From: Trichodelitschia bisporula
Lineage: Eukaryota
Direction: 5' to 3'
Length of the DNA stretch: 54,678 bases
NCBI GenBank assembly: GCA_010356995.1
Contig: ML996694.1
Coordinates: forward strand, 1,115,224 to 1,169,901
The notes under the pieces are model-generated. The model was given only the letters and a program-made list of their open reading frames with translations, did no database searches and had not been told where the DNA came from. Below are positions 1-54,678 of this stretch, piece by piece; within the stretch, counting starts at the first letter, position 1; each line of letters opens with the position of its first letter. The position numbers and the translations under genes were made by a program.

Positions 1-832
1 TTAGACACATCCTCCTTCTTCTTGCCCTCGGCAATGGCGGTGGCCTCCTTGGTGAGACGCTCCTTCTTCTCAGCCTTGGTCTCAGGGCGGTACTTGTTCA
101 GCAACTTGAAGACCTGAGCGGCCTGGTTGCGGTCGAGCACGTTCTGAAACTGAGCAATCGCAGGAGGGACCTTGAGGCGCCTGGCTCTATTAGTACTTGT
201 GCAGAACAATTTCTTGGGAAGTCCTTACAGGTTCAAGATCTTGCGCTGGCGCTGAAGACGAACATACTCCGGCCACTTCACCATGCGAGACACTATTGAA
301 CCGTAAGCCTATGCACTTTTGATAAGACGCTTCACTGACGGTTGCGGTGGGGCTGGATGTCCTGGCCGATGCCATAGTTGCGCGGGCGCTTCTCGATGAG
401 CGGGTTCTTCGCATCGGTTAGCATTGACGCGCTTGGAAGCACAGATAACTTACCTTGGCCGGCTTCTTGGACGAAGTCTTCCCCTGGGGGAAAGGAGCGG
501 GAGCCGCCTTCTTGCTCTTCGGTGCCTATGCAAGCCCAAGTTACTCCATGTTTCCTCGGCTGTCATTGAGAGAAGGGGACCAAGAGCATTCGTGCGTATT
601 GAGTCCTCTTCATCTCTAAAGAGACAGAGCGGCGCATTGCTGCGTCGCCCCACTCAAGCCATTCTCGTCATCCACGCCGAGTGACGGCTCCGAGCGCTTG
701 TGAGGCACCACGGAGGAGCACCTGAAAGTGTGGTGCGATTGTGGGAACAAGGCGCGAAGCAGGAGTTGGCCAGAGAGTAAAGAAGACTCAACCGTTTCGA
801 TTCTCTGGAGCATAAATCGAGCTGCTTACCAT
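1..832 (-). CDS. RPL8: 60S ribosomal protein eL8 (L7a/L8), 5' part; continues beyond the window start
   Basis: Spliced translation [115 protein letters not shown] introns at 829-526, 453-407, 339-293 and 228-181. ATG at 832-830. Confidence 0.97.
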
Positions 833-1131
833 TTTGTCGAGGTTGGTGATGGACGGTGTCGGTGGTCGAGGAGTGGAAAAGTTTCGTTGTGTGCGTGAGA
901 ACTTGAAGAGTGCTCGCCAAAAGCGGCCGCTAATACAGATAGGGACTAGCGTTGGACTTCGGATGGACCGTGCACTAGGCGACTTCCTTGGCATCCATGA
1001 GCCTTGCGTGCCTTAACAACAACATCTCATTTTCCTCGCATGCCTTTCAACCCGTTGCTGCTGTTCCACACAAGAACCACTGTGCATTCCTGGGGCGCCT
1101 ATACACGCCAGTAAGTCAGTTTGGACTAGTC

Positions 1132-2563
1132 ATGGAGCAGGCAACCTCGTCCAAACGGCTTCTTGAATGGTTTACCCAACACGGTGGTTTTGTGCATCCG
1201 TCGATCAGTCTGCATCATGATACCGTCAAGGGCCGCCACTTTTGCGCCGACACAGATTTGGACATCTCACCAGATGGCATGGCTGAAGTTTGCCGATGCC
1301 CGGCAAAACTCTCTCTTTCTCATCTCAACCTTCTCCCGTCGCCTGACCTTGACGTGCGGAACTGTTCAAGTGAGAGCGACTGTGCCGCTTTGATCGGCGC
1401 AGTTGCCCACAATACTGCTAGCTACTTCTTTCTAATTGAGCAGAGGCTGAAGGGAATGGATAGCTTTTGGGAGTCATACATCAGTACATTGCCAGTGGAG
1501 CAGGACATGTCTACACCCTTGTGGTTTGAGCATGAAGACCTGAAATGGCTTATTGGGACAAATATGTACCCTCACCCCGATATACACAACTCGCCAGTGG
1601 TGTTGAGGAGGAAAATGTGGGAGAAACAATGGGAGGAAGGATGTTCTATCCTCAAAGCGAAGGGCGTTAATGAAAATGCATATACTTGGTATGTTTTATT
1701 GACCGAACATCCAGCAAGGCTGAGTTTTGGCCTCAAATCAATTTGCTCCCACCCAGAAACTTCATTAATTTGTACAGGGAACTATTCCTATGGGCAGCCA
1801 CGATATTCACATCCAGGAGTTTCACGTCCAACGTCTTGGGCTTGCGAAGCGAAGCATTCGCTCTCCTCTATCCAGTGATTGATACCTTCAATCATCGATT
1901 TGGGGCTAAGGTTATGTGGAATCTGAACGGAGGATCTTTCAGTCTCAGCCTCACGGAATCCGCCCAACGTGGCGAAGAAATTTGCAATAATTATGCGCCG
2001 AAAGGCAACGAAGAATGTGCGTATGATAAAGCCATGCAGATCTGTACTAAAGCAAAACAGTGCTCATGGGATATGGCTTTTGTATCATGGACAACCCTTG
2101 TGATCAGGTGGCCATAAGTCTCTCGGAGCCCCCGAGTCAGGTCTATGAGGTGTTGAAGCAGTCCTTCCCCGCCAGCTTCACAACGCCCGAATGGAACCGG
2201 AACGAGGGTACTTTTTTCCTGCGAGGTCGCGGTCATTACACTGGCGGCTACACCCATGACCTCCCGTGCCTACGCGGGCTGCCCCCTGAGTTTTTTGTCG
2301 CAATACTTGAGCTCGTGCGATTATCCTTTTCGAAGCGGACTGGGGAAGAACCGCCGTCGGACCAAGAACTGGTGTGTTCCTCTATAGATTCTGTGCGTTT
2401 TCGGCTGCATCAAAACCGTAACGACATTGCTGCGTGGATCCCAACCCTGCCTGATGGACCTCAGAACATTCGCCAAGTGTATTCTAAAATTTACCGAGAT
2501 GGCCAACTGCGGATCTTGGAGGAGATCATCGAAGAACTTAGCGAATACTTGGATGCCTTCTAG
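1132..2563 (+). CDS. SET-domain protein lysine methyltransferase (Rkm/Efm1/SETD3-like, non-histone type)
   Basis: Motifs LLEWFTQHGG, SFWESYISTLP, FTSRSF, LYPVIDTFNH and NNYAPKGNEELLMGYGF after removing GT-AG introns 1689-1777 and 2017-2060. Confidence 0.85.
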
Positions 2564-2836
2564 CATGTGTCAGATTGGTGTTCTGCTTGGCCTGGCTTGA
2601 AGATCGATAGTTTTGGCTTAAGACGATAGGGTCAAGGGGCCGGCGATCTGACTTCACAAGAAGGGTTTAGACAATGATATAGTGACAACAGTTCTATTCA
2701 CACTGCAGATGCTACATGCAGCGTGATCATTGCCATAAACCCGGTACCGTACTCCGAGCTCCAAACTAGCTATTGGGTATATCGGGTAACCCTTGACAAC
2801 AAAAACCAGCAGCCACAAACTGAAGGGCCCGTGAGA

Positions 2837-4296
2837 TCAATCGAGCTTGCTCCTGCCACGTTTGCGCTGCTCCTGGCTCTCCTTTCTTCTCCGCCATTGC
2901 CATTCCAACAAGACAGGCATAAAGTGCCAGAGATCAAATTCCGGCCACATGCACTCAAGGAACACTATCTCCGTAGTTTCATGGCATTGCCACAGCATGA
3001 AGTCGCTGAGCCTTTCGACACCGCTTGTACGGATTAGCAAGTCCAAGGGCGGGGTATGCGCTCCTGTGAATGTGTGCGCCGTCAGAACGTCCGCAGTAAT
3101 GGTTTCGGGGTCCGGATAGTTGACAGGTGGCGCAGCGGGCGCGCTTGGTGGATCGCTGGAGCTGAGGTAGAGGGTAGTCGAAGCTGAAGAGCCGAGGTCG
3201 GGCTGCGGAGACCAGTCCTGGATTCGCTCTGCCAGAGAAAGGAGCTCGGCAAAGGCGGTTGAAGAAATATAGCCGAGAGTAGCGGTCACCGCCTCCTTCT
3301 TCTCGTCCTCGTCCAGTGATGGGTTCTTCAGTCGCTCAAGAATCAAGCAACCGGCCTTACGGCCGAAAGAATTCGCAAAAGACACGTCGTCTTCCTGTGA
3401 GCTTCGAATATTCTCAGTGGCTATGCTGACAATACGATCAAAGGCAGCTTTCGATTCTGGGTTCGAGGGGGTATAATTCCATTCCTCGTCGTCCAGCCGC
3501 GCGAAATCATTGTGCGCATCCTCATCGCCTTCGGTCACAGTTCCTAGCTGCCGAGCTCGGATGTTGCGTGCAATATGCGATTCCGAGAAGGGGCGCTTGG
3601 TCGAGTTTTGAATTGGTTTTGTGTAGTCGACAACAGTGTTCCGGATGGCAGTGGTAATTTCATCTCGCGAGGTGTATGGGGCGCAAATGTTCAGGACCGC
3701 TCTGTAGCGCGGTAAGTGCTGTGGCTTCTCCGACACGCTCAAAGACTAACCGAGAGTTCCCGCTTGTCATCTTTATGGCATTTTCAATGGCGTCCAGCAC
3801 ATCAGGCCGGACCATTTCTTTCTGACCCAGGAACTCCATCCTTGCGCCATAACGCTCCAGAAGCTCGCCATGCTGCGCAAGCTGTGACAGCTTCACCTTG
3901 GCCATATCCATGAGCGCGTCAACTTCGTATTTTGTACGCTTGAAGTTCTCAATGCTGAAGGCGTATATCGTCACAACTTTAACGCCAATTTTGTAGCACA
4001 CCTCGAGAATCTGACAACACCCTGCTATTAGCGCCTTGAACCAGCTAGAACACTTTGAGACCTATCCCGACCTTTGCCAATGCTTCAAAACCGAGGTTGT
4101 GTCCTTCAATCGGCTCAATTTGGTGACTTCGGGCAAACCGTCGGTTGCCGTCCATGACGAAAGCGACATGCTGAGGCACGGCTCCTTGACGCATTGCGCC
4201 TAGGAGAAGCTCCCTAACGTGCTGAACAGCCCACTCCGCTGGTGGCGATTGCAGAAACCATTTGCGTATTTGCGACAGGTGTAGCGAAGAGGACAT
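2837..4296 (-). CDS. RER2: cis-prenyltransferase / dehydrodolichyl diphosphate synthase catalytic subunit
   Basis: Motifs VPQHVAFVMDGNRRFAR, YAFSIENFKR, YTSRDEI, DLLIRTSGVERLSDFMLWQ and WPEF. Introns at 4071-4011 and about 3751-3703. Confidence 0.93.
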
Positions 4297-4799
4297 GTTG
4301 GTACTTTTGCAGGAGAAGTGAAAGTCGCAAACGGGGAAACAAGAGGAGCGACAGGCTGTAGCTCCAGGTATGAGCCCAGTGTTAATTATAAATGAATGGC
4401 AGACGAAAACATGTGGAAAGTACAGTAGCTCAGACGGAAGCTTGTTGACTAAAGTCTTGAAGGCTGACGTTGCGGCTTTAGAAGTACCGCCGGTGTTCTC
4501 CTGATGCCAAGGGTCAGCTCTGATTTTATTCCTTGCAGGCTGGCCTCGGGAAAACTTCCGTCAGCGCGCATCCGCCACAGCTTCCCGGCGTCGCCTGACA
4601 GGACGCGCGGACGCAAGGTTCTATCTTATCTTCCTCTGTACTCCCATCATCTTCAGTTCTTAAACATCGCATTACTTTGTACTACAGGATACCCACATCC
4701 GACTTCTGCCTACCCTTTCAGCTCGATCCCGACTATGCAGTAGAACCTCCCACGCGCCGCTTCTCACTGTCGACTCGCAGCTGCTCCGTTATCTCCGTC

Positions 4800-6374
4800 A
4801 TGGATACCCGCAGTCCAGAAGCCCCCGACCAACTCGTCGACCAACTTGTCAAAGGCTATGATGCTTTGAGCGCAGAATTGAAGCTACTCCAAGAGCAGCG
4901 CCGTGAACTGGAAAACAAACTCTCCTGGTCTAAGCAACAGGTAAGCTTACGATCCTGAACCGCACCCCCAGGTCCGGCAGTGGCATGCAGCATCCACCTT
5001 GCACGAGATCTTGTGCCAATACTCTTCTCCAAAGAACTTCATTAAATTGTGCCGCAGTATCTCGATGCTCTAAAGCGATTCACCCCCGAGAAGGCATCAA
5101 AGGACTTCCATACCTTCCTCACTGAACTCGATGAAGCCGGCGCTCTTCGACAGGAAGATCAGGTGGAATGGTTAGAAGTGATGTCCAAGAGTCCAGACCC
5201 TGACCGACAATCGCGAGTCTACATCATTCAAAGGGCCGAAGGCGCTAAGGAGAAGATCAAACACCGCAGGACGACGGAGCAAGGCGTCAGAATATGGAAT
5301 GGAAAGTCCGCGGACCCTGTTGAGCACGACTTCACAACACCAGGGACTCCAGGGCCTCTAAAGTGTCCATTTGCTTCATCTACTAGCCGCGCGAATTCGA
5401 CTGCTCCCGTCTCTCCCCACCGCCGGAACGGAGTCGCGACCCCTCGGAGCTCCATGTCCAGGGTGTCCCTCCCCGGACGACGGTCAAAGCGATCGTCGTT
5501 CCACGATCCTATCCGCGCAGAGATATGCGGCCATGAGCCAGCTGCATCAGCCCCCTCCGCCGAAGGATCGGTCCCGCTTTGTCCCATCCGATTCCTCAAC
5601 CAGCACTCTCCTGAAGAGGTTGCGGTTTACTTTGAAAAGCACAAACACGAGCTTCCCCGAAGCCACGAGCTGTGCGTAAAGCGGTATCAAACAAATGAGG
5701 AAAGCATCCGCCGGCTCGACGCTAAATATGGCAATCTGGTCACCATGATCCAAGGCCTCGGTCAGAAACATCAACCTATGCTCCCGGAAAAGCCGGATGA
5801 CGAAGACATCGCTGTGGAGGACGCCCCCAATGACATGGAAAAAGTCAAGGATTGGGCAAATTCTGTGAGTCCGGGCCTCGTGGATGAGGAGCAAGCCGTC
5901 AACGACGATAATCGCGTCGATCAAGAGCGACAGTCTCGTTTTGATCGAACCTTGAAAGATGTTAGAGTGGGTGAATCACCCAGCAGGCCTTGGGGTATCC
6001 CAGTTCCAGCCCGTTACCAGGGAGCAAGAAGCGTGGGGTCGGCGAAGTCTGCTGGTACAGCTTCTCCATTTGAGACCCGTGAGGCAGCGGACGGTGGCCT
6101 CAAGGAGCAGAAAGCGCCAGGGAAGTGCCCATTCAACTTTCAAAAGACGACCATTGCCGCAGCTCCGCCAGCTTCTTCAATGGCTCCCTCCGAACCTCTG
6201 TTGACACAGCCGATACCACATGCAGACCCCAGAGACCCACCACCGCCGGACCACAAAATCAGAGCAGCCGAACCACACCCGCAAGTTATCTTTAATGGGC
6301 CTGTTTTCATCGGGTATCCTGCGGAACAGGCGTTGGCGTTTCTGCGGCAGAGCGGACTCGGTGGCAACATTTGA
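4800..6374 (+). CDS. Fungal hypothetical protein (N-terminal coiled coil; CPIRFLNQHSPEEVA...HELPRSHELCV core)
   Basis: A coiled-coil exon (4800-4940) joins through GT-AG intron 4941-5057 to a 441-aa ORF. No function recognised. Confidence 0.75.
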
Positions 6375-7235
6375 GTTTTGTGATGCGTGAGTTCATAAAG
6401 CTTCGTACTCGATCTCTGCGCAGCGAGTCGGTCATCCTCCAGTAGCCATATCTTGGTTCGAATTGCATCAGTAGTTACCTGGGGGAAGAATGTATTGTAG
6501 AGCAGCATGAGTTATTCAGAATATGGATTGGGGAGGAAGCTGCATGTAAACGCCTAAACATTGTCCAGCACATTCAGAAGCAAAGGCGTTGGGCGTCTAG
6601 GCGTCTTGGCGTTTATGGCATAGCGCAGCGTAGTCATGACCTGGAGCTTCGTATGGAGTACAGTTTACTCACAAATATGTTTCATTTCCAGCGTCACGCG
6701 TGCTGTTGTCTCACTCCTTTCTCTGCGCCCAGCGATGGGGGTTCACAGCCGACAATCACGTGACAGCGATGCCGGCATGTATCGGAAGTCTGGCTGACTT
6801 ATCGATAGCACCTGGCGCCAGGCGACCTTAACAACCGCAACAGTCGCTTTCGCCTGCCACGCCTCACCCCAGCTGGACTGATTGAGGCTACCGTACAGAG
6901 GCAGCAGCCCAGTTTATGTTTTTACGCACCTGCTCTATCGGAGAGAAATCAAACACATATGTTCCTTCTTTGACAGTGACCTTTACTCCTCCAACCGCAC
7001 GCATCGCATACATAAGAGAGTGGCGAAACCATCGCCAACTGAAGCTTAGGCAGCTTCCATCATCGTCACCCAGCTTCCACTTGAGCTTCATAGGAATGGT
7101 TTGCCCACATACCTCGCCGACCACAGGATCATTTGTCGTATCACAGCACTCAGACCCCGCCGCCGAGCTTCTCCGCACAACTGGCCCCTTCGTAGCTCCA
7201 CCATCAGCGGCTACCACCTTTTACATCTCTTCAGC

Positions 7236-10200
7236 ATGTTCACTACATTTACCGGCTCCTCGAGAAAGCCGCGCCAGGTCAATCTATCCGGCCGTCAGGT
7301 GAACCCTTTCGCGAAACCTGGGACTCCCTCCGGCGCCCAGTCGGCGGTGCTGAATGCGCAACAAGCGCGCGAACGCAGACAGCGCGAACACGACCGGCTA
7401 CACTCTGCCAAAACTCTACAGCGCGTATGGCGAGGATACAGCTGCAGGCGAGGGCTACGGCAACAGCGGAGGCAAGAGTGGGATACTGAGGAAGCGTGGA
7501 ACCCGGATTCGCTGAATGTGCCGGACATCGCCGATGTGCCACTTTATGCGTCTGAGAGTCAGGTGTTAACGCAACTGCAACGCCTTGTGGATTTTTTCGA
7601 TGTCAAGGATCCTCAAGATCTGAGAAGGTTGCACCGATTTGGTTCACGATACGTTCAGACGGTACTTGCTGAGGGCGTAACCTTTACGGGGGGTGCATGG
7701 CCTTCAGTCCATCTGCGTCTACAGGGCGTGCTCTTATCTGTCATCGAGAAATGGGTACCGACTGGTGAAGATTATGCAGCAGTGGAGTTCATGGTGGAAT
7801 TTCTGGCCTTCCTATCCGGCCGGTTACCCGAGTTGACAGCTCGAAATGCAGAGCAACTGTACCGCACCTCCGCACTCCTTACGCACATTCTCATATCCCG
7901 AGATAATTTGCAGTCATCACCCGCAAGTCGAATCCTGGAGATTCTCATCGCTCCCCTTCGCGCACTGAACTCTAACACCCTCGAAGCTTATGAGGAATTT
8001 GCGTTTCGGTTCCTCACGCTCAAGGATGTTACCATGTCACCATTCCAGCCCGCGCAGCTAGACGTACTTGCTGATCGGATAAACTACAAGCTGTTGGCAA
8101 GCGCTGTCTCGGCTGCCCTCTCGTCGGGACGCTCGAAGCGCTACGAAGAAATGAGAGATAACGAAAGCCGCCTTAGCCTTCTAGGCTGCTTCATCTACTT
8201 CCACCGTCACGCGCACCGCTTCCATAATTCGCAAGCATACTCTTCGAACCAAGACTTCGTCACTGTAATCTCAAGATTGTTAGCATCCGTCGCCGAAGAC
8301 GTCGACTTTGATGATTTTACCAGCCCATCCGAGAAGCGGGACCAGAGGGTAGAGTCAAAGATCGTCAACTCATTCGTTCAAGCGCAGATTCTTTCACTGG
8401 TTAATAAGGAGAGCATCGGAAGCTTGCTCTGGGGAGTTAGCAATCAAGAGGCTGTGCCGGAGGCATTGCCAAAGATGAATAGTGAGGCGAAGCAGCTGGC
8501 TAATTACGCTCTCACCCTCCTCAGGTTCTTCCCTAGAAAAGGAGACGACATCCGGATGTGGCTCTATCTCGGCTCAACTTCATCAACCGCACATCGTTCG
8601 GAGGAGAACTTGCCCGCAATAAAGTTCTTCTGGCAAGCAGCGCGCTCCACGACAGTTTTCGGTTCGGTTAGCCATGACACACAAACAGCCATCCAGCTGC
8701 TAAAATCGCGGCCGTCATGGAATGGGCACACGGACGAGGCGTATGCAGAGCGACTCCGGGATGACTGGCGAGTGATTTTGATCTTTCTCGAACTCTACAC
8801 TTTTGTCCTCAAATTGATGGACGACGAAGAATTTTTCTCTGCCTCGACACTCAGGCCTTCTGCCCGGGACTCGGGCTCAACTTGGAATAGTCATAACGCC
8901 TTACCTCTCAGCGAAGTTAAGGAACTCTCGGTCTTCCTGAAGAACCTGGGTTTTGTCATGTACTTTCACGCCGCCCAGATTGCGGAGAAGAGTGGTACCG
9001 AGAGGAATGCTGCCGGCCTTAGCAGCTTCTTCAAAGTTGCATCTTCAGATGCACTCCACCTGGAAGACCTTTCACCTCCACTGAAGCCGACCGAGACGAC
9101 TATCGCCGGTTTAGCTGGCATCAGTATCGATTACGTCAAGGGTCTTATCACCGGCTTGCTGCGAATGATTCATGAGCGAGACTCTCGTCGCAAATTTCTT
9201 CCAAAGGATCACTGGCTCATGACTTCTCGTCTGGATATGGAAAGCTTCATTCCGGATGTCGTGGCCGAGGAGGAGAACAGGTACAAGGTTCAAGAGATGG
9301 ACGACGAAGATGTGGTGGATGAGCCTCTTTTGGAACCTGGAAGCAGCGATATGCACCTTGTTGGCACAGGACGGGACCAGCGCCTGCGGTATCTGCAGCG
9401 CCTGGAAAGACAACAGCGGGCTGTTTCGAGAACGAGATACCTCCAGGCCGTTGCCCCGCGGTCGCAAGTTCTCCAGAACATGCCTTTCTTCATTCCGTTT
9501 CCTACTCGAGTGCAGATATTCCGCGAGTTCGTAAAGCGCGATCAAGTGAGTTGAACCTTGTGCTGGCGCAGAAGAACACTAACCTCGTGTAGATCCGACG
9601 GCGAAATGGCGTGATTGATCCGGACACCTGGCGCCTGACACTGGGGGGGTTCAGATCCGGTGAAAGCTTGTCAAAACATTCGGCAACTATCCGACGGCAG
9701 CATGAGTTTGAGGATGCGTACCAGGCATTCTACTCATTGAAGGAAAAGCTCAAGGAGCCCATCCAGATTACGTTCGTCGATCAATTCGGCACCCCTGAAG
9801 CTGGTATCGATGGTGGTGGTGTCACTAAGGAGTTCCTGACCAGCGTCACCAGCCAAGCTTTCTCATTCATTGACGGATTAAACATGTTTGTTGAGAATGA
9901 GCATCACCTTCTCTACCCCAATCCAGACGCCCTCGAGGAAAAGAAGGTAATGCTCCTGCGACAGGGATATCCAGAGAATTCTCTCGAGTTCCGGCAGCAA
10001 ATGACCGAATTCCTGCACCGATACGAGTTCTTAGGCCGGGTCATTGGAAAGTGTCTGTATGAGGGTATTCTCGTTGACATCAACTTTGCCGGCTTCTTCT
10101 TGCTCAAATGGGCGCTGACGGGAGGACTTGGATCTGCTCCGCGGGAGTCTGGCTACCGTGCGAATCTCAATGATCTTCGCGATTTGGATGAAGCGTTGTA

Positions 10201-10934
10201 CCAAGGTCTTGTAAGCTGCGCCACTTGCTTTCCGGAATATGGCTCACATCTCATAGATCCAACTCAAAAATTACCCTGGCGACGTGGAGGACTTCTCGCT
10301 AAACTTTTCCGTCACCGACACCATTACCACCGACTATGAAACCGGTGCGACTAAGAACATCACACGAGAACTCAAGCCTGGGGGCGCGGATATCCCAGTC
10401 ACCAATGAAAACCGACTGGTGTACATATCCTACATGGCACGCTATCGACTTCAAATCCAGCCGGCCGCCCAAACCTCGGCCTTCCTCAAAGGTCTTTCCA
10501 CGATGATCCACCCGTCATGGCTCAACATGTTCAACCAGTCGGAGCTGCAGACGCTGATCGGCGGAAGCAGCTCTTCGATCGACGTTGCCGACCTCCGGCG
10601 CAATACCGTGTATGGGGGTCCATACGAGATTGGTGACGACGGTCTAGAGCATCCGACGGTCCAGCTCTTCTGGCAGGTCATGGAAAGCTTCACAGACGAG
10701 GAACGTCGTGCGGTGCTCAAGTTCGTGACGAGCACGCCCCGCGCGCCGCTCCTTGGCTTCTCGAGCTTGAACCCGCGCTTCAGTATCCGCGATTCCGGTG
10801 ACGACGAGACCCGGCTGCCGAGCGCCAGCACGTGCATCAATCTGCTCAAGCTGCCGCGATACTCGAATGCGGCGACGCTGAGGGAGAAGCTACTGTATGC
10901 TGCGTTCTCTGGGGCGGGATTTGATCTTTCGTGA
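7236..10934 (+). CDS. HUL5: HECT E3 ubiquitin ligase with IQ motif (HUL5/UBE3C-like)
   Basis: N-terminal FTGSSRKPRQVNLSGR, IQ-like LQRVWRGY, and HECT motifs EAGIDGGGVTKEF, LKFVTS and RLPSASTCINLLKLP...GAGFDLS. Introns 9546-9592 and 10211-10256. Confidence 0.92.
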
Positions 10935-12100
10935 GGGGCATGGACGTTTTATACGAAGGACCGAAGGCTACCCCAAAAAGCTATTGCACCCCCCTCTGCG
11001 GCTTTTGGTAAGTGTTCTGCCAAAGGCTATCGGTGGAGGGGTGACAAGACTTTTTTGGGGGGTAGAGCCCTTGGACCTCCGCGTTTGACCTGTTTTTCTG
11101 GGCCGAGAGGATTCGTTGCATTTTGAAGGCGTTCGATTGAGGACCGCTGGCCATTAGCGATTAGATTCTACGAATGATGACCGAGATTCCCTGTTCTTAG
11201 TTGCCTTGTATTGCGCAACCGTGACTGCCGCCGCCGACGGAGATTGCCGTGATGTAGTCGCAGTAAGCTTTTGCACAACATCGGGAAGTGCCGTCTTCTT
11301 CACGTGGGGGTGTGATTTGGGGCATGCACGGCATGTTGCGGGGTTTATGAAATTCACATGCGACATGTACCGGCCATGTGCGGTTTGTGCAGTTTCGTAC
11401 GTTGTCAGATGATTCTGGAAACGCGTACGTGGAAGTTCCTTCGCTCCACGACCTCGGTCTCAGAACTGTTGCAAGAAGAAAGTTGCCTTCCCGTGGCATG
11501 CGACCTCGCTGTCATCATTCACGTTGGCAGTCTTGGATTCTTGGGAGTGAGATGTGACGACATTGCGGTGTGCCGGATTCAGACGGACACATAACCCGAG
11601 AAGAGCAGGCTAATCGAGCTCGATCCGCCGTAACATCGCAGGCCAGGATGCGAGGTCGATGATGTGCAAGCTCAAACCACGCAAAATGCCAAAACGCGCA
11701 ACCGGCTCCAGCCTAACGTACGATGGATCACATATAGTTTTACGTGCATATCTGCAGGCTTCAAAGCGTTAAAAAGACCCAGAAGCCCTTGGAAGCGGAG
11801 GCTCGCTCCGGTCTGCGTTTGTGATGGTGAGGTTCGGCGACTTTCTTTACGGGCTGACACGACCGGTGCGGGTTGGGATTCCCGTTTCAACAGCTTGGAT
11901 GCAGGCTCGGCATCATACGCTTAACCGTGCTAGTCATTAAAAGTAAAATCTTGAGTTGCTCGCATCTAGGCTTCCGCATAAAATTTCTCACAGTCGGGAC
12001 TCCTGCCGCGCTGCCGAGTATTTATCTCGGACGTATCCAGCAACACGACCGCTGGGCAAAGAGATACTGCGACGCGCAACCGCGCTCCCTTTTACGGGTA

Positions 12101-12837
12101 CGGACTGCGACTGCGCCGCAGCATAAGTGGATCCACCGCCGTGGTCGCGACCAGCGGGCCTTAGGGACGGACGGACGGCGGAAAGTTCCCAAGGGACATC
12201 TCGGTTGGATGGCGCGCGCGAGGCAAGAGAAATTTACCGTGCGAGAATGTCCGTCCGGAGTCGTCCGCGGATCGCGGGTCTCCCGCGTCTATCAACTGGC
12301 GCGGTCCCTTGGACATTATTCTCAGTCAACTAGGACTAGCTACCTAATGGTTCCAGATGCTGGAGTGGGTTCACTAGGTCTTGCAAATTGCAATGTTGGG
12401 GCTGCGAGGGATGGCGCGCTACAACGGTGCGGGAGTGCGGGGGGCTTCGAGGTCTCGGACGGGAGTTGCTCCTCGCGTGAAGTGCGAGCTCGACGCGAGA
12501 CTTGGGAAGGCTTGGAAACGTAGGCAAGGAGTTAAGGGGCAGATGGGTGGGCGATAGTGTAGGGATGCAGAAGTGCATTATTCGGTCAGCTGTATAGCCG
12601 GGGATGGCTGATGGACGACCGGTGCGAAGCGATATGGGATACATTAATGACGTGGGAATCGGAGGAGCGCGATGGAAGCCGTGCCGATTGATTAGGCCTT
12701 GGGACGCAGTGGTCCATTTATGGACGAAACAGAGCGAGTAGAGCGCAAGCGCAAGAAGCACAAAATGATGCAGATTGGCACAATATGGATAAATGACATA
12801 GCTCCCGATTATCCCGGGCTCGGATAAGCTGTATCCG
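12101..12837. promoter_or_regulatory. Cluster of candidate zinc-cluster TF sites upstream of the PDR transporter
   Basis: CGG-N12-CCG at 12101-12118, 12268-12285 and 12583-12600; TCCGCGGA at 12264-12271; palindromic CGGATA-agctg-TATCCG at 12821-12837. Confidence 0.45.
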
Positions 12838-13477
12838 GGTTCACGATCTCTGTTCCCGGGTCTGTGCGCAAGCGATGCTGCATACCCAGGCACGCCACCG
12901 GCTCCCGGAAGCAAAGAGAGAAGCCCTTTCCAAAGGCCAAGACTCGTAACAAGAAGTCGATGATTCCATAATGCTGGTGCAGAGCCAGTACGCTCGTAGC
13001 GAACCAGTAGAGAGCCTTACACCGGTGTTCAATGCCCTTTCTGGGGCCTTCCCGTATCTCACTGGCTCTTCCCCCCCCGCCCCCAGCACCATAGGCGCCC
13101 CGCTAAGGGCCCACCATCGCACCCTTCCCCACCAGACCCCGTAACCCCTCCAACAACACCCCGGCTAACTAGGCCCCGTCTCAAGGAACTAACAACCCTT
13201 CTCCTCCCGGTACGAGACAGGCAGCTAAACCTTCGAGTGCAAAGTTCCCCCCTTCCCTTCAATAAATAGTCTGTTAATCCCATCCTATCTTCCCTTTTGA
13301 AGGGTTGTTTTACTCTTCTATTTGTGTGTCTCTCTTATTCCTAATTCACATCACTCTTTCATACCGATTGTTGGGTACGGGCATCAAATTCGTACTTGTT
13401 GTTTCCCCTTACCTTTTTCGCCGCCTCCACGGCGCGCCTAATACCCAACCCAATTGACCTCCTTTCTACCTTTCATA

Positions 13478-16400
13478 ATGAACTTCGGCTTCAGTAACTA
13501 CGATGATTCGGCTGCTCGCACAGGTGTGCCACTTCCGGGTCAAGGTCGGAGAAACAGTCACCAGTACGAAGACATAGCCACGCCAGATGAGCAGCGGGGC
13601 TTGCACCGGACGACGACATCCCAATCTCACGCGCATCGCCCCACCACAGCCACAGCCCCTGAAAGTTCCGCTGAGAAGTCCGACTTGAAGGAGGACATCA
13701 GTACGAAAAAGGACGATGACGATGCCAGCACGGACGAGGAGGACGAGAAGCGCGATCACCGAATCCAGGAACTAGCGCGTCAATTGACGCGCCAGTCGTC
13801 ATTCTCCGTGGCCGGAGATGTCAACCCCTTCAATGCCAAAGAAGACTCACGCGTCAACCCTCAGTCACCCAATTTCTCGGGAAAGACGTGGGCCAAAGCT
13901 GTCCTGCGCACGATTGAGCAGGATCCGAACTCGGGCCCTCTGCGTACTGCTGGTGTCGCATTCCGGAATCTGAATGCGTACGGCTTCGGCACGGCCACCG
14001 ACTACCAGAAGACGGTTGGCAACATTGTGCTCCAGGGTGTCGGGATTGTGCGCCAGCTCTTCGGCTTCGGCAAGCGCCGTATCGATATCCTGCGGGATTT
14101 CGAGGGTGTTGTGTACGCGGGCGAGATGCTGGTGGTGCTCGGCCCCCCTGGTTCAGGGTGCTCTACCTTCTTGAAGGTGCTTGCCGGAGAGACTGACGGC
14201 CTGAACGTGGACGAGAACTCGTACCTGAACTATCAAGGTACGTTGATATCACATGATGCGCGCGAGCGCCATTGCCGTGCGCCATTGCTGACATGAGGTG
14301 AAACAGGCATCAGCGCAAACCAAATGCATAAGTATTTCCGTGGTGAGGCTATCTATACGGCCGAAGTCGACGTTCACTTTCCCATGATGACCGTCGGCGA
14401 CACCTTGAGCTTTGCTGCGCGCGCCCGCGCTCCGCGCATCCCCCCTGGCGGCGTGACTAAGGAGGTCTTTGCCGACCACATGCGTGACGTCGTCATGGCC
14501 ATGTACGGCATTTCGCACACGAACAACACCATGGTTGGCAACGACTTCATCCGCGGTGTCTCCGGTGGTGAGCGCAAGCGCGTGACAATCGCCGAGGCCA
14601 CCCTTTCCCAGGCCCCGCTGCAGTGCTGGGACAACTCGACGCGTGGTCTCGACAGTGCCAACGCTCTTGAGTTCTGCCGGACGCTGCGGATCTCCGCCGA
14701 CGTGATGGGCTCTACCGCTTGCTTGGCCATCTACCAAGCATCGCAGGCCGCGTACGACGTGTTCGACAAGGTCATCGTTCTGTACGAGGGCTATCAGATC
14801 TACTTCGGCCCCTCGCGTGCGGCCAAGCAGTACTTCCTGGACCTGGGCTTTGACTGCCCCGATCGCCAGACCGTGGCTGATTTCTTGACGTCGATGACCA
14901 GCGCCGCCGAGCGTGTTGTGCGTCCGGGATGGGAGAACAGGGTGCCCCGCACAGCGGCAGAATTTGCCCAGAAGTGGAAGGAGTCGGAAACGCGCAAGGC
15001 GCTCCTCGTTGAGATCGACGAGTACGACAAGAAGTACCAGATTGGCGGCGAGTACCTGGAGAAGTTCAAGGTGTCGCGCAAGGCTCAGCAGGCTCGGTCG
15101 CAGCGCATCAAATCGCCTTACACGCTGTCGTATCGCGAGCAGGTCGGACTGTGCTTGTGGCGCGGCTTCGTGCGGCTCAAGGGTGATCCCAGCCTTACGT
15201 TCTCGCAACTGTTCGCCAACTGCATCATGGCTCTTATCGTCGGCAGTGTCTTTTACAACATGAAGCAGGATACGGCCAGCTTCTACTCGCGCGGTGCTCT
15301 GCTTTTCTTCGCCATTTTGCTCAATGCCTTTGGCAGTGCTCTCGAGGTATGTGCGTGCCTTCCCACCTCGAGCCTATTCTAACGTGCCAGATTCTTACGC
15401 TTTATGCGCAACGACCCATCGTCGAGAAGCATTCCCGCTACGCCTTTTACCATCCGTCCGCCGAAGCCTTCGCCAGCATGTTAACTGATATGCCGTACAA
15501 GATTGCGAATGCCATATTTTTCAATCTTGTGCTGTACTTCATGACCAATCTGCGACGTGAACCGGGAGCCTTCTTCTTCTTCCTGCTGGTTTCGTTCACC
15601 CTGACGTTGACCATGTCCATGTTCTTCCGAACACTCGCATCCGTCTCTCGAACTCTGTCCCAAGCCATGGTTCCCGCCGCTATCCTCATCCTCGCCATCG
15701 TCATCTTCACCGGTTTCGCCATTCCAACGCGGTACATGTTAGGCTGGTCACGCTGGATCAATTACTTGGATCCCGTTGCGTATGGCTTCGAATCGCTCCT
15801 GATCAACGAGTTTCATGGTCGCAACTTCACCTGCTCCACCTTTGTGCCAACCGGTCCTGGTTACGGCAGTGCGGCTGGGTTGAACCATGTCTGCACTGCC
15901 GTCGGCTCCAAGGCTGGGCTGTCAGTTGTGACTGGCACTGACTACATCGTTTCATCCTTCAACTACTCCCCGTCGAACAAATGGAGAAATTATGGCATCC
16001 TCATCGCATTCATGCTCTTCCTCATGGCTACCTACTTAGGCGCTGTCGAGTTGATCTCTGGGAAGAAGTCGAAGGGCGAAGTCTTGGTGTTCCGGCGTGG
16101 CCACACCCCCGCCGCTCTGAAGCACGCCGACCGGCCTCGGTCGAAGGAGGACCTGGAAGCTGGCACCCCGCCTAGTACAGCTCTGTTGCAACCCGGCGGG
16201 CTGCAACCGCCTGCCAGTGGTGCTAACAGCCCGAAGGCTCAATCGATCCTGAAGCAGTCATCCGTCTTCTCGTGGCGCAACGTCTGCTACGACATCAAGA
16301 TCAAGAAGGAACCGCGCCGCATCCTTGACAATGTTGACGGTTGGGTCAAGCCTGGCACGCTGACTGCGCTCATGGGCGTCTCTGGTGCCGGGAAGACTAC

Positions 16401-18216
16401 TCTCCTCGATGTCCTGGCTTCGCGTGTCACGATGGGTGTTATCACCGGCGACATGTTGGTTGACGGCCGCCCACGCGATGCGTCTTTCCAGCGCAAGACC
16501 GGCTACGTGCAGCAGCAGGATCTCCACCTTTCCACGTCTACCGTCCGCGAGGCGCTCAACTTCAGCGCCCTGCTCCGCCAGCCTGCGAACATTTCGCGCA
16601 AGGAAAAGCTCGAGTATGTCGATGAGGTGATTAAGCTGCTGGAAATGGAGGAGTATGCCGACGCCGTTGTCGGTGTGCCTGGCGAGGGCCTGAACGTTGA
16701 GCAGCGCAAGCGCCTCACCATCGGCGTCGAACTTGCCGCGAAGCCCCAACTGCTACTCTTCCTCGACGAGCCGACTTCCGGCCTGGATTCGCAGACGTCC
16801 TGGGCCATTTGCAATCTCATGGAGAAGCTTACCAACAGCGGCCAGGCCATTCTGTGCACCATCCACCAGCCGTCCGCCATGTTGTTCCAGCGCTTCGACC
16901 GCCTGCTGTTCCTCAAGAGCGGCGGCCAGACCGTGTACTTTGGCGAGATCGGCAAGAACTCCTCGATCCTGACGGCGTACTTTGAGCGGAACGGCGCGGC
17001 GCCCTGCCCGCCTGATGCTAACCCCGCTGAGTGGATGCTCGAGGTCATTGGTGCAGCGCCCGGATCCAAAACTGATATCGACTGGACGGCGACGTGGCGT
17101 GGTAGCCCTGAGTATGCTGAGATCCAAAGGGAACTGGACCAGATCAATGCGGAGCGTCTCGCGGCGACGGCTGACCAGACTGATGAGGCTAACAAGAGCG
17201 CGTACCGCGAGTTTGCGGCGACTTTCCCGACTCAACTGTGGGAAGTGCAGAAGCGTGTCTTTGAGCAGTACTGGCGTACGCCGAGCTACATCTATTCCAA
17301 GATGGCGCTCTGCTTGTTCTCGTCCCTCTTCATTGGCTTTGCCTTCTTCAATACGCCTCTCAGCCAACAAGGTCTCCAGAATCAGATGTTCGCCATCTTC
17401 ACGCTCCTCACCATCTTCGGCCAGCTCGTCCAGCAAATCATGCCTCACTTCGTCACCCAGCGCGCCCTTTACGAGGTGCGCGAGCGCCCGTCCAAGACGT
17501 ACTCGTGGAAGGCCTTCATGCTGTGCAACATCATGGTCGAGCTGCCCTGGCAGACACTGATGGCCGCCATCATGTACTTCTGCTGGTACTATCCGATCGG
17601 GATGTACAAGAACGCGATGCCTACGGACGCGGTCACATCGCGTGGCGCGCTGATGTTCCTGCTCATCTGGGTGTTCATGATCTTCACGTCGACCTTTACG
17701 CACATGTGCATCGCAGCGATTGAGACGGCGGAGACGGGTGGCAACATTGCGCAGCTGCTTTTCTCCCTGTCGCTCATCTTCTGCGGTGTGCTTGCTGGCC
17801 CGTCGTCCCTGCCTGGCTTCTGGATCTTCATGTACCGCGTCTCGCCGTTCACGTACCTCGTCTCGGCCGTCCTGTCGACTGGGCTGGCGAACACCAATGT
17901 GCACTGCGCCTCCAACGAGTACCTCCACTTCAAGCCCCCGAACGGCTCAACCTGCGGCGAGTACATGGATCCGTACATCAAGTTCGCGAGCGGTTATCTG
18001 CTGGACCGGGAGGCGACGGACGACTGCAGCTTCTGCGCCATCAGCAGTACCAACACCTTCCTTGCCGCGGTCAGCTCGGACTTCAATGACCGGTGGCGGA
18101 ACTTTGGAATTATGTGGGTGTATGTGGCATTCAATACGGCGGCGGCGCTGTTCTTCTACTGGTACTTCCGGATGCCCAAGGGGGAGCGCAAGGAGAAGAA
18201 GAAGAAGGCGGAGTAA
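13478..18216 (+). CDS. Full-size pleiotropic drug resistance ABC transporter (ABCG; Pdr5/Cdr1/AbcG1-like)
   Basis: NBD1 [18 protein letters not shown] and CWD (degenerate PDR site); NBD2 [16 protein letters not shown] and LDEPTSGLD; two TMDs. Introns 14238-14306 and 15347-15390. Confidence 0.96.
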
Positions 18217-18680
18217 ACATAATGTGTTGGTAGATCACTAGACGACCTTTCTGTGTGTTTTCTTTAGGTATTGGCTCATCTCTCCAAGCTTGCACCTTGT
18301 CGGCTGTTTGAGCGGGGGCTTGTCATAGAATTTAGACTTGTAGGAATATATAATCATCTAGACACACTTTCGCTTCAACGCTCTGCTTGTGCTGCTCCCT
18401 CTAGGTATTCTGATATCTGGATATATGACCGCGTGGGGAAAGACTCGAGAATCTCGACCAAGACGGCTAGCGGCGGGCACGCGGGGCTTGAATTTGCATG
18501 TGAGTGGGGCAAGCCAGGACCCTAAACACACTACGGTACCGACCCACTGGGCATCACACACGCCTAGTCGCGGGGCGCGTCAAAACTTCCAATCCTTTTT
18601 TTCTCTCTTCCCCTCCCCCTAGCATTTTCATTGCTAGGGCGGCACTTCAACACCACAAATACTCGCATCAATCCGCAATC

Positions 18681-20672
18681 ATGAAATACGTATTAGTGTC
18701 TGGAGGTATCTACCGGTACAATTTTTACACAGGCGCCAGCTAACCCCGCTACTTAGGTGTGATCAGCGGTGTGGGCAAGGGCATAATCGGTACGCCTGTT
18801 GTCTAGAATTTCTGAGCCGTCTAACTCGCGTCAACAGCTTCGTCCACGGGCCTGCTGCTCAAGACCATCGGGCTTAAGATACGTACTCCGGCTCTTCGCG
18901 TGCTTCCCCGCTAACAGTCACACGTCTCATCGATCAAGGTCGACCCATACCTCAATGTCGATGCGGGGACTATGAACCCAAAAGAGTGCGTCTGATGGGC
19001 CCACCTTATAGCGACGCTGACCCAATAGGCATGGCGAAGTCTTTGTCCTCGACGACGGCGGCGAAGTCGACCTCGATCTCGGCAACTACGAGCGGTATCT
19101 CAACGTCACGCTGACACGCGACAACAACATAACGACGGGCAAGATATATAAGCACGTTATTGAGCGGGAGCGCAAGGGCGATTACCTGGGCCGCACGGTG
19201 CAGGTGGTGCCGCATGTCACGGACGCGATTCAGGAGTGGATCGAGCGCGTGGCGAAGATTCCGGTGGATGATACGGGCGAGGAGCCGGATGTCTGCATCA
19301 TCGAGCTTGGTGGCACGGTTGGCGATATCGAGAGCATGCCCTTTGTTGAGGCTATGACGCAGCTGCGGCGCCGTGCGGGCAAGGGCAACTTTCTCCAGAT
19401 CCATGTTTCGTACATTCCGGTCATTCATGGGGAGCAGAAGACGAAGCCCACGCAGCAGGCCATTCGTGGTGTGCGCAGTGCGGGTCTCATTCCGGATCTG
19501 GTGGGTCGCCTTGCATGATTCCCGAAGACACCGCTGACCGATAGATTGCGTGCCGCTGCGAAATGGAGCTCGAGAAGAGCACGGTTGAGAAAATCGCACA
19601 CTTTTGTCAGGTCGACGTAGAGCAAGTCATCGTCGTCCGGGACATGCCCTCTATCTACCAGGTGCCGGTCCTCCTGGAGGAACAGGGCCTCATCCCTTTG
19701 CTCAAGCAGGGGCTGCAGCTCGACGCCACCATCGAGCCTGACATGCTCACCCGCGGCAAGCACATCTGGCAGCAATGGAGGACCCTAACCACGCCGAACC
19801 AAAACTTCTACGAGCCACTCTCCATCGCGCTGGTCGGGAAGTACACCACCTTCCACGACTCCTACCTCAGCGTGATCAAGGCGCTCGAGCACAGCGCTAT
19901 GCGCTGCCGCCGCCGCCTCACCATTATGTGGGTGGACAGCGAGCACCTCGAGCCTGCGGCCCAGGAGACGGATCCCGCGAAGTACCACAAGGCGTGGCAT
20001 AACGTGTGCACTGCGGACGGGATTCTCGTCCCCGGCGGCTTCGGCGACCGCGGCACCGAGGGCATGATTGCCGCCGCCCGCTGGGCCCGTGAGAATAAGC
20101 GCCCCTACTTGGGTATCTGCCTCGGGATGCAGATTGCAGTGATTGAGTTCGCGCGCAATGTTGTTGGGATGGCGGGGGCTACGTCGGAGGAGTTTGTGGC
20201 CAAGGATGCCGAAGGGAAACCTGCCGCGAAGACCGATCAACTGGCCATCGTCTTCATGCCTGAAATCGACAAGACGACTATGGGCGGCACGATGCGCCTC
20301 GGCCGCCGGCCGACGCACTTCCAGCCCGGCAGCGAGTGGAGCAAGCTGCGCGCGCTGTACGGCGGGAAGGAAACGATTGACGAGCGGCACCGGCACAGAT
20401 ACGAAGTCAACCCCGAGGTTATTGCGCGGCTGCAGGAGAAGGGGCTGGCGTTTGTGGGGAAGGATGATAGTGGGGTGCGGATGGAGGTTGTGGAGCTGGC
20501 GAAGGAGGTGGAGCATCCGTGGTTTGTGGGCGTCCAATTTCACCCTGAGTATTTGAGCCGCGTGCTGGAGCCGAGCCGCCCGTATTTGGGGTTTGTGGCG
20601 GCGAGTGCGGGGGTTCTGGCGGAGGTTACGGAGAGTGTTGGGGGACGGGCGGAGGTTAATGGGCATTTTTAG
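18681..20672 (+). CDS. URA7: CTP synthase
   Basis: [68 protein letters not shown] and QFHPE. Introns 18706-18756, 18790-18837, 18879-18923 (AT-AC), 18986-19028 and 19501-19544. Confidence 0.97.
18879..18923 (+). other. Non-canonical AT-AC spliceosomal intron (U2-type signals) in URA7
   Basis: Exon ...GGG CTT AAG | ATACGT...GCTAAC AGTCACAC | GTC TCA TCG ATC AAG restores [12 protein letters not shown]. Retention gives an in-frame TAA, and I found no GT/GC-AG pair that keeps the frame. Confidence 0.8.
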
Positions 20673-20868
20673 GGAGTCTGGGGGGATATGCGGTATCTGG
20701 CCAAGGGTGCTAAGATATACTGGGGATATAAAGTGGGATAGAGGGAATGTATCATGGCGTTATGGCATGAGGGAGTGATTGCTGTTTGCAAGTGAGGTTC
20801 CGATGTGATGCTCCAGACCGACGACACGGCGTTATCATCCGCCTACATCTGCCTCCCTACACACCCGC

Positions 20869-22056
20869 CTAATACCCCGTAACCGGCTTCGGCAAATACG
20901 CATCCTCAAGATACTTCACATCCCCCTCCCCCAACCTAACCCTAACATTCTCCACCGCCTCATCAATCCTCATCCTACTATTCAACCCAAGAATAGGCAC
21001 ACACCCCTTACCCAGCACCCACGCCGTCGCCACCGCCGCCATACTAACTCCCTTCCGGCGTGCTACCTCCTCCACGCGATTCACAATCGCAGCATCGACG
21101 TCCGTTTCCCTCGCCCTTATCAAGCCCACCAAGAACGCATCCGTTGTTTCGCGTTTCGAATCGCGGCTGCCCCAGGGCCGGGCGAGCACTCCGCGCGCGA
21201 GGGGAGACCAGGGTATGAGCCCGACGCCTGTGGCACGGCAGTAGGGCAGCATTTCGCGCTCCTCCTCGCGGTAGAGCAGGTTGTAGTAGGGCTGCATGCT
21301 TATGAAGCGGTGCCAGTTGCGCTGCGTGGCTATGGTTTGGAGGAGTTGGAATTCCCAGGCTGCCATCTAGGCGGGGAGGGAGGGGGGAGGGGACGTTAGC
21401 CGAGTCGCCCTGGGGGAGAAAGGGGAAGGGTGATGGGGAGGGTATATGAGAGGGAAAGGGAAACGCACCGAGCTGGCCCCGATGTACCGCACCATCCCGC
21501 TCTCAACCACGTCGTTGAGCGCGCGCATGATTTCCTCCCCCGGGGTGTCGCGGTCGAGGCGGTGCACTTGCAGGACGTCGATATATGTCCCCAGACGCTT
21601 GGTACTCGCTTCCACCGCATCGAAGATGTGTTTCCTGGATAACCCGACTCTATTAACCCACACCCCGTCATTAGCCGCCAGCGCCGCAATCGGCGGCTGG
21701 TTACCACTCCCATCAACGCCAAAGAAGAGTTTCGTCATGATAACCACCCCTTGCCGGGGGATTTCGTACGTGCGCAGCGCTTTGCCGATGATTTCCTCGG
21801 AGCGGCCGTTGGAGTACGTGTCGGCGGTGTCCCAGGTGTTGATTCCCCGCTCGAAGGCGTGTTTGAGGAGCGGGAGGGCTTCGTCTTCGTTTAGCACCCA
21901 GTGTTGCCAGTCGCTGGAGCCGTAGGACATGCAGCCGAGGATGATTTTGGAGATCTTCAAACCCGAGTTTCCGAGACTGCTCACATATCAGCTCCATTCC
22001 ACCGCAGCATCATGAACCGAGCAAGATGGGAGAGAAGCATACTTAACATACTCCAT
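20869..22056 (-). CDS. Aldo-keto reductase (aryl-alcohol dehydrogenase-like)
   Basis: MEYVN|LGNSGLKISKIILGCMSYG, WDTADTYSNG, YIDVLQVHR, YIGASS|MAAWEF and PWSPLARG. Introns 22042-21977 and 21468-21367. The upstream frame is open, so the start codon is uncertain. Confidence 0.9.
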
Positions 22057-22927
22057 CCCCCACCCACCCCCGCCCACACCCAGCGGACCCCCCACTCCCA
22101 ACCCTCCACCAGCAACACCCGGCGGCCCAGCCGTAGCACTCACACTCCCCAACCCAACCATACTCCCCCTAACATGAAGTCCATTCCCAATCGGCCCCCT
22201 CGGAGACCCGTTCATCATCTCTCCCTTCCCGCTCTTCACGACTCAAGTCCCGGTTTCGAACCCCACAGTTGCCCCACACGCTAGCTCCCGGATGGCGGAC
22301 TAGTCAAACTCAAATCCCACCCGCCGTGATCCGGACCCAGGCTCCGGAAGTCAACGAACCGTTGGTGTGAGAATGTGTTGTGAGATTGTGTGGTTGAGCT
22401 CACCGGTTCCTGATGTTCGTCGTACAGTGGTGGTGGTGTTCCGATCTCGGCTGCAGCCTTGTTAGCCCTAGCCTCGTCGCGTGGTCGAGCCTCGTCTTCG
22501 AAGCAGTCTGTCCGAAGAGTCGTCTCGCCGCTTGCTAGAATAGAGCTCCATCACCAACAAGATATACCTACCAGCTACTCCGCCAGCACAGCTCAAGTCC
22601 CGCCAGCGAACCACCCCACCATCCCGCCAAACCCCTCCCCCCGCAGACGCAGCATGACCTGGACCAGCGCAATTGGCCAGCCAGCCCAGCCATCTAAAAA
22701 GCAAGCAACCTCACCCGTGGTGATCATGGGAACTACTCAGGAATCGGCAACATCACAATCACAGCATCAGCACGAAAATAGTAATAAGGATAGAATTGGG
22801 ACGTAGCCCATGCCTTCATTTAGTCATAGCTAAATACCGCCCTCAGACGCGCCGGCCCCCGGCCCGTCCCAATAACCATAGTCACAGAACGCCATGCAAG
22901 AAGATCGAACAGACACACACCAGTAGG

Positions 22928-23899
<972 letters not shown>

Positions 23900-24986
23900 G
23901 GCGATACTTGTCAGGCGTTTGAAGGTATGTGTGGTGGTTGAGGTTCAGGAGCACCGTCGGTGGTGGCGGAGAGGTAGAGCAGAGGGCGGGCGAAGTGGGT
24001 GGAGTGAATGTTTGGGAGGGGGCAGTAAAGCGTTTGTGAGTTGTAGGAGAGTTGGAGGAAGATGGAGGGGCGGAGGCCTTAAATAGAGCAGTGGGGGGGG
24101 TGAGTGGCAGGTGGTGGCAGGTGGTTCAGGTGCCTTGTCCAGGGCTGGGCGGGGGACTGGCGCTTCAACGGGGCAAGAGCGACAGTGTGGCGGTGGGGGA
24201 GGGGGGAGGATGACTAGCCGGGAAGCCACGGCGGGGGCGCATGAAGGAGGGGGCGGGGGAGCATCGGGCATTCTAGCGGTTTCGGCGAGTGACTGTTGAT
24301 TGTTTATCGCCTGTTGCCTTCCCTCCTCTTCTTGGTCCCTGTAGCTGCTTCTTCTCCGACACTTCTCCTGGTTGACAAATGCCCTTTCTGCAACGGTCTG
24401 TCGGCTATCGGTATCGGGATGGTTGGATCCTTCCCCTGCCATCCTCTCCCGTCCTCTCCCATTCACGACCACATGATGATAAGACATGGGCCGATACTCG
24501 CACCATCGCGCCCTTTCCCGACCAACAAAGCCAGCCGCTGCCGGCCAGCTCCCCCTCCACCCGCCAGGCCCAATCAGAATGATGCCGCCGTCGGCTGTGC
24601 TACGTCATTGACTGCATGCGACTGCTTACTTAGTATCTGTGCACGGGCCGTGCTTGGAAATATGATAAGATCACGGGCATCCGCACCTGCACCGCCACGA
24701 TCTAGCCTCGTCTGTTCGACGCGCGGAAAGGACGCCACCAGAAGTCTGCCTGCCGCACGGGACGGCCAGTGGAGTGGGTGTTGTTCGGCAGAGTCACCGG
24801 TGTTGCCTTTCCGTGTCGCGTTTAGGTACAGTACGAGGCTCGTTCGCTTCACTGCCTGGAGCATGACGTTCTGGAGTGGGTGGAGAATGTCCACAATAAA
24901 ACTGACGCGTCTTTTGGAATTCACCGAGCTAAAATCGGCCATCTAGGCCTCTCCGCAGCCTTCTCATCTCACCCGACACGGCGTCC

Positions 24987-25535
24987 CTAATCCGACCCGC
25001 GAATCCCCACCGCCGTGCCCAACTCCTCCTTCAACACCTTCCCAGCGACCTCGATCGGCTTACAGGGCTGCAGAACAAACAACATGCGGCACCACTCCGT
25101 CGGACTCGGGTTGCGCCAGGCATGCATCGTGCCGCGCTGGACGCACACATCCCCCCTCTTGAGATGCCGCGTCTCCCCACTGTCGAGCACACACTCGATC
25201 TCCCCCTCCAGCACAACGCCGTAATCCAGACTGACGGTCCGATGCATCGCATGCATCTCCCCGGGCACGAAGTCGACGTGCCGCAGGATCGTGCCCCCGC
25301 TCGTCGACAGCCCCGGCGGCGACGCGAGGTACTTCTTGTAGTTCTCGATGTCCGCATCCCCCGCAGTGTCGACGGGGAAGCCCTGAGTCGCGTAGGAGAG
25401 CGCGAAGCCCAGGTTGTCGGGTAGCGGGTTCATTTTGCTTTCGTCGGGGACGGCGGTGGAGAAGATGGCTTTCCCTTCGTCGTTGTGCATCGTGATGAAG
25501 CGGTTGACGGGGCGGAGGGCGCCGACGTGGGCCAT
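24987..25535 (-). CDS. Cupin_2 domain protein
   Basis: Intronless 182-aa ORF with MHRTVSLDYGVVLEG and GDVCVQRGTMHAWRN cupin motifs. Confidence 0.9.
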   Translation of the reverse strand: MAHVGALRPVNRFITMHNDEGKAIFSTAVPDESKMNPLPDNLGFALSYATQGFPVDTAGDADIENYKKYLASPPGLSTSGGTILRHVDFVPGEMHAMHRTVSLDYGVVLEGEIECVLDSGETRHLKRGDVCVQRGTMHAWRNPSPTEWCRMLFVLQPCKPIEVAGKVLKEELGTAVGIRGSD

Positions 25536-26255
25536 GGTTGCGGTGTTGGGGCGGTAGGCTGGGTAGGCTGAAGCGTGTGGAGTATGGAGGACGGTGAGGA
25601 GTAACAGTCTGTAGGAGAGCTAGAGATGCGCTTTTGAACCTCCTCATCGCGCCTCCCCGCTTCGGACACCGACTCTCAGGCACCGTAACCCCGCACTCCG
25701 TCTGACCTGCACGCTCCATTGGGCGTCGCTCCTCAACGCGGTGCCTCAACGCCCGTCGATCGTACACCCGCATCAAACGATCTCAACACAGACAGTAGCA
25801 TGACATAGCAAACAATACTCAAATAACATACAAATCAACCCTCAACCGTCAGCATATCTCGGTATCTCTCCGTGTAACCTTCCCCTCACCTCAGATCGCC
25901 AACACCCCCGCCCCCCCTCTCCCCATCGCGCACAGACCCACCCGCACGCAGCCAAGCCCCACCCCAGTCCACGCCGCCAGTCGCGTCTCGCGCGCCGCAC
26001 CCATCGACGCGCGCATCTGCGCAACGTTTTGTCTGGCAGCAAACCGCGTTGCACAAGCAGGATCGTACATACAACGTACCCAACCGCCAGCAAAGCCCAC
26101 CCTATCCGCTGACCTCCCATTCCTCCTCTCTCATTCCCCTCCTATCCACCAGTCTCCCATCCAACCTCACCCCAAAACCCAACCTCAAACCTACGACTAC
26201 CACCGCCCCCCGCGCTACAGCGAACCTCCACGATACAGAGCTACACGCTCGGCAT

Positions 26256-27122
26256 ATGGACAAGCGCCCCAACCCCACCACAACCCTCCCCATGCGCCCC
26301 TACCCCCCCAACACCCTCACCCGCGGCGCCCCAGCCGGCGGCGGCGACAGACCCACGGCCGGCGGAGGCGGACCATACACCGCCGGCCCCGGCGAGCGAG
26401 CCTACGCCGGGCCCGCGCGCGACCGAGCCGCAGGCGAGGGCCGAGCAGGTGAGGGACGGGCCGGAGGCCGAGCAACCGGTGCCGAAGCGCTGAGCGAACT
26501 GAGCGAGGAGCAGCGGGAAGAAATCAACGAAGCTGTGAGTGCCCTTCGGGGAGGGGAAGAGGGTTGGGAGTATAGGTATGGGTGTTAAAATGAAAAACAG
26601 TTCCAACTCTTCGACCTAGACAAAGACGGCTACATCGACTACCATGAACTCAAAGTCGCCATGAAAGCCCTAGGCTTCGATCTACCGAAAAGCGAAATCA
26701 CGTCCTTACTCCACGCGCACGGCGTCCCTGCGACCGCGGTGCCCGGGACGGGGAAGGCGAAGGCGGGGGAGAGGGGGCCGACGAAGTTACTCATGAGTCT
26801 GAGCACATTCCAAAACCTCGTAGGCTTCCCCCCTTTTTCCCTCTATTATTGTAGGGGAGTTCAAGGTCGCTCGCTGACGCTCGCTCCCTAGATGGCGCAA
26901 CGCATCCTCGCCCGCGACCCCCGTGACGAAATCCTGCGCGCCTTCGCGCTGTTCGACGCCGAGGGCAAGGGGGGGATTACGTTACAGGACCTGCGGAGGG
27001 TGGCTAGGGAACTGGGCGAGGGGTTGCAGGAGGAGGAGCTTGCGGCTATGATTGAGGAGTTTGATCTGGATGGGGATGGGGCGATTAGTCAGGAGGAGTT
27101 TGTGGGGATATGCCTTGGGTAG
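26256..27122 (+). CDS. CDC31: Centrin (EF-hand spindle pole body protein) with a low-complexity N-terminal extension
   Basis: [53 protein letters not shown] and [18 protein letters not shown]. Introns 26535-26600 and 26820-26891. Confidence 0.92.
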
Positions 27123-27381
27123 GCCCCCGGGGGAGGAGGGTGGTGGGGTGGGGAGCTGGATCTGGTGTATGGCGTTTTTTATGGCCGGATGTCTGGATGC
27201 AGCAGGGCGAGGCGTGCTAGCGAGCGGAGACAGATGCCCTGCGTTCAATGGAGTGTGGAGTAGTTCAGTCACGAGTGATGGCTCATGAATTAGTGACCAG
27301 CTACCCATCGCCCACGAGGTAGCCATCAGCAGTTTCGGTACGATCCTCTGAATCCCACACCATGACCCCACCCCCATCCCA

Positions 27382-28458
27382 TCAACCCCCCCCCCTCCGT
27401 ACAGCAAACATATAATTCCCCCAGCCNNNNNNNNNNNNNNNNNNNNNNNNNNNNNNNNNNNNNNNNNNNNNNNNNNNNNNNNNNNNNNNNNNNNNNNNNN
27501 NNNNNNNNNNNNNNNNNNNNNNNNNNNNNNNNNNNNNNNNNNNNNNNNNNNNNNNNTCCCCCGGATTAACATACTTCCCCCACTCATGCGTCCCCCTCGG
27601 CACAACACCGAGCACTTCCTCCGCCACCACCTTCGTAATAACCCAGCTCGTCCAAGTTCTTGCAATCGTACTCCCAACCACCCAGCCGCCCGGCTTGACC
27701 ATCCTCTCTACCGCTTCTAAGAAAGACGCGGGCCGCGAGACGTGCTCGAGCACTTCGAACACGGAGACGATGTCGTACCCCCCTGGGGGGATGGGGTGGG
27801 TTTCGATGCCACCGGAGAGGTAGGTGAGCCGACTGGGGGTTAGGGTAGGGTCGAGACGGGCGTGCGCAAGGGCAGCGGTTAGGACGGCGGGCGTGGCATC
27901 GAGGCCGGTTACGTGAGTTATGTGGGGGAGGCGGGCGGCGGATTCGGTGAAGATGCCGGCGCCGCAGCCTATGTCTAAGACTTTTAGGCCTTTTGTATTC
28001 CCTTCTGCATTCCCCTCCGAGGGTCTGCTCTCCGCGCCGATTGATCCTGAGGCCGAGGGCGAGGCTGAAGGTGAAGGCGAGGCTGAGGTGGAAGGGGTTG
28101 TTGGAGAGGTGGTGGAGGAGGTATTATGAGAGGTTGTGTTGAAGAGGTGCGGATGCGATTCCGCCAAACACTCGTTGAGCCAGCGCACGCGCAGCGGGTT
28201 CATCAAGTGCAGTAGCCGACTACTGCCATGTGGATCCCACCATGTCGATGCCAGGGCGGCGAAGTGGCTTACTTCTGTGGCATCGATTGTGGATTGAGGA
28301 GGCTGTGAGGGGTTGTGGCGAGGGGAGGGCGATGAGCTGAGTGTGCGGGTTGTGAGGGGGAGGGGGTATGCGTTGTGGGTGTTGGGGGGATGTTGGGTTC
28401 GTGAGTGGAGGGTAGACTGGAGGAGACGTCGTGGGCGGCGGAGGGCGCGGGAGAGCAT
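27382..28458 (-). CDS. COQ3: Ubiquinone biosynthesis O-methyltransferase, interrupted by an assembly gap
   Basis: Mitochondrial-type Arg-rich N-terminus, WWDPHGSSRLLHLMNPLR, VLDIGCGAGI, FEVLEHV, VVPRGTHEW and GNY. A run of Ns lies at 27427-27555. Confidence 0.9.
   Translation of the reverse strand: MLSRALRRPRRLLQSTLHSRTQHPPNTHNAYPLPLTTRTLSSSPSPRHNPSQPPQSTIDATEVSHFAALASTWWDPHGSSRLLHLMNPLRVRWLNECLAESHPHLFNTTSHNTSSTTSPTTPSTSASPSPSASPSASGSIGAESRPSEGNAEGNTKGLKVLDIGCGAGIFTESAARLPHITHVTGLDATPAVLTAALAHARLDPTLTPSRLTYLSGGIETHPIPPGGYDIVSVFEVLEHVSRPASFLEAVERMVKPGGWVVGSTIARTWTSWVITKVVAEEVLGVVPRGTHEWGKYVNPGXXXXXXXXXXXXXXXXXXXXXXXXXXXXXXXXXXXXXXXXXXXXGWGNYMFAVRRGGG
27427..27555. other. Assembly gap (129 N)
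   Basis: Run of n characters. Confidence 1.
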
Positions 28459-28869
28459 TGTGTCGAGTTGTAGAGCTGGAGAGAGATCGTGGACCTACGG
28501 GCAAGGTTTGACGTTGATGCGCCTCACGCGCTCGGGCCAATCAGCGGACAGGGTGGCAGCGACGTCACTCCACGATCTCAACCCCACCACGACAGAAGAC
28601 GTACATAACGCCGTACACATTCCCAAAGCCATTAATAGAAACCGGAGAATCGTTATTCATTCCATGCCATAACACGCTGCCCATAATCCCCCCCTCCCCC
28701 CCCCAGCGCCATTGAATGCTCGCGACCAACATACAGAACCATGCTAGTAAGGGTATTGAACGGAAAAGAATCCCACCCGACGCATACGGAAGTAGCCTCA
28801 ATGCAATCCCCCCAAATACCTTGTATAAACCGCCGCAACCAATTCGCCAATGCCGCATATCAGTCATGA

Positions 28870-31800
28870 TCAGGCCGGGACAACCTCATCTTCCTCCTCG
28901 GTGTCCGTCATCTCGTTCTCGTCTTCAGACTCGGAAATCTCTTTGCCCATAATGTCTACCACCTTGCGAATCCCCCGCTCTGTGATTGGCACTCCATCGC
29001 GTCCAGCTCCAAAGTCGAGTACCTTTTTACGTTAGTTATAGGCCTGTCTCTTGTAAGAAGCCACAAACCTCAATGTACGTCGACTCCTGCCGCTGCACCG
29101 CCGCCACGCACCGCCGTTCGTCAAACCGCACCTGCCACACCCCGCTCAAGTCCGTAAGCAAATCCTTAACGCACTCTCCGCTCTTCAAATTCCACAGCTT
29201 GAGTGTCCGATCACTGCCGCTGATGACCTTGTGCGCATCATGCTGGAAGCAGGTAATCGCCCCCGTATGCGCCGACAGCGTACCCTTGCACTGCCCAGAC
29301 TCCGGGTCCCAAATCCGCAGCGTCGAGTCCGCGGCGGCCGAGACGAGGCGCTCATGACCCAAGTCAAGTAGCCCGACCAGAGATGTGTGCCCCTCAAGAT
29401 TGAAGATGCATTGCCCAGTCTCAATCGACCACACCTTGACCAGATTGTCCATGCTGCCGCTGATGCACCGATTGCGCGCCGTGTCGAGCACCACGCTGTA
29501 CACCTTCTGCGTATGCCCTATAAGCCGGTGCAGCACGTCGCCGGTCGAGATGCGCCACACGCGCACCGTGCTGTCGTAGCTGCCGCTCACAAGCGTGTCG
29601 CCATGCGCCGCAATTGCCCGGACCGACTGGTGGTGTCCGTTGAGGGCCCGCACAAAGTACGGCTGGTCGTTGTCTTCAGTCGCTTCCATGCCATCGCCGG
29701 CTTGAGGCAGCTTCCACACCCGCAGCGTCGAGTCCCGCGAACCGGTGATAATGAGCGGCTGCTTCGGCATCATGATCGGAACACCCTTGGCCGTATGCCC
29801 AACCACCGTCGGCTTGACGATCACAAGACACCGCACGGTCGAAGTATGGCCGTGGAAGACCTGCGTGCACTCGCCCGTGTTGATATCCCACACGCGCACG
29901 GAGCGGTCAGTCGATCCGGACACGAGCGTGTTACCGTCGTACTGCAGAGCCCACACGCCGCCATCGTGCCCCACCAATGTTCGCAGAAGCTTTCCCGTAG
30001 ACGTAGAATAGACGTTGATCTTGGTGTCGTCGCTGCCCGTGAGAATCTTGTCTTTATCAAACTGCAGACACGTCACGACATGGCGCCCGTGAGCGCGGAA
30101 CGCAAAATGGCGCGGCTTGGCCTCGGGATCCATCCACGCCTTGCGGATAGAGTAGTGCCGCTGGTAAAGAGATTTGTAGAGGTGGAGTTGGCGCAGGCTC
30201 GGCAGCCCGACGTCGGGCTCCGGGACGGCTAGGGCGGCAGCGGAAGCATGGGTGAGCGGCCCGGTCGGCTCCTGGAACAGCTTCTTCCAGTCGGGCTCCT
30301 CCGGATCCTTGTTGGAGACGGACTTGGTCTTGCGCCTCTTAGCCGGGCGCGAAGATCTCTCGGGAGCCGCCTTGCGCTTTGAGCTGCGGAGACTAGGCGA
30401 GGAGGCCTTGACAACACCGGTACTTGACTTGAAGGACCCAAGAAGACTTTCTTCGGGAGAAAGGTTGCGTTCGCAGCTGTTAGGACCCGACGAGAACTGC
30501 CAGCCCCAGCCTTCACGGACGGCACGCTCGACTTCACCCTCCGGCATGATGAACTTTTCTCGCTCCAAACGCTCCCTCCAGTATGTTTCGTTGCCGTCCA
30601 CGATCTGGCGCCACTTCTTTGACACCTGCGCGGCGCGACACATGCTCTGGACGTCGAGATGCTTAAGCACTTCCAGGCCCATCTCCACCGGCAGGGCGGT
30701 GAGAAAGTCGACTTTGAGGGCGGGGTTGACCATATCGGCCACCAGAGAGAGAGTTGGCTTTTGACAACGGCGCAGCAGCTGGTACATGACATAAGTCTGC
30801 AGCTGTGGCGGGAAGGAATCGAAATTCGCCAGCATTTCCGGGATTTTGTCGACCATGTCCGAGCGAACGTCTTCGGGGGTGTCTTCGGGAGCACCGGTCT
30901 CAAACTTAGGAAGGTTTTGGATGATGTCGATGCTAGCCACGTCGTCAGTATCAATATCGCCCTGTTCTTCTTCTGAAAGATTGTCCAGAGATGCTGCTGC
31001 CGTAATGGGAGAGAGGCTTGGGCTGGGCAGGCTGGCATCTTGGACGGCCAGTGTGTCAAGGGGAGTAGGCAGACGGGAGCGAACGAAAGCCTCGATCTCG
31101 GGGGTAGTCGCGGTTTCCAAGTCGCTCTCAACTAGCGGTGGCGTCGTCGAGATGGGGAGAATGGGATCGACGGGTTCGTCGCTTGTAAGTTTTGCAGAAC
31201 GGGACAACGCCGATGGCTGCCGCGCCGCCACTTTGCGTGCCCGCAGCCATTCTTTCGGCAGAGGCTTCCTGTCGACACCGCTGCCCGCGTCTGGCGTTGC
31301 AGGCGGGCTCTCATCGAACTTCGTGTTCCAGCTATGAGTCGCTCTGGAAGGCTCTGCGGAGGAGCCTCGAGAAGATCTAGTGTTCGGTCGCCGCTGTCTC
31401 CGAGTGCGCCGCTTTCCGCTCACGAGCTCGGCAGCGATGGCGAGAAATGGTTCGGGCAGTTCGCCACTCGCGTTGGAATGATGGGCATGCCTATTCAGCC
31501 CTGAACGCTTTCCCAGAGCATCTGGCAGTGGCAGTGCGTAGTTTGTGTACGAAATGACTTCACGAAATATGACTGACTGGCCGCTCTTGTCGAAGGTGAA
31601 TTGTCTTAATGCCCCGGGCGTCGACAGCTCTGCCAACGGGTACTTCTTGGGATCGAGTGGACCCAGTGTCGGAGGTTGGAACTCAACCTCTCGAGCGTGC
31701 GAAAGGCCTCTAGGGAACGGAACGGCCAGTTTATGGGGGGTGGCCATGCTCAGCGAGGAGCCTGAGAGATCGGCCCGGCGTGAGGATGTCCGGGTAGAGG

Positions 31801-31909
31801 CGGCGGCATGTGGTGTTGAGGGAAAGTATTCGGGTGACGAAGGAACGACTGTATCGCACGTCACCGTGGGCGAGCCGGGTTCGAAAGGTCCCTCGAGATC
31901 GACCTCCAT
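28870..31909 (-). CDS. CDC4: F-box/WD40 SCF substrate receptor Cdc4/Fbw7
   Basis: F-box DFLTALPVEMGLEVLKHLD...QVSKKWR and multiple WD40 repeats (GHDGGVWAL, SGSTDRSVRVWD, GHTSTVRCL). A terminal intron at about 29069-29024 precedes VLDFGA. Confidence 0.95.
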
Positions 31910-33082
31910 CGTCTAAGCGGGGGGGAGCGTGGCACGAAAGCTCAAGAGCGTGTCAAAAGAGCATTTGCACGTCGTAGCCGTACGGTTGTGGTGAAGGACT
32001 CTCGCGTAAATATTTGAACTTCGCAAAGTGACTGCGGAAACGTGGAAAATCGAGGGGGGGGTTATGTTTCTGGGGCGAGCGGGAGGGTGAAGTGTTGACC
32101 AAAGGAAGGGCTTGGAACGCCTAAACACAATATCAAAGATCGCTCCAAATGCCAAGAAGGCGTAGAAGACAATAACGTGAACACGGTGAACACGGCGCGT
32201 GGAGGTGGAAGGTTGGGGAAGGTTGTGGTGGTGAATGTGGTGAGTTTGGGACGAGAGTGCGGATGGGGGGAAGAGGAGGAGAGGAGGGAAAGTGCCAAGG
32301 TGGAGAGTCCGAGAGTGAGTGGTCTCCGCCCGCCCCGTCTGGCGAAACTGCCACTCGGCTGGTCGTGCTGCTTTTGCCCTTTGAGCCTTCCACCTGGAAA
32401 AAAAACCCTTGAGCCCTCAGCCATGCCAGCCCCTCGCTTCACCACGCCTTCGCGACACGACACTCGAGTTGGAAAAAAAAGGCCTGAAGAGGGAAAATAG
32501 AACTCGTCATGATATTCTCGTCACGATTCAAGCACTACCAACAATAACAGAACCATGTGTGTATGCTGCTTAACACACGACGACAGACTATGCTGTGTTG
32601 CTTATCTCATCCTGTCCTGCTTCCATGCCATCCCACCACGGCCTCGCCGGTCGAAGGCGAAATAACTGGAAAGAGTGGAAGGCCATCAGCCGTGACTCCG
32701 AGAGTCCCGTCCCCGCCGCCGGCGTGACCTCGATAGCTTGCAGCTCGCCGTAGGCCGCAAACTCACACAACTCCGCCTACAGCCCCTCGCCCGGGATCCT
32801 GCCCCTCCTACACAAGCTTGTCCTGCCACGGCGCATATTGCGGAACCATTTGCATCTGCCTAGGCAGGTTCTAACGATCGCGGTATATAAGGGCTTCTTA
32901 TATTGCCTAGTATTTGTGCAGTGTTCAAAGGTGTACGGCAGAAGTCGCTCGTTCAAGCACCACGGCGTCGCCGAGTGCGGAGAGGGCCGACCCCGCCCCG
33001 TCCCGCTGCTGGTGCTGCCAGTCTGGAGCTGCCGGTGCTGCACGATACATCGCAAACCGGTGGCTGCAGCAAGCTGCTTGGC

Positions 33083-33120
33083 TGACTGACTGCCTGACTG
33101 CCTGACTGCCTGCCTGCCTG
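33083..33120 (+). repeat. Tetranucleotide microsatellite (TGAC/TGCC)
   Basis: tgactgactgcctgactgcctgactgcctgcctgcctg. Confidence 0.8.
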
Positions 33121-34054
33121 GGTGTCTCCCCGGCCGCGTTTATGGCGCGTATGGGAGTACGAAGTATACTTGATACTCTTATCCCATTTGCATACTATCT
33201 CGTGTGCTAATTTGGCCACTTTGATATGTAGTGTCCACAAATACTGGACCAAGCTGGAAGTCCAGGGGGTGGGGTGAGTCCTTGAGTGTTGGCAGTGTCT
33301 TTGCCGCAATAAGAGCACATACAACGAATCACTTGGCCCCATATTGCCTTCTTTAATATCATATCCGCGCGTTGGCTCCCTCGCGAGCTCCAACAAAGCT
33401 CAGTAACCGGGAAGCAATCCGCCAGGCTAGCAGGGAATAGGTGGGATGGTTATCTGTCACGTTCGCAGTGCCTTATTGTTGCTGATCTTAAACCCCAGGA
33501 GCTCACGGCCTGCTGCTTTGGACCTTAACCTTCGGGTTCGTGCCAACCTTGCTCCGGTCTTTGCGGGCGGAGTGTTGACCTACATAGGACGTGGGGTGAA
33601 ACGGCCCCGCTCGTCGCGGGAAACATATATGACCCTGAGGACGTCAGCTTGTCCGAAAAAGGCGGGAGACTTGTGCCCGGCATGGCGGGCCGTACGGCAA
33701 TGCTCGACTCGCCGCGCAATCCGAGACTATAGCGAAAGTTCAATATTTCAAGATCTCTCGGGCCTTTGAGGTGCGCTCCGTCGTCGTCCATCATGAAGGC
33801 CGGCAAAGGCGAAGCTAGTGTAGCCAGCCTGGGAGCTCGGACCCGCAGAGCTTCCAAAGGGGAAGCGACGATGAAAGGGACGACCGTCGAGGAAGGAAAC
33901 GACGACGGTGACGACATGAGACATGCAAAAATTCTATCGGCTTCTCGCTCCACTTGCAAAGCCCTTCCATCCCATCATTTCGAGTCCTATCTCGACACTC
34001 GAGGTTTTACATATCAACTTCCATTTCATCGGCTAGCATATCAAGCCATTCCCC

Positions 34055-36547
34055 ATGGCTGGCCAACAGGCTGTCAAGTCGCGGGTAAAGCCTCAAAAGC
34101 AGGCCACCACCAAGGCCGCAACTGAGGCTGCGATCAAGGCTGCGTCTACAGAAGCAGCGCAGCTCATTAGCCGCCGTCAGAGCCTAGAAATTGCGCAGAC
34201 GTTGATTCATGGATCGGTGCGCTTCCTCGGCTAGCCATTCTGTAGCTAATGCCATATAGATCAGCTGCCTAGCATATCTCAGGTAATCCAAGTCGTCATT
34301 CTATTCCTAGGGCTTATTTTCCAGATCTCTCTTCCCCGAGAAGTGCTTCGACGACCATGTATACGATACAAAGGGCGAGCATCAGACGTACCAGCAGTAT
34401 GCGAACGGAGGGACTGGCGACCAACCGCGGCGGGGTGGTACCCGCTTCAAGGCTCTGAGACGGGGTCGGAGCAAGCCTGTTGATGTATTCCTTGATCTAC
34501 TGGTAAGTTTGCGGGATGATGTCAGACGCGATCTCATTGTCCTAGGAGAAAGGAGCGTTTGAGGCACTCGGCCGCGGTGTGCTCCGCGCGATTCAGCTGA
34601 ACATCTCTGAGAAAGCAGACAATCCGTCTCAAGTCGTCGAGTCTTACACCTTCACGTTCAGATACGAACAGACAGCCGCACGGGGGACTCTCGGCGACGT
34701 AACCATGCAAGGCCCCGTTGGGCCAGGGGTTACGGTCAAGAATGTCAAATATGCACTACAGATGTTCATTCGTCGCATCATCACCCTCTGCCAGACGCTT
34801 CCTGATTTACCGAGTAATATCACAGCCGCCCGTCATGCGCGTGAATGCGGCTAATATCGTCCAGTGAAGCGCTATCTCACAGTCCAACTTTATTACACTG
34901 ATGAATGCGACCGCTTTTACGAACCTCCTGGCTTTCAACCTTGCAGCGACACTAGGCTGTGGTTTGCTGCCCACCCCGACTGGAAGAAGAATACTCAAGA
35001 TTGCGGCACGATCGACGCCGGCTTCCACGCGTGAGTTCTTTTGCTGCGTCAAATCTATGCTGACTCTCTCTAGCGTAGCCCTGAAGGTATCGCATCTCCA
35101 ACCGCTGCTTGATAGTAGCGCAAAGAGTGAAGCGGAGTCATTACCGAGCGGTATGGACTATAAAGACGCCGGCTCCGGCCAAGATGATGTCGATATGGGC
35201 TTTGCAGATCCTCCAGTCCCCGAAGACAATGCCGAGGGTGATGCTATGAACGTTGATATGATTCAAGACCACGCCGAAAAGGCTGCCACTTCGCTTTTCG
35301 CATCCAGCCCTCCGCGTGAAGCAGGCCCGAGCCAGGTATCGACCCAGACTAGGAACGATCTTCACATGCGCGATGCCCTGCGGTCAATGGTATCTCCCCA
35401 GACGCGTGACTTGGACTGTGCTGACCCAATTAGTTGATGCCCTCATCACAGTCGGCCAATCAAGAAGAGACGCAGCCTGTCGAGCACATAAGCAGCAAGG
35501 CTGAGCCGGAGCCGAAGCTGACTTTCTCTCAGAAGACGCTGGCTTCGTTGAGCAAGACTAGACGCCGGACTGGTCATGCGAAGGCTAATCGGATGATGAA
35601 CTCAAATGGCAAGGACGTGGTTAGCTGTGAGTGTGGCTTCAACGACGAAGAAGAGGGCATGGTGAGTTTTTTAGCATCAGTTTACTGTCAGCTGACACTG
35701 CAGGTGAATTGCGATTTCTGCGGCCGCTGGCAGCATCTCTGCTGCTACGGGTACGAGGGAACGGACGATCCGCGCATCCCAGCTGTGCATATTTGCTACA
35801 AGTGCCTGCTCGGCGAAAGCGAAGCATCTCTACTCCGTGAGCTGGAACACTTTATACTGTTGCGCAAGGGAGTCCATGTCATCATGGAATGGGGATACAA
35901 CAACGACCGGGAGTTTTCAGAAGCCCTGCGTAAGCCTGTACCCTTCTGTAACTGCCATCACTAACCTGTCAGACTGTGATATCCAAACCGCTTCAGGCGT
36001 CGCCAAGCATCTCCGGCAAGAAGGCTTCCTCGTCTGTACGCCAGGCTCCAAGAAACGCGGCTTCAGCCAGAGCGGCAAGCCGAGATTCTGTGCCGTGAGC
36101 AAATCTTCGGACTACGAGCGCATGCTGAAGCGCTACTTTGACCCGACATACAAGATTGCGCATCACGTACGTTCTTTCGTAACATGTCTTTCGTATGAAG
36201 CTAAAAACTAGTAGCTGGATCTCCCTGCCTCGGTGGTCCGAGACAACACCACTGCTCTGGATTACCCCCTGCCTCTTATGTCTAGCCGTCGGTCAGACTC
36301 TCTCCGCAAGACTCCTGAGACCTACGCCTCCGCGGCTGCGGACGACTTCGGGAGCAGCACGGGCCGGTACACTGACCCGGGCGACCCGTCTTCTCGGGTC
36401 GGGGAGGGGAGCGCTGGGAAGCGGAACTGGGATGAAGAGGAGACGATTTCGCCGGAGCAGGAGGGCAACGCACGGAAGAAGCTGCGAGCGAGTAGAGCAG
36501 CCCGTGGGATCGATGTCGGGTATCAGAGTGCGAGCCCTGAGTTGTGA
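34055..36547 (+). CDS. HOP1: Meiotic axis protein Hop1 (HORMA + PHD-like finger)
   Basis: HORMA motifs ISCLAYLRSLFPEKCF, VVESYTFTFRY, LCQTLPDLP and YYTDEC..YEPPGF; PHD CECG...CDFCGRWQHLCCYGY...CYKC. Nine GT-AG introns reconstructed. Confidence 0.9.
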
Positions 36548-36880
36548 GGATGAATTTTGCGGCATAGTATGGGGGATTTTGTGGAATTTGACTGGGGTGA
36601 TTTGCGGGCATCTGGAGTGTTTGAGCGGCATTTGTAGGCGCGAGTATGGGCTTAGTAGGCACAGTTCAGCGGAATTCAGGCGTTGATCTGGGAGCATTAC
36701 CAGGCTGAGAGCATCCATGTGCATTATCCCCATTCTAACAGCTGTGCACTGTGCTTGCGCAATAGAATCAAAGAGAACCAACCCACCCCACTATCAGTCT
36801 AAGAAGCACACACGTGTATCACACTCAAGACGCCTCGCTGACAAGTCTCCTCACCACGCTCGACGCCCAACCCTGTCCAT

Positions 36881-37993
36881 CTAATCATCAAACTTAATCC
36901 CCTTCACACTCGTCGTATCAATATACCCCCCGCGATAACTCCCACGCTTCTTCTTGTTCTTCTCCTTCGTGAACCCCTTCCCCTTTGTGACTACCAGGTC
37001 CGCATATGCTTTGTCCGAGTAATCGTTGCTGACGTAGGCGTTGGAGGAGAAGCGGGGGTCGACTTTTTGGTTTGCGGGGATGCGGCTGAAGGGGACCACG
37101 CGCTCTTTGGACGCCTTTTTGGCGGAGGCGCTGAGATCTTCCTCAGCGGGCTCGCCGTCGTCGCCGGTGAGGGTTTCGCTGGAGTCGGAGGCAGCGACTG
37201 CGACGGCGGCGGTCTTAGTCTTGGTCTTGGACTTAGTTGACTTTTTAGACTTTTTGGCGGGCGGGGCTTCTTCTTCGTCCGAGGAGGAGTCCGAGGAAGA
37301 GTCAGATGAGGATGCGCCGGTCGCGGGGGTCGCGTCGGCCATGGAGGCATCGGAGTCGCTGCTGGAGTCCGAGTCCGAGTCCGACAACTCGGACTCGGAA
37401 GAGGAGTCGGACGAGGAGTCGGAAGAGGATATGTCAGAAGCGTCGGACTCTTCCTCAGACCTGTCGTAGAACTTCGCCCTCTTCGACCCCGGCGGGCCGA
37501 CGGATTCGGAGTCTGAATCTGAGGTGTCGGGTTCGCTGGAGCTCGAGCTGTCCGAGCCCGACGACGAGGCTTTGCGCTTGCGTGGGTTTTGGGCGGGCTT
37601 CGCGGGCGCGGTTTCGGTCTCCTCGGAGCTATCATTGTCGGAGTCAGAGCTGGAGTCGCTGGAGTCGCTGGAGTCGCTGGAGCTATCGCTGCTCTCGTCG
37701 TCGCTGTCGTCCGAGTCATCGACCGGCGCGGCCTTCTTCTTCTTATCCGCCTTCGCGGGCTTCGCTGCCGCAGCCGCCGCCTCGCTGGACCATTCTGCAA
37801 GGAACTCCGTGAGCTGCGGGTAGGTCTCCGGGGCGAGCTTGGAGGACGTTGCTTCGGACGCGAGAGCTGCGGCGGCGGCGGGGTGGCCGTTGCTTGAGAG
37901 GAAGGCGGCGACGCGGGCGAGGAAGGGGGCGTTGGTGGATTTGGCGGGTTTGGGTTTGAGGGCCTTTTTGGTGCTGGCCTTTTTGGAGGCCAT
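36881..37993 (-). CDS. SRP40: Nucleolar Srp40/Nopp140-like protein
   Basis: Alternating Ser/Asp-rich and Lys-rich tracts, with the SRP40 C-terminal motif PFSRIP...DLVVTKGKGFTKEKNKKKRGSYRGG.ID. Confidence 0.92.
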   Translation of the reverse strand: MASKKASTKKALKPKPAKSTNAPFLARVAAFLSSNGHPAAAAALASEATSSKLAPETYPQLTEFLAEWSSEAAAAAAKPAKADKKKKAAPVDDSDDSDDESSDSSSDSSDSSDSSSDSDNDSSEETETAPAKPAQNPRKRKASSSGSDSSSSSEPDTSDSDSESVGPPGSKRAKFYDRSEEESDASDISSSDSSSDSSSESELSDSDSDSSSDSDASMADATPATGASSSDSSSDSSSDEEEAPPAKKSKKSTKSKTKTKTAAVAVAASDSSETLTGDDGEPAEEDLSASAKKASKERVVPFSRIPANQKVDPRFSSNAYVSNDYSDKAYADLVVTKGKGFTKEKNKKKRGSYRGGYIDTTSVKGIKFDD

Positions 37994-38080
37994 TGTTGCG
38001 GGAGGGGGGTTGTGAGGGTGTGTAGAGAGGGGAGAACGGGGTGAGGTTTGGGAGACGCGAAGTTTGCGAAAGTCGCTGGG

Positions 38081-38108
38081 TCAAATTTTTTGATGAGGCT
38101 GAGATGAG
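38081..38108. promoter_or_regulatory. RRPE-like plus PAC-like ribosome-biogenesis promoter elements
   Basis: TCAAATTTTTT followed by GATGAGGCTGAGATGAG, about 90-115 bp upstream of the SRP40 ATG. Confidence 0.55.
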
Positions 38109-38602
38109 TGGCTGGTGTGTTATCTGTGGCTTAGTTACTAGGGAGCTAGGCTAGCTTGGGGTTAGCGGGTATCGGCGGAGCTTTTCCCTTTATGCCTCAG
38201 GCACCCTGTCTGAACCCTGTCCCGTCAGGAGCGGAGACAGGTGCAGGTTTGGGCGAGACGCCAAAGGAGACATCGAACGGGAAGACTATCGCCACCATTG
38301 TCGGGACCATTGTCCATTGCGTCATCTCGCGATACTGGAAACACAAGGCTCTACAGCTTCACAGCTCTCTCTTCTCTGCTACACCGGCTACCACCTTCCC
38401 CTCCACCCACCAGCGTACCCCCCCGTAGCCCACCCGTCCCATCTCGCACCCGCCCAACACCGCTCAACCCCCGCCACGGCATCGCGGATTGCTGCCGTAA
38501 CGCCCATACACGAACCATGCTGAAGAGCAGGAGCATCGACCTATTGTAACGGAGTCCGCGGTCGCACACGCTTCCCCGCATCGTCGGACACCGCGGGCAA
38601 AC

Positions 38603-41600
38603 ATGGACGCCAACGACCGCCGCCAGTGGCAGCCAGGCCTGCCCAACGGCCCCGCGTCTGGCATGCGGCCTATGCCTCCTCGCGGCGCTCTTCCCCATAG
38701 TGGTCCCTCCTCTGCTGGTCCGCCTTCTGCTGGTCCCCCCTCTGCTGGGTTTGCGCCGTCGATTACCTCCTCGGCGACGGGCAGCCAGTTCGGCGCGGGC
38801 AGTCAGAGCAGCATCAGCCGCGCGGAGCGGTTTGAGGATGAGAAAAGACGCATTATTGATAGTTGTTTTGTGAAGCAGGATGAGAGTGGGCAGCGTATGT
38901 TGTGCGCCGTTGCGCTGTGTCGTTGCTGATCTTGGTAGTGGTCGAGAGCTACATCATCCATATCCGTGTGACTGAGGACGCGCAGTATCCCCAGACACCT
39001 GCCCCGCCGACGTCAGCGCCAAACAACAAAAAGGAGCGCACGATTATCGTTGCTGTTCGTAATACCGGCCGTGTGCACATGCACAAGGCGCGCGAGAATC
39101 CAAACCGCTCGTACTCGATCGGCAAGACGTGGAATCTCGAGGACTTGACTGCTATCAAGTCGTTCGAGTACCTAACCCCGCGGAGCGACGAAGAGGCGCA
39201 GTTGAAAGAGTGGGCGGGCGACACGGGCTTCACAGTCACGCTCGCGAAGCCCTATTACTGGGAGTCCAGCACCTCCAAGGAGAAAGACTTCTTCATCGCC
39301 AGCCTAATCAAGATCTACCGCAAATACACCCAGGGCAAAGTCCCCGAACTCATCGGCTTTTCCCCGCGCGAAATGGACCAAATCCTCGGCGCAGGCCAGT
39401 CTCGCGGCCCATCATCCGGCTCGCCCGCACGTCCTCCCCCCTTTGCCCAGCGCGCAGATGCCCGCGGCCCGCCCTCCATCCCCAGCAGCACTGAATCACC
39501 ACCCCCAGACTCTGCCCGCCGCCCACCGGGCTCCAGCTCCAGCGACCGCCCCTTCCGCCCGCCGTACGCGCAAAACGCGCGCCCCGCTTCGCCCGGCCCC
39601 GGCGCGCCCCCGAGCGCATACACCGAGCCGCGCCAGCTCCGTCCACGGCAATCCAGGGAAGCAGAGCTGCGCCAGCCCCCGAGCCGCGAGCAGGTGCGCT
39701 CGCCCGGCCTGCCCCCGCCGCGCCTCATGCCGCAGCAGCCTGACCCGCCGGAGCGTCAGCGTACGCCTGATTCGCTTATGATTGGCGGGGGACGGGGGGT
39801 GCCTGCTCCGTCGAGGAGCCCGGAACAGAGGAAGCCGTATGCGCCGCCGGAGAGGAAGGAGGAGACGGGTGTTAATGGGAATGGGTTGGGGATTTCGGGG
39901 AGTGCGGGGGAGAGGTGGAAGCAGAATGGGGCGTCGCCGGAGGGGGGAAATTTGACGGCTAGGCGTGTGGCGGCCAATCCGAGTCCGTTGAAGGCGGAGG
40001 TGAATGGGAGGGATGAGGCTAGGGAGCCGAAGGTTCCGGTGCCGGAGAGGAGGCGGCCGGCGATGGCTGCGCAAGTTCAGCAAAAACCAGCGCAGGCAAA
40101 CGGCGCGCAAACTGGCTTCCGCCCGCCTAGTGCATCGAGCGGCGTAAAGGCCGAGCAACCGCAGCAACCACAGCAGCCGCAACCGCAACGACCTTCAGTA
40201 CAAGCCGAAACGCTTAGCTCCGCCAGCATCAAGGCCAAAACCGAGCGCACTCCCGGTGCATTTGTCACGACGCCTTCGCCGGCAGAGCAAGAACAAAAAG
40301 CGCTTGTACCTCCACCCCTCCAACCTCCAAAACCCAAAGACGAACCCGCTCCCCTCAAACCCAGCATCGACAAAAAGCTACCCCAACCCGCACCTACCCT
40401 ACCAGTGGAACCCGAACCCAAAATGCCACCGAAACCCGCAGACCCCACCCCCATCCCCGCCGCAGAACCGAAAGAAGATGCCGCCAAGCCCACCGCCGCC
40501 GACGGCGAAGACGACGCCTCGCGCCCCGGCCTCGGCCGCATGTTCGGCGGCAACAAGCGCACGGCCAAAGACCTGTTCAAAACCGCCGCGTCCGCATACG
40601 GCGCCTTTGTCCCGCGGGCCGGCGGCGCGGCGGCGAAGTTACGGGCTCAGGCTGAGCCGAAGGGGGGGGAGCCGGATGGGATTAGTGGTGTGGTGCCGGC
40701 GCCGAGTTTGGTGAGGGTTGCGACGGATGAGAGTGCGAAGTTTGCGAGTCCGACGGAGACGCTGAAGGAGAGTGCGAAGGAGGGCTCGATTCAGGGGACG
40801 CCGACGGAGAAGGTTGCGAGTGCGGGGTTGCCGGAGGTTACGGTTAGTAGTCCGTTGACGCCGGATGCGAGTAAGAGCTTGCCGCTGTTGCCGCAGCCGC
40901 AGGAGGTGAAGTCGGTGGAGGAGGCGAAGGCGCCGACGCCGAGTGCGGTGGCGAGTGCGGCGGCTAGTGCGGCGGCTAGTGCAGCGGCCAGCGCGGCGCA
41001 GAAGAAGATTAAGTTGGCGGAGGAAGAGGCGGCGAGGCGTAAGAAGCAGCGCTCGGCGCAGCAGAATAAGTATCTGGTTACGCTGGGCGTAGATCCTTCG
41101 CTGTTCGAAGAGCGGGGCCTGGACTTTGAGAATGCGCTTGAGGACTTTGGGTGGAAGGGGAGCGCATTCCAGGCGAAGAATCTCGACACGCTTGAGGCGG
41201 ATATCCGACGTGAAATCAGCCGCGTCGAAGCAGGGAGCTGGCTCGGCCATCTGGAGCAGAAGGACGAGCGTGTCGAGGCGGTGGAGCACCTGCTCGACCG
41301 CGCTATTGCGGAGTGTGATGAGCTCGAGGGCTTGTTGACACTGTATAGCGTCGAGCTGAGCGTACGTTTTGCCCCCCCTCCCCGTACTAACGATAAGGCT
41401 AACTCCGCGCAGAGCCTCAACGAGGACATCGCCTTCATCGAAGCCCAATCCCAAGGCCTGCAAGTCCAAACCGCCAACCAAAAACTCCTGCAAACCGAGC
41501 TGCAAGCTCTAATTCAAACCATTTCTATAACCCCGCAGGAACTAGAGCCGCTGAAGCGCGCCTCCCCCAGCACGCCTGAGGGCTTGGAGGCGATTGAGCG

Positions 41601-43531
41601 CGCCCTCCTCGCGCTGTACAAGGCCATGACGACGATAAACCCGCAAATCAGACAGATTAACGCCGTCCCCGCGCGCACCTCGCTGTCGAACACCGAGCTA
41701 AGCACCATGTCCGCGCTGCAGGACAAAAACGCACAGTACCTAGCCGAAACGGCTACCTTCCTCGACCGCCTCAAACTCTTCCTGGACATGACCTTCGGCG
41801 CCGCGCTGCTCGACGCCCGCGACGCGGCCGCCAAGCTGCCCCCTACGTCTACGTCTAAGCTCTCGGTCGAGGCACACGATGTCGGGAGAGCGGCGCTGTG
41901 GAAATACTCGCCGCTTATGTTGTTTGCGAAGGAGGTCGATCCTGGGACGTGGGATTTGTTGCTTAGGATGTATACCGCGCGGGCGCGCGTCCTCTACGCT
42001 GACGAAATCCGCGATGCAGCGCATGCGTGGCGCAGAATGGCAAGGAAGCCGAGTGGGGATGAGGCGGATATTTTGTTCACGAGCGCGGAGCGGGAGACCG
42101 AGGGGTTGACTACCACGGCCCGCAAGCTTACGGTTAAGCGCTCTCAGACGCTGGCCCGCGGCTTACGTGCGGCAAGCGGGGATAAAGAGAAGGACAAACC
42201 CCGCGCCGCCGCGGCGTCGGGGTCGCTGGCGCCGTACGAGGCCTTCGCCGGTCTCCTCGACGACCTGGTCCCGCTCATCGTGACCGAGCAGAATTTCCTC
42301 GTGTCCTTCTTCCACGCGAGCTCTGCCTCTTCGGGGGATTTCGCAGACGCGCTTGCCGTGGGACCGCCCGAGGCGCGGCGCGGACCGGACTTGTACGCGA
42401 GGCGCATCTTTGAGTTGGATAGGGATATGGCAAGGCGGGTTGCCGATCTGATGGGAGATATGTTCGCGTGCCTGCCTCAAGAGCTGGGTGGCGGGGTGGA
42501 GTGGGCGCTGAGGGCGGATGCGCTCCAGGGGGTAGGGATGATGGGAGCTTTGCAGCGGCATGCGCGGGCGTTGGAGGAGAGTAATCAGGATTTTGCGGTT
42601 AGGGCTTTGGGGACGTTGATTGCAAGACTAAGGGGTTTGTGGGATCGGTTTGTGGACGAGCAGTTGCGGGCGGTGGAGGAGACGAGGGTGCGGATTAAGA
42701 AACGGCGGGGGGTGTGCGGGTTTGTTAAAGTTTTTCCGGCGTTTGTGGGGGCGGTGGAGGGGATGTTGCCCCCCTCCAGCGAGGAGGGGGCGGGGGAGAG
42801 TGAGGTGAGAGCGTTGGTGGATAAGAGTTATGAGAGGTTGGTTGGGGGGATGTTTGACAGTTTGAGGGTTATTGCGAAGGAGGGCCCGGGGGCGGGGGGG
42901 GGTGGGGGGGATCCTGAGGATAAGGAGGCGTTGAATTATCATATTCTCTTGATTGAGAATATGCATCATGTGGTGGAGGAGGTGGATGCGAGAGGGAATG
43001 GGGTGTTGGAGGAGGCGAGGAGGGAGGCGAGGGAGGAACTTGAGGGGCATTTGGGGGCGTATGTGGATGCGGTTATTAGGAGGGGGTTGGGGAAGGTCAT
43101 GGTACGTTTTAGCCGAGCCGTTAGGCGAGGCGGTATGATGCTGGATATAATACTGACGCATGCAGGACTTCACCGAATCCCTCTCCCACGCCCTCGCCGC
43201 CCTCCCTGCCGGCACACCGCCCTCCACCCTAGCCAGCCGGCCCTCCTTCTCCCGCCCCGCATTCCGCAAGCTGGTCCAGGCACACGACGGCAAGGAGTTA
43301 AGGCGCGGTATCGAGGCGCTGCGCAAACGCGTTGAGAAACATTTCGCCGAAGGGGATGAGCCGGGGTTGTCTTCTAGGCTCGTGGGTGTTGTGTTGGGTG
43401 CGTGTGAGCGCGCGTATGGGGAGGCGTTGGAGCGCGTGGCGGAGGTGGCGAGGGAGGTGTATGAGGGCGAAGAGGGGACTGGCTTAGGGGGGAGGGAGGA
43501 GGTGGGGAGGTGGTTTCGGGGGGGGAGGTAG
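38603..43531 (+). CDS. SEC3: Exocyst subunit Sec3
   Basis: SRAERFEDEKRRIIDSCF, PH-like domain (HKAREN..YSIGKTWNLEDL), FIEAQSQGLQVQTANQKLL and EDKEALNYHILLIENMHH. Introns at about 38895-38938, 41362-41412 and 43102-43166. Confidence 0.93.
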
Positions 43532-43828
43532 GGGGGGCTTCTGGGTAAAGAGAGGGTGAGGGTACATGGTGGGGGAAGGGGGGGGTGGGACGCGGGTTCA
43601 TGTGCATGCATAGGCAGGTGGTATGGTTTGCGTTGCGTTTGGCTAGCTATGGATCTGTCTGTTCGTTTTCATGTCTTCATTGCGTGTCTTCATTTCGTCG
43701 TCGTGATGTCCTCGTACCGGTTAGTTCTAGTCTTCGACTGCGGACTCGCCCTGCCCCTTGCCTCCATCTTTGTCGGCGCTGAATCTGCGGGGTGGTTAGA
43801 GGGGAAGGTGGGGGTGGGTAAGGGGACG

Positions 43829-45724
43829 TTACCGCTTCAGCACGCGCTCGATGCCATCGAGTCCTTTTTCTAGGATTTCCATGCGGGGGCCGTAGGACAG
43901 GCGGACGAAGTCTGCGTTCGTTAGCTCAGCCTCGTCTCGCCCAGCCCAGCCTTGCCCTCCTCCTCCCCATCTCAAACCACAAAAAAAGGGGAAAACTAAA
44001 GAGAGAATAACTTACGATGACAGGGACTATCAAAAAGATCCCTCCTCTTACTCGGATTCAAATCAAAAAAGATCCCCGGCACAACAATAACCTTCTCCTC
44101 CAGACACGCCTGGAAGAAATTCAACCCATCGTTAATCTTCTCCGGCAAGCAGCGCAGATCCAACCACAGGTAAAACGTGCTATTCGGCACGAAGCGCTCC
44201 TCGATTTCAAACCCCATGTCCCGCAGCCGTTTAATCACATAATCCCTCTTATCGCGGAAATGCCGCTGCAGCGCACGCATCTCGTTGCGCACAAGCGGCG
44301 GATCCAGCATCGCAACCGCCGCTTCCTGGAAGGGCACATTTGTTCCCCCGTCCAGATAGCTCCCGCAGCTCCCCAGGGCCTTGATCCACGCCTTGGGTCC
44401 GACGATCCAGGCAACGCGCCACCCGGGGAGGCGGAAACGTTTCGTAAGCCCATCCACAATCAACACGTCGTCCTTCTCGACATCGCAGATGTTGTCCGCA
44501 GCGCTAATCACCGTCCCATCGCAGTCCGTCGTGTAATTGTACCCGCCGTAGAACTCGTCCATGATGAGCGTGGCCCGCTCACGACAGATATCTTGTATCT
44601 TCGCCAACTCCGGGTTTGTGGTTACGCGGCCCGTTGGGTTCCGCGGATTGGAGGTTAGGATTACGCTGGTGCCGCGTGCGATTTCGGAGGCGATGAGGGA
44701 GGAGTGGATGGAGTAATTGTCCTCTCGTTCCAGTGGTACCGGGATGGTGCCGAAGTTGCGGAAGAGCGACAGCATCTCGCTGTACGCCGTATAATCCGGC
44801 ACGAAGAAACCAAGGTACGCCTGTCCCAGCACGGCCGCGATGCGAATCAACCCCGCTCGCCCGCCCGGTACGATGCACACGTTCTCCCAGGTATACTGAC
44901 TCTCTTTCCCCGCCCTGTGATGCGCGTTGTATAGATTTGCGACAGCGGCGCGGAGGGGCTTGATGCCGGCTGTAGGACCGTATTCGCGGCTTGATACGGG
45001 GAGGGGGAGCGAGGTGGGCCGCGGGAAGGAGCCGGGGATGGAGTCTTCGGCTTCGGGGGCGCCTTGGCCCAGGTTCGACCAGGTTTCGGGGGAGTCGAGG
45101 TAGCCGTGCTCGTAGGCGCGTTCGCTGGTCCAGACTACGCCGGTGGAGGCGCGGGTGGGGTCGAGGCCGGCGTGGGGCTTGTGGCCTTCGTGGGCGGTGC
45201 GGAAGGCGAGGTGGATTGTGGAGTTGGATTCTGGAGGCGTGGTTGGCACGGCGTTTGGGGAGAGGGAGTTGAGAAGAGGGATGGGGTGCAGGATTTAAGG
45301 ATACAGGATTGAGAGATGCAGGATTTAAGGATACAGGATTGAGGGATACAGGATTTAAGGATACAGAATTGAGGGATACAGGAATTAAGGATACAGGATT
45401 GAGGGATACAGGAATTAAGGATACAGGATTGAGGGATACAGGAATTAAGGATAGAGGATTGAGGGATACAGGAATTAAGGATACAGGATTGAGGGATGTA
45501 GGATTTAAGGATACAGGATTGAGGCATGCAGGAGATAAAGATGACTTTGGGGATTGGAGGAGTTGGAGGTGCTAGAGATTACAGAGAGCAGAGGGAACTT
45601 GGCGAGGCTGAGGAGGGGTGCGCGGGTGAGGGATGGGGAAAGGGAACGGTGAAGGACGGTACCATTTGTAGAGAAGCGGCGTTCGCGCGCAGGCATTGGA
45701 TTTTCATTCTTGTGTTCAGACATC
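43829..45724 (-). CDS. PLP-dependent aminotransferase class I/II; 5' exon structure uncertain
   Basis: NLGQGAPE, SNPRNPTG, MDEFY, DGLTKRFRLPGWR (PLP lysine), VVPGIFF, and a last exon FVRLSYGP. The probable first exon MSEHKNENPMPARERRFSTN lies upstream of a minisatellite. Confidence 0.85.
45288..45533 (+). repeat. Minisatellite: 30-bp unit (two related 15-mers), about 8 copies
   Basis: Repeated GGATACAGGATTGAG-GGATACAGGAATTAA (variant GGATTTAA). Confidence 0.95.
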
Positions 45725-46224
45725 GTGGGCGAAGAGGGGGAAGAAAACAGATTCACAACGGTCAAAGATAATCACCAACTGAGGGGCAAGAGCGGTCATT
45801 CAAATAGGCCTTGGAGGGGTTGTTTGTCCAGTGCGACTCAGGGCAGCACGATGGCATCATCAAGGGTTCTGGTTGGCTACATAAGGCAAAAGAAGTATTG
45901 CCTACCTGCATGCGGTTGGAGGATGGAATGTTTCCGACGGCATTTGACGGCATTTGGAGTATGCAGGGCGTTTACTACGTAGCGAGGTGTGCGCGTGGGG
46001 GGGGAGGAGCGGGATGAGGGGGATGGGGAAGATGTAAGCTTTGGTGCGCGATAATGGTTGCTGTGTGCCAGTTAGTAAATATGGAAGCAAGTGGTGAAGC
46101 TGGTGATGGTTGGCATGGCCGTATGAGTTTATATCGGGTAATGATCGCCCTAATGCGCGGTTAGCTGCGAGTGGCTGGTGAAGAAGTGGCTGAGGATATG
46201 CGCGATCCTTGGCAGATGCTTCTC

Positions 46225-46460
46225 ATGTGGCTAGATGTGGCTAGATGTGGCTAGTGAAGCTGCAATCCTCCGGAGCTGCTGTCCAATCAATCACGTCAGC
46301 TCTCCCCAGCTCTCTCCAGCTCTCTCCAGCTCTCTCCAGCTCTCCAATCGATCACCTCCCTCTTACCTCTTCGCCCCGCCATTCCCCACGCCAGCGGGCC
46401 TGTCGAGTGGTCACTTGAAAAGCAAGAAAGCAAGAAAGCAAGAAAGCAAGAGAGCAAGAG
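46225..46460 (+). repeat. Cluster of short tandem repeats
   Basis: (ATGTGGCTAG)3, (CAGCTCTCTC) about 4-5 copies, (AAGCAAGA) about 4-5 copies. Confidence 0.8.
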
Positions 46461-47107
46461 ATACGGGACGAGGTAATGGCCGGAGAATGGACGATGGGTG
46501 GTTGATTCGGCGCGTGTTGGTTGCTCGCTTGTCTGCTGCGTGAAGGGGAAGCTCTGCAAAGCAGCTCCCCCCTCTACCCCCAATAATCATTTCCCGTGCA
46601 CGACATGTGACCTCGTCTCTTACCCCTCTTTGTCATAGTGTCATAGGTTGTTCCACTCCGCACGGAAAGCCCCCTGTAGAGTTGCTCCACTGGAGGGATT
46701 CATCTTCAAGGATTGGCACAAAGTCACTGCCGTCATACCCCCGCTTTTGCCGCGTAATCCTTCCCGCGGGGACGGCCATCACTTTTCCATCAGTGCTTGA
46801 TCGGTTGAAGAAAAAAGTCCCGCGTCTTGTCCGTCACGTGACCCGCCGCCCCTCAGTCCCTCCCTATTTTGGAGGACTGCGCCGCTTCCCAGCCCTCCCC
46901 CAAGCGCTTCTTTACCACAACCCTTCGTCGTCTTGCTTCACCTTCAACCCACCCTACCAAACCTCAACCTCAACCCCCGGATAACCTCAAAAAAAACCTC
47001 TCTAAACAACCGAACTTTCCACCACACATCACGACCATTAACCTACCATCACGAACAATTGCCCGTCGGCGTAGAGAAGACTCCCTCCATGAGCCACATC
47101 CGCCGCG

Positions 47108-48975
47108 ATGCCCCGAAAGAAACAACCCCCTCAGGCGTCGCCGTACGAAGAACAGCCGTCCTCGACCGTGCAAGGCCAGCCCGACGAACAAGCAGTATGG
47201 AACAACACGAACCCCGCCCTGCCACGCGGCCGCGCGCCCAAAGACAAAGACGCGAAGACAGCGCGCTACACCTGCACCACGGTCGACGAGCTCGAGAAAC
47301 ACCTGCGCGAGTACCTGGACAACCCCCCCGCGGAGCCCGCCCACAGCACCTGCGAACTCGAGATCTGGGGCGGCACGCCCTTCACCGTCACCCTCGGCCC
47401 GTCGCAGCCCCACCGCCGCCTCCGCGAGGGCGAGGAGGCGGAACAGGTCGAGACGCAGGTGGTCACGATGACGGTGCTCGACGCGCTGCACCAGGGGTAC
47501 GATGCGAAGGAGATGATGCGCGTGCAGCGCGCGGTCGCGAAGCAGTGCATTGCCGCGGTGCAGCGCGTCGACGGATACCGCTACTCGTTCCACAATAACT
47601 GGCGCAGTCGCGAGGAAAATGCGTACCGGTACTCGTACTACTGCAACGATAGCCTGCTCAACAAGGACCGCGTTGCGAACGGCAAGGCGGGGACGCAGGG
47701 CAAGCGGCCTACTAAACCGGTGTTCGACTGCAAGGGTATTCTTCATGTTAAGTTCTCGACTACGCGCCAGTGCGTCGATGTCATCTACAACCACATCCCG
47801 CTGCACGACACGTACGAGGCGCGCGCGCCCCCGCCCCGCCGCGAGGCCAAGCGCCGCGCCGACTGGGAGCAGACCCACCCGGGCAAGCCGCGGGAGGAGG
47901 GCGACGAGGGCGCCGACCCAGCTGTGCCCGCGCCGCCGGTCCGTGGCCGGAAACGGAGACGCATAGAAGCGCAGCCCGCGCCGCCGCCGCCAAAGACGTC
48001 GCGTGAAAACGACATGCTGCAGGAGAGCCTCAAGTCGCTGCTTGAAATCATCACGGATAAGGAGGAGCCTCCGGTGCCGGTCCCGCCGACGCCGGATATG
48101 CCCAATGCGGCGCAGCCGGGGGTTGAATGTGATATTTGCGTGTCGCAACGCGTACGCGTAAGTTGCTAGTGTACCCGCGTTTTAAGCTTCGATTAGCTGA
48201 TGGTGTTATGTTAGTGCGACAGGGCGCATCCCTTCTGCCGCTCCTGCCGCGACCGCGGCTGGCCGTGTTTCTACTCCCCGCGCGGAGCCGCGCTCCCGCC
48301 GTTCCCCGACTCCGACGCCATGCAGCAAAACGCCATCGCCGCGCTGACCATCGCAAACGCAAACGAAGACCTAAAGCGCGACAACCGCAAACTCATCGAC
48401 GATCTAGCTACCACGCAAAAAGAGCTCGCAGACTCGCAAACGGCGCTGCACGACTCGCAGGACCGTGTCAGGAAGTTAGAAGACCAGCTAAGGGTTGAGC
48501 AACTCCGCGCCCAACAGGCAGCTCAGCAGGCGCAGGCGGCGCAGCAGCGCGAGCAACAGCAGCGCGAGCAGGCGCAAAGGGAGCGTGAACAGCGCGAGCA
48601 ACAGCAGCAGGAACAGCAGGCCAGACACGTCCAGCAGCAGGTCCAGGTGCAACAGGTCCCGCAACCGCAGGTCCAGACTCATGTCCCCGCCCCTGAGCGC
48701 GCGGCGTCCCGCTCGTCGCACGGGTATATGGCGGGCGTGATGAATGCCCCCGAGCGCTCGCCTATGCTCACGCGCCGCGGTCCGAGCACAGGGTACGGCG
48801 CGAGCGGGGTGCATGGAGGGCATGCGGCGAGTGGAGTGCATACGACGGGAGTGCATGCGACTGGAGTACATACGGGGCACGCGGCGAGCGGCGTGCACAC
48901 GAGCGGCGTGCACACGGGCTATTCGGCGTCCACGGCGCATGCGGCGCATACTGGGCATGCTGCCGTGGCGCAGAC

Positions 48976-49014
<39 letters not shown>

Positions 49015-49219
49015 GGTGTACGCGCAGAGCGAGCAGCCAGTGCAGTGGCGTGGGCGGGGCGCGGAGACGCATCTTGATGGGTCGGGGAGGGGGGCACAGC
49101 CGGGGTATGCACAGGCTGGGGAGGGACGGGGACAGGGTGTGGGTGGGTGGGCGGCGGGGTATCCGGTTTATGGGCAGGGGGGGTTGGGGGAGGGGTGGGG
49201 GATGAGTTCGTTGCGGTAG
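47108..49219 (+). CDS. Putative transcription factor: WRKY/GCM1/FAR1-like domain + internal Zn(II)2Cys6 cluster + coiled coil + Gln/His-rich tail
   Basis: Intron 48158-48214 joins CDICVSQRVR to CDRAHPFCRSCRDRGWPC (C-x2-C-x6-C-x6-C-x2-C-x6-C) and continues in frame into the 48320 ORF. The N-terminal part has YYC...DCKG...VIYNHIPLH. Confidence 0.75.
48977..49012 (+). repeat. CAG trinucleotide repeat (polyQ)
   Basis: About 11 CAG codons in frame in the TF gene. Confidence 0.9.
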
Positions 49220-49449
49220 GGGGGTGAGGGTGGAGAGGGGATGGGGTTACGAGGGGGAAGGGGGGGGTGGGGGAAGGTGGAGTTGAGGTGGGGAATTCGG
49301 TGTTGAGGTGTTCTTTTTTTTTCGGGCGGGATATTTGATTCAGGAGTTGCTGATTTAGCGGAGCGACGTAGCTGGGGGATTGAAGTAATAGGGGTCGTTG
49401 TCGTGGTGTGAGATATCTATGTTGTCGGTTGAGCGGGCTTGATACTACG

Positions 49450-50680
49450 GTATGCCAGAGTGAGTGTGTGGATTTACAGAGCGGAGGGCTAATGGAATAG
49501 GGACTTAAGGTCATTGCTAGCCAGATGAATTTATACGCGATGGGCTTTTTGGGCTCTGGTGTTCCGTTTCTGCTTTTGCATGTGTCGCTGTCGCCCACTG
49601 GGGTGCCTGGTGTAGAGTGAGTGTGGATTTATGAGGGCGCGTGCTGATGGGATAGGGGTCGATGGGATGTTTGGTGGCGGGATGGGGTCATGCACGACGG
49701 GCGTGATCTGGCGATGATGTTTGAGATTTGCGGTCTGCGGTTCTGTATCGACGTTATTGGCGGTTGAGGGGCGTGATGGAGGGTGAGTGTGCGACTTGAC
49801 GAGAGTGAATGCTGATGGGATAGGCAGTTGATGACCCGTTACTATTTGGATGGGTTCGGGCACGGCGGGCATCGTCTCTCTGATGTGTTTCATCACCTTT
49901 GCAGTTCTGTGTCTCCGTTATCGGCCATTGAGATGCCCGATGTAGGGTGAGTGTGTGAGTTTACTAAGGGCCGATGCTAATGGGATAGGGAGTTGATACA
50001 CCATTCTTAGCCGGACGAATTCACACAAAGGGCATAATATATCTATGTCACTGTGGACCGTGAATCCCTCTCAAGGCAGAGGTTCAATTTCAAGAATCTT
50101 GCGTTGGGGGCTTAAAGAGTCAGCAAAGATAAGCGGGAAATACTCTTCGCGTTGTCCCCTAGGGTAGGCGCTTCCTAGGAGCCTTTGCCAGCCAGCACAG
50201 GCTCCAAGTGGAAGCCATCGCTCGTAGGCTATGGTGGTTGCCATGAGCGTCTCTCGGCGTGTGAAGGCTCCTGGCCCTGGAGGGGTCCTGTGACATATGA
50301 TCTCTATGCGGTCGGTGGTAAGGGACTTCGAATGTAGGTTGAGTATGTGAATACACGAGGGCGGATGCTAATGGGATAGGTGGGTTAGGGGCCATTGTTG
50401 GCTGGATGGGCTCAGACGACGGGGGTCATCTGGCTTATGGGTTCGGGTTGCTTTTGCTTTTGCTTTTGCACTTGTGTCCTCGCTACTGTCCTATGTAAGA
50501 TGAGTGGGGGTTTGACGAGAGCGGATGCTAATGGGATAGGGAGTTGATGCACGATTCTTAGCCGGATGAATTCATACACGATGGACGTAATATCTCTGAT
50601 GTTTTCGATTTGCTGTTTGCATTTGTGTCTCCGTTATCGGCCTCTGAGATGCATCGAAGTGTGGGTTGGGGGTACGTCAG
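49450..50680. repeat. Degenerate ~160-bp tandem satellite
   Basis: Core GCTRATGGRATAGG at 49488, 49643, 49811, 49976, 50367 and 50527, with shared flanks (TGAGTGTG..., TTTGCA..TGTGTC..CGTTATCGG). Confidence 0.8.
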
Positions 50681-52217
50681 GGTCCCAGATGAGATATGCG
50701 GGGCGGGACGGACGTCGTGCGGGGAATTTAGCTGCTGAACCATGAGCTTCTTGACAGTACGACATCACATGCTTTCGAGCTTTGGCATTGGGCTAGCATG
50801 TGGAGATGAACTCCATGGAGAGCGGTCAAGGCGCTCGTGTCGATGCCGCCAAGTTGGGTCGCTTGGTCGTTACTGTGCCGTGAACTGGGACCGACGGACC
50901 TCACCTGTGATCGACTTGCTAACGGTGCAGGAACTTTGGGGACGCTGAGCCATTGTTGGTCAATTGCTTCGAAGCTTAGGCAGCAGTACCTGGGATTCCG
51001 TGGTGGCTAGACTGCTGGACGACGACTTCAGGTGCTGACGATCACACCCGGTTCCAGTACGGAGACTCAGATGCCTTGTGTACGCGCCTGAAGACTTGCG
51101 GATGCGCCATTTTCTGACGGGTGCTGACGCGTCCTAGTGGATTTGACTTCGTTCCATGTTCTTCTCTCGGCATCTTTATGGATCTCGGGCCGAACTGGAC
51201 GTTGAGTTACCGATGGCCGCCCTGCGGGTTCCCGATATCGATTGTCTCCTCATGAGTGGCGAACATGTGTTTGAAACGGTTGCTCAACTGCTCTCTAGTT
51301 GCTCCAGGGATTTGGTGTCCGCTCCGGCTGACTGATTCCCATCGCTCGACTTGAGCTTCGATGACCGGTAGCTCGCCACCTCCCAGAACATGGCCGGATA
51401 GGGCTGACGGTAATTCCAGTGGTACCTACGGCTCTACTACGTCGTTACGGACGCCGGCTTCAACGTCTCCACGATCCTCCGGAAGCCCTGGAACATAGCA
51501 CGCCGCCGATTCCCTTACTCTACCAACTCTGGGCCATTAAAGCCCGCTATCTTTACGGACCTAGTTCACGATGCTCAGTCAGCTTCCCCACAATTTGCCC
51601 AAGGGTAAAACAGCTACCCTGTGCGAACTCGGTTCCCTGCTCAGTGCTGGCGTAAGCGCGTGTGTGGCCCCCCCCCGCCTGGTGACGGCGAAGCATCTCA
51701 CGATTGCCGCGGCTCTCCCCATTGTGCCCACTGGAAACTGATCGAAAAGTCCAAGCCTGCTCCAATGGCCTTACGCCCCTTTCCCACTCCTCGGTACCAG
51801 GACTTCTTTCCTGGAAGGCCCGCGGCCACGTGGCTGCCGCTACCGAATCTGGATCCGCCGTCACGATCCCCTTCCAGCGTCTCTCGATTCTCGCCTCACA
51901 GTGGCGACGGGCGAGACCTTGATGGCTCTGTACCGCACAGTCTAAGCCCTATCCATTATTCCAATAGTTTCTGTACTAACGGCCGTTCCTTCGCCGACCC
52001 CGCGATCCCCATGTCTTCAACCGCCGCCGTTCCCACCCTTAAATCCCTCTCCCACCACATCCATCCCAGAGACGAGTCGACAACCTGTTCCCTTCCTGAG
52101 CACCAGGAAGCAGAACAGCAACCAAGGTAAAGCAAATTAGACTCAATCACTGACTTTCCAGGTTCACTACAGCTTAGTTCAGTCAACTTCTCTCGCTCTT
52201 CCCAGTCAGTCGCTACC

Positions 52218-54678
52218 ATGGCTCTCGCCTTTGGACCCGGCATCCCTCCGCCCGTTGGGCTGGGGATGGCAAACGGCATGAATTTGCAGAATGGGCAGTT
52301 CAGTTCGTCTCCCCCCTTCCCCCCCTCTTCCCACCAGTTACTAACACTCCACTAGACATTCCCATTCCTGCACCGGCCGCCATCCGCCCTCGTGCTGTTG
52401 CCGGCGGCGGTGGCGGCGGCGGTGGCGGCGGTGGCGGTCTCGGTGCTGCCGGTGTCCTGGCTCCAGTCGTGGCAGTGGCCCCGGAGCCGGTCGTCGCGCC
52501 CGTTGTGGTGGAGTGGCCGGCGCCGGTTGTGGAGGAGGAGGAAGTTGTAGTAGAGTGGCCGGTGCCCATTGTGGAGGAGGAAGAAGAAGTGGTTGTGCCG
52601 GCAGTGGGGTTGGGTGGTAACGGTGGAGGTGGAGGCGGAGGTGGAGGTGGAGGTGGAGGCCACTGGGGCCGCTGGGGTAGGTGGGGTGGTAATGGCGGCG
52701 GTAACGGCGGCGGCGGTGGTGGTGGTGGTGGTGGATGGGGTGGTAATGGCGGCGGCGGCGGCCGTGGCGGCTGGGGCCATGGAGGGAATGGAGGGAATGG
52801 GGGAGGGAATGGGGGAGGGAATGGGGGAGGTAATGGGGGAGGGAATGGGGGAGGTAATGCCGGAAACTGGGGGAACTGGGGCAATAAGGACGGGGCCGCT
52901 GCTGGCAACGGCTGGAAGCGCAGCCTGGCTAACTTGCTCGGGTACGGGCCCCAGGGGCACGGCGGGTATGGCGGCGGTGGTCACGGTGGTCATGGCGGGT
53001 ACGGCGGTGGCGGTGGTGGTTATGGCGGCGGACACGCCAACGGCAACAAGGAGTACATCTCCATCACTGTGACGCCCACCAGCTACACTACTTCCACCAC
53101 GGTCGATCAAACCGCGACGCAGACCTATGTGCGCGAGACGACCGCGCAGACGAGCACGTCTACGTCTACCGGGACACAGACTGACACCGCCACTGCGACT
53201 TCTACGAGCACCAGCACGGCGGATGGGCAGACGCGCACGCAGACGCGGAGGAGTCTGGTTTCGGGGTCGACGAGCACGGCGACCAGCACGACTACCAGCA
53301 CCAGCAAGAGTACGAGTACTACTACGTCCACGACCACCAGCAAGAGTACGAGCACCACCACGTCCACGACCACCAGCAAGAGCACGAGCACCACCACGGC
53401 CACGACAACGACAACAACGAGTGGGACGGCGAGCTCAGCTACCGTGACTTCGGCCACAACCACGACGACTACGGATCCAGGGGCTACGACGACGGCGACA
53501 AGCACGACGACGAGCACAGATTCGGGGGTGGCGAGCACTGCGACTGACACGGTCACGACTACGGCGACTACCTCAGGGCCTGCGACAACACTCACGTCTA
53601 CCACTACGTCCACCACGACCAGCTCGGGGAGTACGATCACAGCCACGTCTACCACCACGTCGACGACGACGAGCGTCAGCGCCAGCGTCTCGACCACCAC
53701 CACTATAGCCACTACAACCTCAAGCACCGCCGGAGCCAAGCTCCGCCGCCGCCAGGACGATGACGGGGAGTGGGAAACGCTCACGGCGACGGAAACGACG
53801 GTCATGAAGGTTACGGAGACGATGCGTCGGAGCAGCACGACTACGTCGGGGAGCAGCAAGAGCACCATGACGACAGCGAGCTCGACGCGCACTACGACTT
53901 CGTCGGGCATAACGACGCGGACCACGACGTCGAGTCCCACGGCCCGGACGAGCACGAGCTCGCGCACAACTACCCAGACGAGTCCGACGACGTTGTCGTC
54001 TACCCATACCAGCACCCGCGCCACGACACAGACAACCTCGTCGACGGTGTCCACGACGCGCGTGGCTACGAGTATGACGACCCGGACGTCGACGCCGACC
54101 ACTCAGACTACGTCGTCGCCTACCACCCGGACTACCACGTCGACTACCCGGTCCACCTCGACGCCGACTACTCGGGCCGTGACTTCGACTACGCGGACCA
54201 CGTCGTCGCCCACCACCCGGGCCTCCACGTCGACGACCCGGACGACGTCGACGCCGACTACCCGGACCACGTCGACGACGCCCACTACCCGCACGACTTC
54301 AACGACGCCTACCACTCGGGCCACCACGTCGACTACCCGGACCACGTCGACGCCTACTACCCGGGCCACAACGTCGACTACCCGCACGACGTCGTCGCCT
54401 ACCACCCGGGGCGTCACGTCGACTACCCGGACTACGGTGACGCCAACTACCCGGAGCACGTCGACGACGCCCACCACCCGGACTACGTCAACAACTCCCA
54501 CCACCCGGGGCGTCACGTCGACTACCCGGACTACGTCGACTACCCCCACCACTCGGACTACGTCAACAACTCCCACCACCCGGAGCGTCACGTCGACTAC
54601 CCGGACTACGTCGACCACGCCCACTACCCGTATGATCACTTCCACGACGTCTACCACGCGGAGCACGTCGACTACGCC
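52218..54678 (+). CDS. Gly-rich then Ser/Thr-rich mucin-like repeat protein, 3' end truncated by the window
   Basis: ATG at 52218, intron about 52303-52355 (GTTCGT...ACTAAC...TAG), then an uninterrupted frame: poly-Gly, GGNG/WG/GGY repeats, and TTRTTSTTP-type repeats to the window end. The start codon is uncertain. Confidence 0.7.

What the first reader, a model, noticed from the sequence alone, without database searches (positions are those of the whole stretch)
18879..18923. Obligatory AT-AC intron with U2-type signals in CTP synthase (URA7)
Seen: the conserved [12 protein letters not shown] peptide is interrupted by 45 nt that start ATACGT and end CACAC, with a normal GCTAAC branch point. 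Read-through hits an in-frame TAA. The nearby GT (GTACTC) paired with the AG at 18916-17 frameshifts. ATACGT...CAC is a standard fungal GTACGT...CAG intron with both terminal Gs changed. Established: first-base G>A and last-base G>C mutations suppress each other in the yeast major spliceosome. U12 introns need ATATCCTT/TTCCTTAAC, which are absent here, and Pezizomycotina are not known to keep the minor spliceosome. Inference: a natural U2-spliced AT-AC intron in a core pyrimidine enzyme, possibly a rate-limiting or NMD-coupled control point for CTP synthase. An AT-AG event at 18917 would instead insert Ser-His in frame.
Basis: partly seen in the sequence, partly recalled or inferred. Interest (0 to 1): 0.8.

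Follow-up and report, generated by a model that had tools for sequence, protein, structure and literature searches.

The report
Ancient AT-AC intron in fungal CTP synthase
A 45-base intron in a fungal CTP synthase gene starts with AT and ends with AC instead of the usual GT and AG, is cut out exactly in RNA, and sits at the same place in many related fungi, where it often spoils automatic gene predictions.

Summary
Window 18879-18923 is a 45-nt intron, ATACGT...GCTAAC...CAC, between codons K33 and V34 of a six-exon CTP synthase gene. A transcript-derived contig from another sample joins 18878 to 18924 exactly, with ends AT..AC and no positional ambiguity, and also lacks the four GT-AG introns. 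The 586-aa product equals the public protein named for Trichodelitschia bisporula, so this junction is already in the annotation.

The signals are U2-type, not U12-type. All 11 orthologous introns read ATANGT and have a CTRAY branch site 9-12 nt from the 3' end. None has TCCTTRAY. Papers report no minor spliceosome in Ascomycota.

New here: the AT-AC state is old.
- 10 of 10 related metagenome contigs with an intron at this site are AT-AC.
- Mis-modelled public proteins show I after exon 3 (12 of 12) and H, Y or N before exon 4 (25 of 25), including Pezizomycetes and Eurotiomycetes.
- One Lecanorales-like contig has GT-AG at the same site, and a Teratosphaeria-like group has lost the intron.

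A Botrytis fabae paper already lists CTP synthase among genes with non-canonical introns. A regulatory role remains untested. This is a new member of a known kind, of moderate interest.

The parts
18681..20672 (+). CTP synthase (URA7-type) coding region, ATG to stop, six exons
   Evidence: gene model; the product is identical to public protein P0001 (586 aa). Pfam PF06418 and PF00117. E 1e-235 to the chain 'CTP synthase' of PDB entry 7rmo.
18573..20800 (+). Stretch covered by the spliced transcript contig of run X3; the contig runs on past 20800
   Evidence: table 8, record 3: 3075 letters in six pieces with 0 other letters.
18681..18705 (+). exon 1
18706..18756 (+). intron 1, GT-AG, 51 nt
   Evidence: joint skips 51.
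18757..18789 (+). exon 2
18790..18837 (+). intron 2, GT-AG, 48 nt
   Evidence: joint skips 48.
18838..18878 (+). exon 3, ending ...GGG CTT AAG (G L K)
18879..18923 (+). intron 3, AT-AC, 45 nt, phase 0: the finding
   Evidence: sequence; joint 18878->18924, ends AT..AC, both = 0.
18879..18884 (+). 5' splice site ATACGT, the U2-type hexamer GTACGT with A at +1
   Evidence: ATANGT in 11 of 11 orthologous introns.
18910..18915 (+). Branch-site motif GCTAAC, inferred branch A at 18914, 9 nt before the last intron base; it holds the in-frame TAA
   Evidence: The branch point itself was not mapped.
18921..18923 (+). 3' end CAC, in place of the usual CAG
   Evidence: YAC in 11 of 11 orthologous introns.
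18924..18985 (+). exon 4, beginning GTC TCA TCG ATC AAG (V S S I K)
18986..19028 (+). intron 4, GT-AG, 43 nt
   Evidence: seen in X3 and X4.
19029..19500 (+). exon 5
19501..19544 (+). intron 5, GT-AG, 44 nt
   Evidence: seen in X3 and X4.
19545..20672 (+). exon 6, including the stop codon

Best explanation
Window 18879-18923 is a genuine spliceosomal intron of the CTP synthase gene. Its first and last bases are A and C instead of G and G, and everything else about it is an ordinary, near-consensus short fungal intron. It is most likely removed by the major (U2-dependent) spliceosome. U1 and U6 would read the ATACGT 5' site through positions +2 to +6. U2 would read GCTAAC. In the second step the usual G(+1)-G(-1) contact between the intron ends would be replaced by the compatible A(+1)-C(-1) contact, which is why an AC rather than a nearby AG serves as the 3' site. 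Shown: the sequence, the exact excision in RNA, and the same AT-AC ends at this site in fungi close to Dothideomycetes, Chaetothyriales, Helotiales and lichen-forming lineages. Inferred from gene-model artefacts: the same ends in Pezizomycetes, Onygenales, Geoglossomycetes and Lichinomycetes, so the state goes back to early Pezizomycotina. Inferred: dependence on the major spliceosome and the A-C contact. The AT-AC state probably persists because it is hard to leave, since each single change (GT-AC or AT-AG) should splice poorly, and not because it serves a purpose. The ways out seen here are intron loss (Teratosphaeria-like contigs) and one switch to GT-AG (a Lecanorales-like contig). The unusually strong remaining signals look like compensation for the weak ends.
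For: -: X3 contig joins 18878->18924, skipping 45 nt, ends AT..AC, no ambiguity. The same contig lacks the other four introns, so it derives from RNA. DNA contigs X1 and X2 are identical to the window.
- the spliced product equals public protein P0001.
- gapless alignment to the solved chain of 7rmo across residues 1-102, including K33|V34.
- of 80 metagenome loci, 10 have an intron between the K and V codons. All 10 start ATA[T/C/A]GT and end [C/T]AC.
- in the same genes 41 of 42 neighbouring introns are GT-AG and 1 is GC-AG. A3+G5+T6 is found in 11 of 11 AT-AC introns against 8 of 42 neighbours (Fisher p about 1e-6; the sequences are related, so this overstates the case). A CTRAY motif lies 9-12 nt from the 3' end in 11 of 11. 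TCCTTRAY is found in 0 of 11. Matches to ATATCCTTT are 3-7 of 9.
-, 304 public proteins: 12 of 12 models that run on past exon 3 continue with I (an ATH codon). 25 of 25 models that enter exon 4 from the wrong upstream sequence have H (18), Y (5) or N (2) before V, all NAY codons. None has Q, K or E, the NAG codons.
- these models include Rhizina and Trichophaea (Pezizomycetes), Microsporum, Trichophyton and Arthroderma, Lasallia, Phylliscum and Geoglossum.
- L020, nearest named Lecanora helva at 71%, has GTAAAT...CCAG at the same phase-0 site.
- intron-less L008, L009, L012 and L014 are nearest Teratosphaeria, Cryoendolithus and Oleoguttula.
- Papers, passages read: no minor introns or snRNAs in Ascomycota (PMC10639083; PMC2846911). 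G1A is rescued by a last-base G-to-C change in yeast and human introns, and animal U2-type AT-AC introns have a strong ATAAGT-like 5' site (PMC1557818; PMC5029451).
Against: - No experiment here shows which spliceosome acts.
- This organism's genome could not be searched for U11, U12, U4atac or U6atac. Rfam on the window alone found nothing, which says nothing about the rest of the genome.
- RNA evidence is one contig from one run (X3). Contigs cannot show how efficient the splicing is, nor rule out minor isoforms.
- The second RNA-like run's contig (X4) starts exactly at 18924 and does not bridge the junction.
- The wide taxonomic reach rests partly on artefacts in other people's gene models, not on DNA that I saw.
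- The 11 sequenced introns are about 8 independent lineages (L003, L006 and L028 are alike, as are L010 and L011).
- The GT-AG intron in L020 shows that the AT-AC state can be left, which weakens a strict trap.
- Long conservation together with stronger-than-average signals would also fit selection for a function.
Confidence: 0.85

Rival explanations
1. The AT-AC ends are kept by selection because they make intron 3 a slow or conditional splicing step. On this view unspliced RNA carries a premature stop and is degraded, so the intron sets or regulates CTP synthase output. This is the first reader's suggestion, and it can be true alongside the main explanation.
For: - AT-AC is kept in all 10 related contigs that have the intron and is inferred across the subphylum.
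- The other signals are tighter than in neighbouring introns.
- Retention gives a stop in the window, and an in-frame stop or a frameshift in all 11 orthologous introns.
- The X4 contig breaks exactly at the exon 4 boundary, as an assembly graph would where two RNA forms meet. This is only a hint.
Against: - No measurement of retention or of any condition-dependence was possible.
- Intron length (45-69 nt) and interior sequence are not conserved.
- The intron has been lost outright in one group and switched to GT-AG in another, so it is dispensable there.
- Any retained intron would give a premature stop.
- The Botrytis fabae authors saw no special role for genes with such introns (passage read).
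Confidence: 0.12
2. It is a U12-type (minor spliceosome) AT-AC intron.
For: The ends are AT-AC. 7 of 11 orthologous introns start ATAT. The branch motif lies close to the 3' end, 9-12 nt.
Against: - No intron has CC at +5 and +6.
- TCCTTRAY is found in 0 of 11.
- Neighbouring ordinary introns have equally short branch-to-3' distances, 7-18 nt.
- Two surveys find no minor introns or minor snRNAs in Ascomycota.
Confidence: 0.03
3. It descends from a U12-type AT-AC intron of an early fungus. On this view it survived the loss of the minor spliceosome in Dikarya by acquiring U2-type internal signals while keeping its AT-AC ends.
For: Only circumstantial. The state is ancient in Pezizomycotina. ATAT starts the intron in 7 of 11. 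The terminal dinucleotides are the hardest part to change.
Against: - The six loci that lie at most 67% from all named Pezizomycotina (L015-L019) or are Lecanorales-like (L020) gave no AT-AC intron at the site. L016, L017 and L018 have no intron there, L020 has GT-AG, and L015 and L019 stayed unresolved.
- 25 other loci of 65-70% identity have a contiguous junction.
- A search for CTPS1 with U12-type found nothing relevant.
- An origin from GT-AG by two changes is equally possible.
Confidence: 0.08
4. The AT and AC are sequencing or assembly errors, or the gene is a dead copy.
For: None beyond the rarity of such introns.
Against: - The same letters appear in two DNA-run contigs, though these may be the source.
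- The same ends appear in 10 independent contigs.
- The spliced RNA contig encodes an intact enzyme.
Confidence: 0.01

Closest known systems
U2-type ('type II') AT-AC introns of animals, such as human SCN4A and SCN5A (Sheth et al. 2006, PMC1557818, passages read; experimental papers cited there not read)
   Same: AT-AC ends joined to an otherwise strong U2-type 5' site (ATAAGT-like). Rare. Ends conserved between distant species.
   Different: Those are long animal introns with polypyrimidine tracts. This one is a 45-nt fungal intron with a CTRAY branch site 9 nt from the 3' end, in an organism with no second spliceosome to confuse the issue. U2 dependence was shown by experiment for SCN4A and SCN5A, not here.
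Engineered yeast introns in which G1A is rescued by changing the last G to C (Parker and Siliciano 1993; cited in PMC5029451 and PMC1557818; original not read)
   Same: The same pair of end changes on an otherwise normal U2-type intron. This gives the mechanistic reason an AC 3' end goes with an AT 5' end.
   Different: Those are laboratory mutants that splice less efficiently. This is a natural intron in an essential-pathway gene, kept over a whole subphylum.
Botrytis fabae genes with RNA-seq-supported non-canonical introns (PMC10971195, section 3.7 passage read)
   Same: CTP synthase is named among the 16 genes. Six non-canonical 5' borders share ATANGT, the very pattern found here. Botrytis is a Pezizomycotina fungus (class recalled, not looked up).
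   Different: The paper gives no mechanism, no conservation analysis and no role. Its Table S10, which would state the borders of the CTP synthase intron, could not be read, so identity with this intron is likely but unconfirmed.
Nested AT-AC intron in S. cerevisiae RPL30 (Qin et al. 2016, PMC5029451, passages read)
   Same: A natural AT-AC junction in a fungus that lacks the minor spliceosome.
   Different: That one is used in about 1-2% of transcripts, is non-productive, and its 5' site does not resemble U2-type AT-AC introns. This one is the only productive junction and has a consensus-like 5' site.
U12-type AT-AC introns (Sheth 2006; Larue et al. 2023, PMC10639083)
   Same: The terminal dinucleotides, and a branch site close to the 3' end.
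   Different: It lacks ATATCCTT and TCCTTRAY, and the host phylum lacks the machinery.

Membership tests
U2-type (type II) AT-AC intron | Intron begins AT and ends AC | tested here: met
   The joint reports ends AT..AC with no positional ambiguity.
U2-type (type II) AT-AC intron | The rest of the 5' site matches the U2-type consensus except at +1 (criterion of Sheth 2006) | tested here: met
   ATACGT here and ATANGT in 11 of 11 orthologous introns. No position-weight score was computed.
U2-type (type II) AT-AC intron | Excised precisely from RNA | tested here: met
   one contig of one run (X3).
U2-type (type II) AT-AC intron | Splicing depends on U1, U2, U4 and U6, not on U11, U12, U4atac and U6atac | not testable with these tools
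   Inferred from the motifs and from papers on Ascomycota.
U12-type AT-AC intron | 5' site ATATCCTT | tested here: not met
   4 of 9 matches to ATATCCTTT in the window and 3-7 of 9 in the orthologues. None has CC at +5 and +6.
U12-type AT-AC intron | Branch-site motif TCCTTRAY near the 3' end | tested here: not met
   0 of 11.
U12-type AT-AC intron | The organism encodes the minor snRNAs | not testable with these tools
   No genome is held. The window alone has no Rfam match. The literature reports absence in Ascomycota.
CTP synthase (URA7 / PyrG type) | N-terminal synthetase domain plus class-I glutamine amidotransferase domain | tested here: met
   PF06418, 400.6 bits, residues 2-270; PF00117, 129.4 bits, residues 315-554.
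CTP synthase (URA7 / PyrG type) | Full-length likeness to enzymes of solved structure, unbroken across the exon 3/4 junction | tested here: met
   E 1e-235 to 7rmo. Residues 1-102 align without a gap.
CTP synthase (URA7 / PyrG type) | Enzyme activity | not testable with these tools
   Not assayed.

The most novel reading that the evidence does not exclude
The AT-AC ends of this intron have been held for the whole history of Pezizomycotina because they serve a purpose: a deliberately inefficient second splicing step that gates CTP synthase output, with unspliced RNA removed by nonsense-mediated decay. A related bold reading is that the intron is a fossil of a U12-type intron that outlived the minor spliceosome in Dikarya.
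Probability: 0.12. Interest if true: 0.75.

Novelty: new member of a known kind. Interest (0 to 1): 0.45.

Why it matters
U2-type AT-AC introns are very rare. Sheth et al. counted 24 among about 600,000 introns of five animal and plant genomes. They have mostly been studied in animals, where the minor spliceosome complicates the picture.

This case is a natural, obligatory one in a housekeeping gene of fungi that have only the major spliceosome. It appears to be kept across a subphylum, with one lineage that switched to GT-AG and another that lost the intron. That offers a clean natural system for asking two things: how the first and last intron bases choose each other, and how hard a paired change is to reverse in evolution.

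The practical consequence is immediate. Gene predictors that allow only GT-AG or GC-AG mis-model the start of this gene. Of 304 public proteins examined, 37 models (32 distinct proteins, since five show both marks) carry run-on or foreign residues at this junction, and 133 lack the region altogether, some only because they are fragments.

Tried and rejected
- **Own genome:** none is held. A second URA7 copy and the minor snRNA genes could therefore not be sought.
- **RNA holders:** no RNA holder was listed by the run search. X3 and X4 were only guessed to be RNA. X3 proved to be transcript-derived because all five introns are missing. X4 has no cover before 18924.
- **Earlier findings of this scan**: nothing relevant.
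- **Paper search 'AT-AC' + 'CTP synthase'**: one hit, on maize, judged irrelevant from its title and abstract.
- **Paper search 'AT-AC' + fungal genera with min_terms 2**: uninformative, because it did not force the AT-AC term.
- **Other 'AT-AC' searches** ('AT-AC' + 'filamentous fungi' + 'intron', 'AT-AC' + 'Aspergillus' + 'splice', 'AT-AC' + 'Pezizomycotina'): no paper describes this intron. Many hits were polyketide 'KS-AT-ACP' strings.
- **Fusarium graminearum:** the two published AT-AC introns are in FGSG_08743 and FGSG_10073, with gene lengths of 210 and 786 nt in the paper's tables. That is too short for CTP synthase. FGSG_10073 appears in no other paper searched.
- **'CTPS1' + 'U12-type'**: nothing relevant.
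- **Table S10 of the Botrytis paper:** unreadable here.
- **Nested-intron (stwintron) reading:** removing the internal GT(18883)...AG(18917) first would leave 10 nt that cannot be spliced out, and the RNA contig shows a single clean joint.
- **Editing of A to I at +1:** this cannot explain the AC 3' end.
- **Rfam on the window:** no match.
Full report
**What is there.** The + strand of window 18681-20672 carries a six-exon CTP synthase gene. Four introns are ordinary GT-AG introns of 51, 48, 43 and 44 nt. The third intron, 18879-18923, is 45 nt. It begins ATACGT, has GCTAAC at 18910-18915 and ends CAC. Removing exactly these 45 nt joins ...GLK to VSSIKVDPY... and gives a 586-aa protein. That protein has both CTP synthase domains. 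It aligns without a gap across the junction to the solved 'CTP synthase' chain of entry 7rmo, E 1e-235. Read-through stops at the TAA inside GCTAAC.

**Is it spliced as predicted?** Four public runs hold the stretch. Two are DNA runs from one sample, which may be the source of the window. Their contigs match the window with no differences. Two runs from another sample and study were only guessed to be RNA.
- The X3 contig (3075 letters) lies on the window in six pieces with all five introns missing, so it derives from transcripts.
- Its third joint runs from 18878 to 18924, skips 45 nt, and has ends AT..AC. It has no letters that could belong to either side and 42 letters on the shorter side.
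- The X4 contig carries the joints of introns 4 and 5 but begins exactly at 18924, so it does not bridge intron 3. This is unexplained. An assembly graph can break where two RNA forms meet, but a contig cannot show that.

**Already annotated.** The best database hit to the last exon is a 586-aa protein that its source names CTP synthase of Trichodelitschia bisporula, at 100% identity. This is a Dothideomycete of the order Phaeotrichales. The protein is identical to my spliced model from first to last residue. The public gene model therefore already uses the AT-AC junction.

**Which spliceosome?** I compared the intron with its orthologues and neighbours. A scan of metagenome contigs with exon 5 returned 80 loci. 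Peptide anchors on both sides of the junction sorted them as follows:

| Result at the K|V boundary | Loci |
|---|---|
| Intron present | 10 (L001-L006, L010, L011, L013, L028; 49-69 nt) |
| Contiguous junction | 25 |
| Unresolved by the patterns | 45 |

Of the 45 unresolved loci, I read four by eye. L016, L017 and L018 are contiguous, and L020 has an intron. All 10 introns found by the anchors start ATA[T/C/A]GT and end [C/T]AC.

In the same genes, 42 neighbouring introns could be delimited. This used the window, L001-L020 and L028; the other 59 loci were not examined for neighbours. Of the 42, 41 are GT-AG and 1 is GC-AG. The comparison:

| Feature | AT-AC introns | Neighbouring introns |
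|---|---|---|
| A at +3, G at +5 and T at +6 together | 11 of 11 | 8 of 42 |
| Distance from the CT[A/G]A[C/T] motif to the intron end | 9-12 nt | 7-18 nt |
| U12 branch motif TCCTTRAY | 0 of 11 | not scored |
| CC at +5 and +6 | 0 of 11 | not scored |

The Fisher p for the first row is about 1e-6. The sequences are related, about 8 independent lineages, so this overstates the case. All 11 AT-AC introns have the CT[A/G]A[C/T] motif.

Passages I read in two surveys report no minor introns and no minor snRNAs in Ascomycota (PMC10639083; PMC2846911). Passages in Sheth et al. 2006 and Qin et al. 2016 make three points:
- A first-base G-to-A change is rescued by a last-base G-to-C change in yeast and human introns.
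- U2-type AT-AC introns are defined by a good U2-type 5' site apart from +1.
- The known animal examples have a strong ATAAGT-like consensus.

The intron here meets that description. Dependence on the major spliceosome is a strong inference, not a demonstration.

**How old is it?** The nearest named proteins place the AT-AC loci as follows:

| Locus | Nearest named relative | Identity |
|---|---|---|
| L001 | Aureobasidium | 98% |
| L002 | Myriangium / Elsinoe | 75% |
| L004 | Rhinocladiella / Exophiala | 81% |
| L005 | Cadophora | 96% |
| L010, L011 | Helotiales-like proteins | 77% |
| L003, L006, L013, L028 | lichen-forming fungi such as Piccolia and Lasallia | 70-84% |

Placements at 70-84% are class-level at best.

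A second line of evidence comes from errors in other people's gene models. I examined 304 CTP synthase proteins returned by three searches (tally).
- 122 have the intact junction.
- 17 more have a contiguous K|V junction. 16 are short open-frame calls starting inside exon 3, and one has an altered upstream part.
- 133 lack both flanking motifs, because they are N-terminally truncated or fragments.
- 12 run on from exon 3 into the intron. All 12 continue with isoleucine, an ATH codon. An intron starting GT would give valine.
- 25 enter exon 4 from the wrong upstream sequence. The residue before V is H in 18, Y in 5 and N in 2. All are NAY codons. None is Q, K or E, as an intron ending in AG would give.
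- Five models fall in both of the last two classes, so these two classes comprise 32 distinct proteins.

These models include Rhizina undulata and Trichophaea hybrida (Pezizomycetes; for Rhizina). They also include Microsporum, Trichophyton, Arthroderma, Ophidiomyces and Exophiala, Lasallia, Phylliscum (Lichinomycetes), and Geoglossum and Glutinoglossum. Classes not looked up here are recalled. I read this as AT-AC at this site in early Pezizomycotina. It remains an inference from artefacts until the DNA is inspected. I have no information on Sordariomycetes beyond intact or truncated models.

**Exits from the AT-AC state.**
- L008, L009, L012 and L014 are nearest to Cryoendolithus, Teratosphaeria and Oleoguttula at 80-84%. 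L008, L009 and L012 have no intron at the site. L014 begins inside exon 4, so its junction was not seen.
- L020's nearest named relatives are Lecanora helva (71%) and Cornicularia (68%), both Lecanoromycetes. It has a 78-nt GT-AG intron, GTAAAT...CCAG, at the same phase-0 boundary.
- The paired ends can therefore be switched, but in this sample that happened once, against about 8 sequenced lineages that kept AT-AC.
- Loci at most 67% identical to all named Pezizomycotina (L015-L019) show no intron there where resolved.

**Mechanism and persistence.** I take the intron to be spliced by the major spliceosome, with the A(+1)-C(-1) contact standing in for G-G at the second step. This would also explain why AG dinucleotides between the branch motif and the AC are not used. 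Such an AG is present in the window at 18916-17 and in several orthologues. The near-consensus remainder looks like compensation for the weak ends, as described for GC-AG and animal AT-AC introns. Persistence is most simply a mutational trap, since either single change should impair the second step. The regulatory idea, slow splicing coupled to decay, is not excluded. Nothing here supports it beyond conservation, and loss and replacement of the intron in two lineages argue that it is dispensable there.

**What is in print.** General surveys note AT-AC junctions in fungal annotations: 0.03% of introns in the SnowyOwl models, and the annotation survey of Frey and Pucker. Sheth et al. mention that some fungal xylanase genes were hypothesised to hold type II AT-AC introns. 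Zhao et al. found two AT-AC introns in Fusarium graminearum, in other genes. One paper comes close. The Botrytis fabae genome paper (PMC10971195, section 3.7 passage) reports 16 genes with RNA-seq-supported non-canonical introns. It names CTP synthase among them and notes that six 5' borders share ATANGT. Its Table S10 could not be read, so I cannot confirm that it is this intron, though that is likely. My searches found no paper that describes its conservation, its effect on gene models or the GT-AG switch. The library lacks most subscription journals.

**Verdict.** The observation and the core interpretation hold. The intron is a new, well-supported and apparently ancient member of the known class of U2-type AT-AC introns. 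It is already used by the public annotation of this species and has probably been noted in passing in Botrytis. Interest is moderate. It is a neat natural system and a recurrent source of annotation error, but not a new kind of mechanism.

Noticed in passing
window 18924 (run X4, table 8): The transcript-like contig of run X4 begins exactly at the first base of exon 4 and has no cover upstream, while X3 bridges the junction. This could be an assembly-graph break where spliced and unspliced forms meet, or chance.
   Followed up: no
window 20800 onward (run X3 record 3): The X3 contig runs about 1078 letters past 20800, beyond the CTP synthase stop at 20672. That takes it into the region of a minus-strand gene (frames 20869-21366 and 21367-21987), which looks by eye like an aldo-keto reductase. 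Convergent transcripts may overlap at their 3' ends. The family was not tested.
   Followed up: no
window 15187-18216 (+): A 1009-aa open frame ends 465 nt upstream of the CTP synthase start. It has ABC-transporter-like motifs by eye (PDR type, recalled). The family was not tested.
   Followed up: no
L020:1100-1530: This Lecanorales-like CTP synthase gene has a GT-AG intron at the K|V site. It also has extra short introns inside what are exons 4 and 5 in the window, one apparently starting GC. The protein carries a Ser/Thr-rich insertion.
   Followed up: partly
L028 intron 1: The first intron of this locus starts GCAAGG and ends with AG. It is the only GC-AG intron among the 42 neighbouring introns scored.
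   Followed up: no
L010 and L011, intron 3: Two nearly identical 56-nt AT-AC introns differ at position +4 (ATATGT against ATAAGT). This fits +4 being the free position of the ATANGT pattern.
   Followed up: no
public proteins P0002-P0304: Many public fungal CTP synthase models start at an internal Met, such as MNPKEHGE, MNVDAGTM or MAPTEHGE, just after this intron or intron 4. This suggests that the tiny 5' exons and the AT-AC intron together defeat gene predictors.
   Followed up: partly
window 1-54678: No Rfam family reaches its gathering score anywhere in the window.
   Followed up: yes
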